The notes below the pieces were generated by a model. It searched no databases, had not been told where the DNA came from, and worked only from the letters and a program-made list of their open reading frames with translations. Made by a program: the position numbers and the translations under genes. A stretch of 64,000 bases of DNA from Methanomicrobiales archaeon (GTDB lineage Archaea; Halobacteriota; Methanomicrobia; Methanomicrobiales; JACTUA01). Position 1 is the stretch's first letter; every line of letters starts with the position of its first letter. The DNA is taken from contig JACTUA010000004.1 of the NCBI GenBank assembly GCA_015660865.1, positions 20,111-84,110 of the forward strand. The letters are read 5' to 3'. Of this stretch, positions 1-64,000 are shown in pieces.

Positions 1-75
1 CAGTCAGCCCGGAGCGGTGACCCCTCATGTTTCCCCCTTGCCAATACCATTCCCGATGGAGCTTGTGATCATTCC

Positions 76-948
76 CTACCGCACGATCTTCGAGATGGGG
101 ATCTCAAGGATATCTTCGGCACCTGCATCTTTGAGCCTGGGGATGAGCTGGTTCACCCCCGCTTTCGGGACAACCGTCTGGATGCTGTAATAGTCGATGC
201 CGTGGAGCTGGCTCACGGTGGGCTTCTTCATGGCAGGGAGCATGGCGATGACATCCTCCATCGAGGGCCCGGGGACGTTCATGGTGATGAGGACCTGCCC
301 CCTTGCCTCGATGACCCCCATGAGGAGGGTGCGGATCTCCTCGATCTCCTTGCGTTTCCCGGGATCGGCGAGGCTTATGCGGTTCGCGATGACCACGGTC
401 GAGGACTCCATGATCTCCCCGATGATCTTCAGGCCGTTCTGCCGGAGGGTCGTCCCCGTCTCGGTGAGATCCACCACCACGTCCATGAGGTCAGGGACCT
501 TTGCCTCGGATGCCCCGTACGAGGGGAAGAGGCGGACGGGGATTCCCAGGCCCGCAAAGTAGCGGCGGGTGATCTCCGGGTACTCGGTGGTGACCCGGCT
601 CCCGGGCCGGATCTGTTCGGCTTTCTCGATGGGTTCGTCCCGGTGGACCGCGACCACGATCCTGACATTCCCTGCGCCCCCCTTGCTATAGAAGAGCCGG
701 GCCACCTCCACCACATCAGCCCCCGTCTCCCGGACCCAGTCGAGGCCGGAGATCCCGAGGTCGAAGTAGCCCATCGCCACGTAGGTCGGGATCTCCTGGG
801 GCCTGAGGACCTTCACCTTGCCGATCCGCGGGTCATCGATGGCCGGGTTGTAGTCCCGCTCCGTCCTCTTCACCTCGAGGTCGGCCTCCCTGAAGAGCTG
901 GAGGGTCTGCTGCTCGAGGCTGCCTTTCGGGAGCGCAAGGGTAATCAT
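76..948 (-). CDS. hisG: ATP phosphoribosyltransferase (histidine biosynthesis)
   Basis: Track ORF 76..1269(-). The HisG-like sequence starts at the internal ATG at 948 (MITLALPKGSLEQQTLQLF...). The 107 codons upstream are Pro/Ser/Arg-rich read-through that overlaps the neighbouring gene. Confidence 0.9.
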   Translation of the reverse strand: MITLALPKGSLEQQTLQLFREADLEVKRTERDYNPAIDDPRIGKVKVLRPQEIPTYVAMGYFDLGISGLDWVRETGADVVEVARLFYSKGGAGNVRIVVAVHRDEPIEKAEQIRPGSRVTTEYPEITRRYFAGLGIPVRLFPSYGASEAKVPDLMDVVVDLTETGTTLRQNGLKIIGEIMESSTVVIANRISLADPGKRKEIEEIRTLLMGVIEARGQVLITMNVPGPSMEDVIAMLPAMKKPTVSQLHGIDYYSIQTVVPKAGVNQLIPRLKDAGAEDILEIPISKIVR

Positions 949-994
949 ACCCGGATCTATCGCTCCCGGACGGAATAAATGATGAGGGGGCGTT

Positions 995-2254
995 TCAGTC
1001 CAGTGTGTGGATGAGGAGGCCGCTCTTGAGCTTCGGCTCGAACCAGGTGGACTTGGGGGGCATGATCCCGCCGGCATCCGCGATGGCCATGACCTCGCCG
1101 ATCCCGACGGGCTGCAGGGCAAAGGCGGCCTCGTACTCCCCCCCGTCCACCCTCTCCTCGAGGTCGGTCGCGGGCCTCGAGCCGCCGAGGAACTGGAGGC
1201 GGGGGTCTTCCCTGGGGTCCCTGATCCCGAGCATGGGTCCCAGGACCTCGTCCTGGAGCACCTGGACATCGAGGACAGGGATGCCGCCCGCTCCCGGAGT
1301 TTCCTTCGCCCGGCTCACCTCGTACCATTCTCCTCCCAGGTACATTCGGAAGAGATGCATGCCCGTGGATGCCCCGCCAGGGGCCCGGAACTCATCCCAC
1401 CCGGTCGGGATGCACTTCCTCACCTTGAATCTTCGCGAAAGGCGATCCAGGAACGAGGCCGGGGTCAGGCCGGAGAGGTCGGTGATGAGCCGGCTGTAGC
1501 CATGGATGGCAACCTGGTCGTGGGGAAAGAGGACGGCCATGAACCGGTCAGCTTCGCCCCCGCCCCTGCCGGCCTTTCGTCTCATAAGCGCGACGTTCGC
1601 GGCCGCTGCCGCGCGGTGATGCCCGTCGGCGATATAGAGACGGGTGAGCGGGGAGATGAGGCGGGTGGCACGGACGATCCCCGACGGGTCCCCGATCCGG
1701 AAGACCCGGTGAATGGTGCCATTGGCTGCCTCAACCCGTGTCCCCGGATCATCCCCAGGGGGAACCATTCCCCCGATCCCGGGTCCGACGCCGACATTAT
1801 CCCGGTAGAAGAGAAAGACGAGCCCGGTCTGGGCGTTCACGGCGTCGATGTGCCGGGTCCTGTCCTCCTCCTTGTCCCGGCGGGTGAGCTCGTGGCTCCG
1901 GATGGTGCCGTCAAGATAATCGTCAACCCCGATGGTGCAGACAAGACCGGTGACCCATCGCCTGCCGTCCCCTACCTGGTAGAGGTAGAGGGATGGCTCG
2001 GTGTCCCTGACAAGGACCCCCTCCCCAACCATCGAGAGGAGGTTCTCCCGTGCGCGGAGATAGACGGCATCGGCATGGGGCGGGATCCCCGGAAGCTCCG
2101 CGTCTGCTCGACTCACCCTGAGAAAGGAGCGCGGGTTCTCCCTGATGCACCCGGCTGCCTCTCCGGCCGAGATCACGTCATAGGGGACCGACGCCACTTC
2201 GGGGGCGAAGACGGGGTTGGGCCGCAGTGCTGCGAATGGGTGAATCTGGACCAT
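995..2254 (-). CDS. DUF1015 family protein
   Basis: 419 aa. The N-terminus MVQIHPFAALRPNP... and overall layout are typical of the conserved DUF1015 family. G/C-ending codon bias matches the neighbouring genes. Confidence 0.75.
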   Translation of the reverse strand: MVQIHPFAALRPNPVFAPEVASVPYDVISAGEAAGCIRENPRSFLRVSRADAELPGIPPHADAVYLRARENLLSMVGEGVLVRDTEPSLYLYQVGDGRRWVTGLVCTIGVDDYLDGTIRSHELTRRDKEEDRTRHIDAVNAQTGLVFLFYRDNVGVGPGIGGMVPPGDDPGTRVEAANGTIHRVFRIGDPSGIVRATRLISPLTRLYIADGHHRAAAAANVALMRRKAGRGGGEADRFMAVLFPHDQVAIHGYSRLITDLSGLTPASFLDRLSRRFKVRKCIPTGWDEFRAPGGASTGMHLFRMYLGGEWYEVSRAKETPGAGGIPVLDVQVLQDEVLGPMLGIRDPREDPRLQFLGGSRPATDLEERVDGGEYEAAFALQPVGIGEVMAIADAGGIMPPKSTWFEPKLKSGLLIHTLD

Positions 2255-2329
2255 GGGATTCTTTCTGGATACCGGAGGCGGTGATTACATTTTAACCTCA
2301 CGAAATCTTATATCACCGGGAGCGCCCCC

Positions 2330-2794
2330 ATGAACCCGCCCGCCCGCTATATCAGGAGAGCCAGGCCGACGGATATCCCGGAGATCCTGGCCATCGAACG
2401 GGAATGCTTCGTCGAGCCCTGGGAGGAAGAGGTCTTCGTCCAGACCATGGAGTGGACCCCTTTCTTCTTCCTTGTTGCGATGGCGGACGGGAAGATCCGG
2501 GGGTTCGCGGTCGGCTGCATGGAGCACACCGGCGCGGCTGTCTACGGCCATGTCTCGAACCTGGGGGTTACCGCGACTTACCGGGGGACAGGGCTCGGGA
2601 GGCTCCTCGTTGCCCGGCTCGAGCGCCAGTTCGTCCTGGAGGGGGCCGAGGGGGCGCTCCTCGAGGTGAGGGTCTCGAACACCGATGCCCAGGATTTCTA
2701 CCGGAGGCTCGGGTACCGGGAGGCCTTCCTCCTCTCGGGCTACTACTCCAACGGCGAGGACGCCCTCGTGATGATGAGGGATCTCCCTCTTTAG
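2330..2794 (+). CDS. rimI: GNAT family N-acetyltransferase (ribosomal-protein-alanine acetyltransferase-like)
   Basis: 154 aa. It resembles RimI/GNAT proteins: IRRARPTDIPEILAIERECF...; acetyl-CoA motif-like RGTGLGRLLV. Confidence 0.8.
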   Translation: MNPPARYIRRARPTDIPEILAIERECFVEPWEEEVFVQTMEWTPFFFLVAMADGKIRGFAVGCMEHTGAAVYGHVSNLGVTATYRGTGLGRLLVARLERQFVLEGAEGALLEVRVSNTDAQDFYRRLGYREAFLLSGYYSNGEDALVMMRDLPL

Positions 2795-2807
2795 GCTCGG
2801 GAAATAC

Positions 2808-2898
2808 CTTTCCCTCTCCCTCGGGGGATTAAGATCCCCCTCCGTGTCAGGAAATTCTATTTCCCTCTCCCTCCGGGGGATTGAGATCCCCCTCCGGG
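2808..2898. repeat. Two tandem copies of a ~38-nt hairpin repeat (TTCCCTCTCCCTCGGGGGAT-TRAG-ATCCCCCTCCG), family A
   Basis: Copies lie at 2808-2844 and 2857-2898 between the convergent rimI and hmgA genes. Each contains a GGGGGAT/ATCCCCC stem. The same unit pair recurs at 17639-17726. Confidence 0.75.
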
Positions 2899-4113
2899 CT
2901 TTCCCCTCCCGAGGGCCCGGTGGGCGCGGGCGAGGTGGCCTGCACCGAGTGCACCGAGGAGAGAGAGCTCGCCGGCAAGGACCGCGGCGGCAACGATCTC
3001 GGCGAACTTCTTCGCCTGTGCACCGGGCGGGGTTCCCCCACCGGCAACCCCGAGGATGGAGAGGCACTCCCGCTGGGTGTCGAGGCCGGTCCCGCCACCC
3101 ACGGTGCCGAGCTGGAGGGCGGGGATCGTGACCGCCACGTAGACCCCCCCTTCCTGTTTCTCCACCGTGGTGAAGGTCCCGGACCCCTCTACGACGTGGG
3201 CGGGGTCCTGGCCACAGGCAATGAAGACGGCCGCGATGACATTCGCTGCATGGGCGTTGAAGCCGAGGGAGCCCGCACGGGCAGACCCGAGGAGGTTCTT
3301 CCGGTAATTCACCTCGGCGAGGGTCGCGGGATCGGTCTTGAAAATTTCGGAGACCAGGCCATCGGGGATGCGCACACCGGCGACCACGCTCTTCCCCCGT
3401 CCCAGGATGCCGTTCACGGCCGCGGGCTTCTTGTCGGTGCAGAGGTTCCCCGAGAGGGCTACGAGGTGCGCACCCGTCTTCTCTTCGATGAGGTCCGCGA
3501 TCCTCTCGCTCGCGATGGTGACCATGTTCATGCCCATCGCATCCTTGGTGTCGAACTCCAGCCGGACATGGACCGTCGTACCGGTGACAAAGGCCATTGC
3601 TCCAGTCAGCTCGCCGTGCGATGTGGTCTCGGCGGCGGCTGCCGCGAGCGTATCCCTGTTCCCGTCAATAAAGTCCTTCACCGCCCGGGAGTGGAGGATG
3701 TCCCGTGTGGAAAAGACCGGGGCCCGGGTCATCCCGTTGCGCAGGATACGGACCTCGGCCCCGCCGGAACGGGTGACGGCCCCGCACCCGCGGTTCACCG
3801 ATGCGACGAGAGCTCCCTCGGTGGTTGCAAGGGGGACGTAGTAGAATCCATCGGCGTACTCCCCCTTCACCTTCAGGGGCCCGGCCACCCCCACCGGGAC
3901 CTGGACCGCCCCTACCATGTTCTCGATGTTCCGCTTCACCGCGTTTGTCGGGTCCATGGTGAAAGAGCCGAGCTTCGGGAGCTGCACCCCGGCCTCCTCT
4001 TCGATGAACGCCCTGCGGATCCGGATGGCTTCCGGGGCAGGGACCTCCTTCTCAAGGGCGTACAGCTTCAGCGTGCCATTTTTTAGCCTCTCGAGGTACT
4101 TATCCATGATCAA
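2857..4113 (-). CDS. hmgA: Hydroxymethylglutaryl-CoA reductase (class I, archaeal mevalonate pathway)
   Basis: 418 aa with conserved HMGR blocks (ENMVGAVQVPVGVAGPL, ATTEGALVASVNRGC, DAMGMNMV, GTVGGGT). The last ~13 codons lie inside repeat copy 2857-2898. Confidence 0.92.
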   Translation of the reverse strand: MIMDKYLERLKNGTLKLYALEKEVPAPEAIRIRRAFIEEEAGVQLPKLGSFTMDPTNAVKRNIENMVGAVQVPVGVAGPLKVKGEYADGFYYVPLATTEGALVASVNRGCGAVTRSGGAEVRILRNGMTRAPVFSTRDILHSRAVKDFIDGNRDTLAAAAAETTSHGELTGAMAFVTGTTVHVRLEFDTKDAMGMNMVTIASERIADLIEEKTGAHLVALSGNLCTDKKPAAVNGILGRGKSVVAGVRIPDGLVSEIFKTDPATLAEVNYRKNLLGSARAGSLGFNAHAANVIAAVFIACGQDPAHVVEGSGTFTTVEKQEGGVYVAVTIPALQLGTVGGGTGLDTQRECLSILGVAGGGTPPGAQAKKFAEIVAAAVLAGELSLLGALGAGHLARAHRALGRGKPGGGSQSPGGRGK

Positions 4114-4154
4114 CTCTTGGGAACGGAAGGATTAAAGCTGGAGGGTAAGAGGTC

Positions 4155-5063
4155 ATGAAGGAAGGCTGGTGCCTCAGGGTCCCGAAGACGTCCGGTGAGG
4201 AGAAGCGCCGGGAGCTCCTGAAGGAAGGGCTCCTCGATACGTGCCTTGTGCCCCGGACCGATGGTGACGATCTCCTCCTCCCGCTACGGGAGCCCCGCCA
4301 GGGGTGCGAGAGGGAGCTCTTCGAGGAGTTGCCGGAGAGGGCGGACCTCCCCCGGCATGATCTCATCGGGGGGATCGCTGTGATCCTGGACCCGGGCTCA
4401 GAGGGAGCTGACCTGCTCCTCCGTTCCCGGCCCTCCATCCACACGGTTCTCTTCCCCGAGGGGCCGGTAGAGGGGGAGTTCCGTACCCGGAGGTTTGTCG
4501 TCGCGGCCGGGGAACCGACCATGAAGACCCGCTACACAGAGTACGGCCTCCGGTTCGAGATCGACCTGTCAGAGGCCTACTTCTCACCCCGGTTATCGGG
4601 CGAGCGGCAGCGGGTCCTTGCTCTCATGGACGAAAGAGAGCGGGTGCTGGACATGTTCGCCGGGGTGGGACCCTTTGCCATCACCCTTGCAGGACGGGCC
4701 GGTGTGGTCTATGCCGCCGATATCAACCCCGGGGCCGTGAGCCTCATGATAGAGAACATCTCACTCAACCGGGTGAAGAACGTCCTCCCCATCCTCGCCG
4801 ATGCCGCGCGGCTCGCCGGTGTCCTCCCGCGCGGGTTCGACCGGGTCGTGATGAACCTCCCCTTCGGAGCAGTAAAGTTTCTTGATACAGCTCTTGACCT
4901 GTGCAGGCCGGGCGGGACCATCCACCTCTATGCGATGGTCGGCGAGGAGGGCGCCCTCACCCCGATCCTCCGGGATAAGGGGTGCCGGATCATCGGGGAG
5001 AGGGTGGTCCACACCTATTCACCGTCGGAGTGGCTGGCGGTGTACGATCTTAAGGTTGGATAA
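4155..5063 (+). CDS. trm5: tRNA (guanine37-N1)-methyltransferase, Trm5/Taw2 (Met-10+) family
   Basis: 302 aa with the motifs YFSPRLSGERQRV and SAM motif VLDMFAGVGPFAI typical of archaeal Trm5 family enzymes. Confidence 0.8.
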   Translation: MKEGWCLRVPKTSGEEKRRELLKEGLLDTCLVPRTDGDDLLLPLREPRQGCERELFEELPERADLPRHDLIGGIAVILDPGSEGADLLLRSRPSIHTVLFPEGPVEGEFRTRRFVVAAGEPTMKTRYTEYGLRFEIDLSEAYFSPRLSGERQRVLALMDERERVLDMFAGVGPFAITLAGRAGVVYAADINPGAVSLMIENISLNRVKNVLPILADAARLAGVLPRGFDRVVMNLPFGAVKFLDTALDLCRPGGTIHLYAMVGEEGALTPILRDKGCRIIGERVVHTYSPSEWLAVYDLKVG

Positions 5064-5090
5064 CCTGACAGGGACTTGTTCCTGACACCC

Positions 5091-5251
5091 GGACGCTCCT
5101 GGGGGATTCGCTCCGCTCACCCCCGCCGCTGTGGCGTCCCCCGCGTGGGGATAGCCCCTAATTCAGGAAGCCGCCGGATTAGAGGATGCCAGAAACGGGG
5201 GGGGATGCCCGTGCGGCGGGGGGCGGGTGAGCCCCCTAGAGCGCCCAATAG
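5091..5251. repeat. Family B G5/C5 hairpin units, pair in convergent arrangement (MITE-like)
   Basis: The plus-orientation unit is at 5091-5142 (GGACGCTCCTGGGGG...GTGGCGTCCCCC). The inverted unit is at 5197-5251 (GGGGGGATGCCCGTGCGGCGG...GCGCCCAATAG). Related copies occur at 11341-11499, 28807-28963, 29046-29090 and 38005-38048. Confidence 0.7.
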
Positions 5252-5314
5252 AAAAGAGATGAGAGGGTTAAAAGGGAAAGTGGCAGAGAGTCTGCAAACA
5301 CCTTTCAGTATTCA

Positions 5315-5707
5315 TTATTTCACGGGTACAAACTTCGTCCCGTAGTGGATCACGCCGGAGTCCCCGTCGGCCATGATCCGCCGGAAGACCGACCTGACCC
5401 GGGTACCCACCGCCACCTCGTCGGGCTTTGCCACCACCTGTGACGTCAGTCTTGGCCCTTCGTCGAGCTGGATGATCGCAAGTACATAGGGCGTGATATT
5501 CTCGAACTGCTCGCTCGCCGACCGGATCACGGTGTAGGTGACTACCTTTCCGGTTCCCGGGAACCGGTACTCGACGATCTTCCCGCCCCTCCGGCAATCG
5601 GGGCAGAAGGATCTCGGGGGGAAGTAGTGCCTGCCGCAGGACTCACAGCGGGTCCCGACGAGGTTATAGCGCTGGGGGATCTTCCTCCAGAACCGGGCGA
5701 CGGACAT
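5315..5707 (-). CDS. DUF35 OB-fold/Zn-ribbon protein (scaffold subunit of the archaeal thiolase/HMGCS complex)
   Basis: 130 aa with Zn-ribbon CESCGRHYFPPRSFCPDC followed by an OB-fold region. Its ATG directly abuts the thiolase stop codon. Confidence 0.85.
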   Translation of the reverse strand: MSVARFWRKIPQRYNLVGTRCESCGRHYFPPRSFCPDCRRGGKIVEYRFPGTGKVVTYTVIRSASEQFENITPYVLAIIQLDEGPRLTSQVVAKPDEVAVGTRVRSVFRRIMADGDSGVIHYGTKFVPVK

Positions 5708-6871
5708 CTAGGTCACCCCCAGGATATGGACCACCACCGTGGCGCCAGTTCCACCGACGTTGTGAGTGAGCCCTATCTCGCCATCCACCTGACGGGCCCC
5801 TGCCTCGCCGCGGAGCTGCTGGACAATCTCGCAGACCTGCTTGATACCCGTCGCACCGACGGGGTGCCCGCAGGCCTTCAGGCCGCCGCTCGTGTTCACG
5901 GGGAGGTCCCCGTTGAGCGCGGTCACCCCTTCCTCGGTGAGCCTCCCTGCCTCGCCCTTCTTGCAGAACCCTAAGTCCTCGATCGCACAGATCTCGGCGA
6001 TGGTGAAGCAGTCATGGACCTCCATGAAGTCGATCTTCCCGCGCGGGAGCCTCGCCATGGCAAACGCCCGCTCGCCGGCGACCACGGTTGCGTCTAGGCA
6101 GGAGATATCCCGCCGGTCATGGAGGGCGATGGTGTCGCTCGCCTGGGCGGTGGCGAGGACCTTCACCGGCGTGTCGGTGAACTCCCTCGCCCGTTCCAGG
6201 GGGGCGAGGATGACCGCCGCGGCACCGTCGGTTATGGGGGAGCAGTCGAAGAGCCGGAGGGGGTCTGCAACGAGCGCCGATGAGAGGACCGTCTCCAGCG
6301 TGATCTCCGACCTGAACTGGGCGATGGGGTTCTTTGCGCCGTTCCGGTGGTTCTTCACGGCCACCATGGCGAGCTGCTCCCTTGTGAGGGGATAGCGGTG
6401 CATGTAGTCTGTTGCGATCATCGCGTAGAGGCCGGGGAAGGTGGCTCCCATGAACCCTTCCCATTCCCGGTCGGCCGCGCCCGCAAGGGTATCGACACTC
6501 GCGCCCGTGCCGACGTCGGTCATCTTCTCGACCCCTGCCGCGACCACGATATCCTCCATCCCGCTCGCGACCGCGATCACCGCCTGCCGGAAGGCGAGGC
6601 CGCCCGAGGCGCACGCGGCCTCGACCCTCGTCGAGGGGATGTGGCGGGTCGAGAGGCCCGCGTAGTCGGCGATGAGGGCCCCGATGTGCTCCTGCTCGAT
6701 GAACCGCCCGGCGCTCATGTTCCCCACGTACATCGCATCGATATGCTCGCCCGCGAGCTCCGCGTCCGCGAGGGCAAGTGAGCCTGCCTCGACGAAGAGG
6801 TCCCTGAAGGATGCCTCCCACTTCTCGCCGAAGGTGGTGCACCCGATCCCGATGATGGCCACGTCTCTCAT
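5708..6871 (-). CDS. Acetyl-CoA acetyltransferase (archaeal thiolase)
   Basis: 387 aa thiolase-like protein with an active-site Cys context (VEAACASGG) and a C-terminal GHPVGATG block. There is an ATGA overlap with the upstream HMGCS gene. Confidence 0.9.
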
Positions 6872-7923
6872 TGCTGCATCACGATCTTTCCCTTGTGCCG
6901 CGCATACTGGGCATAGTCGAGGTAGAGCGGATCCGCGAGGAGGGCGGTCACCGTGGGGGCCTGCCCGAGGTCAAAGATGGACTGGTCCTGGATCGCGTCC
7001 GTCACCTCGATATCGAAGGCATCGCTGCCCGCGCCTGAGCCGAAGGAGGTGACAAAGATCCGGTCGCCGGCCACCGCCTGGTCCAGGGTCGCTGCGAGGC
7101 CGATCATGGTAGATCCCGAGTAGGTGTTCCCCAGACGCGGGACCACGAGGCCGGGCTTCACCTGTTCGGCCGAGAACCCGAGGACCTGGGCCACCCTCCT
7201 CGGGAACTTGGCATTGGGCTGATGGAAGACCGCATAGTCATAGTCCGAGGGCGAGGTCCCCATCTTCGAGAGGAGCATCCTTGCCGCCTCCTGGACATGC
7301 CGGAAGTAGCCCGGATCGCCGGTGAACCTGCCGCCATGCCTCGGGTAGTTCTGCCCTTCCCTTCGCCAGAAGTCCGGCGTATCGGTGGTAAAGGAGCAGG
7401 TGTGGTGTATCTCTGCGATTGGCGTGTCATTCCCGATGAGGAACGCTGCACCACCGGCTCCTGCCGTGTACTCCAGGGCATCGCCGGGAGCCCCCTGGGC
7501 AACATCGGACCCGATGGCCATCCCGAATTTGATCATCCCGCTCTTGACAAGGCCCATACAGGTCTGGATAGCGGCCGTCCCTGCCTTGCACGCGAACTCG
7601 TAATCGGCTGCGGTCATGTTCGGGGTTGCCCGGATGGCCTCCCCAACGGTGCATGCCGTGGGCTTTACCGCATACGGATGGGACTCCGATCCCACATACA
7701 CCGCCCCGATCTCCTCGGGATCCACGGATCTCCGCGCCATCGCGGACCTTGCTGCCTCGACAGCGATGGTGGCCGTGTCCTCGTCGAGACCCGGAACCGA
7801 CTTCTCGAAGACCCCGAGCCCCCCCGTGATCTCGTCGGCGTTCGCCCCCCAGACCCGGGCTATCTCCTCCACCTTGATCCTGAACCTGGGGATATAGACC
7901 CCGTACGTGATGATGCCTACCAT
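6868..7923 (-). CDS. Hydroxymethylglutaryl-CoA synthase
   Basis: Track ORF 6868..8058(-). The HMGCS-like sequence starts at the ATG at 7923 ([16 protein letters not shown]...). Codons upstream overlap the preceding gene. Confidence 0.9.
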
Positions 7924-8627
7924 TTCTCGCCCCTCAGAGCAGTGATGATCCCTTCGACCTCCATGGGCGTGGCCATCAGGGTGATCCGGTCCTTCTCCGC
8001 GAGGCGCGGGACGAGGGGATGGATCTCCTCGGGGGTTATCCCCTGGAGGACCACGCACCGCGGCTTGAAGGGCGTGACCCGGATGGCGACCATCGGGGAC
8101 TTCCCGTTGGAGACCCCGGTGAAGACGAGGGCCCGCTCCGTGGACCAGCCGTAGAGCCTGCCGAACTCGCTCGAGGAGAGCTGGAGGATGGCATTCAGGC
8201 TGTGGATCACCGTGTACCCGTAGATCTCACGGTCCGTCGGACCCTGGATGATAGAGGCCCCGATAGCCCGCGCGAACGCCTCGAGAGGGACCGGTGAGGC
8301 ATACTCGTGGATATCATAGATGATGTCCGAGTCGAACCGGTTCTCCAGGATCCTCGCGAACTTCTCGATGAACTTCCCCCCGTTCGCCTGGTCGATCGAG
8401 AGGATGGTATCCACGATCCTCCCGACCACCGCCGTCCCGGGGCTCCTCCTCCTCCCGCTCTCGTAGTCGCTGATCACCGACGGAGACATCCCCATCTCGT
8501 CGGCGAGGACCGCCTGGGGGATCTCGAAGGCCAGCCTCCATTTCTTGAGGGCCTTCCCCGGCGAGTCGGAGAGGGTGATCTCCCCTGCCATCTTCTCGGC
8601 AAGGTGCTGGTGGAGCTCGGATTTCAT
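7917..8627 (-). CDS. XRE-type helix-turn-helix transcriptional regulator (archaeal, with C-terminal uncharacterised domain)
   Basis: 236 aa. The HTH_3-like segment is [33 protein letters not shown]. The stop overlaps the HMGCS start by 7 nt. Confidence 0.75.
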
Positions 8628-8730
8628 AGGCTCAGGGTTGAGCAGGGGGGCTTAAATAATTAACGAACATGACTTCGACATTTCACGAACTTCACCCGGG
8701 AAGAAGGGGTACCGGATCCCCCTCGCAATC

Positions 8731-8739
8731 CATATATAG
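8731..8739 (+). promoter_or_regulatory. TATA-like box for ribK (leaderless start)
   Basis: CATATATAG is centred about 27 nt upstream of the ATG at 8763. Confidence 0.4.
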
Positions 8740-8762
8740 GATGCATCCCAACTTTGATAAGC

Positions 8763-9431
8763 ATGCTGGAAGCAGGCGATCTCCAGTGCCTGAAGGCCAT
8801 CGCCCTCATGGGCGGGTGCAGGGGTCCAGTCTGGATCTCCTCCCAGTCCTTCGGCGACTCTCTCTCGATGAGCCCGCAGACCGCCTCCCGTAGGCTCAAG
8901 TCCCTGGAGGGGCAGCGGCTCATCGACCGTTCCCTGCGCCCCGACGGGCAGTACGTGACCGTGACCTCTGACGGGGAGGAGGCCCTCCGGAAGGAGTACA
9001 CAGACTACAGCCACATCTTCGGCGAGGGGGGCGGCCCCTACAGCCTCACCGGGTCCGTGATAAGCGGCCTCGGAGAGGGGCGGTACTACATGAGCCTCCC
9101 CTCCTACCGCGAGCAGTTCAGTAAGGTCCTCGGGAAGGACCCATTCCCCGGCACCCTGAACCTCCGCCTCTCCTCTGCCTCCCGGGACGTGAAGAGGAAG
9201 GTGGACAGCCTCCCCTGGACCAGGATCCAGGGTTTCACCCAGGACGACCGGACCTTCGGGGAGGCCCGGACCCTCCCCTGCCGGATCCAGGATATCCCCT
9301 GCGCTATCGTTGTACCCGGCCGGTCCCACTATCCTGACGATGTCATCGAGGTGATCTCGCCCGTGGAGCTGAGGGCGACCCTCAATCTCTCGGACGGCGA
9401 CCTGGTGACCGTCGAGGTCTCCCATGCTTGA
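8763..9431 (+). CDS. ribK: CTP-dependent riboflavin kinase with N-terminal winged-helix domain
   Basis: Track ORF begins at TTG 8754; the first ATG is at 8763 (MLEAGDLQCLK...). The C-terminal half matches archaeal RibK (PFPGTLNLRL..., EVISPVELR). Confidence 0.8.
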   Translation: MLEAGDLQCLKAIALMGGCRGPVWISSQSFGDSLSMSPQTASRRLKSLEGQRLIDRSLRPDGQYVTVTSDGEEALRKEYTDYSHIFGEGGGPYSLTGSVISGLGEGRYYMSLPSYREQFSKVLGKDPFPGTLNLRLSSASRDVKRKVDSLPWTRIQGFTQDDRTFGEARTLPCRIQDIPCAIVVPGRSHYPDDVIEVISPVELRATLNLSDGDLVTVEVSHA

Positions 9432-10104
9432 GGAGGCCATCAAGGCCTTCAGGGACGGGAAGTTCATCCTCCTCTATGACTTCGACGACCGCGAGCGGGA
9501 GACCGATTTTGCCATTCGGGCCGATGCGGTGACCAGGCACCACATCATGTGGATGCGGAAGGACGGGGGCGGGCTCATCTGCACGGCGGTCCACCCCGAT
9601 GCAGCGGAGCGGCTCGGCCTCCCCTTTGCCCGGGATCTCATGTCCGCGTACCAGGGCGTGGAGCGCCTCGGGGAGATCCCTTATGACCGGAAGAACCCCT
9701 CATCGTTCTCCATCTGGGTGAACCACCGGAACACCTTCACCGGTATCACCGACCGGGACCGCTCCCTCACCATCAACACCATCGCCGAGCAGGTGAAGGC
9801 CGCCATGAACGGCGGGGGCGGAACGGAGTTCCACCGCATCTTCCGGACGCCCGGCCACGTCGCCCTTCTCCGGGCTGCGAAGGGCCTCCTGGACCAGCGG
9901 TGCGGCCAGACCGAGCTCTCCATCGCCCTCGCAGAATTCGCGGGGATCACCCCGGCGGTCACCATCTGCGAGATGCTGGACGACGAGACCGGCTATGCTC
10001 TCCCAAAGGAGGATGCCATCCGCTATGCCCGGAGGCACGGCCTCCCGTTCGTCGAGGGGTGCGAGGTCCTCGAGCGGTGGGAAAAGGAGAAGTCCTCGCG
10101 GTAG
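9424..10104 (+). CDS. ribB: 3,4-dihydroxy-2-butanone-4-phosphate synthase
   Basis: 226 aa with the RibB motifs DRERETDF and GGLICTA. It overlaps the ribK end by 8 nt. Confidence 0.9.
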   Translation: MLEEAIKAFRDGKFILLYDFDDRERETDFAIRADAVTRHHIMWMRKDGGGLICTAVHPDAAERLGLPFARDLMSAYQGVERLGEIPYDRKNPSSFSIWVNHRNTFTGITDRDRSLTINTIAEQVKAAMNGGGGTEFHRIFRTPGHVALLRAAKGLLDQRCGQTELSIALAEFAGITPAVTICEMLDDETGYALPKEDAIRYARRHGLPFVEGCEVLERWEKEKSSR

Positions 10105-10134
10105 AAGGGCGAGATCACGCCACGAAACAAACAA

Positions 10135-10296
10135 TTACTTCTCTGCCAGGTCCTTCAGAACATCCTCGGGGAGCTTCTTTGCGAAGTCCATCTTCGTCGG
10201 GCAGCTCCCCATCTTGATTCCCCGCTTCTTCACCTCGCTCTTCAGGGCAGCCGAGCTGATCTTCTTCACCAGGGCCTTGAGCTCTTCGTCTTTCAT
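10135..10296 (-). CDS. Small Lys-rich hypothetical protein (53 aa, below the ORF-track cutoff)
   Basis: Hand translation gives MKDEELKALVKKISSAALKSEVKKRGIKMGSCPTKMDFAKKLPEDVLKDLAEK*. It shows strong G/C third-position bias like the neighbours. GGTGGAG lies about 6 nt upstream of the ATG. Confidence 0.5.
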   Translation of the reverse strand: MKDEELKALVKKISSAALKSEVKKRGIKMGSCPTKMDFAKKLPEDVLKDLAEK

Positions 10297-10401
10297 ACCT
10301 CTCCACCATGAGATGATACCCCCATTCCTTCCCTTAAAACTTTCCCGGGCACGGAAACGAGAGATTATGGGTACGGATGACTATTCTTCAGGTGAGAACC
10401 C

Positions 10402-10674
10402 ATGATCCGCCTCACCTGCCGGCGCTGCAAGGGGACGGGGACGATCCCGAACGTCGCGTACGAGGTCTGCCGCACGATGCAGTCGCACGATGCAAAGCGC
10501 TACTTCTACATGAACCAGGAGCATACCCCCGGGGAAGAGAATGAGAAGGGGGACGGCTGCTCCGTGCACGAGAAGACCGCGATCTGTCCCCAGTGCGACG
10601 GGGAGGGATCCCTGGAGTTCGACGAGGAGGAATGGGAACTCACGGTTGTACCGGAGGAGGACGAGGAGGGGTAG
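10402..10674 (+). CDS. Small zinc-finger protein (DnaJ-type CxxCxGxG-like motifs), acidic C-terminus
   Basis: 90 aa with CRRCKGTG and CPQCDGEG motifs. Codon bias is host-like. Confidence 0.55.
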   Translation: MIRLTCRRCKGTGTIPNVAYEVCRTMQSHDAKRYFYMNQEHTPGEENEKGDGCSVHEKTAICPQCDGEGSLEFDEEEWELTVVPEEDEEG

Positions 10675-10805
10675 AGGGGGGCTGAACGGGTGTCCCCCGA
10701 AACGGTGGGGGTTGCCCGTGCGACGAGGGGGGTTTACTGATTTTTTACATTCTGACTATAATCAAGCAAATATAAATTCCTTTTATCAAAAGACTACATA
10801 ATGAT

Positions 10806-11270
10806 ATGAAACGACCGAAATTAGCAGTTACAGACATGGACAAGCCCATTGCAGAGCTTGTGAGGAAGACGGACCATAAAACATTGGCAATCTGGGCTGC
10901 TGACTGTGCAGAGCGTGCACTACCATACTTTGAGGAAAAATACCCAGAGGACACTCGTCTACGCAAAGCTATAGAAGCGTGCCGAGAGTGGGCACGTACT
11001 GGCGTGTTCAGGATGGCCGATGTACGCAAAACTTCACTTGCAGCTCATGCAGCTGCCCGTGATGTAAAAGAGGATAATGCAGCCCGTTCTGCTGCCCGTG
11101 CCGCAGGTCAAGCGTTGGCAACTGCTCATGTTCCTGCTCATGCTCTCGCTGCTGCTATTTACGCTGCTACCGCTGTCCGGGATGCTACCAACTCTCCTGA
11201 TGCAGATATTGCCACGACCAGAGAACGTGATTGGCAATATCAACACTTACTCAAATTGACAGAAAAATGA
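10806..11270 (+). CDS. Imm5-like putative immunity protein (family often mis-annotated as SbcC-like)
   Basis: 154 aa. The Ala-rich helical repeats IWAADCAERALPYFEEKYPEDTRLRKAIEACREWARTG and AAHAAARDV...AARAAGQALATAHVPAHA resemble the Imm5 family as I remember it. A/T-ending codons differ strongly from the flanking genes. Confidence 0.55.
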   Translation: MKRPKLAVTDMDKPIAELVRKTDHKTLAIWAADCAERALPYFEEKYPEDTRLRKAIEACREWARTGVFRMADVRKTSLAAHAAARDVKEDNAARSAARAAGQALATAHVPAHALAAAIYAATAVRDATNSPDADIATTRERDWQYQHLLKLTEK

Positions 11271-11340
11271 ACCTCCTGATTTTCCGTACACGGAACATCA
11301 AAGGTCCCGAAAACTTCCGTTCACAAATCCCAGGCACTCC

Positions 11341-11499
11341 GGGGGGGATGGCCGCGCCGGGGGGCGGAGCCCCCCAAGAGCCCATGACGAGGAGGATCGG
11401 AGATCTCAAACCGCGTTCTGATCCGCCCTTGAAAGTTGAATAGTGGACGCTCCTGGGGGCTTCGCCTTTGGGCTCGCCCCCGCCGCTGTGGCGTCCCCC
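11341..11499. mobile_element. MITE-like element: family B inverted units flanking a ~60-nt core
   Basis: The left unit is at 11341-11384 (GGGGGGGATGGCCGCGCCGG...CCCCCAAGAGCCCA). The right unit is at 11445-11499 (GGACGCTCCTGGGGGCTTCGCC...GCGTCCCCC). The two arms align as ~50-bp terminal inverted repeats, with the same architecture as 28807-28963. Confidence 0.6.
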
Positions 11500-11622
11500 A
11501 GATACGATAGCCCGATGAACGAGTTCCTTGAAGAAAATCCGGATTCGTGTAATGTAAATAGAGCAACCGCAGGAGATGAATCCTGAAAGGTGATGTATCG
11601 AGGAACGAAAAAAAGTTGAGTT

Positions 11623-12498
11623 TTAGGCGTAGGGGTCCCGCAGCGCCTTGTTGACGCCGAAGGTCTTGCGCCCTTCCACCGTCGCCCGGTTCTTGTCGAT
11701 CTTCTCCTTGGCGAGTTTCGTGACGAGCTCGAGGCCGGGCTTGACCCCCTCGATGGGCTTCGTCTCGAACATGCCCGAGGCAACCGCCTTGGACCAGACG
11801 TCATTCCCCACCTTGGTGCGGACAAAGACCGTCGACCAGCCGTCGGGGCTCCCGACCGAGCCGGTCGAGATGTCGCCGAGGTTGGAGACATAGTCGAGGC
11901 AGACGTGGCAGCCGGGCTGCTCGTACTTGTGGGTCACCTTGAGCGGCAGGGTAACGACGTTCCCGCGCTCGGTGTAGATCCAGTACTTGCCCTTCCCGAT
12001 CTCCATCTTCTTTACGGAGTGGAGACTCTGGCCCGCGTGGTCCTCGACGATGCACTGCATGGACTTGTACGGGAAGTTCTCCATGCAGAAGAGGCCGACC
12101 GCAAGCGCGATCTTGCCCGGGACATCCCGCATGTTGACGGGATAGAGCTGGGCCTTCCTGACCGCCTGCATCTGGCAGCAGACGCCCGTGATCCCGACCT
12201 TGTCCAGGCCGAAGGAACGGGTCGCCTCCTTGAGCAGGGAGATCTGGGGGCTGATGTTATACTTCGTCCCCCGGGCCTTGAGGATGTCCTCGCGGCTCAT
12301 GGCGATAAACGGGCGAGGCTGCCAGGGCCGGTCGCCCTTGCCTGCCACGATGGCCCCGTCGATGATCCCCTGTTCAAGGGCATAGACCATGAGGGTGGTG
12401 GCGATGCCGCCGTCCTGCGCCTTCTGGAGGATCTCCTTGTCGGTGCTCCGCGCTGAGACACAGGTCGTGTATTTGCCGAGATATGGATCTGATACCAT
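11623..12498 (-). CDS. frhB: Coenzyme F420-reducing hydrogenase subunit beta
   Basis: FrhB-like (GKYTTCVSARSTDKEILQKAQDGGI...). I chose the ATG at 12498, preceded by AGGTGA, rather than the track GTG at 12507. Confidence 0.9.
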   Translation of the reverse strand: MVSDPYLGKYTTCVSARSTDKEILQKAQDGGIATTLMVYALEQGIIDGAIVAGKGDRPWQPRPFIAMSREDILKARGTKYNISPQISLLKEATRSFGLDKVGITGVCCQMQAVRKAQLYPVNMRDVPGKIALAVGLFCMENFPYKSMQCIVEDHAGQSLHSVKKMEIGKGKYWIYTERGNVVTLPLKVTHKYEQPGCHVCLDYVSNLGDISTGSVGSPDGWSTVFVRTKVGNDVWSKAVASGMFETKPIEGVKPGLELVTKLAKEKIDKNRATVEGRKTFGVNKALRDPYA

Positions 12499-12508
12499 CT
12501 CTCTCACC

Positions 12509-13372
12509 TCACTTGAGCGCTCCAGCGATGATCTCGCTGATGCCCTCGAATTCTGGAATCACGTCGAAGTTGAAGAACGACCGTGGGCATGCCCCGTAGC
12601 AGGAGCCGCACTTGATGCAGAGGTCACGCTGGCCCTGCGGCTTCCCGAACTCGTGCGTGATGGCACGGACGGGGCAGGATGCAGCGCAGGTACCGCAGCC
12701 CATGCAGAGGCCCTGGTTGATCACGTCGTTCATCAGGTCGCAGAAGCACGCCGTTGTGCCGCGCTTCGCAAGGGCCATGAGGGGCTTCAAGTATTTGCCC
12801 GCGAGGGCCTTCTGGTCTGCGTTCCCCTGCAGGAGCAGGTACGCCATGACCGCGACGTTCCTTATCAGCTCCGGGCTCGGGGGGCATCCGGGGATGTAAA
12901 CATCCACGTCGATGAGATTCCCGATGGGGAGGAAGGACTCATGCTGGGGCTGGTTGTGCTGCCCGCCGCGGGCGAACCTCGTGATGTTCCCGTAGCTCGC
13001 GCAGGAGCCGAGGGCCACCACGACCTTTGACTTCTTCCGCGTCTCCTTGATCTCCTCCACCGATTCATGGTCCTGGATGCAGACCGAACCCTCGACAAGG
13101 GCCACGTCCATCTCAGGGATGTGCCGCACATCGGCGAGAGTGAGACAGTAGACGAGGTCGGCGTAGTCGTCCAGGATCTTGATGAGTCCCAAATAGTTGT
13201 CGGCCACGGACACCAGGCAGCCGGTACAGCCGCTCAGGTGTACGTGTCCGAGCTTGATCTTGTTTGCCACAGGTTTCGCCTCCTTTTTAGCTTCCACCTT
13301 CTTCTCCGTCGCAACCCCGGCAGGCTTGGCCTCCCCACCGATGGTCTTCTTGATGGAGTTCAATAGTCCCAT
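12509..13372 (-). CDS. frhG: Coenzyme F420-reducing hydrogenase subunit gamma (small subunit, Fe-S)
   Basis: 287 aa with a NiFe small-subunit core (HLSGCTGC) and C-terminal ferredoxin-like Cys clusters. Confidence 0.9.
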   Translation of the reverse strand: MGLLNSIKKTIGGEAKPAGVATEKKVEAKKEAKPVANKIKLGHVHLSGCTGCLVSVADNYLGLIKILDDYADLVYCLTLADVRHIPEMDVALVEGSVCIQDHESVEEIKETRKKSKVVVALGSCASYGNITRFARGGQHNQPQHESFLPIGNLIDVDVYIPGCPPSPELIRNVAVMAYLLLQGNADQKALAGKYLKPLMALAKRGTTACFCDLMNDVINQGLCMGCGTCAASCPVRAITHEFGKPQGQRDLCIKCGSCYGACPRSFFNFDVIPEFEGISEIIAGALK

Positions 13373-13375
13373 AGT

Positions 13376-13846
13376 TCACCCGATCTCCTTCAGTATCTCG
13401 GATACAGCTCCGGGAATGGCTCTCTCTACCTCGTCTGTAATCCCGATGACCATCTCGGGGGCAGAAACGTACTTCTTCTGGCACACAAGGACCCGGATCT
13501 TGATGTCGTCCTTGATATGCTGGAGCGGCTCGGTCAGGTCCCATGAGTGGGCGTCCCGGTAACTCCCCACGGGGAGCTCGTCTACGGCGAGCCACCTGAG
13601 CTCGCCGGGCTCCCCCCCGAAGTCCGCGATGTCCACGATGATGAGCTTCTTCGTGGACTCGGGGTCGAGGAGGGTAAAGACGAAATGGGGGCCCCCGAGC
13701 CCCGCGTCAACGACCTTGACCTTCTCGGGGAGCTCGAGGCCCTGGAGACTCTCCACTACAGCGGGTCCGAACCCGTCGTCCGCGTAGAGCGGGTTGCCGC
13801 AGCCTGCCACCACGATCTCGGGATACAGAGGTTCCATTCCCTTCAC
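13376..13846 (-). CDS. frhD: F420-reducing hydrogenase maturation protease
   Basis: 156 aa with the motif VAGCGNPLYADDGFG typical of HycI/FrhD endopeptidases. It sits between frhA and frhG. Confidence 0.88.
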   Translation of the reverse strand: MKGMEPLYPEIVVAGCGNPLYADDGFGPAVVESLQGLELPEKVKVVDAGLGGPHFVFTLLDPESTKKLIIVDIADFGGEPGELRWLAVDELPVGSYRDAHSWDLTEPLQHIKDDIKIRVLVCQKKYVSAPEMVIGITDEVERAIPGAVSEILKEIG

Positions 13847-15211
13847 TTAGATGAGCTTCTGGGCTACCAGCCTGTTCTCCTGGTCCACCACGATCATGTG
13901 GGTTGCGCACGAGACGCACGGGTCATACGCCCGGACGACCATCTCGGCGATCTGCCAGGGCGCTCCTGTCAGACCGCGGCTGCAGGTCGGGAGGTTCCAG
14001 GTGGTGGGCACGAGCATCTCATACCACAGCACCCGCCCGTCCTTCACCCGTGCAAGGTGGACATCGGTCCCGCGTGGGGCCTCGTTCGCGGCCCAGCCGA
14101 GCGACCCGTCTCCCTGGGGGATGGGGTCTGCAAGGACCTTCCCCGAGGTGTCAAGCGCATCAAGGCACTTGAGGATGCTGTATAAGCAGTCCGGATACTC
14201 AAGCTGCCGGGCGACGTGCTGGGCGAAGGTGCCCTTCTCATCGAAGTGCTTGAACGTGGCGAGCCGTGCCCTCGGGCCGACCTCGACCGGCTGCCCGTCC
14301 ATTGTCGGGACACCGGTGCAGGCCTCCATCTGGGGGTTCGCCTTGGTGCCTACCTTCGTGGTTCCGCCGACGGGGTAGCTCGGGTCCTCGAGGTCGATGG
14401 TTACCTCACCCATGTACCAGTCCCATGGCCGGGTCTCTTTCCAGCGGGCGATGTCCCAGGTGGGCTTCTCGTCAAGGCTGGAGGAACCGTACATCGGGGA
14501 TGTCGCCATGACGCCCTGGGAATGGTACCCGAGCGTCTTGGGGATGGGGATCTTCTTGCCCGCGACATCGGTGAACTCACGGTTCTGCATGTTCCTGATG
14601 ACCGCGATCATGAACTCCATCTGCTCGCGGGCAAGGACGAGCCCCTCCCTGGCGAGGTCATACATCTTCTGCCTCGCCCGGGGACTCACGTTGCGGTACA
14701 TCCCGCCGACTCTCGGGTTGGAGGGGTGTACTGCCTCGCCGCCCGCGATCATGCCGATGCTCTGGCCGATCTCGCGGATGCGGATGATCCTCGCCGCAAC
14801 GCTCCTGACAGGCTGCTCCTTGGTGAACGGGTTGATCTTCGTCTCCGTCCCCGGAATGTAAAAGTCCGGAAGGATCAGGATGTTGTGCAGGGCGATGCTG
14901 TGGAGCCGGTTTGCTGCATGGAGAATGACCCGCAGGAGCTTTGCGTCCGTCGGGATCTCGCAGCCGACTGAGGCCTCCATGGCCTCGATGCCCGCCAGGC
15001 AGTGGGCGATGGGACAGATGCCGCAGACCCGAGAGGCAATCTTCGGGACCTGGTCCATCGTCTTACCGATGGCGAGTTTCTCAACACCCCTGACAGGGGT
15101 GATGGAGAGCCAGTCTCCTCGCTCGATGATTCCCTGATCATTGACCTTCAGGGTGAGCTTGGAGTGGCCTTCATGTCTCGTGGTTGGAGAGATCTCTACA
15201 ACTTTCGACAA
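13847..15211 (-). CDS. frhA: Coenzyme F420-reducing hydrogenase subunit alpha (NiFe large subunit)
   Basis: 454 aa with the N-terminal RVCGICP motif and C-terminal DPCVSCATH NiFe-ligand motif. Confidence 0.95.
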   Translation of the reverse strand: MSKVVEISPTTRHEGHSKLTLKVNDQGIIERGDWLSITPVRGVEKLAIGKTMDQVPKIASRVCGICPIAHCLAGIEAMEASVGCEIPTDAKLLRVILHAANRLHSIALHNILILPDFYIPGTETKINPFTKEQPVRSVAARIIRIREIGQSIGMIAGGEAVHPSNPRVGGMYRNVSPRARQKMYDLAREGLVLAREQMEFMIAVIRNMQNREFTDVAGKKIPIPKTLGYHSQGVMATSPMYGSSSLDEKPTWDIARWKETRPWDWYMGEVTIDLEDPSYPVGGTTKVGTKANPQMEACTGVPTMDGQPVEVGPRARLATFKHFDEKGTFAQHVARQLEYPDCLYSILKCLDALDTSGKVLADPIPQGDGSLGWAANEAPRGTDVHLARVKDGRVLWYEMLVPTTWNLPTCSRGLTGAPWQIAEMVVRAYDPCVSCATHMIVVDQENRLVAQKLI

Positions 15212-15571
15212 TGGTATCGCCTCGTTTTCGATTCGGTGTTCTTCAGGCTGTACCGTAGTTAAGGCACACTCTGTGCGATTGTTCTGCGATAGTTACCCGT
15301 ACATAAAGTACGTTAGACTGCTACTTTCGCCATGACGTTAATTATAGCTTTCGTTTTGGGATCCCTCGACGCATTTTTGCTCACACGAATGCTGAAAAAC
15401 GTACAACTCCGACGCAATCGCTTCATCGGGGGAGTTACGGAAGATTCCACCCTGAGAAAACCCCGCTCTGTGATGTTCCGGATTGATATGGAGGCATGAG
15501 GGCCAGCTTCCATGTGACAGATGGATCAACCGGCCTTGCGGGAAGGAGAAGCGCTCCAAAAAAGGGGGCCA

Positions 15572-16537
15572 TCACAGGAGGGAGAGCTCCCCCTCCATCT
15601 CCACCATCAGCTCGGCGAGGGTCGCCTTCCGCTCGGCATAGGCGTTATGCTGGTGGATCGACTCCTCGTTGGTCTGCTTGATGGTGACCACCGAATCGGC
15701 GGGAAGTTTGCTGAAGGTGCCGAGGACCTTCCGGGCGATCTCCCGGACGCAGTCTTCTACGAACCTCGGGTTCTTGTGGGCCTCGAGGACGACGTAACTC
15801 TCGTCGCCGCGCTTGAGGAGCTCGTAGATCCTGGCCGACATGGAGTCCTTGAGGATATCGATGATCTCCTCGAGGCCCACCCGCTGGTCGTCGTCGGTCT
15901 CGAGACAGAGGAAGCCCTTCCCCCGCTGGTTGTGGGTGGCCATGGGGACCTCGGCGAAGAAAGCGTCCACTTTCTCCTGGGAGATACCGAGGTTGCGGAG
16001 GACATGGGTGGCCCGGTCCTTCATGATGTCCTGGGCACAGGGGCAGGCGGTCATGCCGGTCACCTCGGCCCCGATGGACTTCCGGACAAATGGATTCGTG
16101 TCGTTCCGGCGTGCCACCGCTTTTGCGTACACCATAACCACCTCGTGACAGGCCGTCATGCTCACCGGTGTCTCCCTCCTCTGCATGAACTGGCTCCTCA
16201 TGGTTACCTCGGTGCGGTCCGCGTACTCGTGGCGGTCGAGGAGCCTCCGGGCAACGGTGGAACAGAGCTGCTCCACCTCCTTCACCTCGCCTTCGATGGC
16301 ATGCTGGAGGACCTCGTCGATGACCTCGAAGTTGCGGGAGAGGTTCGCCCCCTTGAGGGATGCCGGGAGGTCGACAAAGACGTCGAAGGTGGAGATGAAG
16401 ATGACCGGGCGCTTGTTCGGCCTCGCGACCTCCACGAGCTTCTTGACGTTCGTCACGCCCACCCGGGTCAGGTTGATGCAGACCTCGGGGCAGCTGGCCT
16501 GGACATCGGGCAGATCCGTTGAAGAAGTACGCGTCAT
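15572..16537 (-). CDS. mptA: GTP cyclohydrolase MptA (FolE2/type IB family, methanopterin biosynthesis)
   Basis: 321 aa resembling the GTP cyclohydrolase FolE2/MptA family (DLPDVQ..., GMTACPCAQ, HNQRG). Confidence 0.82.
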   Translation of the reverse strand: MTRTSSTDLPDVQASCPEVCINLTRVGVTNVKKLVEVARPNKRPVIFISTFDVFVDLPASLKGANLSRNFEVIDEVLQHAIEGEVKEVEQLCSTVARRLLDRHEYADRTEVTMRSQFMQRRETPVSMTACHEVVMVYAKAVARRNDTNPFVRKSIGAEVTGMTACPCAQDIMKDRATHVLRNLGISQEKVDAFFAEVPMATHNQRGKGFLCLETDDDQRVGLEEIIDILKDSMSARIYELLKRGDESYVVLEAHKNPRFVEDCVREIARKVLGTFSKLPADSVVTIKQTNEESIHQHNAYAERKATLAELMVEMEGELSLL

Positions 16538-16639
16538 GGAGAGAGAACTACTGATAGCGGGAAATAAGGATGATCCGCTAATGAATCTTCACTTCCTTGA
16601 TATAATCTTTATCTCTTTTCACCGCAGATATCTGCGGGT

Positions 16640-17638
16640 ATGGAACCCACGATACCCAGGTACTTTGAAGATGATGCCGATCTCGGCGTGCTGAAGGGAA
16701 AGAAGATCGCGGTCATCGGCTACGGCTCCCAGGGGCGCGGGCAGTCCCTGAACCTCCGGGACAGCGGGCTCTCGGTGATCATCGGCCTCAGGCCGGGGAA
16801 GAGCTGGGACAGGGCGAAGGAGGAGGGATTCGAGGTCCTGCTCGTGAAGGACGCAGTGAAGAAAGCGGACATCGTCCAGATCCTCCTCCCCGACGAGCAC
16901 CAAGCGGCGGTGTACAGGACCGAGATCCACCCGAACCTGAAGGCAAAATCCTGCCTCATGTTCTCTCACGGGTTCAACATCCACTTCGGTCAGATCGTCC
17001 CCCCCTCCACGGTGGATGTCATCATGGTGGCCCCGAAGGGGCCCGGCGCCATGGTGAGGCGCACCTACGAGGAGGGGAAGGGTGTTCCCGCCCTCATCGC
17101 CATCCACCAGGATGCCTCTGGGAAGGCCCGTGACATCGCCCTCGCTTACGCGAAGGGGATCGGTGCGACCCGGGCTGTGGTCCTGGAGACCACCTTCCGC
17201 GAGGAGACCGAAACAGACCTCTTTGGCGAGCAGGCAGTCCTCTGCGGCGGGTGCACCTCCCTCATCAAGGCCGGCTTTGAGACCCTGGTGGACGCGGGGT
17301 ACGCCCCCGAGATGGCATACCTCGAGATCCTCCACGAGCTGAAGCTCATCGTCGACCTGATCCACGAGGGCGGCCTCACGAATATGCGGGCGGCCATCAG
17401 CAACACCGCCCAGTACGGCGACCTCACACGTGGACCCCGGGTCATCGGGCCCGAGGTGTACGGGGTCATGCAGGAGATCCTCGACGAGATCCAGTCCGGG
17501 GAATTTGCAAAGGAGTGGATCCTGGAGAACCAGGTGAACCGGCCGGTCTTCAATGCCCTCACCAAGGCAGATGAGGAACACCTGATCGAGGAGGTCGGCA
17601 GGGACCTCCGCGCCCTGATGCCCCAGTTCAAGAAGTGA
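16640..17638 (+). CDS. ilvC: Ketol-acid reductoisomerase
   Basis: 332 aa with the motifs [17 protein letters not shown] and [11 protein letters not shown]. Confidence 0.95.
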
Positions 17639-17726
17639 CCTTCTTTCTCCCGAGGGGATTGATATCCCCTCCGGGTTCAGGAGGTAATCTTCCTTCTCCC
17701 TCGGGGAATTGAGATTTCCCCCCGAG
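17639..17726. repeat. Two tandem copies of family A hairpin repeat immediately after the ilvC stop
   Basis: Copies at 17639-17675 (GAGGGGAT-TGAT-ATCCCCTC) and 17688-17726 (CGGGGAA-TTGAGA-TTTCCCCCCG) are homologous to 2808-2898. Confidence 0.75.
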
Positions 17727-17780
17727 ATCAAAAAATACCCCCACCCCATTCTTTAACTTCTTCCGGCCTGACATTTCCAC

Positions 17781-18266
17781 ATGTCCGTCTGCATCGTCTA
17801 CCACTCCGAGACCGGGAACACGAAGAAGGTGGCCGAATATGTTGCAAAGGCAACCGGTGCGACCCTGATACCTGTCAGGGACTGCGCCGGCTACAACAAG
17901 ATTACCATGTACCTCCTCGGGATTCCGAGGGCCCGGGCCGGGGATAAGGCAACCATCGAACCTCCGATGATCGATGTCTCGACCTTTGACCTCGTCGTCA
18001 TCGGCTCTCCCGTCTGGGCGTGGAAGCCGACACCGGCGGCAAATGCGGCCATCGCCGCCCTTTCCGGCTGCGAGGGGAAGAAGGGCATCGTCTTTGCCAC
18101 ATCGGGAGGGATGCCGAAAGACACCCTGCCGGTCATGAAGAGTGCACTTGAGGGAAAGGGTGTGAAGGTCAATGGGTCATTCCACTTTTCAATAAAGGAG
18201 CTTGGTGACGAGAAGAAACTGAAGGAGTTTGTCGACGCGATCAGGAGCGCCCAGGGAAAAACCTGA
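17781..18266 (+). CDS. Flavodoxin family protein
   Basis: 161 aa with an N-terminal flavodoxin signature (IVYHSETGNTKKVAE). Confidence 0.75.
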   Translation: MSVCIVYHSETGNTKKVAEYVAKATGATLIPVRDCAGYNKITMYLLGIPRARAGDKATIEPPMIDVSTFDLVVIGSPVWAWKPTPAANAAIAALSGCEGKKGIVFATSGGMPKDTLPVMKSALEGKGVKVNGSFHFSIKELGDEKKLKEFVDAIRSAQGKT

Positions 18267-18282
18267 TTGAAGAAGGAGCGGA

Positions 18283-20352
18283 TCAGGTGCGCATGACCCT
18301 CGTCAGGGATGAAAGCGCATGCTCCAGTTCTTCCGGCCCGATGGTGAGGCTCTGCGTGCCACACCGGATACGGAGTCCTTCTCCCCCTGACTCCCCGATG
18401 ATCCGGTAAGGCAGACCCTTCAGCATGGACTCGTCCTTCACCGCGATGAGGAACCTCCCGGAGGACTCTGAGAAAAGCTCGGTGAGCCCATCTGGCCCGA
18501 GATCGACCGCCGCAGAGGGTGCCAGGGCCGCAAGAGCCGCAAGGAGACCTCCCTGGGAGAGGTCGGAGGCCGCATTGCACCTGCCACCTGCCACGAGGTC
18601 CCGCACCGCCGGGATGAGCTCCGGGTCACCGATGGCTGGCGGTTCGCCGCCGCACCCGCTCACCGCGTCAAGGACGGACCCCCCGAACTCGGGTTTCGAT
18701 TCACCGATGAGGGCGAGGGCCGAACCATCCGTCGCCCTCACCCATGGCCGCACCTCCCCCTTCCCCAGGAGCCCTATCGACGGGGTTGGGAGGATCTTTG
18801 TCCCGAACTCATCGCTCTCGTTGTAGAGGGAGACATTCCCGCCCACGACCGGGACCTGCATCCGCCTGGCCATGTCACCGAGCCCGAGGACGCACTGCTC
18901 GATCTGCCAGTAGATATCCGGGTGCACCGGGCTCGCAAAGTTCAGGCAGTTCACGATGCAGAGGGGGGTCGAGCCGAGCACGACCAGGTTCGCGGCATTC
19001 TCCAGGAGGGAGTTCGCCGTCCCCTCGTACGGGGCGAGGGCGATCTGCCGTGGGTTGCACCCGCAGGAGAGGACCAGGGCACCTTCCCCGAGGCGCAGGA
19101 CCGCCGCATCGCCGGCCAGGGACACGGATCTCAGCTGGACATCGTGGTCGTACTGTTCGGTCACCCAGTCCCTCCGTGCGACTTCGGGGTGGGAGAGCAC
19201 CTCGAGGGCGAGGTTCTTCAGGCTGCCGGCTGGCTTCCTGAAGGGTATCTTCACGGGCGCGGCCTTCTTCTCCCAGAAGCAGAGGGGTGCATCACCGGTG
19301 AGGAGCTGGATGGGGAGGTCTGCCACCACCTTCCCCTTGAACCGGACGATGTAGCGGGATTCGGGGATCACCTCGCCGATATCGGACCATCCTAGATCAT
19401 ACTTCTCGGCGATGGCCCCCATGGCCGCCACATCCTGGGGGTCCACCTCGATGAGCATCCGCTCCTGGGACTCGGAGAGCATGATCTCGGGCGGGGCCAT
19501 CCCCGGCTCCCGGAGGTGGACCCGGTCCGCATGGATGATGGCCCCGAAGGTGCTGCTCATCTCGCTCGATGCGCCGGCGAGGCCTGCGGCCCCGAGATCC
19601 TTGCAGGAGAGGACCTTCCCCGTTGCCGCCATCTCGAGGAGGGCATCGATGATGAGCTTCTCGGTGTAGGGATCCCCGATCTGGACGGAGGGGCGGTCCG
19701 CGGCCTCGGAGTCCTCCGAGAGATCCCGGGAGGCGAAGGAGGCCCCCCCGAGCCCGTCCCGGCCCGTAGACGATCCCACGAGGACCAGGTGGGATCCGGG
19801 CTTCTTGGCCGGAGCGGTAAGGTACCGGTCTGGGTGGACGATCCCGACACAGACGACATTCACGAGCGGGTTACCCTGGTAGGAGGGATCTACTATCACC
19901 TCGCCCCGGACCACGGGAACACCGATGCAGTTCCCGTAGTCCCCGATGCCGGCGACCACGTGCTCGAAGAGGTAGCGGTTCTTCTCGTTCCCGAAAGTCC
20001 CGAAGTAGAGGGGGTCCATGAGTGCGATGGGCCGCCCTCCCATGGACACAACGTCCCGTACGATCCCGCCCACTCCTGTCGCTGCCCCGTGGTAGGGATC
20101 CACGTAGCTCGGGTGGTTGTGGCTCTCCATCCCCACGACGATGGCAATGTCATCCGAGTACCTCACGACCGCGGCGTCGTCCCCGGGCCCGAGGATGACA
20201 TCCTTCCCTTCGGTAGGGAGGGTGCGAAGGAGGGTCTTTGTCGACCGGTAACTGCAGTGCTCGCTCCAGAGGTTCTCGAAGCATGCGACCTCAACATCGG
20301 TGAGATCACGCCCCAGTTCACGCCGGAGATGGGCGAGGTCCTCCTCCTTCAT
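18283..20352 (-). CDS. purL: Phosphoribosylformylglycinamidine synthase subunit PurL
   Basis: Track ORF 18283..20475(-). The PurL-like sequence starts at the ATG at 20352 ([35 protein letters not shown]...). Confidence 0.95.
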
Positions 20353-20462
20353 GCATGGAAGGGTACGTAGGGGGGTGAGATAAGCATGACTCTCCGGATC
20401 GCGGGGGCCGGTTTCAAGGGGCCACGGCAACCTTGAACACTGAAGCCGACCAACGGATATCC

Positions 20463-21074
20463 ATGCCCCAGTCATACGAGGACCTCCTGAAGAAGGCCTA
20501 CTCCCAGATCACCGAGGTGAGCAGCTCCCACGAGCGCTTCTCGGTCCCCCCGGGCAAGGTCTTCATCGAGGGGAAGACGACCGTGCTCGAGAACTTCGCC
20601 GAGATCGCCGACAAACTGAACCGGAGCCCCGAGGACCTCCTGAAGTTCCTCGTCGGCGAGCTCGGCACGGCAGGGAAGATCGAGGGGAACCGGGCGGTCT
20701 TCAACGGGAAGTTCGAGCCCGGCTCGGTGAATTCCCTCCTCAAGAGCTATGTCGAGGACTATGTCATCTGCTCCGAGTGCGGGAGGCCCGACACCCGCCT
20801 CGTCAAGGACGGGAGGATCCCCATCCTCAGGTGCGATGCCTGTGGCGGCCACCGGCCGGTGAAGAAGCGGAAAGTACGTCTCGAGCCCCAGGAGGAGAAG
20901 CTCACCGAGGGTGCGATCATGGACCTCGCCATCCTCTCCATCTCCAAGCGCGGGGACGGCGTCGCCCGGGTCGGGAAGCATACCATCTACGTTGCCGGTG
21001 CAAAACCCGGTGAGACGGTGAAGGTGAAGATCACGAAGATCGCGGGATCGGTCGCCTTCACCGAGCGTGCGTGA
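20463..21074 (+). CDS. eif2b: Translation initiation factor aIF2 subunit beta with C-terminal TRAM-like domain
   Basis: The first ATG is at 20463; the track start at 20433 is TTG. It has an aIF2-beta core with the zinc ribbon CSECGRPDT...CDACG, then a ~55-aa TRAM-like tail ([33 protein letters not shown]). Confidence 0.85.
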
Positions 21075-21153
21075 TTCCGGAGAGGTCTTCCAGGATCAAG
21101 ATCAAAACAGAGAATATATTTTTTAAAGATCTTTTTCCAGCGAGAGGGATCTC

Positions 21154-21420
21154 TTACGCCTTCTCGATCCCTTCAAGGATCTCGTCACAGTAACCTGAGA
21201 TCCTCTTGCACGCGTCCCTGATGACCTTGATCGGGTCCTTCTTTTTCGTGGTGATGAAGAACTCGGGGTCAGAGTGCTGGAACTCCATGGTATAGCGGGC
21301 GACGTCAACCGCAGGGTCCTTGAGGACCTCGTCGGTGAGGAGGTTCATGAAGGTATGCCCTTCGCCCGGAAAGACGATCCTCGCCCGGTCCTTGGATAAC
21401 TCGAGTATCTTGATCTCCAT
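21154..21420 (-). CDS. rpoL: DNA-directed RNA polymerase subunit L (Rpo11)
   Basis: 88 aa with a RpoL-like sequence (EGHTFMNLL...). Confidence 0.85.
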   Translation of the reverse strand: MEIKILELSKDRARIVFPGEGHTFMNLLTDEVLKDPAVDVARYTMEFQHSDPEFFITTKKKDPIKVIRDACKRISGYCDEILEGIEKA

Positions 21421-21486
21421 CTCACCTATTCCTTGGGGAGAAGGAGATAAAAGAGGTTTGGGTGGGACCAGCTCCTGCCTCCGGCG

Positions 21487-22209
21487 TCAGGGGAACCGGA
21501 TGCTCTCCCCGTCTTGGGCAAGGCAGGGAAGGATCCAGGGGATAAGATGCGAGAGGTGAACGAACCGGAACCCGCGGGGCCCTGCCTCCCGGGCCATTCC
21601 CGAAGCCTCCTCGTAGTTCATGTGCTTGGTGAGCCGGATCTCGGGAGGGACGATCGCATCGAGCACGAGGAGGTCGACCCCCGAGAGGAGCTCCTTCGAC
21701 CGTTCAGGGATGTCAGCCCGGGTGTCACCCGTGTACGCGATGGACCCCTCCGGGGAATCGATCCTGAGCCCGAAGCTGGGAACGGGAGGGTGGTTCACGG
21801 GGAAGAGGGTGACCGAGAGCCCGAGGAGGCTGCATGGGGTGTAAGGCTGTATCCTGTGCTTTTGAAAAGAGAGGAAACCGAAGAGGGGGGCGCAGTACGA
21901 GAGAGTCTCGTCTGCGGCATAGACGGGGGGTGGCTCCTGGATCCGGTAAAATTCCCCGAAGCCCGAGTAATGATCATAGTGTCCATGGGTCCAGATGACG
22001 GCATCGATATGGGGCGAACCCGCGCAGAGGAGCTGCTGGCGGAGGTCGGGAGAGGTGTCGATCAGGAGGTGTTCCCCCTCTGTTTCGATGAGAAGGGATG
22101 TGCGAAGGCGCTGGATCCCGTGTTCTTGTGCGAAGGTGCAATTCTCGCAGGTACACCCGATCTTGGGGGTCCCCACCGCGTCCCCTGTGCCGAGGAAGTG
22201 GAGGTTCAT
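21487..22209 (-). CDS. MBL-fold metallo-hydrolase
   Basis: Carries the HGHYDH motif. I chose the ATG at 22209 (MNLHFLGTGDA...), which lies 1 nt after the stop of the upstream AAA gene. The track start at 22227 would overlap that gene. Confidence 0.75.
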   Translation of the reverse strand: MNLHFLGTGDAVGTPKIGCTCENCTFAQEHGIQRLRTSLLIETEGEHLLIDTSPDLRQQLLCAGSPHIDAVIWTHGHYDHYSGFGEFYRIQEPPPVYAADETLSYCAPLFGFLSFQKHRIQPYTPCSLLGLSVTLFPVNHPPVPSFGLRIDSPEGSIAYTGDTRADIPERSKELLSGVDLLVLDAIVPPEIRLTKHMNYEEASGMAREAGPRGFRFVHLSHLIPWILPCLAQDGESIRFP

Positions 22210-22210
22210 G

Positions 22211-23491
22211 TTAACCGGGCGGGACACCCCTGATCAGGTTCCGGTTCATGACGAGGGAATACCCGCGCTCGATGTCCTCCCCCTCGATCCGTTCCTTCTC
22301 CCGGATGAGGGAGGAGAGGAGGGCTTCCTTGACGAGGACCCTGAGATCCGCTCCCGAGAAGCCTTCGGTCCTGAGAGCGAGCTCCGCGACATTCCCGTCC
22401 CAGGGAAGGGGGCCGGTGACCTTCGATAGGATCGCCCTCCTCATCTCCCCGTCCGGGAGGAAGAACTCGACCACCTCGTCGAACCTGCGCCAGGCCGCCT
22501 CGTCGAGCAGCTGGGGGTGGTTTGTCGCGGCGATGAGGAGCACACCATCGCGTACGAGGCTCACGCGGTCGATGTTCTTGAGGAGCATGTTCACCGCCCT
22601 CTTCATCGCCCCGTGATCATCGGTGATCCGGCTCTTTGCAACGAAGTCGAATTCGTCGATGAAAAGGATGGCGGGTGCAATCTTCTTCGCGAACTCGAAG
22701 ATCCGGTCGATGTTCTTGGAGGTCTCCCCCAGGTACTGGGAGGTGACCATCGAGAGGCGGACCTCCAGGATGGGCATGTGGAGCTCTCGGGAGAGGGCGA
22801 GGGCGAGGGTCGTCTTTCCGGTTCCCGGGGGGCCCACAAAGAGAAGCTTCCCGAGCTCGTAGATCCTGTGGGAGCGGAGGAGATCGCGGTGGAGGATGGC
22901 CGTTCTCACTTTTGCCGGGATACCTGCCTGCTGGCCGGTGCAGATCAGGTCGGAGAGGCTTGGCTCCACCTCGTCGGGTGCTGAGATGATGAGGAGGTCG
23001 AGGGCTGTCTTCAGGGCCTCGTCACCTTTGACGAGGGCCGCGATCTTCGCGTCAAGGTGGGCCCGGGTATCCTCGATTCGCGGGTTTGCTGCCCTCACCT
23101 CCCTGTAGGAGATACCGACCGAATCGAACCCCTCGAAGAAGCTCGCGAGGGCCGGGTTCTGTGTGATGAGGGGCCTCCCCCCTTTCTTCAGGAACCAGCC
23201 GGCCGCCGCATCCAGGGCCGAGATGCGCATCCGGTGGCCGAAGGAGTCCAGCTCGATGAACGGGTTTCCCTTCACCTTCTCGGAAGCATCCCCGATACCC
23301 GTGGCCTGGGCGACGGTCCCGTCCGAGACTATCACGGGCCGCTTCACCTGGCCATCCGGCCCCATGCCGAAGGCCTCCCTGCAGCGGGGGGTCAGGTCAT
23401 TCTCATCCAGGTCCCGGTTCCGGTTGAATATCTCAGCGGTGAGGAGGATCTCCATCACCTGCACTACCTCGCTCGTCCCTTCTGCGGCCAT
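22211..23491 (-). CDS. AAA+ family ATPase (single AAA module, uncharacterised N-domain)
   Basis: 426 aa with Walker A GPPGTGKT, Walker B ILFIDEFD and a second region of homology. Confidence 0.8.
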   Translation of the reverse strand: MAAEGTSEVVQVMEILLTAEIFNRNRDLDENDLTPRCREAFGMGPDGQVKRPVIVSDGTVAQATGIGDASEKVKGNPFIELDSFGHRMRISALDAAAGWFLKKGGRPLITQNPALASFFEGFDSVGISYREVRAANPRIEDTRAHLDAKIAALVKGDEALKTALDLLIISAPDEVEPSLSDLICTGQQAGIPAKVRTAILHRDLLRSHRIYELGKLLFVGPPGTGKTTLALALSRELHMPILEVRLSMVTSQYLGETSKNIDRIFEFAKKIAPAILFIDEFDFVAKSRITDDHGAMKRAVNMLLKNIDRVSLVRDGVLLIAATNHPQLLDEAAWRRFDEVVEFFLPDGEMRRAILSKVTGPLPWDGNVAELALRTEGFSGADLRVLVKEALLSSLIREKERIEGEDIERGYSLVMNRNLIRGVPPG

Positions 23492-23535
23492 GGGTATAAC
23501 TTAGAGAATTTCCCCGGGAACCCAATAAGGGTATC

Positions 23536-24411
23536 TCACCGGGTGGTGACGATACAGCCATCGCCAGTGACAATGACGGTGTGCTCGGCCTGGGAGACGA
23601 GGGATCCCGGCACGTCGCGGAGGACGGGGTAGGCATGGAGGTGGCCGGATCGGACGAGCGCTGAGAGGGTTATCTCGATTTTCTCCCCAGAGAGCCACCT
23701 GCGCGCAAAGGGGAGGCCGCGCCGGTCCCGCACCTGGTCAAGGATGCGCTTTGCCGCAGGCAGGCGTGCCGGCCGGTCCAGGACCTGCTGGAAGATCTGC
23801 ACCCTCGGGCTGTCCGAGACGAACCCCGTGCCCGTGGTCGCAAAAGGCTCGATGGCAAAGACCATCCCCTCTTTGAGGACCGCCCCCCCGGCAAGATGCA
23901 CGTTCGGTACAGTCGGCGGGGTATGGATCTCGTACTGGCCCAGGCCATGCCCGGTCAGGTTCGCCACAGGGCGGAACCCGAGGGCCTCGATCTCTCCCTG
24001 GATTGCCCCCCCAAGATCGCCCGTCGAGATCCCCGGCCTGACAAGGGAGATGGCCTTCTCGAGGGCGGCCTGTGACGCCCGGACTAAGGGTCCGTTCTCA
24101 CCCAGGTCCACCGTCCCGGCAGTGTCGGCGATATACCCGTCCAGGTGGACCCCTAAATCCATCTTCACCACATCGCCGGCCGCGAAGGTCCGGTCATCCC
24201 CTGCGGATGCGGTGTCATGGGCGGCGGCTTCGTTGAGAGAGAGGTTCAGGGGGAAGGCCAGCCCGGCCCCCTCCTTCCTGACGAGGGTTTCCACCTCCTC
24301 CACCACCCCGGGGAAAGAAGCCCCCACCCTCACCAGGGGGAGGGAGCGGGAGAGGACCCGGGAGGCGATCTTTCCGGCTTCCAGGTATGCGTCGAGGACC
24401 CCGTCCTTCAT
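23536..24411 (-). CDS. map: Type II methionine aminopeptidase
   Basis: 291 aa M24A-like protein (AAHDT, DLGVHLDGYIAD, GHGLGQYEIH). Confidence 0.9.
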   Translation of the reverse strand: MKDGVLDAYLEAGKIASRVLSRSLPLVRVGASFPGVVEEVETLVRKEGAGLAFPLNLSLNEAAAHDTASAGDDRTFAAGDVVKMDLGVHLDGYIADTAGTVDLGENGPLVRASQAALEKAISLVRPGISTGDLGGAIQGEIEALGFRPVANLTGHGLGQYEIHTPPTVPNVHLAGGAVLKEGMVFAIEPFATTGTGFVSDSPRVQIFQQVLDRPARLPAAKRILDQVRDRRGLPFARRWLSGEKIEITLSALVRSGHLHAYPVLRDVPGSLVSQAEHTVIVTGDGCIVTTR

Positions 24412-25535
24412 ACCCGGAACTCCCTCGGCATCCTGGTCAGGTCACGGAACCCCTTCTTCGTGACCACCCCCATATCCTCGAGCCGGATACCGCCCTTGCC
24501 CGGGTAATACAGGCCGGGCTCCAGGGTGATCACGTTCCCTGCCGCGAGTTCCCCTCCCCCGGGTCCCAGGACGGGGAGCTCATGGACATCGAGCCCGACC
24601 CCGTGCCCGAGGTTGTGGATGAAGCCCCTCGTGTTGCTCTCGAATCCCCGTTCCTTGAAGTAGTCCACCACCTTCCCGTGGACCTCTGCCCCCGTTGTGC
24701 CTGGGCGGACCAGGGTTGCGGCGAGGGACTGCGCCCCGCGGACGGCCTCGAACATCTCATTGAGTTCGGCCGCCGGCTCGCCCTTCACGACGGTCCGTGA
24801 CATATCGGCGGTGTACCCGGTCTCCTCATCCTGAGGGAAGATATCGAGGATGATGGATGCGCCCTCGCGGAGCGGCCCTGATCCCCTCATATGGGGGATG
24901 GCCGAGTCCTCGCCGCACGAGATGATGGTGTCCACGGCCCTGCACCCCCGCGAGAGAAGGGCGATGGCCACCTCCTTCTGGAGGATCTCGGAGGTGAGGG
25001 GAATCCTGCCTCTGTAGAGGATCCCCTTCCTCGCCCGCGAGGACCGGATCGACGAGACGGCCCCTCCCATGGCCGCCTCGGTGGCCTCCTGGACCCGGGC
25101 GATGGCGGTTACCTCCTCATCAGTCTTTACCGCCCTCGCCTTCAGGACGGTGTCCTCATCCACGATGACCCGCACGAAGGCCTCGAGCTCCCGGGCAAGC
25201 GCCGCGGGGAACTGGGGGGGCACCAGAATATCACCGCCCACGAGCCCGGCGATCATCCGGGCATACGCCCTCCACCTGTTCTTCTCCTCCTTCACGATCT
25301 CGGTGAGACCGGCCTGGGCCCTTGTCATGGGGGCAGCCGTGGATTCCCGGGACGCCCTCTCGTACTCCATCTGGGAGACGATGATCGTCCCCTTCTCCCC
25401 GATCTTCTGCAGGAATACGACGGGGTCCGTGGTCCTGAACCGGGTGAGGTACCTCATATCCGCGTCCAGGGAGGATCCGTATGCAACGTATGCCTTCGCC
25501 CCACCCGAGGCGATGGCGTCATCCAGCCTCTCCAT
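24408..25535 (-). CDS. M24B family Xaa-Pro aminopeptidase/dipeptidase
   Basis: Carries HGVGLDVHE and LEPGLY...GGIRLED motifs. I chose the ATG at 25535 (MERLDDAI...); the track start at 25562 is TTG. Confidence 0.85.
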   Translation of the reverse strand: MERLDDAIASGGAKAYVAYGSSLDADMRYLTRFRTTDPVVFLQKIGEKGTIIVSQMEYERASRESTAAPMTRAQAGLTEIVKEEKNRWRAYARMIAGLVGGDILVPPQFPAALARELEAFVRVIVDEDTVLKARAVKTDEEVTAIARVQEATEAAMGGAVSSIRSSRARKGILYRGRIPLTSEILQKEVAIALLSRGCRAVDTIISCGEDSAIPHMRGSGPLREGASIILDIFPQDEETGYTADMSRTVVKGEPAAELNEMFEAVRGAQSLAATLVRPGTTGAEVHGKVVDYFKERGFESNTRGFIHNLGHGVGLDVHELPVLGPGGGELAAGNVITLEPGLYYPGKGGIRLEDMGVVTKKGFRDLTRMPREFRV

Positions 25536-25594
25536 GGAGGAGCTTTCGCGGTAAACCCACAAGTACTTTTATCATTGGGCGCCATGTACGAGGG

Positions 25595-25843
25595 ATGGAT
25601 GAGCATTCCAGGGAGAGATTCAAGATCCGGTTCATCAAGCTCACCCTGCTCCTCAACGCCATCGTGCTCCTGGTAGCCATCGGGGCCTTCGTCCTCATCC
25701 GGTACCATTCCCCCCCCGGCATTGCCGTCGGGCTGAGCCTCCTTGCCGTGGCGGTGATCACCTACATATACTTCTCGCGTTTCTACCAGGAGACCCGGGA
25801 CTGGCTCGAGGTGAACGCAGGCGCCGGAGAGGAGAAGCATTGA
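25595..25843 (+). CDS. Small membrane protein (two predicted TM helices)
   Basis: Internal ATG of track ORF 25481..25843, which avoids overlap with the divergent peptidase gene. There are two hydrophobic stretches: LTLLLNAIVLLVAIGAFVLI and GIAVGLSLLAVAVITYIYF. Confidence 0.5.
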   Translation: MDEHSRERFKIRFIKLTLLLNAIVLLVAIGAFVLIRYHSPPGIAVGLSLLAVAVITYIYFSRFYQETRDWLEVNAGAGEEKH

Positions 25844-25873
25844 AGTATCGGGAGCAAGCACCATACTTCAGAG

Positions 25874-26167
25874 ATGCTCGAGAAGCTCAAGGGAGATATC
25901 CAGCTCCTCGACCGCCACATCGGGGTCATGAAGGCGGTGATGGAGCACGAGCCCATCGGTATCGTGAAGCTCTCCCTCCTCATGGATCTCCCCTACCACC
26001 GTATCCGCTACTCCCTCCGCGTTCTCGAGCAGATGGGGTACATCCAGGCAAGCCCGGCGGGAGCCGTCGCCACCACCCTGGCGAGGAGGCTTCTTTCGAA
26101 TATCGACCGTGATGTCGACGAGCTGGTCTCCCTCCTTGGGACCCTGAAGGAGAAGAAGACCCCATAA
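25874..26167 (+). CDS. Winged-helix (MarR/ArsR-like) small archaeal regulator
   Basis: 97 aa. The segment IGIVKLSLLMDLPYHRIRYSLRVLEQMGYI looks like a wHTH recognition unit. Confidence 0.55.
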   Translation: MLEKLKGDIQLLDRHIGVMKAVMEHEPIGIVKLSLLMDLPYHRIRYSLRVLEQMGYIQASPAGAVATTLARRLLSNIDRDVDELVSLLGTLKEKKTP

Positions 26168-26214
26168 CGTTTAATAGGCCCCGGGAAGGATGTAATAAAG
26201 CATATCAATCCTGT

Positions 26215-26287
26215 GCCGCCATAACTCAGTTGGTAGAGTGGCTGGCTGTTAACCAGCATGTCACAGGTTCGAGTCCTGTTGGCGGCG
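26215..26287 (+). tRNA. tRNA-Asn (anticodon GTT)
   Basis: A cloverleaf folds by hand: acceptor GCCGCCA/TGGCGGC, anticodon loop CTGTTAA, T-loop TTCGAGT. Confidence 0.9.
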
Positions 26288-26300
26288 CTCTCCTCTTTCC

Positions 26301-26375
26301 GGGCCCGTAGCTTAGTCTGGTAAGAGCGCCCGGCTCATAACCGGGCGGTCGTGCGTTCGAATCGCATCGGGCCCA
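26301..26375 (+). tRNA. tRNA with CAT anticodon (elongator Met or agmatidine-modified Ile2)
   Basis: Acceptor GGGCCCG/CGGGCCC, anticodon loop CTCATAA, T-loop TTCGAAT. Met versus Ile2 identity cannot be decided by eye. Confidence 0.85.
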
Positions 26376-26377
26376 TC

Positions 26378-27409
26378 ATGCAGTGCCCGGTCTGTGGTCA
26401 GGACTGCGTAACTACGGCCCACGATATCCTCGGGAGCCTGGAGACCGTCTTTGCACCCTGCGGGGAGTGCGGGGGAAGGACCCTGGACAAGACGCAGCCT
26501 CCTCCAGACCTCACTATCACCCCCCCCTGCCCCTGCGGCAAGCGGTTCATCGACGATGTCTTCGTCCACCTCTACAGCATCCTTGTGGAGGAAAAGATCC
26601 TCTCAAAGGAGGATCCCCTGAAGAAGGTCGGCATGCCTCTTGTCCACCCCGGCTTCGCCATGGACGGGGCCCCATATCTCCCGAAGAACTCCCTCCTCCT
26701 CCTCTCCCAGCTGGTAGATGAACCCGTCGCAAAAAAGCTGTATAAGGAGGTTCCCGAGGTCCGGGGGGTAGTGAAGTGCGGGAGGTTCGTCCCGGGAGCC
26801 GTCGACGTTGACCTCTCGATTCCTCCCCGGGTCTACGAGCTCCTGGCAGGCTGCGATGTCCGTGCCGACGTCTTCTACACCCAGCACAGCCCCGTTGTGG
26901 CATACAAACAGCAGTCCCTGATCCATATCGAGTTCCCCCGGGGGTATGACCCGAAGATCATCTCCGTCGGGGTACACCTGCGCCACGCCCTCCCGAGCGT
27001 CTTCGTGGACGCCTCGTGCGGGGTTGGTACCCTCGGGATCATCGCCGCCGCATATGGCGTACCCCATATTATCATGAACGATGCCTGGTACGCGGCTGCA
27101 TTCTGGGCTGCCTTCAACCTCAAGGTGAACAGCGACTCCCTGCTCGGGGGTGAGATCCACATCCTCGAGGACTACGCATCCATGGCCTCCCACCCGGTGG
27201 TCCGTGAGCCTCGGAGGATTGCATACACCGAAGGGAAGCAGCTCGTCGAGGTCTACCAGGGGGACTTCCGGAACCTCCCTCCCCTCATCCCCGAGCGGGA
27301 CCGGATCCTCACCATCATCGATCTCTTCGAGAAAGGGGATGAGGCCCTCAACCGTCGGATCATGGAGGACTGGCGCAGCCGGGTGGGCGGTGAGGTATTT
27401 ATCCCATAG
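26378..27409 (+). CDS. Zn-ribbon protein with putative SAM-dependent methyltransferase-like C-domain (conserved hypothetical)
   Basis: The ATG at 26378 lies 3 nt after the tRNA; the track start at 26351 is inside the tRNA. The N-terminus has CPVCG...CGECGG...CPCG, and a motif-I-like VDASCGVGTLG follows. Confidence 0.55.
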   Translation: MQCPVCGQDCVTTAHDILGSLETVFAPCGECGGRTLDKTQPPPDLTITPPCPCGKRFIDDVFVHLYSILVEEKILSKEDPLKKVGMPLVHPGFAMDGAPYLPKNSLLLLSQLVDEPVAKKLYKEVPEVRGVVKCGRFVPGAVDVDLSIPPRVYELLAGCDVRADVFYTQHSPVVAYKQQSLIHIEFPRGYDPKIISVGVHLRHALPSVFVDASCGVGTLGIIAAAYGVPHIIMNDAWYAAAFWAAFNLKVNSDSLLGGEIHILEDYASMASHPVVREPRRIAYTEGKQLVEVYQGDFRNLPPLIPERDRILTIIDLFEKGDEALNRRIMEDWRSRVGGEVFIP

Positions 27410-27426
27410 AAGGGCTAAGGATCTGC

Positions 27427-27735
27427 GGGGACTAGCCCGGGTGGTTCGACGTCACCTGTCACCCGAAACCGCCGGCACGCGGGGGGCGAAGTCCGAGGGA
27501 GACTCCGGCGACCTGCCCACGTTTTGTGCAACCTGACAAAGAAGCCTCGTCCTGTGAGGTCAATGGACAGGGATCGAAGCCCCGGAGGGGGCGGGGACCT
27601 GCAGCCGCGGGGACCGGTTCAGACCCGGAAGGGAGCAGACTTACCGCGGACATCTGGCGCCCACGGGGGAGCGGGGTGGAGGAGGGCTGCACAGGCAGGA
27701 GCAGGGTACGTGGTGGCCACCGAGGACGTGTCCCC
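27427..27735 (+). ncRNA. ffs: Signal recognition particle RNA (archaeal 7S RNA)
   Basis: The 5' segment GGGGACTAGCCCGGGTGGTTCGACGTCACCTGTCACCCGAAACCGCC resembles the archaeal SRP RNA 5' domain. It also contains the conserved helix-8 motif CCCGGAAGGGAGCA. The 5' GGGGAC pairs with the 3' GTCCCC. Overlapping track ORFs are compositionally non-coding. Confidence 0.85.
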
Positions 27736-27749
27736 ATCTTACGATTATC

Positions 27750-28718
27750 ATGGCTACTGTCGCAATCCTCGGAGCCTCGGGAAGGATGGGATCTTTTGCG
27801 GCCCACGCCATCTCACATGACCCGTACGTCGGGGAGATCCTCCTCATGGGCCGGAAAGGGGGAGAGGAGCGCCTTGACGGCCTCGCACGGGACCTTCAGG
27901 ACTCTTTTGCTGCCAGGGGGAGCGATATCCGGATCGGCTGGTCCGTGGATCTCGATGACCTCGGGGGATCGGATATCGTGGTCTGTACGGCCGGTATCCC
28001 CAGGCAGCCCGGCCAGGACCGGCTGGATCTCGCCATGGAGAACGCGCGGATTGTAGCACCTGCCGCACGGACCATCAGCCGGGTTGCCCCCGACGCTATC
28101 ATCTTCATGGTCACGAACCCGGTGGATGTTCTGACCACGGTCGCCCTGAAGGTATCCGGATTGAAGCCCGAACGGGTCTTCGGTCTCGGGACCCACCTGG
28201 ATTCCATGCGCCTGAAATTCCTCATCGCCGGGTTCTTCAAGGTCCATGTCTCCGAGGTGCACACCCGGATTATCGGTGAGCACGGGGACAGCATGGTCCC
28301 CCTCTGGTCGGCGACCACCATCGGCGGCATCCAGATCGGGAACCTGCCCGCATTCTCGAGCCTGCCCAGGGAGGAGATGATCTCAACCGTGAAGACCTCA
28401 GGTGAGCAGATCATCAGGAAGATGGGCGCGACGATGTACGGGCCGGGCGAAGCGATCGCGACCCTCGTCCACACCATCCTCGGGAACGAGAACCGGATCC
28501 TGACGGTCTCCAGGTACGTGGTGGAGGATATCCACGGTACCGGAGATATCTGCATCGGGGCGCCTGCCAGGATCAACCGGAGCGGGATCTTCCCTGTCGC
28601 TATCCGGCTGGAGGATGGGGAGGTGCAGGCCTTCCAGCGCTCGGTGGAGAAGATCCGGGGAATCACGAGAGAGGTGATGGAGCGGCTGGAGATGAAAGAT
28701 CTGCCGTGCCCTTCCTGA
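27750..28718 (+). CDS. mdh: Malate dehydrogenase (LDH-like MDH family)
   Basis: 322 aa with ILGASGRMG (Rossmann), VTNPVD, and the GEHGDS catalytic region. Confidence 0.88.
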   Translation: MATVAILGASGRMGSFAAHAISHDPYVGEILLMGRKGGEERLDGLARDLQDSFAARGSDIRIGWSVDLDDLGGSDIVVCTAGIPRQPGQDRLDLAMENARIVAPAARTISRVAPDAIIFMVTNPVDVLTTVALKVSGLKPERVFGLGTHLDSMRLKFLIAGFFKVHVSEVHTRIIGEHGDSMVPLWSATTIGGIQIGNLPAFSSLPREEMISTVKTSGEQIIRKMGATMYGPGEAIATLVHTILGNENRILTVSRYVVEDIHGTGDICIGAPARINRSGIFPVAIRLEDGEVQAFQRSVEKIRGITREVMERLEMKDLPCPS

Positions 28719-28806
28719 TAATTCCGAGAAACGAATCATCTGTATTGTTGGGCTATTTTTCTGATATTTCCTGGAGCCTTCCTGATCATCAGATCGCGGA
28801 CACGAC

Positions 28807-28963
28807 GGGGGATGCCCGCGCGGCGGCGAAAGTCCCCCAAGAGCCCAATAGTAAGAAGAATCAAACTTCTAGTCTGAAATTTTCGATTCTCACGGAATTG
28901 TTTTCTTGTGGACGCTCCTGGGGGCTTCGCCTCTGGCTCGCCCCCGCCGCTGTGGCGTCCCCC
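28807..28963. mobile_element. MITE-like element: family B inverted units flanking a ~58-nt AT-rich core
   Basis: The left unit is at 28807-28851 (GGGGGATGCCCGCGCGGCGG...CCCCCAAGAGCCCAATAG). The right unit is at 28910-28963 (GGACGCTCCTGGGGGCTTCGCCTCTGGCTCGCCCCCGCCGCTGTGGCGTCCCCC). Confidence 0.6.
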
Positions 28964-29045
28964 AGTTAGGATAGAGCCTGTCAGCAAAGGAAGTGGACCT
29001 TTAATTCATGCCTGGAACCGTCCTTCATATGCCCCGATCTACGGC

Positions 29046-29090
29046 GGGGGATGCCCGCGGCGGGGGCGGTAGTCCCCCAAGAGCCCAATA
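29046..29090. repeat. Solo family B unit
   Basis: GGGGGATGCCCGCGGCGGGGGCGGTAGTCCCCCAAGAGCCCAATA is nearly identical to 28807-28851. Confidence 0.7.
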
Positions 29091-29190
29091 AAATTAAATG
29101 GAAAATTGAACTCCGATGTCAATCCGGATAGAATTTGAAGGAGGATTTCTCCGAGAAATCAGGCAAAGTATGATAGTTAGATTTGATATC

Positions 29191-29451
29191 TCAGATCATC
29201 CGGTTTACACAAACGGTCTCAGCCTGCGAGACACCCGGGACCTCGCCGAGGGCCTTCTCCACGGCGTCGGTCCCGCCCTCCTCGTCATTAACGATGACCG
29301 CGATCTTGAGGGCTTTCAGGCCGAAGGCGATGGGCTCGACACCAACGTCCTGGATCGACGGGACCTTCTTCTTTAAGTCTGCCTCGAGCTTCGTCATGTC
29401 CACGTCCGCCGATTCGGGCAGGATGCGGACGAGGGCGACTACCTTTCCCAT
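29191..29451 (-). CDS. ef1b: Elongation factor 1-beta (aEF-1B)
   Basis: 86 aa with MGKVVALVRILPES...IAFGLKAL typical of aEF-1-beta. Confidence 0.9.
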   Translation of the reverse strand: MGKVVALVRILPESADVDMTKLEADLKKKVPSIQDVGVEPIAFGLKALKIAVIVNDEEGGTDAVEKALGEVPGVSQAETVCVNRMI

Positions 29452-29454
29452 CCC

Positions 29455-29616
29455 TTACGGCCCCCAGAATCCGCACTTCGGGCAGACATACGGGACGCTC
29501 TGCATTCTGCAGCGGACACACCTGCGGATGACGGTCTTGCACTCGGGGCACCCGAACTCCGCAGCCCCCTGCACCGCAAGGGGGGCGCTGCAGGAGGTAC
29601 ACTTCTTGCTCTCCAT
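29455..29616 (-). CDS. Zn-ribbon protein (COG2888-like, usually upstream of aEF-1-beta); 53 aa, below the ORF-track cutoff
   Basis: Hand translation gives MESKKCTSCSAPLAVQGAAEFGCPECKTVIRRCVRCRMQSVPYVCPKCGFWGP*, with four CxxC pairs. The stop lies 3 nt before the ef1b start. Confidence 0.65.
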   Translation of the reverse strand: MESKKCTSCSAPLAVQGAAEFGCPECKTVIRRCVRCRMQSVPYVCPKCGFWGP

Positions 29617-29661
29617 TCACCGACTCCCAAAGGATTCTTTATAATCTAACCCTTCCGGGAA

Positions 29662-30309
29662 TTAAAGCCTTGGTTCGATGACCGTCCCTGGTACCTCCCT
29701 CCCGTTCAGGAAGTCTCCGACCCTGCCTTCTACCCGACCGTTCAGGATGGTGGTCCTCACCTGGTGGGCGAGGGCGAAGGGGATGAGGCACGGGTCCACC
29801 TCGTCGCAGGTGAGGGGTTCCGTGATCCGGGGAATGAGAGCCCCTTCCCTCGTTATCCCGTCCACCGACTTGAGGAGGAGGAGATCGATCCCGAGCTCCG
29901 AGGCCACCCATGCCGCGATGGTATCCGAGGTGACATCCCACGCATGGGGCAGGGGATCCCGTTCCCGCAGGATGCGGTAGGGAAGGAGTATCTCTGCCCT
30001 CGCGGGAAGAGAGAGATCGTGGGTGACCGGAAGCCCCCCCGCGGCCATGTACCAGCCGAACTGGTCCATGGCGAGGATCGCCATCCAGTGGGCCGGTTCA
30101 TCCGGTAGATTCATCGACCTGACCAGCCGTGCAAAGGGGCCACCTCCCGGAACGACAACCAGGGCTCGCCCTGACTTCTTCAGGAGAGAGACAATACCCC
30201 CTGCTTCCGGGAAGAGGCTTCCCCCGACCTTCACCACCAGAGCCCGATCTGCAGGGTCCATGCTCAAGAGATCGATCGCGTTCTTCATAAAAGAGGAGGG
30301 CGTACTCAT
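29662..30309 (-). CDS. mfnE: Amino-acid kinase family protein, probable [5-(aminomethyl)furan-3-yl]methyl phosphate kinase (MfnE-like)
   Basis: Small aspartate/glutamate/uridylate-kinase fold (VVKVGGSLF..., VVVPGGGPFA). The true start may be the internal ATG at 30288 or 30261, because the start at 30309 is only 5 nt from the divergent PLD gene. Confidence 0.65.
   Translation of the reverse strand: MSTPSSFMKNAIDLLSMDPADRALVVKVGGSLFPEAGGIVSLLKKSGRALVVVPGGGPFARLVRSMNLPDEPAHWMAILAMDQFGWYMAAGGLPVTHDLSLPARAEILLPYRILRERDPLPHAWDVTSDTIAAWVASELGIDLLLLKSVDGITREGALIPRITEPLTCDEVDPCLIPFALAHQVRTTILNGRVEGRVGDFLNGREVPGTVIEPRL
30284..30293. promoter_or_regulatory. Possible shared bidirectional TATA element between the mfnE-like and PLD genes
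   Basis: TTCATAAAAG (reverse complement CTTTTATGAA) lies about 25 nt from the ATG at 30315 (+) and about 27 nt from the ATG at 30261 (-). Confidence 0.3.
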
Positions 30310-30314
30310 CCGTG

Positions 30315-31979
30315 ATGCGCAGGATCCTCATTCTCCTCCTTATCCTCTTCATCACCCTCTCATCGGCATCCGCCATCAGGATTGTTGAGTTCTGCCCCGA
30401 TACCTACCTTCCTCGCGACGCGGATGCCTATCTCGTCCTCGAAGGGACCGGGTCTCTTGCCAATGTAACCATCTCTGATGGGGAAGGCTCAATTGCCTTC
30501 CCCCCGGGAGCGCGTGTCGAGGGGCGGGTGACGGTGGCGGACGAGGCCCTTGCATTCAGGACGACCCATGGCACCCTCCCGGATTTCGAGCTGAAGGAGA
30601 CCACCCCCGCCGTTCCCAACATGGTGAAGGCGGGCCGCTTCTCACCCGCAAACAACGGAGATGAACTCGACCTCTCGGTCAACGGTCAGGTCATCCAGTC
30701 GGTACGCTGGCCGGGAGATCTCCAACCGCGTGAGGGGCAGGTCCACTTCCTCTCGGACACGGGATGGGACCCCCGAATCCTCCTCCTCGGCCAGTCCCGG
30801 TTTTCGCCTGCGACCTTCAGGAACGCGACCGTGACCGCCTTTGTCTCCCCCGACTCATCGTTCGGCGTCCTCGAGAATGCCATCTGGGGTGCCCGGCAGG
30901 AGATCCTGGTGAACGCCTACGAGCTGTCGCACCCCGGTATCGGAGATCTCCTCGCCGCGGCCAGGCGGCGCGGGGTCTCGGTGCAGGTCCTTCTCGAAGG
31001 CGGGCCGGTGGGTGGAATCAGCCCCGGCGAGGAGGCGGTCTGTGCCGGCCTCAACCGGAGCGGTATCCCCCTGGAGATGATGACCACCACGGCGGCCGCC
31101 CATGCCCGGTTCCGGTACGATCATGCAAAATACCTAGTGATAGACGGACAGGACCTGCTCATCTCGACCGAGAACTTCGGGGTCACCGGTTACCCGCCGC
31201 CCGGTTCCCGGGGGAACCGCGGATGGGGGGCCTTTATCGAGGATCCGGGGGTTGCCGGTTATTTCAGGGAGGTCTTCCTTGCTGATATTCACGGCGGAGA
31301 CGTGATTCCGTATACCCCGCCATCACGGGAGACTGCGGCGCCCTCACTCCTTCCCTACCAGGTGATGTTCCCGTCCCTCCGGGCGACGAATGCCAGCGTT
31401 ACCCCCATCCTCTCCCCGGATACGAGCGGGGAGGTCCTCTCCCTCCTTGCCCGTGCAAAGGAGCGGATCGAAATAGAGCAGGCATCCATCAGGAACGCTT
31501 CGGGGAAACAGCTTGATCCATTTCTCTCAGCGGCGGTGAATGCCTCGCGGCGCGGGGTGACCGTGAGGATTATCCTCGACGGAAGCAGGTACAATGATGA
31601 AGGACCCGCAGATAACAACGAGATGGTGGACCTGGTAAACGCCCTTGCCCACCGGGAAGGCCTTCCCATCTCTGCCCGGATTATGGATCCCGGGTCAGCC
31701 AACCTTGAGGCGATCCATACCAAGGGGGTCGTCGTGGACAGGCGACTTGTGCTCATCTCCTCGATTAACTGGAACGGGAACTCCCCGAACTTCAACCGCG
31801 AGGCCGGCGTGATCCTCGAGAACGCCGCCCTCGGGGGCTACTTCTCCTCGGTCTTTGAGGAGGACTGGAACCGGGCGGGCGCTGGAGCCGGCCCGGTCGG
31901 ACCGGATCCGGTGAAGCTCGCTATCGTCGGCCTGGTCGTTGTCATTCTCCTTCTCCTCTTCCTGAGGAGGAGGCAATGA
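30315..31979 (+). CDS. Secreted/membrane-anchored phospholipase D-family protein with N-terminal lamin-tail-like domain
   Basis: It has an N-terminal signal/TM (RRILILLLILFITLSSASA) and a tentative LTD-like beta-rich region. Two HKD motifs are present (HAKYLVIDGQDLLISTEN and HTKGVVVDRRLVLISSINWN), plus a C-terminal TM (LAIVGLVVVILLLLFL). Confidence 0.8.
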   Translation: MRRILILLLILFITLSSASAIRIVEFCPDTYLPRDADAYLVLEGTGSLANVTISDGEGSIAFPPGARVEGRVTVADEALAFRTTHGTLPDFELKETTPAVPNMVKAGRFSPANNGDELDLSVNGQVIQSVRWPGDLQPREGQVHFLSDTGWDPRILLLGQSRFSPATFRNATVTAFVSPDSSFGVLENAIWGARQEILVNAYELSHPGIGDLLAAARRRGVSVQVLLEGGPVGGISPGEEAVCAGLNRSGIPLEMMTTTAAAHARFRYDHAKYLVIDGQDLLISTENFGVTGYPPPGSRGNRGWGAFIEDPGVAGYFREVFLADIHGGDVIPYTPPSRETAAPSLLPYQVMFPSLRATNASVTPILSPDTSGEVLSLLARAKERIEIEQASIRNASGKQLDPFLSAAVNASRRGVTVRIILDGSRYNDEGPADNNEMVDLVNALAHREGLPISARIMDPGSANLEAIHTKGVVVDRRLVLISSINWNGNSPNFNREAGVILENAALGGYFSSVFEEDWNRAGAGAGPVGPDPVKLAIVGLVVVILLLLFLRRRQ

Positions 31980-32048
31980 ACCCTCTGTCAAACGAAACAT
32001 TGCAGCAGCCAGAAAAATTACGCGGCTTGAGGTGAATCCTGGAATCCC

Positions 32049-32061
32049 GAATTTATATATT
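32049..32061 (+). promoter_or_regulatory. BRE/TATA-like box (GAATTTATATATT)
   Basis: It ends only 8 nt before the ATG at 32069, which implies that the DUF2061 gene really starts at the in-frame GTG at 32102. Confidence 0.4.
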
Positions 32062-32068
32062 CGGCCCC

Positions 32069-32326
32069 ATGCAATGCATCCACCAGAAGGGGTGTACTCC
32101 CGTGGTATCAGGGATCTTTAAGGAGTATCTGGGCCGGTCCGTGGTCAAGGCTGTCAGCTACCGGATTATCGTAGTGGCCGCGGACTTCGCAGCGGTGTAT
32201 CTCTTCACGAGCCGGGTGGATATAGCCCTGGGTTTCGTGGTAGTCAGCAACATCTACACCTCGGTCCTCTACCTCCTCCATGAGCGGTTCTGGGACAGGG
32301 TGGCATGGGGGAGGGGGGTAAGCTAG
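32069..32326 (+). CDS. DUF2061 family small membrane protein
   Basis: VKAVSYRIIVVAADFAAVYLFT...LYLLHERFWDRV matches the DUF2061 pattern. The likely true start is GTG 32102. Confidence 0.65.
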   Translation: MQCIHQKGCTPVVSGIFKEYLGRSVVKAVSYRIIVVAADFAAVYLFTSRVDIALGFVVVSNIYTSVLYLLHERFWDRVAWGRGVS

Positions 32327-32342
32327 GCGATCCGGATCCTCG

Positions 32343-32352
32343 GAATTTATAT
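32343..32352 (+). promoter_or_regulatory. BRE/TATA-like box (GAATTTATAT)
   Basis: It is centred about 29 nt upstream of GTG 32377, consistent with a leaderless transcript. The same decamer occurs at 32049. Confidence 0.4.
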
Positions 32353-32376
32353 CCCCCTCCACCGATACCTCCCTTC

Positions 32377-32748
32377 GTGCTCGAGAGGCAGGAGCGCACG
32401 GCCCTCATCCTCCTCATCACCGTCCTTGCCATCCTCTTCGCAGGCCACCTCATCCTCACTGCCCTCGGAAATGCACCCTTTGCAGCCCCGTACAGCGAGA
32501 GCTCACGCGAAGGGGATCTCGTCGTTGTCGTCGGAGTTGTGGAAGGGATCACCCCGACCTCCACCGGTGGCCACCTGCTTCTGTCGGTGAACGGCACGAG
32601 GGTCTTCCTACCCTCGCCAGCCTCCAAAGAGGTCAGCCTCCAGGTAAACGAGACCGTCCGGATTTACGGGATCGTCCAGGTCTACGAGGGAAAGAAAGAA
32701 GTGGTGGTGAGGAGTGCAAGCGATGTACAGAAGGATCTGTTCCCGTAG
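32377..32748 (+). CDS. Membrane-anchored OB-fold-like hypothetical protein
   Basis: In-frame GTG of track ORF 32305..32748. It has an N-terminal TM (TALILLITVLAILFAGHLILTAL) and a beta-rich C-terminal region (LVVVVGVVEGI...VRIYGIVQVYEGKKEVVV). Confidence 0.5.
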   Translation: MLERQERTALILLITVLAILFAGHLILTALGNAPFAAPYSESSREGDLVVVVGVVEGITPTSTGGHLLLSVNGTRVFLPSPASKEVSLQVNETVRIYGIVQVYEGKKEVVVRSASDVQKDLFP

Positions 32749-32934
32749 TGTTCTCCCGGCGGACGGACTGTCATCGTATTCATGATCACGAGATCTCCCC
32801 TTCACCTGCTCCCAATTCCACCGGAAAAAGTCCTTTCAACCATGAAATGAAACCGGGACTCAAGGATAAAGGATTTTTACTATATAGACTTTAGATACTG
32901 TATAGGCAGTCCCTAACCCGGAGGAAGGCGATTT

Positions 32935-35004
32935 ATGGCAGAGCAGCATAGGCAGACAAAGGATTATTTCTGGTTCGTCGTGATCTTTGGCACGACAGGC
33001 GCGGCCCTCACGGCGACCCTGGTTGGCCTGAGGCACGGCATCTTTGATGTCTTTCCCCACCTCTACTATTTCCCCATCATTATCGTCGCATACCTCTACC
33101 CACGGAGGGGGGTTATTTTTTCGGTTCTCCTCGGCGGGATCTATCTCTTCCTCATGTACGCCTTCGCCTTCGGGAATACAAATGCTCTGGCAGCCGGGAC
33201 TGTTCATTTCTATGTCTTCGTCACCGTAGGGTTCATCGCCTCAAGCCTCTCCGGGAAACTGCAGGAATCGGAGGCCAAATTCCGGGACATCACCGAGAAT
33301 TCCCCCCTGGGCATCTACCTGACCGAGAGGGGGAAGTTCCGGTACGTGAACCCCCGCTTTGCCGAGATCCACGGGTACGGACCAGACGAGATGCCGGGCC
33401 ATATGGGGCTCGAAAACCTGGTGCACCCCGATGACTGGCAGGTGATGCGGGAGCAGTTCCGCAAGCTGGACGAGGGTGATGAGAAGCCCTTCAAGTCCCT
33501 GGTCCGGACCCTGACCAAGGACGGGAGGACTATCTGGGTGGAGATCCTGGGGTCCCGGATCACCTACCAGAACCGTCCTGCCTACATGGGCACCCTCATG
33601 GACGTGACCGAGCTGAAGCAGACCCGGGACGCCCTCGCCGAGAGCGAGGCGCGGCTTCGGACGCTCATCGAGTCCATCGGGGCCGGAGTCCTGGTCGTGG
33701 ACCCCGCAAGCCACCTGATCACCGACGTGAACCCCGCGGCCGCCGCCATGATCGGGGCCCCGAAGGAGGAGATAGTCGGCAAGGTCTGCCACCGGTTCAT
33801 CTGCCCCGTGGAGGAGGGGAACTGCCCGGTCACCGATCTCGGGGAGAATATCGACCATGCCGAGCGGGTGCTCCTCCAGGCCGACGGCAACCGCCGCCCC
33901 ATCATCAAGACCGTTGTTTCCGTGAACCTCGGGGGGCGCCCGTACCTCCTGGAGACCTTCCTCGACATCTCCGAGCGGCAGAAGGCCGAGGTGGCCCTCC
34001 GTGAGTCGGAGAAGCGGTACCGGACCCTCTTTGACTCTGCAAGCGACGCCATCTTCATCCAGGACCTCGCGGGGCACTTCCTTGAGGTGAACCGGGCAGC
34101 CTGCGACCAGCTCGGGTTCACCCGGGACGAGTTCCTGAAGATGGACCCCCGGGATATCGAGGCGCCCCCGTTCCAGGGCCTCCTCATGGACTGGATCGAC
34201 GAGGTGAAGAACGGGGGTTTCCTGGAGATGATGCGGGGCGGCCGCTCCACCTTCGACACCGTCCATATGAGGAAGAACGGGAGCTATGTGCCGGTCGAGA
34301 TCAGCTGCCGGTTCATAGAGTTCGAGAATAAATCGGCCCTCCTCCTCATCGCGAGGGATATCACCGAGCGGAGGCGGATGGAGGGGATCCGGGCCCTCCT
34401 CGCTTCCATCGTTCAGTCATCCGAGGAGGCCATCATCAGCACAGAGCTGGATGGGACCGTGGTGAGCTGGAACCCCGGCGCTGAAGCCATTTATGGATAT
34501 ATGGAAGCCGAGATGAAGGGGCAGCCCATGTCCCGGATCGTACCGCCGGAGCTCCACCCCGAGATGATCGACGTCCTCGACCGGCTGGCGCACGGGGAGC
34601 GGATCCAGCATTACGAGACCGTACGGCTCCGGAAGGACGGGAGCCGGGTGGAGGTCTCCCTCTCCGTTGCCCAGCTCAAGGATGCCAACGGGCAGGTCAT
34701 CGGGACTGCGACCATTGCACGGGACATCACCCAGACGAAGGAGGCGGAGCGGGCCCTCCTCGCCTTCATCAACGAGGCCGCGATGCGCCTCCGTCACCCG
34801 GTGGAGATCGTCCACGACCAGCTCAAGGAGATGCAGCAGCAGGTGGGCAGGGGGGAGATCACTCCCGAGGATCTCAAGATACTCCTCTCGGTGCAGATCA
34901 AGAACACCGAGCAGATCATCGAGAACCTCAACTACCTGAACCGCGCCATCCTCCAGGGTAAGATAGACATACCTGATTCGCACCGGAGGTACCTCACGAG
35001 GTAG
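32935..35004 (+). CDS. Membrane-bound multi-PAS sensor protein without a recognisable HATPase domain
   Basis: 689 aa. An N-terminal ~100-aa polytopic membrane region is followed by four PAS/PAC-like modules with repeated patterns ending in DVTE/DISER/DITER/DITQ plus K/R. The C-terminus is a coiled DHp-like segment (MRLRHPVEIVHDQL), and no N/G1/G2 ATP-binding boxes are present. Confidence 0.8.
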   Translation: MAEQHRQTKDYFWFVVIFGTTGAALTATLVGLRHGIFDVFPHLYYFPIIIVAYLYPRRGVIFSVLLGGIYLFLMYAFAFGNTNALAAGTVHFYVFVTVGFIASSLSGKLQESEAKFRDITENSPLGIYLTERGKFRYVNPRFAEIHGYGPDEMPGHMGLENLVHPDDWQVMREQFRKLDEGDEKPFKSLVRTLTKDGRTIWVEILGSRITYQNRPAYMGTLMDVTELKQTRDALAESEARLRTLIESIGAGVLVVDPASHLITDVNPAAAAMIGAPKEEIVGKVCHRFICPVEEGNCPVTDLGENIDHAERVLLQADGNRRPIIKTVVSVNLGGRPYLLETFLDISERQKAEVALRESEKRYRTLFDSASDAIFIQDLAGHFLEVNRAACDQLGFTRDEFLKMDPRDIEAPPFQGLLMDWIDEVKNGGFLEMMRGGRSTFDTVHMRKNGSYVPVEISCRFIEFENKSALLLIARDITERRRMEGIRALLASIVQSSEEAIISTELDGTVVSWNPGAEAIYGYMEAEMKGQPMSRIVPPELHPEMIDVLDRLAHGERIQHYETVRLRKDGSRVEVSLSVAQLKDANGQVIGTATIARDITQTKEAERALLAFINEAAMRLRHPVEIVHDQLKEMQQQVGRGEITPEDLKILLSVQIKNTEQIIENLNYLNRAILQGKIDIPDSHRRYLTR

Positions 35005-35015
35005 CGGGGCCTTTG

Positions 35016-35714
35016 ATGACGTTCTCCTTCGACAGGCTGGATAAGGACAAAATCTACCTCTGCCTCTCGTCAGCCGAGCGGCTGCGGGAGAACAGCAGCG
35101 GTATCATCAGGAGCCTGCTCTCCAGAGGCTACCTGGTGATCGTGATAACCACGAACCAGCCCTACGCCATCCTGAAGAAGGCCTATGAAAAGGACGGTAT
35201 CGACCTCTCCCGGGTGGGATTCATCGACGCCATCACCCGGTATGCCGTCGGAGAGGTGCCTGCAGGGGCCAAAGGGGTGCGGTTCACGAGCAGCCCCTCG
35301 GACCTCACCCAGCTCGGGATCGCCATCTCCGACTCCCTCAAGGACATGGGAGGGAGGAAGGCGGCCATCCTCCTCGATTCCGTCTCAACCATGCTCATCT
35401 ACCTCCCCTCGACAAACCTCTCCAAGTTTATCCATTTCGTCTCGAGCAAGCTGAAGATCCTGGACATGGCGGGCATCTTCCTCGCGGTGGAGGATGGCCT
35501 CGACCCAACCCTCCTCTCGCAGCTCACCACCTTTGTGGATCGGGTGGTGAATATGGACAGGGAACAGGATACCTCCCCGCCATCGCCTCCACAACCGCCA
35601 TCTCCACCGTCACCCCCGCCACCCAGGCCCCCCTCGTCATCCACGCCCCCGCCGCCCGCACAGCCATCTTCCCAACCTCCCCAGCCACCACGCCGGCAGC
35701 CGCCGCCCTATTGA
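35016..35714 (+). CDS. KaiC/RecA-fold-like protein lacking Walker A, with Pro-rich C-terminal tail
   Basis: ~170-aa domain with a KaiC-like beta-alpha layout (VIVITTNQPY..., AILLDSVSTMLIY, GIFLAVEDG) but no GxxGxGK[ST] motif. A ~55-aa tail follows that is almost only P/S/Q. It starts 9 nt after the PAS gene stop. Confidence 0.55.
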   Translation: MTFSFDRLDKDKIYLCLSSAERLRENSSGIIRSLLSRGYLVIVITTNQPYAILKKAYEKDGIDLSRVGFIDAITRYAVGEVPAGAKGVRFTSSPSDLTQLGIAISDSLKDMGGRKAAILLDSVSTMLIYLPSTNLSKFIHFVSSKLKILDMAGIFLAVEDGLDPTLLSQLTTFVDRVVNMDREQDTSPPSPPQPPSPPSPPPPRPPSSSTPPPPAQPSSQPPQPPRRQPPPY

Positions 35715-35798
35715 GACAGGGACGAGGGAATCCCCCTCCCAGGGTGAACGGAAGGACAGCGATTATTTCAACCCCCGGGTAAAACCTCTCCCTCAGTC

Positions 35799-36731
35799 AT
35801 GGAGATCGTCTCGGTCATCCTGATCATCACCGGCCTCTGCCTCTTCGAGACCATCTCCTCGATCGACAATGCCATCGTGAACGCCGAGGTCCTCTCCACG
35901 ATGGGCGAGCGTGCCCGCCGCTGGTTCCTCACCTTCGGTCTCATCATCGCGGTCTTCATCGTCCGCGGGCTCCTCCCCTGGTTCATCGTCTGGTTCACCA
36001 CCCCCTCGCTCGGTCCCGTCGGGGCCCTCACCGCCGCCTTCTCGAGCGACCCGCAGGTACTCGCCGCGGTCGGGAGCTCGGCCCCCGTCCTCCTCATCGG
36101 GGGCGGCACCTTCCTCGTCTTCCTCTTCTTCCACTGGCTCTTCCTGGAGGAGAAGCACTTCGGCCTCCGGGGCGAGCGCTACATACGCGAGAGGGGGGTC
36201 TGGTTCTACGCTATCGTTTCCATCCTCCTCGCACTCATCGTCTGGCTGGCCCTCCAGAAAGAGCCCCTCATGGCCTTCGGGGCGGTGATCGGATCGAGCG
36301 CCTTCTTCATCGTCCACGGCTTCCGGCAGAACGCCGAGGTACAGGAGAGGAGCCTCATGGACCGGAGCCTCTCCGATCTCTCCAAGATCTTCTACCTGGA
36401 GGTCATCGATGCCACCTTCTCCGTCGACGGTGTTCTCGGGGCGTTCGCCTTCACCCTCTCGGTCCCGCTCATCATCCTGGGGAACGGCCTCGGGGCCTTC
36501 GTCGTGCGGGAGCTCACCATCGGGAACATCGACCGAATCAGGCGCTATATCTACCTGAAGAACGGGGCGATGTACTCCATCCTGGCACTCGGGGCCATCA
36601 TGATCCTGGACAGCTTCGGGATCGGGATCCCGGGCTACCTCTCCCCTCTCGTCACCTTCGGGGTGGTGGGGTACTTCCTTCTGAAATCGCGCCGTGTTGC
36701 CCTGGCCGTCGAAAGGGACGGGGCGGCCTGA
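35799..36731 (+). CDS. DUF475 family integral membrane protein (TerC-related)
   Basis: 310 aa polytopic protein. The motifs ETISSIDNAIVNAEVL and EVIDATFSVDGVLGAFAFT are characteristic of DUF475. Confidence 0.78.
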   Translation: MEIVSVILIITGLCLFETISSIDNAIVNAEVLSTMGERARRWFLTFGLIIAVFIVRGLLPWFIVWFTTPSLGPVGALTAAFSSDPQVLAAVGSSAPVLLIGGGTFLVFLFFHWLFLEEKHFGLRGERYIRERGVWFYAIVSILLALIVWLALQKEPLMAFGAVIGSSAFFIVHGFRQNAEVQERSLMDRSLSDLSKIFYLEVIDATFSVDGVLGAFAFTLSVPLIILGNGLGAFVVRELTIGNIDRIRRYIYLKNGAMYSILALGAIMILDSFGIGIPGYLSPLVTFGVVGYFLLKSRRVALAVERDGAA

Positions 36732-36783
36732 GGCAGGAAGGCTGCCTCGAAAGGGATTTGTGTCATGGGGGGGAGATCCTTCT

Positions 36784-37437
36784 ATGGTTCCACGCCTCTT
36801 TCTCCTCCTGATCACCTGCCTGGTCATCACTGCCCTTCTGGCCGGCTGCGGGGGAAGTTCCCCTTCCCAGGTACCCGAAACTCCTGCTGCCACCACCCCT
36901 GCCACTACACTTCCGCCCACCACGGAGGCTCCCCAGATCACCGCTGTGCCCGAACCCTTCCCGGGAGCCCTCTCCCTGGGAGCGCAGTACCGGTACGGGA
37001 GGGAAGACATCGCCATGGATGTGACCGTCTATCAGGTCAAGGTCATGGACGAGTATACCTGGTGGTCTCCCCAGTGGGGGAAATACTGGAATACCACCCC
37101 GAAGAAGGGGAACCAGTTCCTCTTCGCCCTTGTCCGCCTGGTTGACCGGGGAACGGCCAGGGCCAGGCTCCCCTCACCGTCCATGTTCGTCCTTCACGGC
37201 GATAACGGCTCCTACGTCCAGACCACCGACCGGGACAACAGCCTCTGGATCAAGGGGTTCGATGTGAAGCAGTACGATTTCTACTTCGACAACACGGGGG
37301 GCTGGATAGATCCGGGTGACTCCAATAAAGTGGACGGCTTCCTCCTCTTCGAGGTTCCGGCATCCCTGAGGCCGGATCACGCGTACCTCGAGGCCACCTT
37401 CTCGAGCAAGGCGGCTGCGGTCTGGAAGCTCGGCTAG
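36784..37437 (+). CDS. Lipoprotein-like secreted protein with DUF4352-like beta-sandwich domain
   Basis: Internal ATG of the track ORF. It has a signal peptide plus lipobox-like LLAGCGG and a Thr/Pro linker. NQFLFALVRLVDRG...VDGFLLFEVP resembles DUF4352. Confidence 0.6.
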   Translation: MVPRLFLLLITCLVITALLAGCGGSSPSQVPETPAATTPATTLPPTTEAPQITAVPEPFPGALSLGAQYRYGREDIAMDVTVYQVKVMDEYTWWSPQWGKYWNTTPKKGNQFLFALVRLVDRGTARARLPSPSMFVLHGDNGSYVQTTDRDNSLWIKGFDVKQYDFYFDNTGGWIDPGDSNKVDGFLLFEVPASLRPDHAYLEATFSSKAAAVWKLG

Positions 37438-37862
37438 CCAATGCGTGACCTGAGGGCGGGGAGAATCTCCTTCACCGTCCCCACCACCTCCGCCGACTCC
37501 TGGATCATGAGGTTCACCCTTCTTTCGGCTTCCGGCCTTCTCCTGTCGGTGGAGAGGGCGATAATGGGGATACCTTTCGCCGCTGCATAACCGATCTCCC
37601 ACGCGGTGCCTGAATCGGTGTCAGCCCCATCGCATACGGCAACGATGCAGGAGGATCCGTCCAGGGCTCGCAGATGGCTGTCAAAGATGGCCCCGTCGTG
37701 CCCCTTTCCCTCACCCCCCTCGCCTGTTTCCTGGGGAAGGTAGACCCCGAAGCCCTGGGCGGTGAGGAGATCCCTGAGCACGAGGTTGAAGGCCCGCTCG
37801 GCATCCGAGAAGAGGGGGGCTGCGAGGTAGACCTGTGATCTTGATTCCGGTCTCTTCTCCAT
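37434..37862 (-). CDS. Nucleoside 2-deoxyribosyltransferase-like protein
   Basis: The ATG at 37862 gives MEKRPESRSQVYLAAPLFSDAER...GTAWEIGYAAAKGIPIIAL, typical of the family. Confidence 0.7.
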   Translation of the reverse strand: MEKRPESRSQVYLAAPLFSDAERAFNLVLRDLLTAQGFGVYLPQETGEGGEGKGHDGAIFDSHLRALDGSSCIVAVCDGADTDSGTAWEIGYAAAKGIPIIALSTDRRRPEAERRVNLMIQESAEVVGTVKEILPALRSRIG

Positions 37863-38004
37863 ATTCGTGATATCCGGTGCCCCGGGATAAAAGAGTGGAT
37901 GGTCCGGTTCCTTGCTGGGCCTGCGTTGCACGTATCCCCGGTATCCGGCATCTTGCCGCCGACGAGGAGGCCAGGACCATATCCTGGGCAAGGGATTCAT
38001 CTTA

Positions 38005-38048
38005 CTATTGGGCTCCTGGGGGACTACCGCCCGCCGCGGGCATCCCCC
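38005..38048. repeat. Solo family B unit (inverted orientation)
   Basis: CTATTGGGCTCCTGGGGGACTACCGCCCGCCGCGGGCATCCCCC is the reverse complement of the 29046-29090 type unit. Confidence 0.7.
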
Positions 38049-38146
38049 GCCGTCTTCCGAGACTTGTCATCGGCGGTTGTGGGCTTCGTTTGGAATATCT
38101 GTCTGGAAAGGTATCTTGCACCGGCCTGCCAATAGTACACTTATCG

Positions 38147-38656
38147 ATGATCCCCCTCCTTGCCTACCGGGACAACACCTGCGACCCGAGGAAGTGCTCG
38201 GTGAAGAAGCTCGCCCGTTCAGGCATGGTGCGGATCGTGCCCCGCATCCGGGCCATCCCCCGGGGGACCATCCTCCTCGATCCCACTGCAGAGCAGGCCC
38301 TATCACCTGCCGACCGCTCGGCCTCCTCCATCACCGTGCTCGACTGCTCCTGGGCGGTCCTCGACACCTCGGCGGTCAGGAGCCTACACCACCGCCGGGC
38401 CCTCCCCTTCCTCCTCGCCGCAAACCCGGTGAACTTCGGGAAGCCCTTCAAGCTCTCGTCCCTGGAGGCGTTCGCAGCCGCCCTCTTCATCCTCGGGGAG
38501 GGGGAGCAGGCAGAGAAGATCCTCTCGATCTACACCTGGGGCTGCCGGTTCCTTGAGGTGAACCGCGAGCCCCTTGAGCGGTACGCCGGTGCACGGGACA
38601 GTACGGAAGTGGTGGCCATCCAGGCCGACTACCTGGATGAATGTGAAAAACCTTAA
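38147..38656 (+). CDS. tsr3: 16S rRNA aminocarboxypropyltransferase Tsr3 (DUF367)
   Basis: The ATG at 38147 gives [22 protein letters not shown]...VLDCSW...[26 protein letters not shown]. Confidence 0.8.
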
Positions 38657-38681
38657 AAACCCGTCCCCCCATTCATCAATC

Positions 38682-39701
38682 ATGATACGAGTTGCCATCA
38701 ACGGGTACGGGACCGTTGGGAAGCGGGTGGCGGACGCGGTCGCGGCGCAGCCGGATATGGAGATCGTCGGGGTCTCGAAGACCCGCCCCTCCTTCGAGGC
38801 CTATATCGCCAAGGCCCGGGGGTTCCCCCTCTACATCGCCGATCTCTCGAAGAGGGCCCCCTTCGAGAAGCTCGGCCTCCCGGTTGCTGGATCGGTCGCG
38901 GAGATGCTCGCCCGGGCCGACGTGGTGGTGGACGCAACCCCGGGCGGGGTGGGGAAGGAGAACAAGCCCCTCTACGAGAAGACCGGGGTGAAGGCGATCT
39001 TCCAGGGCGGCGAGGACCACGAGGTGGCGGGGTTCTCGTTCTGCTCGGACTGCAACTACCGTATGGCGATGGGCAGGCAGTTCGTCCGGGTCGTCTCCTG
39101 CAACACCACCGGCCTCTGCCGGATCATCAACACCCTTGACAAGGAGTACGGGATCGCAAAGGTCCGGGCCGTGATGGTCCGGCGCGCTTCTGATCCCGGC
39201 GAAGTGAAGAAGGGGCCGGTGGACGCCGTGGTGCTCGACCCGGTGACGGTCCCCAGCCATCATGGACCCGATGTGCAGACGGTCCTCCCCCATATCCCCA
39301 TCAGTACCATGGCAATGATCGTTCCCACGACGTTCATGCACATGCACGCAGTCCAGGTCGATCTGAAGAAGGATGGGAAGAAAGAACGAATACTGGAGCT
39401 CATCAGGGGGCACCCGCGGATGGGGCTCGTCCTGGGCGGCACCGGCATCAAATCAACGGCCGAGCTCAAGGAGTACGCCCTCGACCTGGGCCGGCCCCGG
39501 GGCGACCTCTGGGAGAGCTGCATCTTCGCCGACTCCATCGCAGTGCAGGGAAAGGATGTCTCCTTCTTCCAGGCCATCCACCAGGAGGCGGATATCGTGG
39601 TCGAGAACGTGGACGCCATCCGGGCCATGGTCGGGTCCGTGAAGGACCCCGGGGAGTCCATCCGGATGACGAACGAGGCTCTCCACTTCGTGGCCATCTG
39701 A
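38682..39701 (+). CDS. gap: Glyceraldehyde-3-phosphate dehydrogenase, archaeal type II
   Basis: The ATG at 38682 gives MIRVAINGYGTVGKRVADAV...SCNTTGL. Confidence 0.95.
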   Translation: MIRVAINGYGTVGKRVADAVAAQPDMEIVGVSKTRPSFEAYIAKARGFPLYIADLSKRAPFEKLGLPVAGSVAEMLARADVVVDATPGGVGKENKPLYEKTGVKAIFQGGEDHEVAGFSFCSDCNYRMAMGRQFVRVVSCNTTGLCRIINTLDKEYGIAKVRAVMVRRASDPGEVKKGPVDAVVLDPVTVPSHHGPDVQTVLPHIPISTMAMIVPTTFMHMHAVQVDLKKDGKKERILELIRGHPRMGLVLGGTGIKSTAELKEYALDLGRPRGDLWESCIFADSIAVQGKDVSFFQAIHQEADIVVENVDAIRAMVGSVKDPGESIRMTNEALHFVAI

Positions 39702-39740
39702 AAGAAACCTTTACCCCCTTCCCAGACCATTTTTCTGTGC

Positions 39741-40697
39741 ATGATGTCGTTCGAGAAGGACCCCTTTCAGCTCGCGACCCGGAACACCGTCGAGGTGGTA
39801 ACCGAGGACGACCTGAAGGGCGTCCTGTCCCGGACCCGTCCCCGCGCCTATGCCGGCTACGAGCCGAGCGGTGAGATCCACCTCGGGCACCTGGTCACGG
39901 TGAACAAGCTCATGGACCTCCAGGCCGCAGGGTTCCACGTGGTGGTCCTTCTTGCGGATCTCCATGCATTCCTGAACCGGAAGGGAACCCTCGAGGAGGT
40001 GGAGGCCCTCGCCCGCTACAACCGGGCCTGCTTCGAGGCCCTTGGCCTCTCGGGGGTCGAGTACGTCACGGGATCGAGCCTCCAGCTCAGCCCTGAGTAC
40101 GAGATCCTGGTGCTCCGCCTCGCCCAGCAGATCACCCTCAACCGCGCCCAGCGGTCGATGGACGAGGTCGGGCGGCAGATGGAGCACCCCACCGTCTCCC
40201 AGATGATCTACCCCATCATGCAAATGGTGGACATCGCCCAGCTGAAGGTGGACGTGGCGGTCGGAGGCATCGACCAGCGGAAGATCCACATGCTCGCCCG
40301 GGAGTTCCTTCCCTCGGTGGGTTACCCGGCCCCCGTCTGCATTCATACCCCGATCCTCCTCGGCCTCGACGGGGAGAAGATGTCATCCTCGAAGGGGAAC
40401 TATATCTCGGTGGCAGAGAAGGAGGAGGATATCAGGAAGAAAGTCCAGAAGGCCTACTGCCCGCCGGGAACGGAGGAGAACCCCATCCTCCAGATCCTCA
40501 AGCTTCACATCTTCCCCCGGGCAGGGCCTGTCACGGTGAGGAGGGCGGAGAAGTTCGGGGGGGACCGGACCTTCGGGACCTACGAGGAGATCGCGTCGGC
40601 CTACGCAAAGGGCGAGGTCCACCCCATGGACCTGAAGGGAACCGCAGCCGGCTACCTGGTGGAGATCCTCCGCCCGGTGCGGGAACGCCTTGGTTGA
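39741..40697 (+). CDS. tyrS: Tyrosine--tRNA ligase
   Basis: 318 aa with the HIGH-type motif GEIHLGHL and a KMSSS motif. Confidence 0.95.
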   Translation: MMSFEKDPFQLATRNTVEVVTEDDLKGVLSRTRPRAYAGYEPSGEIHLGHLVTVNKLMDLQAAGFHVVVLLADLHAFLNRKGTLEEVEALARYNRACFEALGLSGVEYVTGSSLQLSPEYEILVLRLAQQITLNRAQRSMDEVGRQMEHPTVSQMIYPIMQMVDIAQLKVDVAVGGIDQRKIHMLAREFLPSVGYPAPVCIHTPILLGLDGEKMSSSKGNYISVAEKEEDIRKKVQKAYCPPGTEENPILQILKLHIFPRAGPVTVRRAEKFGGDRTFGTYEEIASAYAKGEVHPMDLKGTAAGYLVEILRPVRERLG

Positions 40698-40703
40698 GAG
40701 GGG

Positions 40704-41492
40704 GTGAGGGATCTCGTGGCCGCCGATCCAGACGAGAGGAGGTTCGACAGGAAGATCACGGAGCTCGGCATCCGGATCAAGGACGAGGACCAGTGGAAGG
40801 TCAGGGATAACGTCTTCGATGAGGTGACCCTCCTCGCCCTCTACCGGCTCGCGAACCGGAGGTATATCACCGCCTTCGGGGGGCCCATCTCCACGGGGAA
40901 GGAAGGGATCGTCTTCTATGGCGAGCGCGGGGACCGGGCGCTTGCCATCAAGATCTACATGATCAGCACGGCCAACTTCAAGGCCATGACCGAGTACATC
41001 GACGGCGACCCCCGGTTCTCCCATGTCCGGAGGTCGAGGAAGGAGATCATCTTCGCCTGGACGAGGAAGGAGTTCTCCAACCTGAAGCGGGCGAGGAAGG
41101 CAGGGATCCCGGTCCCTGAGCCCTACTCCTTTGACCGGAACATCCTCCTCATGGAGTTCCTCGGCGAGGGGCAGAAGCCCTTTCCCCAGATCCGGGATGT
41201 GGAGATCCCGGAACCCGGGAAGACCTACCAGGAGGTCATCGGCTTCATCGAGACCCTCTTCTCCAAAGCCCGGCTCGTCCACGGCGACCTCTCTGAGTAT
41301 AACATCCTGTACGGGAAGGGACCCCACATCATCGACATGGGGCAGGCGGTGACCCTGGACCACCCCCGGGCCCTCCACTTCCTCGTGCGCGATATCAAGA
41401 ACATAAACAGGTTTTTCTCGGACAAGTGCGAAGTCATGGGTGAACAGGAGATCTTCCAGCGGATAGCCGGCGAGAGGTTCGCCGGCCCGTGA
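40704..41492 (+). CDS. rio1: RIO-type serine/threonine kinase (Rio1)
   Basis: 262 aa with a GTG start. Motifs are STGKEGIVF, AIKIY and HGDLSEYNIL. Confidence 0.85.
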   Translation: MRDLVAADPDERRFDRKITELGIRIKDEDQWKVRDNVFDEVTLLALYRLANRRYITAFGGPISTGKEGIVFYGERGDRALAIKIYMISTANFKAMTEYIDGDPRFSHVRRSRKEIIFAWTRKEFSNLKRARKAGIPVPEPYSFDRNILLMEFLGEGQKPFPQIRDVEIPEPGKTYQEVIGFIETLFSKARLVHGDLSEYNILYGKGPHIIDMGQAVTLDHPRALHFLVRDIKNINRFFSDKCEVMGEQEIFQRIAGERFAGP

Positions 41493-41512
41493 GGTATCTC
41501 CGGGATGAAGAG

Positions 41513-42055
41513 ATGACACGAGAGGAGGTCAGGGTCTCCCAGGACCGGATCGGGGTTCTCATCGGGAAGGCAGGGGCGACGAAGAAGAGTCTCGAGGAGA
41601 AGACCGGATCCATCATCAGCGTGGACAGCAAGGAGGGCGTAGTCGCCGTGGAGGGCGAGGATGCGCAAGGGGTGATCTCTGCAGCCGAGGTGGTCCACGC
41701 CATCGGGAGGGGGTTCTCCCCCGAGCGCGCCTTCGTCCTCCTCCAGGACGAGGACCTGATACTCGACGTCATCGAGCTCAACGCCCTTGCCGACACGACC
41801 CAGCAGATGGACCGGATCCGGGGCCGGGTCATCGGGAAGGACGGGCGCTCGCGGGAGCAGATCGAGGACATGACCGGGACCGCCATATCGGTCCATGGAA
41901 AGACGGTCGCGATCATCGGGTCCGTCGAGCAGGCGAAGACCGCGCGGACCGCGGTGGAGATGCTCCTGAACGGCGTCCCCCACGAGGCGGTCTATGCCTT
42001 CCTGGACCGGAAGAAGCGGGAGGCCAAGCAGGACCTCTTCGGATCTTACTATTAG
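41513..42055 (+). CDS. KH-domain RNA-binding protein (Dim2/Pno1-like)
   Basis: The first ATG in frame is at 41513. Two KH modules are present ([20 protein letters not shown]; [19 protein letters not shown]). Confidence 0.8.
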
Positions 42056-42144
42056 CGGGACCCCGGCCTTCGGGGAGAGCATCCCCCGGGATACCACGCG
42101 ATCCGGGCAGGGGAGGAGATGAGTGTGAAGGGAGAACGGTCCAG

Positions 42145-44295
42145 ATGGAGATAAAAGCCCTTCCCATCCCGCCCGACCTCGTCGAGGCCTACCGCGCCCA
42201 GGGGATCACAAGCCTCTATCCCCCCCAGGAGGAGTGCGTCCGGGCCGGCATCTTCGAGGGGAAGAACCTCCTCGTCTCCATACCCACGGCGAGCGGGAAG
42301 ACCCTCGTCGCCGAGATGGCCATGCACCACCATATCGCCCGGGGGGGGAAGTGCCTCTACATCGTCCCATTAAAAGCCCTTGCAAGCGAGAAGTTTGGGG
42401 AGTTCTCGGGGAAGAAGGTGAAGGTGGGCATCTCCACAGGGGACTACGACCGGCGCGAGGAATACCTGGGGAGGAACGAGATCATCATCGCGACCTCCGA
42501 GAAGGTCGACTCACTCACGAGGAACAACACCCCCTGGCTCTCCGAGCTCACCCTCCTCGTCGTGGACGAGGTCCACCTCCTGGACTCCGAGGACCGGGGG
42601 GCCACCCTGGAGATGGTCATCACCAAGCTCCGGTCGAGGAACCCCACGATGCAGATCCTCGGCCTCTCGGCGACCATCGGGAACCCGAGGACCCTCGCAG
42701 GATGGCTCGATGCGAACCCCGTGACCAGCACCTGGCGGCCGGTCCTCCTCCGCGAGGGTGTCTTCTACCGCGGAGTGATCCAGTTCAACGACGGGGAACG
42801 GAAGGTGGAGGGTGTCTCGAAGTTCGATGACCTGAACCTCTGCCTGGACACGGTCGCCGAGGGGGGGCAGTGCCTGGTCTTCGTCTCCTCGCGGCGCAAC
42901 GCCGAGGCCTTCGCGAAGAGGGCCGCATCGGCCCTCAAGCGTACCTCCCCTGCTCTCACCGCCTCTTCCCGGGAGCTCGCCGGCCTCGCCGAGACCGAGA
43001 TGGACAAGTCCCTCACCGCCTGCGTCGAGCGGGGCGCGGCGTTCCACCATGCCGGGCTCCGGAGGGAGCAGCGGAAGATCGTGGAGGCGGGGTTCCGGGC
43101 CGGGGAGATCAAGTGCATCTCCTCGACCCCCACCCTTGCGGCCGGGCTCAACCTCCCCGCCCGCCGGGTCATCATCCGGGACTACCTCCGCTACCGGGCC
43201 GGGGAGGGGATGGCCCCCATTCCGGTTCGGGAGTACCACCAGATGGCGGGGCGCGCCGGCCGGCCACGGCTGGACCCCTACGGTGAGGCGGTCCTCATCG
43301 CAAAGGACCGGGAAGCGGTGCATGACCTCACCTGCGCCTACATCGAGGCCCCTCCCGAGGACGTCCACTCGCAGTGCGGGTCGGCGAAGGCCATCTGCAC
43401 GCATATCCTCTCCCTCGTTGCCACCGGCTTCGCCGGGACCGTTGGGCAGGTCATGGGGTTCCTCGACCGCACCTTCTATGTCCACGAGAACCGGAACCGG
43501 CGAGGGCTCGAGGAGATCGTGGACTCCGCCCTCTCCTTCCTGGAGAAGGCCGAGATGGTGGTCCGGCTGGGAGACGATCTCTCGGCTACCGAGCTCGGAA
43601 CCCTTGTCTCGCGGCTCTACCTTGACCCGAGGAGCGCGGAGTCCATCACCAGCTGCCTTGCGAAGGTGGAGAACTTCACCGCGATCGGTCTCCTCCACCT
43701 CCTCTGTTCCACGCCGGATATGCCCACCCTCTACCTCCGGCAGGCAGATCTTCACCTCCTCGAGAGATACCTCTACGAGCACGAGAAGGCGATCTGGCTC
43801 ACCCTCCCCTCCTTTGGGGATGAGGAGTGCGAGACCTTCTACAGGGCCCTGAAGACGGCCCTCGTCCTCTCCGATTGGATCGACGAGCTGGGGGAGGCCA
43901 TGATCTGCGAGCGGTACGGGATCAACCCCGGGGACATCTACTCCTTCGTCGAGAGCGTCCAGTGGCTCGTCCACGCCGCGAGCAGGCTCTCCTCGCGGTT
44001 CGCGCCTCACCTCGCGGGCCCCGTCCGGGATATGGAGGTACGGGTCAGGTCCGGCGTGAAAGCGGAGCTCCTCCCCCTGGTCGCCCTCCGCGGTATCGGG
44101 CGTGTGCGGGCGCGGAGGCTCTTCAACAACGGCATCATGGGACCTGATGGAATCCGCGCGGCCGGCATCGATCGGGTCACCTCCATCATCGGCCGGGGTA
44201 TCGCAGAGCAGGTCTTCGCCCAGCTCGGGAAAGTCCCACCGGAGTCCGAGGGCGAACAGGCTAGCCTCGGTCATTTCGGGGGTGGTCCCTCATGA
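42145..44295 (+). CDS. hel308: Ski2-like DNA helicase Hel308
   Basis: 716 aa with PTASGKT, DEVH, SAT and QMAGRAGR motifs and a C-terminal HhH-like domain. Confidence 0.9.
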
Positions 44296-44807
44296 CGGGC
44301 AGTGGGTTCGAGATCCGGACCGCCACCTTCAGGGTCTCCGGGTGCTCCATGTTTCTCTCCGGACTCCGTGCCGTGGCGGCCGCCCATGCCACCCGGATCA
44401 TCTGCTTCAACGCCGATCTGATGGCGGGGCGTGCCCATGTGGAGGCGGCCATGGAGAGGGCCCTCCGGTCCGTGCGTGCCGGGACGACTATCTCCTCCTC
44501 CCTCGAGATGGAGGCGCTCCTCTATGCGTCCGGAAGCCGGCAGTGCAGCATAGCGGAACGATTCGGTATCCATGAGGGTAAGAACTGTGCATATGTCTGC
44601 CTCTGCCCACCAACTGAAGCAGCGTTCCAGGACCTCTCGGCTCTCATGGAGTTCGTTGACGGGGACTGGGAGATCCTTTCAGAAGATAAACAGGAGCGGC
44701 TTAGGGAGGCCTTCGGGATAACCCGCGGCGAGCTGGAAGCCGCCGGATCTGCCCGGCTGCGGGACCTGGTCCTGGAACGGGTGGCCCTCCTCGAGGTTTA
44801 TCGCTGA
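44292..44807 (+). CDS. cgi121: KEOPS complex subunit Cgi121
   Basis: 171 aa with an ATGA overlap with hel308. Length and sequence pattern ([17 protein letters not shown]...[11 protein letters not shown]) fit Cgi121. Confidence 0.65.
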
Positions 44808-45295
44808 TCCGGGGCTGCGTGGGAGAGGATGTGGCGGATCTCGGGGAGGATGAGCTCCCTGGTCCCCAGGGTCACCGCCGCAACGGAACCCGGGAGAGAG
44901 AAGATGGCTTTTCCATGAGAAATCCCTGCCAGGGCCCGGGAGAGGATGGCGGAGGTCCCGATCTCCTGGAAGGATTTCAGCCGGAAGATCTCCCCGAAGC
45001 CCTCGATCTCCTTCTCGATGAACGGGCGGATCGCCTCGATGGTGCAGTCGTCGGGGGTGAGGCCGGTGCCGCCCGTCAGGATGATGCAGTTGGCATGGTC
45101 CATGGCGAGGACGAGGGCGGTCCGGATATGTTCGATCCTGTCAGGGACCAGAGCGTAATAAGTCACTTCGAGACCGGCCTCGGTGAGGAGATTCCTGATG
45201 GCCTGCCCGCTCTCATCGGTCTCCGGAGTCCGGCTGCTTGAGACGGTGATGACCGCCGCTGTGATAGCAACCGGGTGGACGTGTTCAGGATGCAT
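44798..45295 (-). CDS. moaB: Molybdenum cofactor biosynthesis protein B (MoaB/MogA family)
   Basis: 165 aa with ILTGGTGLTPDD and LPGSV motifs. Confidence 0.85.
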   Translation of the reverse strand: MHPEHVHPVAITAAVITVSSSRTPETDESGQAIRNLLTEAGLEVTYYALVPDRIEHIRTALVLAMDHANCIILTGGTGLTPDDCTIEAIRPFIEKEIEGFGEIFRLKSFQEIGTSAILSRALAGISHGKAIFSLPGSVAAVTLGTRELILPEIRHILSHAAPDQR

Positions 45296-45358
45296 TGCCT
45301 GATGTGATGGTTAGCACCCGGAATGATAAAGGGATATTGGGATCCGCTTCTACCCGGA

Positions 45359-45785
45359 CCCCTTTGTTTCCACTGGAATGGTTCGGGAATGTGATATCTC
45401 GGACGTTATGAGAATTTTCATCAGGCTTAGTGGGATGATCTCCCTCCTACCCGGGTTCATGCTCCCGGTTCATTTCGATCTATTTTTATATGTTATAAGA
45501 GAGAAAAACAACCGGCTATTTCTATTAAAATATCAAATTAAATATCAGACTATTTTATCATCTCCATGAGAAACAAGGGGGGGTGGGGGATTATCCTTCC
45601 GGGACTATCCACTGTTTCAAGGGGCCCTGAAGTGCGGTTGTGTGGGTGGATATACCCGAGCCAGTCGAAATGCCCTCAGGGACAGGCAGAAGGAACGGGA
45701 AAAATGGCATCCCGGGAAATCTGGAAATCAACTTATTTCGTGAAAATTTACCAAGATAAAAGGATCTCCACAGGAAGTGGGGGGG
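45359..45785. other. oriC: Replication origin (oriC) upstream of orc1/cdc6: inverted ORB boxes flanking an AT-rich DUE
   Basis: The ORB at 45359-45378 reads TTCCAGTGGAAACAAAGGGG on the minus strand. The AT-rich block is at 45478-45560. Plus-strand ORBs are at 45561-45583 (TCTCCATGAGAAACAAGGGGGGG) and 45765-45785 (TCTCCACAGGAAGTGGGGGGG), and a degenerate box is at 45607-45624. Confidence 0.8.
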
Positions 45786-45861
45786 TTGTAAACAGAGAGA
45801 AAACGATCAGCTTAAGAAGGCCCGGAACCATATCACCGGAGCAACCTCTTCCACTGCAGAT

Positions 45862-47142
45862 ATGCCCGAAGAAAACTCGTCCATGGGACTTTTCCAGAAA
45901 TATCTCGTGAATAAGAATATATTCAAGAACCGGGAGGTCCTGCGACACTCGTACCGGCCGAATATCCTCCCCCACCGGCAGCCCGAGATCAATACGATCG
46001 CCTCGATCCTTGCCGCCTCCCTCAAGGGTGAGACCCCGTCGAATATCCTGATCTATGGCAAGACGGGGACCGGGAAGACCGCCTGCGTCCGATACGTCGC
46101 CGACGAGCTCGAGAAGGCGAGCCAGGAGACCGTCATTCCCTGCCACGTGATCCACCTGAACTGCGAGGTCATAGATACCCAGTACCGGGTCCTCGCCCAG
46201 ATCGCGAAGAACCTCGAGGATCACGACGAACGGCCGAGCGACGGGACGCGCAGCAACATCCCCTTCACCGGGTGGCCCACCGACCAGGTCTACATGGAGC
46301 TGAAGAACCTCCTCGAATCCGTGGGAGGGGTGATGGTGATCGTGCTTGATGAGATCGACAAGCTCGTCAAGAAGAGCGGTGACGAGACCCTCTACAACCT
46401 GACCCGGATCAACTCGGATCTCAAGGACTCGAAGGTCTCCATCATCGGCATCTCGAACGATCTCAGGTTCACCGATTTCCTGGACCCCCGGGTCCTCTCC
46501 TCCCTCTCGGAGGAGGAGCTGGTCTTCCCGCCCTACAATGCCCCGCAGCTCTGCGACATCCTCCAGAAGCGCGGGGAGGACGCCTTTATGGAGGGGGTCA
46601 TCGACCCCCCGGTCATCCCCCTCTGCGCTGCCCTCGCCGCCCAGGAGCACGGGGACGCGAGGAGGGCCCTCGACCTCCTCCGGGTCTCGGGTGAGCTCGC
46701 CGAGCGGGAGGACGAGAGCCGGGTGGCCGAGAAGCATGTCAAGATGGCCCAGGAGAAGATCGAGACAGACAGCATGATCGAGTGCGTCTCGACCCTCCCG
46801 ACCCAGTCGAAGGTGGTCCTCTACTCCATGCTCCTCCTCGAGCATATCGGGAAGAAGATCTTCACCTCGGGGGAGGTTCTCCAGGTTTACCGCGAGGTGG
46901 CAGGCACCCTTGACGTAGACGTGCTCACGAACCGGAGGATCACGGACCTCGTCTCCGAGCTCTCGATGCTCGGGGTGATCAATACCCGGGTCGTCTCCAA
47001 GGGGCGGTACGGGAGAACCAAGGAGATGTGGTTCGATATGATGACGAACCGTATCTGGGAGGTCCTCTCCAAGGACCAGCGCCTCTCGCGGGATACCCTT
47101 ATACAATTGGATACCAACCGGTTGAAGGCATTGGTCAGGTGA
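45862..47142 (+). CDS. cdc6: Orc1/Cdc6 replication initiator
   Basis: 426 aa with Walker A GKTGTGKT, Walker B VIVLDEID and a C-terminal winged helix. Confidence 0.95.
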   Translation: MPEENSSMGLFQKYLVNKNIFKNREVLRHSYRPNILPHRQPEINTIASILAASLKGETPSNILIYGKTGTGKTACVRYVADELEKASQETVIPCHVIHLNCEVIDTQYRVLAQIAKNLEDHDERPSDGTRSNIPFTGWPTDQVYMELKNLLESVGGVMVIVLDEIDKLVKKSGDETLYNLTRINSDLKDSKVSIIGISNDLRFTDFLDPRVLSSLSEEELVFPPYNAPQLCDILQKRGEDAFMEGVIDPPVIPLCAALAAQEHGDARRALDLLRVSGELAEREDESRVAEKHVKMAQEKIETDSMIECVSTLPTQSKVVLYSMLLLEHIGKKIFTSGEVLQVYREVAGTLDVDVLTNRRITDLVSELSMLGVINTRVVSKGRYGRTKEMWFDMMTNRIWEVLSKDQRLSRDTLIQLDTNRLKALVR

Positions 47143-47146
47143 TCCC

Positions 47147-47638
47147 ATGGACGAGAAAGACCATGAGATCCTCCACCTTCTCGAGGAGAACGGCCGGCTC
47201 CCCCTCCGGGAGCTCGCGACAAGCCTCGCTCTCCCCGAAGACGAGGTCGAGGAGCGCATCCGGGCTATGGAGGAATCCCGGATCATCCGCAAGTTTACCG
47301 CGGTCGTTGACTGGGAGCGTGCCGGGAACTCACGGGTCTCGGCCATCATCGACCTGAAGATCGCCCCCGAGCGGGACTTCGGGTACGACAAGATCGCCGA
47401 GCGTCTCGCACGCTTCCGGCAGGTGAAGGCGCTCTACCTGGTCTCCGGCGTCTATGATCTCCAGCTCCTTGCCACCGGTCAGGATATGAACGAGGTCTCG
47501 CGGTTCGTCTCCGAGCAGATCGCACCCATGGACCATATCAGGGAAACGGCGACCCACATCATCATGAAGATCTACAAGGAGAACGGGAACCCCTTCTTCG
47601 AGAGGGAGGGCGGGGAGCGACTCCCCATCACGTTCTAG
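47147..47638 (+). CDS. Lrp/AsnC family transcriptional regulator
   Basis: 163 aa with an N-terminal HTH (DEKDHEILHLLEENGRLPLRELATSL) and a RAM/ACT-like domain. Confidence 0.85.
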   Translation: MDEKDHEILHLLEENGRLPLRELATSLALPEDEVEERIRAMEESRIIRKFTAVVDWERAGNSRVSAIIDLKIAPERDFGYDKIAERLARFRQVKALYLVSGVYDLQLLATGQDMNEVSRFVSEQIAPMDHIRETATHIIMKIYKENGNPFFEREGGERLPITF

Positions 47639-47647
47639 AGGCAGATA

Positions 47648-48814
47648 ATGAGGGAATACGGCTCAGCGAGGGCACGTGCGATCCCGCCCTCGGGGATACG
47701 GCGGTTCTTCGACCTCCTCCTCACCATGGAGGATGTCATTTCCCTGGGCGTCGGGGAGCCTGACTTCGAGACGCCCTGGAACGTGGCCGAGGCAGGGATC
47801 TATGCAATCGAGCAGGGCCACACCTCCTATACCTCGAATAAGGGCCTCCTCTCCCTCCGCCAGGCCGTGGCGAGGGACCTCTCCATGCGGTACGGGATCT
47901 CTTATGATCCCGAAGAGGAGATCGTGATCACGAGCGGGGTCTCCGAGGCAGCCGATATCGCCATCCGCGCACTCGTGGACCCTGGCGACGAGGTCCTGGT
48001 GGCCGAGCCGTCCTATGTCTCCTACTCCCCCTGTGTCACCCTGGCGGGTGGCAGACCTGTACCGGTCTCCTGCCATGAAAAGGACGAGTTTAGGCTCACG
48101 CCCGAAGGCCTGATGGAGAAGGTCACCCGGAAGAGCCGTGTCCTTGTCATGAACTTCCCCAACAATCCCACGGGAGGCATCATGGGGACCGATGAGATCA
48201 ACGCCATTGCTGAAGTGGTCGTGGACCATGATCTCTTGGTCATCTCCGATGAGGTCTACTCCGAGCTCACCTACGAGGGGACCCATGTCGCGGTCGCATC
48301 CCACCCGGAGCTCTGGGACCGGACCATCACCATGAACGGGTTCTCCAAGGCCTACGCGATGACCGGCTGGAGGATCGGCTATCTCTGTGCACCGAAACAG
48401 ATCTCCGAGCTGGCCCTGAAGATCCACCAGTACGTGATGCTCTGCGCACCCATCATGGGCCAGATGGCCGCTATCGAGGCCCTGAGGAACGGGGAGGAGG
48501 AGAAGAACGCCATGGTCAGGGAGTACCGGCACAGGCGCAACTTCTTCGTGGAGGGGCTGAACAGGATCGGGCTCACCTGCCACCTGCCCAGGGGAGCATT
48601 CTATGCGTTCCCCTCCGTGGCTTCCACCGGGCTCTCGGACCTGGAGTTTGCCGAACGTCTCCTCACCGAGAAGCAGGTGGCTGTCGTCCCCGGGTCCGTC
48701 TTCGGCGAGACCGGGAGGGATCACCTCCGGTGCGCCTATGCGGTCTCGAGGGAGGACCTGGGCACGGCCCTCAAGCGCATGGAAGAGTTCCTCTCCGGGC
48801 TCAGCCGGGAATAA
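47648..48814 (+). CDS. Class I/II pyridoxal-phosphate aminotransferase (aspartate aminotransferase-like)
   Basis: 388 aa with NFPNNPTG and the PLP-lysine context NGFSKAYAMTGWRIGY. Confidence 0.9.
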   Translation: MREYGSARARAIPPSGIRRFFDLLLTMEDVISLGVGEPDFETPWNVAEAGIYAIEQGHTSYTSNKGLLSLRQAVARDLSMRYGISYDPEEEIVITSGVSEAADIAIRALVDPGDEVLVAEPSYVSYSPCVTLAGGRPVPVSCHEKDEFRLTPEGLMEKVTRKSRVLVMNFPNNPTGGIMGTDEINAIAEVVVDHDLLVISDEVYSELTYEGTHVAVASHPELWDRTITMNGFSKAYAMTGWRIGYLCAPKQISELALKIHQYVMLCAPIMGQMAAIEALRNGEEEKNAMVREYRHRRNFFVEGLNRIGLTCHLPRGAFYAFPSVASTGLSDLEFAERLLTEKQVAVVPGSVFGETGRDHLRCAYAVSREDLGTALKRMEEFLSGLSRE

Positions 48815-48990
48815 GCTATCCTCCCGAGGGACCCTGAACGGAAACCCCTCTAACCCCTTTATCTCCATTGGAGCGCATGGAACCACCGGAACGGGTATCC
48901 GGGTATTTTTATTCGGTCTCTTATTCAAGTTCAGGTGAAGGTAGGGCCAGAAAAGATCGGAAATCCATGTTTCAAAATTTGAAAGAAAAA

Positions 48991-49002
48991 GAAAGTATAT
49001 AT
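48991..49002 (+). promoter_or_regulatory. BRE/TATA-like box GAAAGTATATAT upstream of repeat R2
   Basis: An identical 12-mer occurs at 49171-49182. It ends about 27-30 nt before the repeat. AAAGTATAT also precedes tRNA-iMet. Confidence 0.4.
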
Positions 49003-49170
49003 GGTATAACTCAAAATGGCCCGTGAACCAACCCCTTTATTTCCATTGGAGCACATGGAGCCACCGGAAAGGGTATCCGGGGACAGGACATCGGGATCTC
49101 CCTTGCGATTACGCCGGAAATTGGACCCGAAAAGGGCGAATCGACCCGTTATGGGATCCCTGTGAAAGGG

Positions 49171-49182
49171 GAAAGTATATAT
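49171..49182 (+). promoter_or_regulatory. BRE/TATA-like box GAAAGTATATAT upstream of repeat R3
   Basis: See 48991-49002. Confidence 0.4.
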
Positions 49183-49671
49183 TCTCCCACAAAAAATCGG
49201 CATAATTACCCCTTTATTTCCATTGGAGCGTATGGAGGCACCGGATCGGATATCCGGGGACATTTCTTGGGATCTCCTCTCTCTACCGGCGGTGGAATGG
49301 GCCCTGAGATTCGGACCCGCCATGTTGTGCAACAGTATCTAGGGAACAGGGAGAACCGGGGAGATCGACTTCGGACATCCGGCCCGCGTTCCCCTGGCCG
49401 GGTGTTTTCCATGTTCCAGAGGAAGAAGGGGCCAGGAGAGAGAAACCGGGTTCGATCATGCGGGGAAATACCGCCGCGCCAGGGGGGCCAACCCCATTAT
49501 TTCCTGTGGAGTTCGGGATAGGAATGGACTCGTTTTTCCTTGATATGGCAGGAATTTTTTTATCTATCTTCCGCCATCTCATCGGGGAAAGGGGGATCCT
49601 TCGGGGCTGGTTCAGGAGGATCTATGGGGGGAAGGACGAGGGTTTAATACGGGGGAAAGTTCCGGCTTTAA

Positions 49672-50796
49672 ATGCAGGAAGGATCTTCCATGACCGCAGA
49701 TGTGTTCTTCGCAGGGCTCCGGGCGAGGGGGGACGCGGAGAGCAGGATCGCAAAGATCCGGAGGCTCTTCACCGCAGCGGGGATCGACGGGTGCATCCGG
49801 GAACGGGATCTCTGCGCCATCAAGGTCCACTTCGGGGAGCGCGGGTGCGACACCCACGTGAACCCGGTGTATGTCCGCCAGGTAGTCGACATGGTCCGTG
49901 CAGAGGGCGGCCGGCCGTTTCTCACCGATACCGCCACCCTCTACTCGGGGAGCAGGTCGAATGCCGTGGACCATATCGCCACGGCGATCGGGCATGGGTT
50001 CGACTACTCGGTGGTCGGGGCCCCCATCATCATCGCCGACGGGTTGAGGAGCGGGCACGCCGTGGAGGTGAAGGCAGGGAGGAAGCACTTCGACCGGGTC
50101 TTCATCGCGGGCGATATCGCCCAGGCCGACAGCATGGTGGTCATCTCCCACTTCAAGGGGCACATGCTCGCTGGCTTCGGGGGGGCCATCAAGAACCTGG
50201 CCATGGGATGTGCCCCTGCGAGGGGCAAGCGAGAGGAGCACCGGGCCCACACGATGGTGGTAGAGGAAAGGTGCCGCGGGTGCGGGAACTGCGTTGAAGT
50301 CTGTCCTGCGGGGGCACTCTCCCTGGAACGCGAGAAGGTTCAGCTGGACCGGGAGCGGTGCATCGGCTGCGGGGAGTGCATGACCGTCTGCCTCCAGTCG
50401 GCGATAGAGTTCGACTGGATGGTGGATATCCCCCCATTCGTCGAACGGATGGTGGAGTATGCCTGCGGGGCCCTCGAAGGGAAGCGTGACCGGGCCGGGT
50501 TCTTCAACTTTCTCCTCTCCATCACGCCGGACTGCGACTGCGTCCCCTGGTCCGACGCCCCCATTGTCCCGGACATCGGGATCCTGGCATCCCTGGACCC
50601 GGTAGCGATCGATGCCGCGAGCCTGGATCTCGTGAACAAACAGGCCGGGCTTGCCGGGTCCCTCCTCCAGTCCCACCGAAGGCCGGGCGAGGACAAGTTT
50701 GGGGGGGTCTGGCCGCATACCGATGGTTCCCTCCAGCTCTCCTATGCCGAGGAGTGCGGACTCGGGGAGAGAGCCTACCGGCTCGTGGAGATCTGA
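49672..50796 (+). CDS. DUF362 domain protein with inserted 2x[4Fe-4S] ferredoxin domain
   Basis: 374 aa with two CxxCxxCxxxCP motifs (CRGCGNCVEVCP, CIGCGECMTVC) inside a DUF362-like frame. The start may instead be the ATG at 49690. Confidence 0.78.
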   Translation: MQEGSSMTADVFFAGLRARGDAESRIAKIRRLFTAAGIDGCIRERDLCAIKVHFGERGCDTHVNPVYVRQVVDMVRAEGGRPFLTDTATLYSGSRSNAVDHIATAIGHGFDYSVVGAPIIIADGLRSGHAVEVKAGRKHFDRVFIAGDIAQADSMVVISHFKGHMLAGFGGAIKNLAMGCAPARGKREEHRAHTMVVEERCRGCGNCVEVCPAGALSLEREKVQLDRERCIGCGECMTVCLQSAIEFDWMVDIPPFVERMVEYACGALEGKRDRAGFFNFLLSITPDCDCVPWSDAPIVPDIGILASLDPVAIDAASLDLVNKQAGLAGSLLQSHRRPGEDKFGGVWPHTDGSLQLSYAEECGLGERAYRLVEI

Positions 50797-50833
50797 CACG
50801 GTTTCGAGGACCTGCGGACCATGAACCCGATGA

Positions 50834-51718
50834 TTGCTGAGCGGATACCGGGGTGAGATCATCAGGAAGAGTAAAGGGGAGGAACCGGGCCCTGGTCTTG
50901 AAGTCAATCGCATCCACCGTGTCGATTGCCTGGAAGGCCTCAGGGCCCTGGGGGCCGGAGTGGTGGACGTCGTTGTTACCTCCCCTCCCTACAACATCGG
51001 CATCGGCTACCATCTCTACCATGACCGCCGGAGCCGGGAGGAGTACCTCGGGTGGATGGGGGAGGTCGCCCGGCTCTCGAAGAGTGCCATGGGGGACCAG
51101 GGCTCCTTCTTCCTCAACGTCGGCGGGACGGTAACGGACCCCTGGATCCCCCTGGACGTCGCCACGGTCTTCAGGGAGCACTTCGTCCTCCAGAATATGA
51201 TCCACTGGGTGAAGTCCATCGCCATCCCCCGCGGCTCCATGGGGAAGTACCCCCACATCGGGGGGGATATTGCCGTCGGGCACTACAAGCCCATCAACAG
51301 CAGGCGGTACCACCACGACTGCCACGAGTTCATCTTCCACTTCACCAAGTGCGGGGATGTCGGGCTGGACAAGCTCGCCATCGGGGTGCCGTATCAGGAC
51401 AAGTCCAACGTGACGAGGTGGAAGGGCGTGCGGGGGGATCTCCGCGACAGGGGAAACACCTGGTTCATCCCCTACGAGACCATCCGGACGGCCCGCCCCC
51501 ACCCGAGCGCCTATCCTATCGGCCTCCCAGAGATGTGCATCCGGGACCATGGGGTAGAAAGTACACGCCTGGTACTCGACCCCTTCATGGGGATCGGGGC
51601 CACGGCTGTTGCCTGCGTGAGGCTCGGGGTGCCCTTCATCGGGTTCGAGATCGACCCCGAGTACATCGCAATCGCCGAGGAGAGGATCGCGGCCGAGAAG
51701 GGAGAGGGGCGCAATTGA
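50834..51718 (+). CDS. Beta-class DNA methyltransferase (SPPY motif IV before FxGxG motif I; N4-C/N6-A type)
   Basis: 294 aa. Motif IV is VVTSPPYN, motif I is [12 protein letters not shown], and there is a C-terminal [10 protein letters not shown]. The frame has no in-frame ATG near the N-terminus, so the TTG at 50834 was used. Confidence 0.78.
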
Positions 51719-51864
51719 AGCCGGAATAGCTGTTTTCGTTATCGCCTGCCCTCTCTCTCTCTCCTTGTCATCATCGCTGCGGCCTTCCTGGATGGTTCCC
51801 GGAGGAAGATGCCCGGTCAGCACCGGTAAAGAAACTATTTTTATTCCCATGGGAACGTTTGTAT

Positions 51865-52203
51865 ATGGATCTGGCTGGGGAGAAGTGTGCCCCCATCGAG
51901 CCCGGAACACCCCCCCTCACAAGGCGGGAACAGCTCTCCCTCTCAAAGAAAGTACCGGACTGGACCCTCGAGGGTACCCGCCTCGTCCAGAAGTTCACCT
52001 GCAGGAACTTCATCGAGGCTGTGAAGTTCCTCAACAATATCTCGGTCATCGCCGCCGAGGAGATGCACTACCCCGAGATGTGTATCACCGGGCAGCGCCA
52101 TGTCACGGTGTCCCTGTATACCCACGCGAGCGGCGGGCTGACCAGGAACGACTTCATCCTCGCCGCAAAGATCACGGAGAAGTGGAAGGAGAGGCCGGAT
52201 TAA
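51865..52203 (+). CDS. Pterin-4-alpha-carbinolamine dehydratase
   Basis: PCD-like (W...F.F.NF..A..F.N.V...AE...HHP-type pattern, here AEEMHYPE). The ATG at 51865 lies about 25 nt downstream of the TATA-like CTATTTTTATT (51835-51845); the track start at 51859 is TTG. Confidence 0.82.
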   Translation: MDLAGEKCAPIEPGTPPLTRREQLSLSKKVPDWTLEGTRLVQKFTCRNFIEAVKFLNNISVIAAEEMHYPEMCITGQRHVTVSLYTHASGGLTRNDFILAAKITEKWKERPD

Positions 52204-52318
52204 CCCGGCACGGGTCAACCCTGCGGGGTCAACCCTGTACGGCTCACGCCGACGCGGGTAACCCCTGACGGGCTAACCCGCACTGGTTAATCCTCGGGTG
52301 AACCCTCGGATTACCCCG
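52201..52318. repeat. Degenerate ~13-nt tandem repeat (about 9 units, core GGGTnAACCC)
   Basis: Units are gggtcaaccctgc, ggggtcaaccctgta, gcgggtaacccctgac, gggctaacccgcac, tggttaatcctc, gggtgaaccctc and ggattaccccgtc. They lie between the convergent PCD and thioredoxin genes. Confidence 0.65.
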
Positions 52319-52748
52319 TCATCCCGAAGGTGCGCAGGATCCGGTCCCGGAGCATCTGCTTCGGGTAGGCCCCGATTACCTTCTCCACGAGCTTCCCCCG
52401 GGCAAAGAGGAGGATGGTGGGGATGGCGGTGATCCCATAGCTCATGGCTATCTTCTGGTTCTCATCGGTGTTTACCTTGCCAAAGCTGATCTTCCCTGCA
52501 AACTCGGCCGATAGCTCCTGGATGACCGGTGCAACCATCCTGCATGGACCGCACCAGGGTGCCCACAGGTCCACCACCAGGTACGGGTGGTCCCGAACAG
52601 CCGCAGGAAACTGCCGCTCGTCGAGGACGAGCACCTGCCCCTCCGGCTTCGCTGCGGGCTTCTCGGTAAAACCCCGCTTCAGTTCCTCGAGCTTCTTCTC
52701 CCGTATCTTCTGGAGATCATCATCCATGGGGAAGAGTATAGGCTCCAT
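52311..52748 (-). CDS. trxA: Thioredoxin
   Basis: 145 aa with the active site WAPWCGPC. Confidence 0.9.
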   Translation of the reverse strand: MEPILFPMDDDLQKIREKKLEELKRGFTEKPAAKPEGQVLVLDERQFPAAVRDHPYLVVDLWAPWCGPCRMVAPVIQELSAEFAGKISFGKVNTDENQKIAMSYGITAIPTILLFARGKLVEKVIGAYPKQMLRDRILRTFGMTG

Positions 52749-52827
52749 GCATATTTATCCCTGGTGAGCCGGGCGCTATCGGAGAGCAGCCCTCCCGATC
52801 CCCTCGGTCTCCCGAAGGAACGCAGCA

Positions 52828-52836
52828 AAGTATATC
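52828..52836 (+). promoter_or_regulatory. BRE/TATA-like box AAAGTATAT upstream of tRNA-iMet
   Basis: It lies about 35-40 nt upstream of the mature tRNA 5' end, consistent with a short processed leader. Confidence 0.4.
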
Positions 52837-52871
52837 TCGAATCATCAAGAATAGTATGGTGCCTTTCTGGA

Positions 52872-52946
52872 AGCGAGGTGGGGTAGTCAGGATATCCCGA
52901 CGGGCTCATAACCCGTAGATCGATGGTTCAAATCCATCCCTCGCTA
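52872..52946 (+). tRNA. Initiator tRNA-Met (anticodon CAT)
   Basis: A1:U72 acceptor (AGCGAGG/CCTCGCT), three consecutive G:C pairs in the anticodon stem (ACGGG-CTCATAA-CCCGT) and T-loop TTCAAAT are archaeal initiator hallmarks. Confidence 0.9.
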
Positions 52947-52971
52947 TGTTTACTCGGGGGCTCCCCGCGAC

Positions 52972-54408
52972 TCATGCAGCGGTCTTGTCCGGGGGGAATG
53001 ACCCGAGCTTGGCCTGATAGCTCCCGATCACGAAATCGATGTTCCGGGAAAGGCACGATTCGCCCTCGATGGATAGGGGGTATTTCCCCGTAAGGCATCC
53101 GGTGCAGAGGTTCTCCCGGTCGATCCCGATGGCCTTCACCAGGGCCTCCAGGGAGACGTGGTGGAGGCTCGTCGCCGCGATGGAATCCTTCACCTCGTCC
53201 ACCGGCCTCGTACTCGCGATGAGCTCCTCCCGGGTGGGCATGTCCACGCCCAGGTAGCACGGGGCGATGATCTGGGGGGACCCGATCCGGACATGGACCT
53301 CGGCTGCACCGCTCTCCTTCATCATCCCAACGATGCGCCGGGAAGTTGTCCCCCTGACGATGCTGTCATCCACGAGGACGACCTTTTTCCCCTTGATGTG
53401 GCCGATGATCGGGTTGAGCTTGAGCCGCACCGCCCGCTCCCGCTCCTCGCGGGAGGGCTTGATGAAGGTCCTCCCCGTGTACCGGTTCTTCATGAGGGCC
53501 TCAAGGTAGGGGATGCCGGAGTGGTGGGCGAATCCTACGGCGACGGAGGTCCCCGAGTCAGGGACGGGCGAGACGAGATCCGCCTTCACCGGGGCCTCGT
53601 CATAGAGGGAGGCGCCGATCTTTCTCCGGATGTCGTAGACGAGCTTTCCCTCGATGACGGAGTCTGCACGGGCGAAGTAGATGTACTCGAAGATGCAGTG
53701 CGCACGCCGGTCCGCTACCGCGATCTGCATGGCCTCGAAGCCCTTCTCCGTGATCCGAAAGAGTTCCCCGGGCTGCACGTCACGGATGAGCGTACCCCCC
53801 AGGGTATCGATCGCAACGCTCTCCGAGGCGACCATGAACCCTTTCTCGGTGGTCCCGATGCAGAGGGGCTTGATCCCGACGGGGTCCCGGAAGGCATAGA
53901 TGATCCCGTCGAGCATCAGGATCACGGAGTACGATCCCCGGAGCACGTGCATGCAATGGATGATGGCCTCCTCGATCTTTCCCGATCGCCGGAACTCGTC
54001 GACGATAGTGGAGGCAACGACCTCGGTATCGGTGGTGGTGGAGAAGATCTCGCCCTGCAGTTCGAACTCGGTGCGGAGGTCCGCCGCGTTCACCAGGTTC
54101 CCGTTGTAGGCGATGGCGAAGTGGTGGTCCTGGAACCGGAAATTGAACGGCTGGGTGTTCTCTGGGAGGTTCGCCCCCGTGGTGGGATACCGGACATGCC
54201 CGACCCCGACATGCCCCTTCAACTCCTTGAGGTTCTGCTCGGAAAAGACTTCGGAGACAAGGCCCATGCCCTTGTACTTGTAAAAAGAGGACCCGTCCCA
54301 GGTCGAGATACCGGCGCTCTCCTGGCCCCGGTGCTGGAGGGCGAAAAGGGCGTAGTAAAGGGAATGTGATACACCGCCAGCATCAACGATGCCAACGATC
54401 CCGCACAT
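52972..54408 (-). CDS. purF: Amidophosphoribosyltransferase
   Basis: 478 aa with N-terminal MCGIVGI and a PRPP-binding motif VVLVDDSIVRGTT. Confidence 0.95.
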   Translation of the reverse strand: MCGIVGIVDAGGVSHSLYYALFALQHRGQESAGISTWDGSSFYKYKGMGLVSEVFSEQNLKELKGHVGVGHVRYPTTGANLPENTQPFNFRFQDHHFAIAYNGNLVNAADLRTEFELQGEIFSTTTDTEVVASTIVDEFRRSGKIEEAIIHCMHVLRGSYSVILMLDGIIYAFRDPVGIKPLCIGTTEKGFMVASESVAIDTLGGTLIRDVQPGELFRITEKGFEAMQIAVADRRAHCIFEYIYFARADSVIEGKLVYDIRRKIGASLYDEAPVKADLVSPVPDSGTSVAVGFAHHSGIPYLEALMKNRYTGRTFIKPSREERERAVRLKLNPIIGHIKGKKVVLVDDSIVRGTTSRRIVGMMKESGAAEVHVRIGSPQIIAPCYLGVDMPTREELIASTRPVDEVKDSIAATSLHHVSLEALVKAIGIDRENLCTGCLTGKYPLSIEGESCLSRNIDFVIGSYQAKLGSFPPDKTAA

Positions 54409-54414
54409 ACCCCT

Positions 54415-54597
54415 CTAATGAGTAGGAATCTTCGGTTTCTTGGTCATCCACCGGTAGCCACGGAGCCGGGCCGATCGCCCGAAACCGCAGGATGAGCAGG
54501 TCTTGTGCCGGACATGGTATGAGATACTCCCGCACCGCCTGCATGCGATATGTACCTTGTGCTGCCTCTTCCCTTTTGAGGGCGTTCCCTTTGTCAT
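54415..54597 (-). CDS. rpl37e: 50S ribosomal protein L37e
   Basis: 60 aa with [11 protein letters not shown] and Zn-ribbon CRRCG...CSSCG. Confidence 0.9.
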
Positions 54598-54616
54598 GGA
54601 TAAACCTCTCTCTCCT

Positions 54617-54844
54617 TTACCCCACGATGGGTGAGATATAGATCACGTTGTCCCCGCGTACGATGAGGGTGCCGAGCTTCCGGACCTCCCCGCCTGCCTC
54701 CTCCTCGGCCTTGTCCAGCACCAGGTTCATGTGGACATCGTAGCCCTGGAGGATGCCCCGGATCTCCCGCCTCCCTTTCAGGGAGACGATAACCGGCTGG
54801 CGGTTGAGCGCCTGATCGAGTATCTCCATCGGTCTCTTGGTCAT
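54617..54844 (-). CDS. Sm-like archaeal protein (LSm/SmAP)
   Basis: 75 aa with Sm1/Sm2 motifs ([26 protein letters not shown]...[10 protein letters not shown]). Confidence 0.9.
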
Positions 54845-54960
54845 AAAAATTCCCTGGACAATCGCTTGTTGGGGTACTCATAGTGCGCAAGGAAGATAGA
54901 TAAATATAACGAGGATGCGTATTACCCGGTACTCGCGCCTCCGGGGCGAAGGAACGGGGA

Positions 54961-55458
54961 ATGGCGGCTCTTACGGTGAAGAAACGGCATACGATCCGGA
55001 AGGATGAGCTCACCGAACTCTTTACCCTCCTCGAGAAGGAGATCGGCCCCTCTGCGGCGAAGTTCCGCTCAGACCGGGTGGAGATGGCAGAGATCGATTC
55101 GCCCTTCAACCTCTACCTCGTAGACAAGAAACCCCTCCTGATAAAGACCGACGAGTGGGCCTTCCCAACCGTCCGCGGGGCCATCGAGCGGCCGTTCCCC
55201 GAGCGGACCATCGTCGTTGACATGGGGGCCATTCCCTATATCGTCAAGGGTGCAGACGTGATGCGGCCGGGCATCGTCTCGGTCACCCCCGACGTGCGGA
55301 AAGGATCCCCGGCCTTGATTGTCGATGAGCGGCACAAAAAGGCACTCGCCGTCGTGATAGCCCTCGTCGACGGCCCGGCGATCTGCGGGGAGACGAAGGG
55401 GAAGATGGCAAAGACCATCCACCATGTCGGGGACGCCCTCTGGACCCTGGAACTGTGA
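54961..55458 (+). CDS. PUA-domain RNA-binding protein (MCT-1/Tma20-like)
   Basis: 165 aa with a C-terminal PUA pattern (GAIPYIVKGADVMRPGI...ALAVVIAL). Confidence 0.78.
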   Translation: MAALTVKKRHTIRKDELTELFTLLEKEIGPSAAKFRSDRVEMAEIDSPFNLYLVDKKPLLIKTDEWAFPTVRGAIERPFPERTIVVDMGAIPYIVKGADVMRPGIVSVTPDVRKGSPALIVDERHKKALAVVIALVDGPAICGETKGKMAKTIHHVGDALWTLEL

Positions 55459-55587
55459 GGAATCTGCCTTCTCCTGCCCGGTCCCCGCCATGAAGAATTG
55501 GCAGCGGACCGATCCTCCCGATCTGCCAGTCTCTCCACGGGAGAGGTAGGGAAAGGTTATAACAAAACGCGTAATAATACTCCTTCC

Positions 55588-55965
55588 ATGAGTAAACTCC
55601 TTGACAGCATCATCGGCCGGAGCCCTCCCACCGGTCAGGACGATTACATGGAGCTGGACCTCACCTCCTTCGAGGGGGCGATGACCGACCAGCCCGCCAC
55701 CATGTACGTCAAGGTGGCGACGATCGGGGACCTGAAGGACACCCCGAAGGTGAAGGAGGAGGTCTACAACGGGAACATCGTCATCATCGACATCGGCCGG
55801 CTGAAGATGGACAAGATCACGTACGAGCGGGTCCTCAAGGACCTGAAAGACGTGGCAAAGGACGTGAACGGGGATATCGTCGGCCTCGGCGACCAGCGCT
55901 ACGTGGTGATCACCCCGATGTCGGTGAAGATCGCCCGGGACAAGATCGGGGGCGGAACCACCTAG
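55588..55965 (+). CDS. sepF: Cell division protein SepF
   Basis: The ATG at 55588 gives 125 aa. NGNIVIIDIGRL...DIVGLGDQRYVVITP matches the SepF/DUF552 core. Confidence 0.78.
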   Translation: MSKLLDSIIGRSPPTGQDDYMELDLTSFEGAMTDQPATMYVKVATIGDLKDTPKVKEEVYNGNIVIIDIGRLKMDKITYERVLKDLKDVAKDVNGDIVGLGDQRYVVITPMSVKIARDKIGGGTT

Positions 55966-56510
55966 TGCAGAGTGTCGTCCAGGGCCGCTGTCCATACTGT
56001 GAACGGGAGATTCAATACCTCTACAAGACCGAAAATATCCCCTATTTTTCCGATATCCTCATCGTGAGTGCCAGGTGCGAGTGCGGCTACCGCCATGCGG
56101 ACACCATGGTCCTCGCCGACAGCGAGCCTGCCCGCTGGGAACTCCGTGTGGAGGAACCGGAGGATCTCACGGTCAGGGTGGTGCGGTCTGCCTCGGCGAG
56201 GGTGGAGATACCCGAGCTCGGGGTCGAGATCGACCCGGGCCCGGCCTGTGAAGGCTTCGTTTCCAACGTCGAGGGGGTCATCGACAGGATAGACAATGTC
56301 GTCTCCGGAGTCCTTACCTGGGCCGAGGGGGAGGAGCGGGAGAACGCCCTCGCCCTCCGCAGGCGGATAGAACTCGCGAGGGAGGGAAGCCTGTCCTTCA
56401 CCCTCTCCATCGAGGATCCCACGGGGAACTCTGCCATCGTCTCGGAGAAAGCGAAGAAGAGTGAGATTCCCGCCTGCCAGGATCAGGTGGAGAACAATCC
56501 TGAAGCTTAG
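55965..56510 (+). CDS. ZPR1-type zinc-finger protein
   Basis: 181 aa with a GTG start overlapping the sepF stop. CPYCE...CECG is followed by a ZPR1 beta-domain. Confidence 0.78.
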   Translation: MQSVVQGRCPYCEREIQYLYKTENIPYFSDILIVSARCECGYRHADTMVLADSEPARWELRVEEPEDLTVRVVRSASARVEIPELGVEIDPGPACEGFVSNVEGVIDRIDNVVSGVLTWAEGEERENALALRRRIELAREGSLSFTLSIEDPTGNSAIVSEKAKKSEIPACQDQVENNPEA

Positions 56511-57499
56511 CGGATCGAGAGTCCCTTGACCCGGATTCCGGCTTCTTTCACGATCCTGCCCACAACCCGTGATCCGGGGATGAGCTTTTGTATCACTCCA
56601 GCCCCATCTTCGGGAAGGACGTAGGCAAACCCCATGCCCATGTTGAAGGTACGGTACATCTCCACCGGATCGATCTGCCCTTTCTCCTGGATGTAAGGAA
56701 AAACAGGATGGACCGGCAGGGGATCGGTGAACTCAAATCCATAGTGGGTGATCCGGGTGAAGTTGAGGAGGCCGCTCCCTGTCACATGGCACATGCCATG
56801 GACCTCGGTCCTCCGGCAGGCCTCCAGGCTCTCGTGGTAGATCCGGGTCGGGGTGAGCAGGGCCTTTCCGAGGGTCATCCCATCCGGGAGGCGTTTATTA
56901 TACCCGCCCGACTTCTCCACCACCCTTCTTGCAAGGGAGAGGCCGTTCGAGTGGATCCCGCTGGAAGGGACGCCGACGATGCAATCGCCAGGCTTGATCT
57001 TCTCGCCGGTGACGACCTTCTCCCTCTCCTGCACACCCAGGCAGGTCCCGGCGAGGTCCAGGCCGTTCACGAGGCCGGGGAGCTGGGCGGTCTCTCCCCC
57101 GACCAGGTTCAGGTTGGCCTGCCGGGCGCCCTCGTTCAGCCCCTCGCCGATCTGGGCCATCTTCTCCACCGAGAGCAGGTCGGTCGCGATATAGTCCACG
57201 AAAGCAACCGGCTCCACGTTCATGACAAAGAGGTCGTTCGCGTTCATGGCGATGCAGTCGATGCCGACGGTCCGCCAGTCCTTCTCGTGATCGGCGACGA
57301 GCATCTTCGTCCCGACACCGTCGGTGGTGAGTGCGAGGACGTGCTCTCCGAACTCTATGAGGCCCGCGTAGTGGCCCATCCCGCCGAGCATCCCGTAGGG
57401 TCCCTCCCTCCGGAAGCTCACCCTGCCCGTGAGGGCCCCGATTGCCTCTTTGACGAGGTCGATATCGACTCCGGCGGCGCGGTAGGTCTCCCTACCCAT
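56507..57499 (-). CDS. purM: Phosphoribosylformylglycinamidine cyclo-ligase (AIR synthetase)
   Basis: 330 aa with YRAAGVDID and DGVGTK motifs. Confidence 0.95.
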   Translation of the reverse strand: MGRETYRAAGVDIDLVKEAIGALTGRVSFRREGPYGMLGGMGHYAGLIEFGEHVLALTTDGVGTKMLVADHEKDWRTVGIDCIAMNANDLFVMNVEPVAFVDYIATDLLSVEKMAQIGEGLNEGARQANLNLVGGETAQLPGLVNGLDLAGTCLGVQEREKVVTGEKIKPGDCIVGVPSSGIHSNGLSLARRVVEKSGGYNKRLPDGMTLGKALLTPTRIYHESLEACRRTEVHGMCHVTGSGLLNFTRITHYGFEFTDPLPVHPVFPYIQEKGQIDPVEMYRTFNMGMGFAYVLPEDGAGVIQKLIPGSRVVGRIVKEAGIRVKGLSIR

Positions 57500-58892
57500 C
57501 CTGCTCCTCCGAGAGCCTCAACTCCTCGTGGAGCACCCGCACCGCCTTCGGGCCGTCTGACTCCTTCACCACGAAGGAGATGTTCACCTCCGAGGACCCC
57601 TGGGAGATCATCATGATGTTCACACCTGCAAGGCCGAGGGCCGTGAAGATCCTCCCCGAGATCCCGGGGGTGCCGATCATCCCTGCCCCCACCACCGCAA
57701 CAGCGGCGACATCGGGGTTTGCGGTCACGTCGCGGACGATCCCCTGCTGGACCATGGGCTTCAGCGCTTCGGCAGCGATCTCCATATGATCGAGCTCCAC
57801 GATGATGGAGATGTTTGCCTCCGAGGATCCCTGCGAGATCATCATGACGTTCACCTCCTTGTCGGCGAGGGCGGTGAAGATGGCCCGGGCAACGCCGGGC
57901 CTCCCGATCATCTGGGCCCCGTTCACATTGATGAGGGCGACGCCGGTGATGTGGGTGAGCGCCTTCACGACCCGGCGGGCCCTCCTTTTCTCCTTCGTAA
58001 TGCAGGTCCCCGGGTGCGAGGGGTTGAAGGTGTTCTTCACCCTGATAGGGATCCCCTTCCTCATTGCGGGCTCGATGGAACGGGGGTGCATCACCTTTGC
58101 GCCGAAGAAGGAGAGTTCCATCGCCTCCAGGTACGAGACTGAGGGGAGGACCCGGGCCTCCCTGACCAGGCGGGGGTCGGTGGTCATGATGCCGTCCACG
58201 TCGGTCCAGATCCAGATCTCGTCTGCACCGATGGCAGCCCCGACCACGGTTGCCGAGTAGTCCGAGCCGCTGCGGCCGAGGGTGGTGGTAATCCCCTGCG
58301 GGGTGCACCCCATGTAGCCCATGATGACCGGCACCGAGTCCTGGAGGAGGGGGAGGATCCGGCCCCGGATCTTCGCCTCGGACTCGGGGATGACGATCCC
58401 GTCTCCATGGGTGGCGGTGGTCGTGATCCCTGCCTCGCAGCCGTCGAGGACCACCGACGGGATACCCCGCTGCCTGAGGGCGGCACGGATGACCGGTGCC
58501 GAGAGGCGCTCCCCGAAGGAGATGATGTAATCCCGGGACCTCGGGGTCAGCTCCCGCAGGTTGTTCAGGCCCATGAACATATTCCTCAGGTCCGAGAGCC
58601 TCCCTTCAAGGATACGGCCCGTCTCCTCCAGGTAATCGGGGGCGGCCACCTCGAGGGCCTTCCGGTGCCTCTCCCTGAGCTGAGTAATGAAGGGCTCGAT
58701 TCCTGGCTTCTCCTTGCAGGTCACCACCTCGTTCGCCATCTCGATGATCTGGTTCGTCACCCCGGACATGGCGGAGACGACCACCCCGAGCTCATGCCCC
58801 TCTTCATGGTACGGCTCGAGGATATCCACCACCTTTCTGATGCGGTCCCCGTCCCCGACAGAGGTACCTCCGAATTTCATCAGGAGCCTCAT
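57492..58892 (-). CDS. lysC: Aspartate kinase (two C-terminal ACT domains)
   Basis: 466 aa with KFGGTSV and duplicated ACT-like segments (NVMMISQGSSE twice). It overlaps the purM start by 8 nt. Confidence 0.9.
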   Translation of the reverse strand: MRLLMKFGGTSVGDGDRIRKVVDILEPYHEEGHELGVVVSAMSGVTNQIIEMANEVVTCKEKPGIEPFITQLRERHRKALEVAAPDYLEETGRILEGRLSDLRNMFMGLNNLRELTPRSRDYIISFGERLSAPVIRAALRQRGIPSVVLDGCEAGITTTATHGDGIVIPESEAKIRGRILPLLQDSVPVIMGYMGCTPQGITTTLGRSGSDYSATVVGAAIGADEIWIWTDVDGIMTTDPRLVREARVLPSVSYLEAMELSFFGAKVMHPRSIEPAMRKGIPIRVKNTFNPSHPGTCITKEKRRARRVVKALTHITGVALINVNGAQMIGRPGVARAIFTALADKEVNVMMISQGSSEANISIIVELDHMEIAAEALKPMVQQGIVRDVTANPDVAAVAVVGAGMIGTPGISGRIFTALGLAGVNIMMISQGSSEVNISFVVKESDGPKAVRVLHEELRLSEEQDG

Positions 58893-58948
58893 AGATCCCC
58901 TCGCAATCCCTGCAGTTTTTATCTATATACGATCCAAGTACTAATAAG

Positions 58949-60577
58949 ATGCGTGCAGACGATACGGTGGAGTGTCACGTCCTCGTCATCGGGAGCGGGG
59001 GTGCCGGCGTGCGGGCGGCCATCGAGGCCGAGAAGCACGGGGATACGGTGCTCGTCTCCAAGTCCCTCGCCGGGAAGGGCGGGTGCACCCCGATGGCGGA
59101 GGGCGGCTACAACGCGGCCCTCAGGGAGGGGGACTCCTGCGTGCTCCACAAGGAGGACACCATCCGGGGCGGGGCCTACCTGAACAACCCGGAGCTCGTG
59201 GATATCCTGGTGAACGAGGCGCCGGAGCGGTTCCTCGAGCTGGTGAGGTGGGGAGCGGTCTTCGACCGGACCGAGGAAGGGGAGTGGGCCCAGCGGTCCT
59301 TCGGGGGCCAGCGGATCCCCCGGACCTGCTATGCCGGTGACCGGACCGGCCATGAGATGATGATGACCCTCCTCGAGCGCCTCCGGGCGAGCAATGTCTC
59401 GGTCCTCCAGGAGGTCTCCATCATCGACCTCCTGAAGCGGGAAGGGAGGGTGGTCGGTGCGGTCGCCCTCGACAGGAACGGGGAGCTCACGGCCTTCCAG
59501 GCCGACGCAACCATCCTCGCCACCGGGGGAGCTGCAAGGATATACGACATCTCCACCAACTCCGCGACCGGCACCGGCGACGGGTTCGCGATGGGCTACC
59601 GGGCAGGGGCGGAGCTCATCGATATGGAGATGGTCCAGTTCCATCCGACAGGGGCTGTCTACCCCTATGACGCCCGGGGCCGGCTCGTGACCGAGGCGGT
59701 GCGGGGCGAGGGGGGCATCCTCCTGAACTCGAAGGGCGAGCGGTTCATGGAGCGGTACGACCCCGAGCGGATGGAGCTCTCGACCCGGGATGTCGTCGCC
59801 CGCTCCATCGCCAGGGAGATCGCCGAGGGCAGGGCGACCCCCCACTACGGGGTCTACCTGGACGTGACCCACCTCTCTCCCGAAAAGATCGAGGAGAAGC
59901 TCCCCATGATGCTCGAGCAGTTCCTCGCGTTCGGGACTGACATCAGGAAAGAGAAGATGGAGGTGGCGCCCAGTGCCCACCACTTCATGGGCGGGCTCAG
60001 GATCACCCCGAGATGCGAGACCACGGTCCCCGGCCTCTATGCCTGCGGCGAGGCCGCGGGCGGGGTCCATGGCGCAAACCGGCTGGGCGGGAACTCCCTC
60101 GCCGAGACACAGGTCTTCGGGAGGCGTGCGGGTGATACTGCGGGGAGAGCCCCATCCCGGGGGACCCGGATCGACACGCGGCAGCTCGAGAATTACCGGC
60201 GGAAGCTGGACGAGTTCCACTCGGGCGGGGTGAACCCGGTCACCGTGGTGAAGAAGCTCCAGGAGGCGATGTGGAACGGGGCAGGGATCACGAGGAACGT
60301 CCATGACCTGGAGCGGACCCTCGTGGATGTGGAGAAGCTCGCGAAGAAGAAGCTCCTTGCCCAGACGCCCATGAACCGTGCCGAGTGCTTCACCGTGCAG
60401 AACATGTGCCTGGTAGCATCTCTCGTGATACGGTCGGCCCTCCTCAGGGGCGAGTCCCGGGGGGCACATGTCCGGACCGACATCTTCCAGAGCTGGGACG
60501 CGGCGAACTCCCCGTATGGCCATACCTACATCTCCATCCACCATGCGGGAATCGAGGAACGGAAGGTGCCGGCATGA
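58949..60577 (+). CDS. tfrA: Thiol:fumarate reductase subunit A (fumarate reductase flavoprotein)
   Basis: 542 aa with FAD motif VIGSGGAG and HPTG/RxxxxE catalytic blocks. It is paired with a TfrB-type subunit downstream. Confidence 0.85.
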   Translation: MRADDTVECHVLVIGSGGAGVRAAIEAEKHGDTVLVSKSLAGKGGCTPMAEGGYNAALREGDSCVLHKEDTIRGGAYLNNPELVDILVNEAPERFLELVRWGAVFDRTEEGEWAQRSFGGQRIPRTCYAGDRTGHEMMMTLLERLRASNVSVLQEVSIIDLLKREGRVVGAVALDRNGELTAFQADATILATGGAARIYDISTNSATGTGDGFAMGYRAGAELIDMEMVQFHPTGAVYPYDARGRLVTEAVRGEGGILLNSKGERFMERYDPERMELSTRDVVARSIAREIAEGRATPHYGVYLDVTHLSPEKIEEKLPMMLEQFLAFGTDIRKEKMEVAPSAHHFMGGLRITPRCETTVPGLYACGEAAGGVHGANRLGGNSLAETQVFGRRAGDTAGRAPSRGTRIDTRQLENYRRKLDEFHSGGVNPVTVVKKLQEAMWNGAGITRNVHDLERTLVDVEKLAKKKLLAQTPMNRAECFTVQNMCLVASLVIRSALLRGESRGAHVRTDIFQSWDAANSPYGHTYISIHHAGIEERKVPA

Positions 60578-60725
60578 AAATGGCTGATGCCATTTTCAAA
60601 TGGCTGTGCCAGCAAGAAAACGGGGATCTCCCGTTTTCAAATGGCTGCGCCAGCAGGAAAATGCCTGACGTCGTTTTCGAGTGGCTGGTCGCCAGCATGA
60701 AACGGCTGATGCCGGTTTCAAGAGG
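60576..60725 (+). repeat. Four tandem ~40-42-nt double-hairpin units filling the tfrA-tfrB junction
   Basis: Units are at 60576-60615, 60616-60656, 60657-60698 and 60699-60725. Each unit is GAAAA-N-TTTTC hairpin plus a TGGCTG-N-CCAGC hairpin. Hairpin 1 is GAAAATGGC/GCCATTTTC and hairpin 2 is GAAAACGGG/CCCGTTTTC. Confidence 0.8.
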
Positions 60726-60737
60726 CGGAGGCGCCGG

Positions 60738-62213
60738 ATGAAACGTTTCACCGTGACGGTGTACCGGCATAACCCCGCGAAGGACCAGCGCTCCCGGTAC
60801 CAGACGTATACCGTCGCGGTCGAGGAGGGAGCCAGGGTTCTCCACCTCCTTCACGCCATCCATGCAGAGGACCCGAGCCTCTCATACCGGTACTGCTGCG
60901 GGACCGGCCAGTGCGGTTCCTGCGCGGTGAGGGTGAACGGGGAGCCGGTCCTCGCCTGCATGACCGAGGCCCGGGACGGGATGGTCATCGATCCCCTGAA
61001 CCTCCCGGTGAAGAAGGACCTTCTCGTGGACATGGAACCGGTCCTCGGGAAGATCGCGTCCATCGTCCCGAAGGATGTTGAGTGCATCCCCTCCCGGGAC
61101 GAGGTGGAGGCCCTGAAACCGCTCAGGTCCTGCATCGAGTGCCTGGCCTGCGTCTCGGTCTGCCCGGCGATGGAGGTGGCCGAGTTCGCCGGCCCCCTCT
61201 CGATGAAGCAGGAGATGCGGCTTGCCATCGATCCCAGGGACTCCTGCGACCGGATCACCGATGCCATCCGCGACGGCCTCTTCATGTGCACCACCTGCCA
61301 GTATTGCTGGAAGGTCTGCCCGAAGAAGATCGAGATTCCGGGGAAAGCCATCGAGAAGCTCCGGAGGATGGCGAACCAGAGGGGGCTCACCCTGCCAAGG
61401 CACGCGGAGGTCGCAACCCTCATCAGTGAGACGGGCCGGTCGGTCCCGAAGAACCAGCCGACCTTCCTCGACCAGGTCCCCGAGGTCATCGAGCCCGCAG
61501 GCCCGGTCCGGGGGACGGTGGGGTTCTTCGTGGGGTGCATGTACAACAACCGCCTCCCCCAGACGGCGCTCGACGCCATGGAGGTCCTGTCGAGGAACGG
61601 GATACGGGTGATCATCCCCCACGAACAGGTCTGCTGCGGCTCGCCCCTCATCCGCACAGGCCAGACCGACATCCTCCCTGACCTCATGGAGAAGAACATC
61701 GCCGCCTTCACCTGTCGGGGGATAGACACCGTCGTGACCATGTGTGCGGGGTGCGGATCCACCCTGAAGAACGACTATCGCACCCCCTTCGTGGTGAAGG
61801 ACGTGAACGAGATCCTCACCGAGATCGGGATCGAGGAGCCTGCCCGGCTCCCGATCCGGGTCGCGTACCATGACCCCTGCCACCTCCTCCGCGGCCAGGG
61901 GATCCAGAAACAACCCCGGGAGCTCATCGCCCGGGTCGCCGAGCTGGTCGAGCTTCCCGTGAAGTGCTGCGGGGCAGGGGGAGGGACCCGCTCGGGCCAG
62001 CCCGAGGTCTCGAAAGCCCTCGCCGGAAAGAGGGCCGAGGAGATCGAAAAGGCAGGTGTGGAATGGGTGATCTCCTCGTGCCCCTTCTGCGAGTTCCATA
62101 TCGGCGAGCACTCGAAGAGGCCGGTGAAGAACATCACCACGCTCCTCCTCGAGGGATACCGGCGCAAGGACCAGGACCGGGGAGGGGAAGCCGGCGAATC
62201 GGCGGCTGCATGA
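60738..62213 (+). CDS. tfrB: Thiol:fumarate reductase subunit B (Fe-S subunit fused to HdrB-like CCG domains)
   Basis: The ATG at 60738 gives MKRFTVTVYRHNP.... It has a 2Fe-2S (CGTGQCGSCAV) and 4Fe-4S motifs, then two CCG-type Cys-rich domains (VCCGSP..., KCCGAGGG). Confidence 0.85.
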   Translation: MKRFTVTVYRHNPAKDQRSRYQTYTVAVEEGARVLHLLHAIHAEDPSLSYRYCCGTGQCGSCAVRVNGEPVLACMTEARDGMVIDPLNLPVKKDLLVDMEPVLGKIASIVPKDVECIPSRDEVEALKPLRSCIECLACVSVCPAMEVAEFAGPLSMKQEMRLAIDPRDSCDRITDAIRDGLFMCTTCQYCWKVCPKKIEIPGKAIEKLRRMANQRGLTLPRHAEVATLISETGRSVPKNQPTFLDQVPEVIEPAGPVRGTVGFFVGCMYNNRLPQTALDAMEVLSRNGIRVIIPHEQVCCGSPLIRTGQTDILPDLMEKNIAAFTCRGIDTVVTMCAGCGSTLKNDYRTPFVVKDVNEILTEIGIEEPARLPIRVAYHDPCHLLRGQGIQKQPRELIARVAELVELPVKCCGAGGGTRSGQPEVSKALAGKRAEEIEKAGVEWVISSCPFCEFHIGEHSKRPVKNITTLLLEGYRRKDQDRGGEAGESAAA

Positions 62214-64000
62214 CGGTAGATGGGAGGAGACCCGGAAAAAGCGGACAACCCCCCGGGGAATCTGCCGATATCCGGGTCCTCATCGTCCTCTCCAGCCTAG
62301 ATCTCATAGAATATGCGAGGAACGACCTGCAGTCGGAAGGGTGCTTCAGGGTCGAGATGGCCCGGTCGGGCGAGGAGGCCCTGGAGAGGCTGAAGATCTC
62401 GGAGTTCGATGCCATCGTTTCCGGGCTGCACCTCCCGGGAATGAGCGGGATCGCCCTCCTCCAGAGCTTCCGGTGCGGTGGTAACTGGACGCCCTTCATC
62501 ATCCTCACAGCGGGGCCCGACATGAAGACCGTCCTTTCCGCCTTCAACAATGGCGTATCGGCCTTCATCGATACCGGGACAGAGGGGGGTCTCCTCCCGG
62601 GCAATCTCTGCATGGCTGTCATCAGGGCTGTGGAGGAACACCGGTCCCTGCTCGCGATCAGGAAGGAGAGGGACCAGTTCAGGGTCATTCTCTCGGCCCA
62701 GAAGACGGGCCTTGCCCTCATCAACCAGGACCTCACCATCGCGTGGGCGAACGAGGAGACACGGAGGCTCTTTCCCGGCCGGGAACCCGTGGGGGTGGTG
62801 TGCCACGTGTTCTATGAAGGACTGGACCACGCGTGCGAGCCCTGCCCGACAATCCGCACCTTCGAGACGGGCACCATCCAGGAGGACGAGCGCTACAACC
62901 CCCTCGACGGGAGATGGTACCATATCATCACCCAACCTGTGCGGAACAGTGAGGGGCGGGTGGTCCAGGTGCTCGAGGGGATCACCGATGTCACGGACCG
63001 GAGACGGGCCGAGGAAGCCCTCCGTCTCTCCCGGGAGAATTACCGGGATCTCGTCGAGAACGCGAACAGCATCATCTTCCGCTCGGACAAGGAGGGGAAC
63101 ATCACCTTCTTCAATGACTTTGCCCAGAAGTTCTTCGGGTTCTCTGCCGGGGAGATCCTGGGGAGGAATGTTATCGGCACCATCGTTCCGGCGAGCGACA
63201 GCGCAGGGAGGGACCTGGTTGCCATGATCCGGGAGATCAGGGAGCACCCGGACGGGTACCAGAACAACGAGAACGAGAATATCAGGAAGAACGGGGAACG
63301 GGTCTGGATCTCCTGGACGAACCGGGCCATCTACAACGAGAAGGGGGAGTTCGTGGAGCTCCTCTCCGTAGGAAATGACATCACCGACCGGAAGCGGGCC
63401 GAGGAGGGACTCAGTGCCGCGAATAAGAAACTAAACCTCCTCTCGAACGTCACCCGCCATGACGTCCTGAATCAGCTGAACGTCCTTGCCGGCTACCTGG
63501 GCTTGGTAAGGGACAAGGTCAGTGATGTGGATACCGCCGCCCTCCTCTCCCGGGCATGGGACTCGGCCTGGACCATCCGCAAACTCATCGCGTTTACCAA
63601 GGATTACCAGGAGATAGGCGTCCATTCTCCCTGTTGGCATGGTATCGCATCCACGGTGGCAATGGCCTCTTCTACGCTCGATCTGGAAGGGATCGCCCTT
63701 GAGCTGGATGTGGGGGACCTCCAGATCTATGCCGATCCCCTCCTGGAGAAGGTCTTCTACGCCCTCCTGGACAATGCCCTCCGGCATGGGGAGCGCATCG
63801 ACCGGATCCGCATCTCCTGCCGCCATGAAGGCGGGGATCTGGCGGTCGTCGTGGAGGATAACGGGGTCGGGATACCGGCGGAGGAGAAGAAGAAGATCTT
63901 CGCCCGTGGCACGGGGAGGAACACCGGTTACGGGCTCTTCATCGCCCGGGAGATCCTCTCCATCACGGGGCTCTCCATTGCAGAGACAGGGACCTTCGGG
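62210..64000 (+). CDS. Hybrid sensor histidine kinase (degenerate receiver, two PAS domains, HisKA-like H-box, HATPase); 3' end outside the window
   Basis: Not in the ORF track because no stop falls within the window. The frame is open from the ATG at 62210 (ATGA overlap with the tfrB stop) to 64000. The H-box is NVTRHDVLNQL, the N-box LLDNALRHG, G1 VEDNGVGIP and G2 GYGLFIAREI. Confidence 0.8.
   Translation, partial: MTVDGRRPGKSGQPPGESADIRVLIVLSSLDLIEYARNDLQSEGCFRVEMARSGEEALERLKISEFDAIVSGLHLPGMSGIALLQSFRCGGNWTPFIILTAGPDMKTVLSAFNNGVSAFIDTGTEGGLLPGNLCMAVIRAVEEHRSLLAIRKERDQFRVILSAQKTGLALINQDLTIAWANEETRRLFPGREPVGVVCHVFYEGLDHACEPCPTIRTFETGTIQEDERYNPLDGRWYHIITQPVRNSEGRVVQVLEGITDVTDRRRAEEALRLSRENYRDLVENANSIIFRSDKEGNITFFNDFAQKFFGFSAGEILGRNVIGTIVPASDSAGRDLVAMIREIREHPDGYQNNENENIRKNGERVWISWTNRAIYNEKGEFVELLSVGNDITDRKRAEEGLSAANKKLNLLSNVTRHDVLNQLNVLAGYLGLVRDKVSDVDTAALLSRAWDSAWTIRKLIAFTKDYQEIGVHSPCWHGIASTVAMASSTLDLEGIALELDVGDLQIYADPLLEKVFYALLDNALRHGERIDRIRISCRHEGGDLAVVVEDNGVGIPAEEKKKIFARGTGRNTGYGLFIAREILSITGLSIAETGTFG

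Follow-up and report, generated by a model that had tools for sequence, protein, structure and literature searches.

A conserved tandem ORB array downstream of cdc6 in Methanomicrobiales as a candidate regulator of replication initiation

INTRODUCTION

What does an ordered series of origin recognition boxes (ORBs) do in an intergenic region that lies 1.7 kb downstream of the archaeal initiator gene cdc6? This question is raised by a contig of a Methanomicrobiales archaeon, of which we analyzed a stretch of 64 kb (the window). The array occupies the gap that follows cdc6 and two further genes:

45862-47142: cdc6 (gene calling)
47147-47638: lrp/asnC, which adjoins cdc6 in the window and always does so in relatives (gene calling)
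47648-48814: aminotransferase gene (gene calling)
48815-49671: array region, 857 bp, intergenic
49672 (start): DUF362/ferredoxin gene, the first gene 3' of the array

A methyltransferase gene also lies near the array, and elsewhere in the 64-kb window the stretch 31980-32934 has no open reading frame of at least 150 aa. The array region, called the largest non-coding stretch in the initial annotation, is thus only a candidate for that rank. The initial annotation, made from the sequence of the window, offered three readings of the array, namely a second or split origin, a set of small RNAs, and a set of micro-proteins. Our analysis indicates that the array most likely has a role in controlling initiation, rather than being a second origin or a group of small genes.

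RESULTS

Architecture of the array

The archaeal ORB of the halo/methanomicrobial short-spacer type consists of the dyad TCCANTGGA, a short A-rich spacer, and a G-string. We searched for it in two ways. The 20-mer CCCCTTTATTTCCATTGGAG, with up to three mismatches allowed, matches the 64-kb window at 48854, 49032, 49209, 49492, and 45359, and has no match in 100 dinucleotide-preserving shuffles used as the control. A 26-nt ORB weight matrix run over the 64 kb returned seven sites, 45356(+), 45559(-), 45763(-), 48851(+), 49029(+), 49206(+), and 49489(+), where the signs are those of the matrix; four of these fall in the array, with scores of 34 to 43, and the other three surround an AT-rich element upstream of cdc6. 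Read on the minus strand, CTCCAATGGAAATAAAGGGG occurs at 49032-49051 and 49209-49228, with one mismatch at 48854, and with three at 49492. The earlier proposals that the repeats carry ORBs and that these form a second cluster beyond the cdc6-lrp-aminotransferase block are thus borne out, the latter also by its conservation in relatives. The elements of the array are as follows:

48854-48873, minus strand: ORB core of R1, canonical reading CTCCAATGGAGATAAAGGGG, matrix score 34.5, with orthologous first units in relatives
48874-48905, plus strand: extension of R1, with the palindrome CCGGA-N7-TCCGG at 48886-48902
48970-48984, no strand: AT-rich palindrome TTTCAAAATTTGAAA, 15 bp and perfect, shortly before the putative unit-2 promoter
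48986-49002, plus strand: putative BRE and TATA of unit 2, AAAAAGAAAGTATATAT, the TATA 7-mer starting 36 nt before the ORB; predicted transcription start site (TSS) ~49025-49026
49032-49051, minus strand: ORB core of R2, a perfect match to the array consensus, matrix score 43.3
49052-49083, plus strand: extension of R2, CACATGGAGCCACCGGAAAGGGTATCCGGGGA, with the palindrome at 49064-49080
49166-49182, plus strand: putative BRE and TATA of unit 3, AAGGGGAAAGTATATAT, the TATA 7-mer starting 33 nt before the ORB; predicted TSS ~49205
49209-49228, minus strand: ORB core of R3, a perfect match to the consensus, matrix score 39.9
49229-49260, plus strand: extension of R3, with the palindrome at 49241-49257
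49492-49511, minus strand: terminal ORB, conserved as a separate type, CCCCATTATTTCCTGTGGAG, matrix score 34.0, with neither extension nor TATA

The three same-orientation repeats of the initial annotation were recovered as direct repeats of ~64 nt that start at 48853, 49031, and 49208, at spacings of 178 and 177 bp, and are 81-83% identical to the reference copy. All four array ORBs point the same way. R1, the first unit, lies 40 nt past the aminotransferase stop and lacks a TATA of its own; its extension is followed by a run of five T residues (48906-48910), which would give the upstream operon a terminator-like end. What had been taken for a partial fourth copy does hold a degenerate ORB, at 49492; it is, however, a terminal type of its own, conserved as such in relatives and devoid of the extension. 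In relatives this terminal ORB is followed ~22 nt later by an inverted mini-ORB, TTCCAGTGGA, which is degenerate in the window.

Three further features were sought in the array and rejected. Helical phasing of the 178-bp spacing is not supported: with a period of 10.5 bp, Rayleigh R is 0.17 (p about 0.29). GATC sites, considered as a sign of Dam/SeqA-like control in view of the nearby methyltransferase gene, number 9 in the array against 8.0 expected at the window-wide rate. Weak additional ORBs in the 3' half of the unit, suggested by a GCCnGGAAAG motif, yielded no extra matrix site at a score of at least 8.

Conservation among relatives

About 23 related Methanomicrobiales loci carry the array, in each case following cdc6-lrp-aminotransferase; those bearing it with the same synteny and orientation are L001-L006, L012, L013, and L015-L028, of which L002, L013, and L015-L028 come from wetland and peat samples. 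They hold three to five units per array at a mean spacing of 177.5 bp (sd 5.2), and the palindrome TTTCAAAATTTGAAA is present once in each array. By column, conservation reaches 90-99% in the ORB, 87-99% in the CACCGGA and ATCCGGG segments, and 55-86% in the BRE/TATA, against 30-50% in the remaining columns. A syntenic alignment had been proposed as a check on which parts of the repeat are maintained; it retains the ORB, the BRE/TATA, and the extension, whereas the ATG frame is not consistently kept and the palindrome shows no compensatory changes. Given their sequence, their linkage to cdc6, and a position conserved among relatives, the repeats qualify as candidate ORBs.

Beyond the closest relatives, two loci with 81-84% Cdc6 identity (L029 and L035) have two downstream ORBs, each with a TATA that ends ~25 nt upstream, and loci of the Methanoculleus, Methanofollis (M. 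aquaemaris CP036172, L032), and Methanogenium types have a simpler form at the same position. Homology of the inter-ORB spacer with the Methanoculleus-type loci was considered, and the alignment proved too noisy to support it. Genomes of the Methanosphaerula and Methanolinea types have no ORB at the array position, and the array is therefore not essential to the order. A dispersed or mobile element was also considered and rejected: a pattern scan of metagenomes returned this locus type plus one apparently unrelated match (L014), and the same kind of scan found no match to the unit in viral contigs.

Putative promoters facing the ORBs

Every unit of the window other than the first and the terminal ORB is preceded by a purine-rich BRE/TATA, AAAGTATATAT, that starts 33-36 nt before the ORB. 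The initial annotation had noticed a 12-mer shared by R2 and R3; this 12-mer, GAAAGTATATAT, is indeed found at 48991-49002 and 49171-49182, 29 and 26 nt before the respective C-runs. The BRE/TATA-like box itself is positionally conserved in about 30 units of relatives. The looser pattern AAAGNWTWTAT has three matches in the window against 0.02 expected, and the consensus across units is AAnAAGAAAGTATATAT. The TATA 7-mer mostly starts at -36, with -33, -35, and -40 as the main alternatives; the unit length is looser (sd 5.2).

Two RNA genes of the window have promoters that the boxes resemble. The SRP RNA, which serves as the calibration, has a TATTTAT-type TATA, GGTATTTATC, that starts 29 nt before the RNA 5' end, with which the start sites foreseen at ~49025 and ~49205 agree, and the likeness noted earlier to the box before a tRNA also holds, in that the same TATA type precedes the tRNA-Met (AAAGTATAT / AAAGTATATC). 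The array boxes accordingly have the sequence features of archaeal promoters, and we treat them as putative promoters. The predicted start sites would place the ORB at roughly +5 to +27 of the putative transcript. A sigma-70-type promoter scan gave no match, under a model that is not applicable to archaea. Among 30 non-first units, only about 8 have a run of at least four T residues after the extension.

The extension as a possible site for a second protein

Each ORB of the repeats is followed by a 30-nt extension, CACATGGARCCACCGGA-N7-TCCGGG. Its palindrome CCGGA-N7-TCCGG has exactly three copies in the 64 kb, all of them within the repeats, against 0.46 expected. As a sequence, the conserved palindrome with a variable loop described in the initial annotation is real, the arms being conserved and the 7-nt spacer varying among units; as an RNA hairpin it is not supported, with no compensatory changes and fold z scores of -0.05 to +0.9. 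The extension does not look like an RNA hairpin or coding sequence, and it is most simply explained as an element recognized in double-stranded DNA, which may provide further Orc1 contacts or bind a second dimeric protein.

The latter option, in which the non-ORB half (CCGGA-N7-TCCGG, possibly with a TTCCAT-N8-ATGGAA dyad) would be the site of a separate dimeric DNA-binding protein and the array a two-protein cooperative platform, is possible, though on balance we doubt it. Conserved arms around a variable spacer, with changes that are never compensated, are the usual pattern of a protein site; the motif is confined to the array within the 64 kb; and the adjacent Lrp/AsnC, whose gene is a constant neighbor of cdc6, would be one candidate partner, alongside a second Orc1 paralogue or a centromere-like segregation factor. 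However, neither the lrp nor the aminotransferase promoter of the window has a copy of the motif nearby, and no ParA/SegA-like gene was seen among the called neighbors. Moreover, the extension has diverged at 81-84% Cdc6 identity, and Methanoculleus and Methanofollis lack it while retaining the same lrp gene.

The origin core upstream of cdc6

The three matrix sites outside the array belong to a separate structure:

45359-45378, minus strand: left ORB of the canonical core, oriented like those of the array (20-mer and matrix)
45479-45560, no strand: AT-rich unwinding element, 80% A+T over 80 bp, overlapping the least stable 60-mer of the window
45562-45581, plus strand: right ORB of the core, inverted relative to that at 45359 (matrix and relatives)
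45767-45786, plus strand: second right-hand ORB (repeat search and matrix)

Here inverted ORBs ~200 bp apart frame the least stable DNA, an arrangement conserved in all relatives. Judged by this organization, the canonical origin core is the one upstream of cdc6, 3.3 kb from the array. The G-string of the ORB at 45767-45786 abuts a conserved cdc6 TATA, TTGTAAAC at 45787-45794 (TTATAAAC in relatives). Because this TATA lies downstream of the ORB, the ORB is probably not transcribed, and a candidate antisense pairing of the array with the cdc6 leader was dropped on that account.

The array could instead be part of the origin proper, either as a second initiation site or as the distal one of two origin halves between which cdc6-lrp-aminotransferase would be looped out, with the R1-R2 spacer as the unwinding element. 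The array ORBs are strong and oriented as the left core ORB, the R1-R2 spacer contains the third least stable 60-mer in the 64 kb (48949-49008) and reaches 82% A+T in a 40-bp window at 48970, this intergenic region holds two inverted ORBs ~215 bp apart in the Methanoculleus-type loci L031 and L008, and many arrays end in an ORB followed by the inverted mini-ORB. Nevertheless, the four ORBs of the array run one way, so that no inverted pair flanks the AT-rich spacer; this spacer is itself largely a promoter-like element plus a palindrome; and the spacers between later units are not AT-rich (GC of 0.50-0.62). The GC and Z-curve skews over the 64 kb display only a broad minimum at 38-44 kb that cannot separate 45.5 from 49 kb, and thus do not discriminate between the sites. 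Since the array ORBs are unidirectional and a complete core with inverted ORBs and an unwinding element lies upstream of cdc6, we do not favor a second or split origin and consider it unlikely.

Small RNAs and micro-proteins

According to another reading, the units are tandem small-RNA genes, the first expressed from the operon 3' UTR and units 2 and 3 from their own promoters; the RNA would begin with the ORB and extension, and the ORB would be only an Orc1 operator tying expression to the cell cycle. The conserved distance and orientation of the BRE/TATA, retained as TATA-ORB coupling even in relatives at 81-84% Cdc6 identity, a conserved putatively transcribed block of ~55 nt followed in some units by GCATTTTAT, and the R1 hairpin with its five T residues are all consistent with such genes. 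Nonetheless, Rfam models gave no match at an E value of at most 1 over 44-54 kb, nor any in the array at the gathering score in a whole-window scan. RNAalifold and pair counting over 20 units found a compensatory change in 0 of 9 predicted pairs, and, despite 96% pairing in the hairpin, the changes that do occur always disrupt a pair. The predicted 71-nt RNAs are no stabler than shuffles (z of -0.05 to +0.9), the T-run is not regularly present (R2 of the window lacks it), and the conserved block is mostly ORB, for which an independent explanation at the DNA level exists. With neither covariation nor excess stability in these comparisons, structured small RNAs are quite improbable.

The proposal that each repeat encodes a micro-protein of 36-49 residues with the N-terminus ME(P/A)P(E/D)R(V/I)SG is, by these alignments, refuted at the comparative level: ATGs at 48877 (MEPPERVSG), 49055 (MEPPERVSG), and 49232 (MEAPDRISG) do open 49, 36, and 36 codons in R1-R3, each with GGAG 4 nt upstream, but of the 52 extension-bearing units only 36 have an ATG there (CGG, CTG, ACA, GTG, AGG, ACG, GAG, or CCA replacing it in the others), column entropy by codon position (0.79, 0.51, 0.76) is not raised at the third position, residue six can be R, W, C, S, P, I, or G, a stop interrupts the frame of two units within the first nine codons, and beyond the ninth codon the units cannot be aligned. 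The synonymous look of the differences between R1 and R2 does not generalize to other units.

DISCUSSION

A proposed regulatory sink and sensor for the initiator

We favor, with modest confidence, the interpretation of the array as an accessory Orc1/Cdc6-binding array of the cdc6-linked origin region with ORB-gated promoters, which would serve as both a regulatory sink and a sensor for the initiator. Initiator boxes lie here outside the core and near the initiator gene, as expected of a titration cluster, with four ORBs in 857 bp. The array may thus hold Orc1/Cdc6 away from the origin core upstream of cdc6, as oriC2D probably does in Haloarcula hispanica. Yet titration alone under-explains the anatomy, because a pure sink needs neither promoters nor a conserved extension nor a conserved unit length. 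In the tandem ~178-bp units other than the first, the BRE/TATA points at an ORB that would span ~+5 to +27, and we therefore propose that a bound initiator and the transcription pre-initiation complex exclude each other. Orc1 occupancy would then gate local transcription or be relieved by it.

In a more speculative form of this interpretation, which we deem quite unlikely, the array would be an initiator-occupancy switch. Abundant Orc1/Cdc6 would fill the array, where it would be sequestered and silence the unit promoters; when these fire, RNA polymerase would sweep the initiator off the ORBs and so supply the core, at a distance of 3.3 kb, with a burst of Orc1. The ORB-containing RNAs could then act as decoys or signals. 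We know of no described equivalent of such a transcription-coupled titration device for an archaeal initiator.

To our knowledge, no Methanomicrobiales origin appears to have been experimentally characterized, and almost nothing is known of the control of initiator availability outside a few haloarchaea and Sulfolobales. The locus offers a clean, conserved, and testable case, in which strong ORBs set apart from the core each lie over the start of a putative promoter unit and are joined to a second conserved DNA motif. It also carries two warnings for annotation: not every ORB cluster near cdc6 is an origin, and short open reading frames or hairpins in such repeats can be by-products of conservation at the DNA level.

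Relation to known systems

Canonical archaeal origins, as in Sulfolobus, Pyrococcus, and haloarchaea, have inverted ORBs flanking an AT-rich unwinding element beside orc1/cdc6 (reviewed in PMC4010727). The array shares with them the ORB family (the dyad, the A-rich spacer, and the G-string) and the linkage to cdc6, and the window has its own such core at 45359-45786. In contrast, the array ORBs are direct rather than inverted, and its sole AT-rich stretch lies between ORBs of the same orientation and coincides with a promoter-like element.

The nearest known counterpart is oriC2D of H. hispanica, an ORB cluster directly downstream of cdc6E that controls oriC2 negatively in genetic experiments, probably by titrating Cdc6E (Wu et al. 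2014, PMC3936714). The same report describes downstream ORBs as common at haloarchaeal ori-cdc6 loci (PMC3936714). Both clusters occupy an intergenic region downstream of an initiator gene, apart from the upstream core. They differ in that two genes, lrp and the aminotransferase gene, separate cdc6 from the array, and in density, with 4 ORBs in the 857 bp of the window and three to five per array in relatives against the 11 in 722 bp reported for oriC2D. Furthermore, the ORBs here all run one way at a regular spacing of ~178 bp, with a BRE/TATA at a fixed distance in non-first units and a 30-nt extension, a coupling for which the available part of PMC3936714 gives no counterpart in oriC2D. The function of oriC2D was established genetically, whereas the array is known from its sequence.

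For Orc1-type proteins in transcriptional control there is a precedent in Orc1-2 of Sulfolobales, an Orc1/Cdc6 paralogue that is reported to act as a transcription regulator at promoter-proximal motifs (PMC6061795, PMC9738581). The precedent bears on the kind of control proposed here. Orc1-2 recognizes a short motif other than the ORB, at numerous damage-response promoters in scattered positions, and is not known to act on ORBs in a tandem array near cdc6.

In Escherichia coli, boxes outside the origin sequester the initiator at datA, and DnaA boxes over promoters couple transcription to the initiator level. The oriC2D report also cites this case as an analogy (PMC3936714). The analogy is functional only, as DnaA and its box are unrelated to Orc1 and the ORB, belong to another domain of life, and have neither a sequence nor an evolutionary relationship with them. 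If Orc1 binding and transcription are indeed mutually exclusive at the array, it would link the initiator level to transcription in a manner analogous to the DnaA-box promoters and datA, and would do so with the eukaryote-like parts Orc1 and TBP/TFB.

Position and repeat structure of the array

The array occupies the intergenic region 48815-49671, between an aminotransferase gene and a DUF362/ferredoxin gene, with lrp/asnC and orc1/cdc6 both upstream of the former:

45862-47142, orc1/cdc6
47147-47638, lrp/asnC
47648-48814, aminotransferase gene
49492, fourth, more degenerate ORB
from 49672, DUF362/ferredoxin gene

Three direct repeats of ~64 nt (R1 to R3) start at 48853, 49031, and 49208, with spacings of 178 and 177 bp, and each opens with the 20-mer CCCCTTTATTTCCATTGGAG, the minus-strand reading of which is the short-spacer archaeal origin recognition box (ORB) CTCCAATGGAAATAAAGGGG. 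With up to three mismatches, this 20-mer is found at five places in the window and nowhere in 100 shuffles, and a 26-nt weight matrix derived from all ORBs of the window and related loci has seven matches in the 64 kb: 45356(+), 45559(-), 45763(-), 48851(+), 49029(+), 49206(+), and 49489(+). The sequence features described in the initial annotation, the ORBs and direct repeats among them, are all borne out.

Just beyond the array lies an N6/N4 DNA methyltransferase gene (50834-51718) without a recognized partner, followed by a 167-aa ORF with no Pfam match; a Methanosphaerula-type locus (L036) carries a gene of the same methyltransferase family right after the aminotransferase. The array shows no GATC enrichment, and CTAG is strongly avoided in the 64-kb window (14 sites). 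The non-coding region that holds the array may be exceeded in size by a 955-bp stretch, 31980-32934, which lacks any ORF of at least 150 aa and includes an AT-rich patch near 32825-32866.

Anatomy of the units

Units after the first share the consensus AAnAAGAAAGTATATAT-nn-ATAA-nnnn-AAAAGG-n9-CAA, followed by CCCCTTTATTTCCATTGGAG and then by an extension, CACATGGARCCA CCGGA-N7-TCCGG GGGCATTT.

Column conservation within the units
ORB: 90-99%
CACCGGA and ATCCGGG: 87-99%
BRE/TATA: 55-86%
Remaining unit sequence: 30-50%

Most units have their TATA A/T 7-mer starting at -36, and the unit class of R3 has it at -33. The first unit lacks a TATA; the penultimate unit of five-ORB arrays combines TATA and ORB without the extension; and the last ORB is of a separate type, CCCCATTATTTCCTGTGGAA, followed ~22 nt later in many relatives by an inverted mini-ORB, TTCCAGTGGA. 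Each array has a single AT-rich palindrome, TTTCAAAATTTGAAA (perfect, 15 bp, 48970-48984), shortly before the BRE of one unit; it is kept with small changes in many relatives, has no second copy within the 64 kb, and could be a transcription-factor site. The Lrp/AsnC gene is 1.3 kb upstream of it.

Conservation across relatives

Scanning species-representative genomes with the Cdc6 protein yielded 12 loci, all from Methanomicrobiales MAGs, and a metagenome scan with the ORB-plus-extension pattern yielded 16 more, 15 of which represent this same locus, its first unit coming right after the aminotransferase stop codon (the exception, L014, is apparently unrelated); the viral contigs scanned contained no match to this unit. 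Three to five same-orientation ORBs occur per locus, both in the loci of 93-97% Cdc6 identity that reach the region and in the metagenome loci, incomplete contigs showing fewer. Among the 73 distinct units collected (52 with the extension), the 44 spacings below 200 bp have a mean of 177.5 bp (sd 5.2) and no helical phase (Rayleigh R = 0.17); wider gaps (245-347 bp) have the look of decayed units. Flanking sequence is common to same-rank units of different genomes, which argues that the array is old and has been retained copy by copy without homogenization.

ORBs downstream of the aminotransferase gene, by group
Array clade: Cdc6 identity 93-97% where cdc6 was scored; three to five ORBs, with extension, at ~178-bp spacing
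Relatives at 81-84% Cdc6 identity: two TATA-ORB units, 276-278 bp apart
Methanoculleus, Methanofollis, Methanogenium-type, and other MAGs: 70-80%; one to three ORBs, without extension
Methanosphaerula- and Methanolinea-type: 74-75%; no ORB

All four groups share the gene order MoCF/cdc6/lrp/aminotransferase, and Cdc6 identity to the nearest cultured genera is 74-77%; among these loci, the full array is limited to one uncultured clade. Methanolinea mesophila (L037), without an ORB downstream of the aminotransferase, has three same-orientation ORBs on the left side of its cdc6-upstream region (4974, 5270, and 5541; 296 and 271 bp apart), a possible independent instance of a spaced direct ORB array. 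A motif, GTCTGACAA(ACGG), is kept 15-25 nt before the first downstream ORB in Methanoculleus, Methanofollis, and other relatives; its window counterpart is weaker:

L031 (Methanoculleus-type), 9032-9055
L032 (Methanofollis aquaemaris), 9010-9037
L008 (Methanoculleus-type), 5138-5161
L009, ~13180
L033, 3580-3625 (duplicated)
Window, 48835-48844, CTGAACGGA in the corresponding place

Candidate promoters and a proposed role

A purine-rich stretch is found only on the upstream side of the array TATA, which sets its direction as facing the ORB. Established RNA genes in the window have this TATA type before them: TATTTAT begins 29 nt ahead of the SRP RNA 5' end (27425), and AAAGTATAT lies 41 nt before the tRNA-Met at 52872. 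The initial annotation was right about the promoter-like boxes, and the BRE/TATA boxes are likely to work as promoters. Calibration on the SRP RNA promoter predicts transcription starts at ~49025 and ~49205, with the C-runs following 7 and 4 nt later, which would place the ORB at about +5 to +27. In L029 and L035 (81-84% Cdc6 identity), the TATA ends ~25 nt upstream of each of the two downstream ORBs (276-278 bp apart) while the extensions have diverged, which indicates that TATA-ORB coupling is older than the 178-bp array. RNA genes of the window include:

26215-26375, tRNA-Asn and tRNA-Met
27425-27737, archaeal SRP RNA (Rfam RF01857, 158 bits), ~18 kb from the origin core
52872-52946, a further tRNA-Met

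On sequence grounds, the array is firmly placed as an accessory cluster of strong predicted Orc1/Cdc6 boxes, outside the origin core and under purifying selection, with a promoter-like element and a second motif of conserved DNA joined to every box but the first. We cautiously favor the view that it would act as both a regulatory sink and a sensor for the initiator, Orc1 occupancy and local transcription being mutually exclusive at the array. With this array, a connection of initiator binding with transcription can be tested directly in a lineage of archaea without experimental origin data.

Alternative readings and the predicted origin core

Binding of the extension by a second protein is a tentative possibility, compatible with the sink-and-sensor, origin, and sRNA readings alike. 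When 20 units are aligned without gaps, pairing in the CCGGA/TCCGG stem is 96%; no change is compensatory, and all four departures disrupt a pair. The pattern fits sequence-specific recognition of double-stranded DNA with a free spacer; invariance by itself leaves an RNA role possible.

That the array, with its strong predicted boxes, is part of the replication origin appears unlikely, the canonical origin core being predicted elsewhere, upstream of cdc6. There, an ORB at 45359 and inverted ORBs at 45562 and 45767 lie on either side of 45479-45560, which has 80% A+T over 80 bp and is overlapped by the window's least stable 60-mer; every related locus that extends this far has, upstream of cdc6, one ORB and then one or two inverted ORBs ~200 bp off. 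The G-string of the cdc6-proximal ORB (45767-45786) immediately adjoins a conserved TATA-like box (together 45767-45794) that reads TTGTAAAC in the window, TTATAAAC/TTATAAAT in close relatives, and TTATCAT/TTATATC in Methanoculleus and Methanofollis. The box probably serves as the promoter of cdc6, and its position makes autoregulation of cdc6 by Orc1 plausible. The terminal array ORB (49492-49550) and the left ORB of the core (45359-45400) have a common dyad-side flank, TTCGGGA...GGAATG, unlike the R1-R3 extension, suggesting two classes of ORBs.

Genuine sRNA genes are a quite improbable identity for the units. A T run (at least four) follows the extension in only ~8 of 30 non-first units and is absent after R2; R1 carries a hairpin plus T5 that may terminate the upstream operon. 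Shuffled sequences fold as well as the predicted 71-nt RNAs, and the array has no Rfam match; with no compensatory changes in the stem, the hairpin proposed in the initial annotation is probably wrong as an RNA structure. The peptide reading of that annotation is rejected: of the 52 units with the extension, just 36 have the ATG; column entropies for the three codon positions are 0.79, 0.51, and 0.76; residue six varies (R, W, C, S, P, I, G); and two units contain in-frame stops.

Comparison with known systems

The array is real and well conserved, and represents a known kind of element in a new form. The closest system described is oriC2D of Haloarcula hispanica, an ORB-rich intergenic region immediately downstream of cdc6E that reduces oriC2 activity, probably via titration of Cdc6E; its authors state that many haloarchaeal origins have downstream ORBs (PMC3936714). 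Compared with oriC2D as described there, the array has a regular unit structure, uniform ORB orientation, a lower box density, and genes between cdc6 and the ORBs; the main differences are the fixed promoter-ORB arrangement and the extension.

Follow-up and report, generated by a model that had tools for sequence, protein, structure and literature searches.

A tandem hairpin-repeat array between tfrA and tfrB of Methanoregulaceae-like archaea is spanned by an open reading frame that may preserve translational coupling

Coupling of neighbouring genes by termination-reinitiation (TeRe) requires overlaps of -4 or -1 nt and is nearly abolished by a spacer of ~20 nt; such overlaps are enriched among genes for subunits of heteromeric complexes (PMC10666635; PMC6728339). 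The TeRe-coupled pairs described in 2019 (PMC6728339) and 2023 (PMC10666635) resemble the locus analysed here in being co-directional genes for two subunits of one enzyme, with ATGA (-4) or TGATG (-1) overlaps and a Shine-Dalgarno (SD)-like motif in the end of the upstream open reading frame (ORF), and a relay ORF of the kind reported below is described in neither paper. The probable ancestral junction between tfrA and tfrB is a textbook case of this arrangement. Unlike these pairs, the present locus has two overlaps in series, joined by a hairpin-repeat ORF of 15–69 codons whose peptide is not conserved. In the E. coli infC-rpmI-rplT operon, the ribosome-binding site of a gene is buried in a structure that is opened when the ORF before it is translated, and the relay is a real, conserved ribosomal protein gene. 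An opening by upstream translation is likewise proposed here, whereas the tfrA–tfrB relay is repetitive and has no conserved product.

REP/BIME elements of bacterial operons, some of which lie close to a stop codon (PMC12306157), are, like the array at this locus, tandem imperfect palindromes of variable copy number between operon genes; the first hairpin of the array begins at the upstream stop codon. A genome carries REPs at tens to thousands of loci, all extragenic and untranslated, whereas the tfrA–tfrB unit was recovered from a single locus, where it lies within a maintained reading frame. Hairpins formed by template switching (Monttinen and Loytynoja 2022, PMC8794818) are also alike in their multi-base 'compensatory' changes and perfect stems, for which G.U intermediates are unneeded; they lie in RNA genes, whereas the hairpins reported here lie in a putatively translated spacer, where template switching is a presumed mechanism.

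The sequence analysed, referred to as the window, is a 64-kb stretch of DNA from a Methanomicrobiales archaeon in which tfrA and tfrB are separated by the repeat array and by the ORF that spans it, the bridge ORF (Table 1). TfrA scored 803 bits against its NCBIfam equivalog (cut-off 718) and TfrB 628 bits (cut-off 385; profile positions 1–488, with the alignment starting from residue 1). As both proteins are covered nearly full length by family profiles, the tfrA stop and the tfrB start are ordinary ones. The two equivalogs make the pair subunits of one heteromeric complex, as is typical of TeRe-coupled genes. A longer TfrB starting from the GTG at 60681 was rejected as the family profile begins at the ATG at 60738, and joining of TfrA to the bridge by fusion or frameshift was rejected as the tfrA stop corresponds to the usual C-terminus of the family. 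A sensor kinase gene lies 3′ of tfrB and is ATGA-coupled.

Table 1. Genes, bridge ORF and repeat units of the tfrA–tfrB region, with positions in the window
Feature	Position	Strand	Description
tfrA, flavoprotein subunit of thiol:fumarate reductase (CoM/CoB)	58949..60577	+	NCBIfam TfrA equivalog; Pfam FAD_binding_2 and Succ_DH_flav_C
Bridge ORF, 55 codons	60574..60741	+	ATG overlaps tfrA stop (ATGA); TGA overlaps tfrB ATG (ATGA)
Unit 1, 41 nt	60574..60614	+	UGAAAAUGGC-UGAU-GCCAUUUUCA hairpin, then GGCU-GUG-CCAG; -17.6 kcal/mol; covariance-model match 51.1 bits
Unit 2, 40 nt	60615..60654	+	GAAAACGGG-GAUCU-CCCGUUUUC hairpin, then GCUG-CGC-CAGC; -19.3 kcal/mol; covariance-model match 25.8 bits
Unit 3, 42 nt, 14 codons	60655..60696	+	Imperfect hairpin GAAAAUGCC-UGAC-GUCGUUUUC, then GCUGG-UCG-CCAGC; -11.7 kcal/mol; covariance-model match 47.7 bits
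Unit 4, 41 nt	60697..60737	+	Bulged hairpin GAAACGGC-UGAU-GCCGGUUUC, then GGCG-GAGG-CGCC; -17.7 kcal/mol; covariance-model match 46.6 bits
tfrB, iron-sulfur/CCG subunit	60738..62213	+	NCBIfam TfrB equivalog; Pfam Fer2_3, Fer4 and 2x CCG

The 164 nt between 60574 and 60737 consist of four tandem ~41-nt units, each with a (U)GAAAAY…RUUUUC(A) hairpin and, after it, a short GC hairpin. A repeat search returned four copies, whose starts lie 41, 40 and 41 nt apart, and Tandem Repeats Finder reported the array as 1.9 copies of period 81 (score 174), the sole such array in the 64 kb. The first-pass annotation had given four units of 40, 41, 42 and about 27 nt. Their number held; segmentation gave 41, 40, 42 and 41 nt, the fourth unit being full length with GGCG-GAGG-CGCC as its second hairpin. 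That annotation had also described the array as exactly filling the junction. The units do span the region from the tfrA stop to the tfrB ATG, but the repeat register begins at 60568, 6 nt within tfrA, and the 13 nt with which tfrB opens (ATGAAACGTTTCA) are similar to a unit whose hairpin has collapsed. Since the register begins within tfrA and the tfrB start is unit-like, the array is more than a gap filler. The last tfrA codons (GAAGGTGCCGGCATGA), which include the SD-like GGAAGGTG, constitute the first copy of the repeat boundary.

Both the tfrA stop and the AUG of the bridge lie in the base of the unit 1 hairpin. The GGAGG SD of tfrB lies 6 nt 5′ of the tfrB AUG, within the last hairpin of unit 4, and the final-unit motif GGCGGAGG is retained in most relatives. 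Two stems in the array are perfect (TGAAAATGGC/GCCATTTTCA and GAAAACGGG/CCCGTTTTC), which agrees with the earlier remark that stems 1 and 2 are unlike in sequence yet perfectly paired. Folding of a 201-nt region surpassed 200/200 dinucleotide shuffles on both strands (z = -3.83 on the plus strand and -4.91 on the minus strand). Like REP/BIME elements, which are imperfect palindromes of ~20–40 nt, the units are arranged in tandem and capable of forming stem-loops.

The 55-codon ORF with an ATGA overlap at each end (60574–60577 and 60738–60741), also noted in the first pass, was borne out; both overlaps are of 4 nt, TeRe overlaps being 4 nt or 1 nt. Gene callers called the bridge ORF on 5 independent contigs. 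The frame in which unit 2 is read is shifted (ENGDLPFSNGCASR), and the TGA that would end it is missing from the unit 2 loop.

Comparison of tfrA–tfrB junctions among relatives, as proposed in the first pass, revealed 17 other distinct array-bearing versions from related Methanoregulaceae-like archaea (18 with the window), with 1 to about 6 units in the relatives. Across the clade, in which the flanks are 6–18% divergent, junctions with 0, 1, 2, 3, 4, 5 or about 6 units were found. Two clade members (L020 and L025) and all outgroups (TfrB ≤73% identity) have no array and a direct stop/start overlap (ATGA, GTGA or TGATG). Judged from these sequences, the ancestral state is a direct overlap of the tfrA stop and tfrB start in one of these three forms, a geometry that would support termination-reinitiation coupling. 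As a tandem array, the 164 nt of the window are lineage-specific and confined to a single locus. In a first neighbour-joining tree L015 was misplaced owing to its shorter tfrA tail, and that branch was ignored.

An unbroken ORF or a chain of two ORFs leads from the tfrA stop to the tfrB ATG in 18/18 array-bearing versions, 17 of them checked as distinct spacers of 43–249 nt from sequence and one from gene calls only. The junctions in these chains are ATGA, TGATG, TAATG or TAGATG (an overlap or 0-nt spacing) in all 18. The bridge varies from 15 to 69 residues and is split into two ORFs in L016 and L058. The bridge frame contained 0 stops in 791 codons, compared with 72/772 and 20/772 in the other frames, and composition-matched shuffles were open in just 5–30% of trials (arrays of 24–69 codons). 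Units that are not whole triplets are compensated, by 41+40 in the window and 37+41 in L015. Whole-unit gain or loss of 42, 39 or 30 nt keeps the frame automatically, so the 18 versions, which share ancestry, are not 18 independent tests; our estimate is that ~5 or more compensated frame events arose independently. Duplication of an ATGA-bounded unit of length 2 mod 3 also preserves the chain by construction. With these limits, the comparison shows an array that is tolerated only where an ORF or two-ORF chain begins with an AUG at the tfrA stop and ends in a stop codon that overlaps the tfrB AUG. The first-pass annotation had offered an RNA element, an inserted miniature repeat or a translational-coupling micro-ORF; the last appears the best supported of the three, given the ORF chain in 18/18 junctions. 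Its choice between RNA element and micro-ORF does not hold as an either/or, as hairpin and open frame are both conserved.

An ORF that is open in every array and that gene finders recognise could encode a real small protein of 14-residue repeats (consensus MKTPDVVFKWLVAM) with its own role, such as that of a TfrAB assembly factor, and the 42-nt subfamily units, of 14 codons, do have a recognisable common peptide. In fifteen 42-nt units, however, the codon-position entropies were 0.72/0.79/0.70, with no third-position excess, whereas third positions in tfrB were ~3–6 times more variable than first and second. Units of one array lie in different frames: depending on the unit, the TTTTC arm encodes VFK, FS or RFQ, and identical nucleotides are read in all three frames across different units. 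The peptide ends are wholly unlike (RGGGAG, AAEAPE and TDEVPR), and the ORF, besides its variable length and its split in L016 and L058, is absent in L020 and L025. A single-sequence search of 5.8 billion protein clusters with the 55-aa peptide of the window gave itself as the sole exact match, and relatives were recovered only by a profile of bridge peptides, every one that was looked up being at a tfrA–tfrB junction; neither search found a homologue beyond this junction, and there was no Pfam match. The bridge peptide thus does not behave as a conserved small protein and is not conserved in these comparisons. A functional peptide was excluded because there is no amino-acid-level constraint and the same nucleotides are read in three frames, and we consider a small protein very unlikely. 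It had been argued earlier that unit lengths that are not multiples of three speak against a peptide repeat. The conclusion stands but the reason does not, as such lengths are a feature of this window only and the internal units of relatives are mostly whole codons (42, 39 or 30 nt).

The hairpins are also maintained. Stem cells were paired in 84.9% of cases, against ≤52% with the partners slid; double-change cells numbered 11, against 4.0 in shuffles (0/500 as high); and inner-stem pairing was 80% within units and 67% between units (p = 5e-5). These tests uphold the earlier claim of covariation preserving structure. Array-bearing junctions are structured (z = -3.8, -2.5 and -1.6) and an array-less junction is unstructured (z = +2.29). 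Hairpin complementarity is actively maintained, perhaps by selection (e.g. for masking of the SD and AUG, which would make tfrB dependent on upstream translation) or perhaps by template-switch conversion of a DNA palindrome. Mismatches on the sense strand were A.C in 28 cases and G.U in 7, a difference that is not significant when the shared descent of the units is allowed for; it is suggestive, and does not favour a stem selected in the sense-strand RNA.

A structured cis-regulatory RNA on the sense transcript, setting the TfrA:TfrB ratio with the open frame secondary, would account for the covarying stems and the folding excess over shuffles. It could act as a processing or stability element, a ribosome brake, or a mask over the tfrB start that responds to temperature or a ligand. 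The first hairpin holds the tfrA stop codon and the last holds the tfrB SD, and E. coli palindromes ≤15 nt from a stop codon cut translation of the upstream gene (summarised in PMC12306157). Yet a range from 0 to about 6 copies among close relatives, two of them with none, is odd for a needed regulator, and the open frame in all 18 versions is left unexplained. Additionally, the excess of A.C over G.U points away from it, Rfam 15 has no family at the locus (the only matches in the window are the SRP RNA and three tRNAs), and the stems would stay melted under translating ribosomes. We regard this reading as doubtful; of the regulatory RNA element suggested in the first pass, the hairpins as structure stand, and a stem selected in the sense RNA is not favoured. 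A further version, in which the repeats form a translational rheostat of tunable copy number that sets the hand-over of ribosomes from tfrA to tfrB and then to the sensor kinase gene, itself ATGA-coupled, seems improbable. If true, it would be an archaeal intercistronic element class not described so far, and its A-U-rich stem bases could make the hand-over depend on temperature or growth rate.

Alternatively, the array may be a functionless, slippage-prone DNA palindrome whose stems are kept by template switching during replication, with selection only against versions that break tfrB. Template switching makes and repairs stems in a single event (PMC8794818), and the lack of a G.U preference among mismatches fits it. 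So do the variable copy number and the apparently precise loss of the array in L020 (ATGATGAAG), which is as expected from exchange between ATGAA repeats. The GC content of the array (53–57%) is below that of the flanks (63–70%), and the array diverges at a rate close to that of third codon positions (5/44 vs 0.156 between L018 and L021). However, lineages with a synonymous-site divergence of 15–34% have kept the outer stem and linker (ATGAAAAY, RTTTTCAAG), and the array does not differ among five contigs from separate samples, and so is not hypervariable within the species. We judge this reading unlikely; it overlaps with the explanation preferred below and differs from it only on whether the hairpins do anything. 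Repair of the palindrome at the DNA level may contribute as much as RNA function to hairpin covariation at this locus.

The idea that the unit is a dispersed repeat was not sustained. A covariance model, with filters off, found no other copy in the 64-kb window, and none was found outside the junction in ~95 kb of related loci. When 185,579 species genomes were scanned with an exact pattern, 9 isolated single matches came back, all in unrelated bacteria and none archaeal, which is about the chance level (~3 by our estimate for the pattern and collection size). The window's own sequence was not among them, its genome being absent from the collection or masked there; the pattern was also too strict for so variable a unit, and the scan says little on dispersal. 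A scan of viral contigs gave no match. A promoter and terminator scan returned nothing in the array with a bacterial-type consensus, which is not appropriate for archaea. A CRISPR array was rejected because the units abut without spacers and differ from one another, and a MITE because the repeats are head-to-tail and direct, the flanking similarity is the junction itself and no other copies were found in the window or the ~95 kb. REP/BIME identity was rejected as the unit is not dispersed in the window or the ~95 kb and lies in an open frame in 18/18 versions. A mobile or host-wide repeat (REP/BIME-like or MITE-like), or an operator array for a dimeric DNA-binding protein, would suit the palindromic unit, whose outer half-sites (TGAAAAC and GTTTTCA) are conserved, as well as the commonest unit length of 42 bp (~four helical turns) and an intercistronic position like that of many REPs. 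Besides the search results and the confinement of bridge relatives to this junction, the half-site spacing varies (loops of 3–8 nt) and L016 keeps complementarity with altered half-site sequence, which fits a hairpin and not an operator; this class of explanation is highly improbable. Of the inserted miniature repeat proposed in the first pass, lineage-specific insertion and variable copy number hold; the unit is not dispersed in the DNA covered and seems junction-derived.

We consider that the array probably arose by duplication of the junction and expansion through slippage, and that its translated bridge would preserve termination-reinitiation coupling from tfrA to tfrB. A short overlap segment, made up of the last ~6–15 nt of tfrA, with the SD-like GGAAGGTG, and the tfrB start ATGAAAC/GTTTCA, would have been duplicated in tandem, and the near-palindromic tfrB start would have expanded to a hairpin of 8–10 bp. 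Slippage or unequal exchange would then have shifted the copy number between 0 and about 6. An origin from the junction is suggested because the register starts inside tfrA and the unit ends copy the local tfrA end (GCCGGCATGA vs GCCAGCATGA in the window; GCCGTGATGA vs GCCATGATGA in L034). These similarities are short and in part reflect a shared requirement for SD and ATG. From the sequence we infer translation of the bridge and reinitiation: ribosomes finishing tfrA would reinitiate on the bridge and melt its hairpins, including the last one with the tfrB GGAGG, then terminate atop the tfrB AUG and start again from that codon. Coupled synthesis of TfrA and TfrB would thereby survive a 160-nt insertion that would otherwise abolish it, and the bridge peptide would be a by-product. 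De novo initiation at the GGAGG 6 nt upstream of tfrB could suffice, in which case the bridge would perhaps be less important.

Under the coupling model, the locus would provide comparative evidence for a reporter-derived rule, that termination-reinitiation needs an overlap and fails at ~20 nt, as an insertion of 43–249 nt between subunit genes persists only where a throw-away frame rebuilds the chain of overlaps. A new ORF that every pipeline calls as a gene could then stay open by selection without its peptide mattering, which advises caution in small-protein annotation.

Comparison of L016 with L026 showed a difference of 6/85 nt in the array and 2/480 in tfrB, with a tfrA tail that is apparently several percent diverged (an estimate); local hypermutation and a recombination boundary are equally likely explanations of this excess in the array.

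A repeat search of the junction between tfrA and tfrB, the two subunit genes of thiol:fumarate reductase, revealed four head-to-tail copies at spacings of 41, 40 and 41 nt, the reference copy beginning at 60568, six bases inside tfrA. Tandem Repeats Finder reported a period of 81 nt (1.9 copies, score 174) and no comparable array elsewhere in the 64 kb. Segmentation gave units of 41, 40, 42 and 41 nt, each consisting of hairpin 1, (U)GAAAAY…RUUUUC(A) with 8–10 pairs, and a short GC hairpin (hairpin 2), with folding energies between −12 and −19 kcal/mol for single units; folding of the array region beat 200 of 200 shuffles on both strands. The first-pass annotation had described four such two-hairpin units, which was confirmed by repeat search and folding, except that the fourth, put there at about 27 nt, was full length. 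The second hairpin of unit 4, GGCG-GAGG-CGCC, holds the tfrB Shine-Dalgarno (SD) sequence. The uninterrupted ORF overlapping both genes as ATGA, here termed the bridge, also proved real. As family profiles cover both flanking proteins almost end to end, the tfrA stop and tfrB start are the ordinary ones. The closest named relatives of TfrB were from Methanoregula, Methanolinea and Methanoregulaceae MAGs. GC content was 53–57% in the array (60550–60700) versus 63–70% in both flanking genes.

Features of the window around the tfrA-tfrB junction and elsewhere
Feature	Position	Strand	Observation
Three tRNA genes (two adjacent) and archaeal SRP RNA gene (Rfam)	26215-26375, 27425-27737, 52872-52946		Ordinary; place the window in Archaea
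Aspartate-kinase-like gene	57492-58892	-	AA_kinase and two ACT domains; divergent from tfrA, 56-nt gap
TfrA ORF	58949-60577		Above NCBIfam equivalog cut-off; profile spans nearly whole protein; Pfam
Array	60574-60737		Four units
Bridge ORF	60574-60741		55 codons
TfrB ORF	60738-62213		Above NCBIfam equivalog cut-off; profile spans nearly whole protein; Pfam
Hybrid response-regulator/PAS/histidine-kinase gene	62210-64000	+	Runs past window end; start overlaps tfrB stop (ATGA, 62210-62213)

The exact TfrA protein was indexed in 28 assembly-collection blocks, and contigs were read from the 24 with the longest contigs. The identical array was present in the five contigs shown, from separate JGI, ENA and Logan samples; the array is a real, well-replicated feature. 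More distant junctions were obtained from TfrB homologues, by scanning metagenomes with the TfrB N-terminus and from a bridge-peptide profile search with contig look-ups. This comparison, proposed in the first-pass annotation, revealed that array presence and unit number vary. Outgroups (TfrB ≤73% identity) had a direct ATGA/GTGA overlap or another short junction and no array. Within the clade, whose flanking sequences differ by 6–18%, two members (L020 and L025) had no units and joined the genes by TGATG and ATGA overlaps, and the rest carried 17 further distinct arrays of 1 to about 6 units in spacers of 43–249 nt. L020 was nested among array-bearing lineages, and its junction, ATGATGAAG, is the product expected if ATGAA repeats had exchanged within an array like that of its relative L021. 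The degenerate two-ORF arrays of L016 (381–465) and L026 (178–262) differed at 6 of 85 nt, compared with 2 differences over the first 480 nt of tfrB; either local hypervariability or a recombination boundary could account for this, the latter because the tfrA tail also appears several percent diverged (an estimate).

In every array-bearing version the ORF start ATG overlapped or abutted the tfrA stop (ATGA, TGATG, TAATG or TAGATG) and the bridging stop overlapped the tfrB ATG (ATGA or TGATG); in L016/L026 and L058 the link was a two-ORF chain with an internal ATGA. With all arrays taken together, the bridge frame contained 0 stops in 791 codons, the other frames 72 and 20 in 772 each, and composition-matched shuffles were open in only 5–30% of trials (arrays of 24–69 codons). 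Internal units were mostly 42, 39 or 30 nt, and terminal units were 41 or 44 nt because the ATGA ending requires that length. Off-length units were compensated, as 41+40 in the window and as 37+41 and 40+40 in the related locus L015. Unit 2 of the window is read in a shifted frame and has an odd loop, GATCT, without TGA; the common TGAT/TGAC loop would put a TGA stop in its frame. As the arrays share ancestry and whole-unit gain or loss keeps the frame automatically, the 18 versions are not 18 separate trials, and independent evidence for the frame comes from the few compensated indels and from the lack of stop codons.

Codon-position entropies across fifteen 42-nt units in the same frame were 0.72/0.79/0.70; in tfrB of the same clade, third positions were ~3–6 times more variable than first and second. 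The conserved RTTTTCAAG arm was translated as VFK, FS or RFQ depending on the unit, and the window peptide alone had no detectable homologue among 5.8 billion clusters. These comparisons indicate that the bridge frame is conserved but the bridge peptide is not. The earlier argument that unit lengths which are not multiples of three speak against a peptide repeat agreed in its conclusion with the lack of peptide conservation, but its premise on lengths held only for the window (41, 40 and 41 nt in three of the four units) and not for the internal units of relatives. In L058 (966–1219) the gene caller picked a 75-aa ORF in another frame (992–1219) where the sequence holds two bridge ORFs joined by ATGA, an example of how such arrays become mis-annotated.

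Alignment of units over a 10-pair stem showed standard pairs in 84.9% of cells, compared to 35–52% with partners slid. Five stem pairs were altered on both sides; cells with a double change numbered 11, where shuffles gave 4.0 (0/500 as high), which bore out the covariation claimed previously. With arms anchored at the stem base, inner-stem pairing was 80% within and 67% between units (1/20,000 permutations as high); inner stems included TGGC/GCCA, CGGG/CCCG, TAG/CTA, CAGC/GCTG, TGC/GCA, CCGG/CCGG, CTGC/GCAG and GCGG/CCGC. Both arms of the degenerate L016 array had lost the A/T tract (GACG/CGTC, GATCG/CGATC). By inspection, hairpin 2 also appears to change complementarily (TGGC/GCCA, TAGC/GCTA, AAGC/GCTT, TGCC/GGCA). 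Judged from these alignments, the hairpin is conserved as structure. A selected sense-strand RNA stem should favour G·U over A·C, whereas hairpin 1 stems of 52 distinct units (from the window and loci L015–L064), read on the sense strand, had 433 Watson-Crick pairs, 28 A·C, 7 G·U and 25 other mismatches. Allowing for descent, this was roughly 6–8 A·C events versus 3–4 G·U events, which is not significant; the misfit with a simple sense-RNA model is only a hint because shared descent leaves few events. The mismatch pattern would fit a DNA palindrome maintained through template switching (PMC8794818), and would equally fit use of the other strand. This bears on the limits of covariation as evidence for RNA function.

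The inserted miniature repeat, also suggested initially, was upheld in part: the array is a lineage-specific insertion of variable copy number, but no dispersed copies were found in the DNA searched. A 22-nt degenerate unit pattern had no further match within the window and nine in 185,579 species genomes, each single and all in unrelated bacteria, where ~3 were expected by chance (an estimate). A covariance model of the unit (21 units, hairpin 1 as structure), searched with filters off, recovered the four units in the window, where no other hit reached E < 1; in related loci totalling about 95 kb it recovered junction copies only. Rfam had no family matching the array and viral contigs no match to the unit. 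CRISPR, MITE, Rfam family and conserved small protein were all rejected as identities for the array. In appearance it resembles a REP/BIME cluster, yet it lacks two defining features of these: dispersal, as far as the DNA searched shows, and being untranslated.

Genes for subunits of heteromeric complexes show an excess of stop/start overlaps (PMC10666635), and translational coupling drops steeply with distance, being nearly gone at about 20 nt (PMC10666635; PMC6728339). With such a decay, tfrB would lose its coupling to tfrA if 160 nt of untranslated spacer lay between them. Across the junctions compared, spacers survive only where a chain of ORFs spans them. The bridge would best be explained as carrying ribosomes between the genes: they would reinitiate at 60574 via the ancestral tfrB SD, GGAAGGTG, inside tfrA, unwind the array hairpins, terminate at 60739–60741 and start anew at 60738, whose GGAGG would otherwise be half-masked by the last hairpin. 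The array-less junction was less structured than random (z = +2.29) and array-bearing junctions were more structured, so the bridge would also have an unmasking role. The hairpins may add regulation, acting as a brake or as a temperature-sensitive mask, or may be passengers. The element would work like a termination-reinitiation-coupled junction, but one extended by a relay ORF, and bears on translational coupling in archaea and on the birth and upkeep of ORFs without a functional product.

Unit boundaries copied the local tfrA end, both in the window (GGTGCCGGCATGA versus GCCAGCATGA or GCGCCGGATGA) and in the related locus L034 (GCCGTGATGA versus GCCATGATGA), and the unit start ATGAAAAC…GTTTTCAAG was similar to the clade-specific tfrB start ATGAAACGTTTCA. 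On the simplest reading, the overlap junction would have been duplicated in tandem, and the array would then have developed through growth of the palindrome and slippage. Some of the likeness between unit and junction is unavoidable, because both need an SD and an ATG.

The sensor kinase gene downstream lies in one coupled chain with tfrA, the bridge and tfrB, an arrangement kept in clade relatives (L010–L016, L055 and L060); the outgroup L017 has another, opposite-strand neighbour at this position. The aspartate-kinase-like/tfrA neighbourhood was conserved in the clade and in L017.
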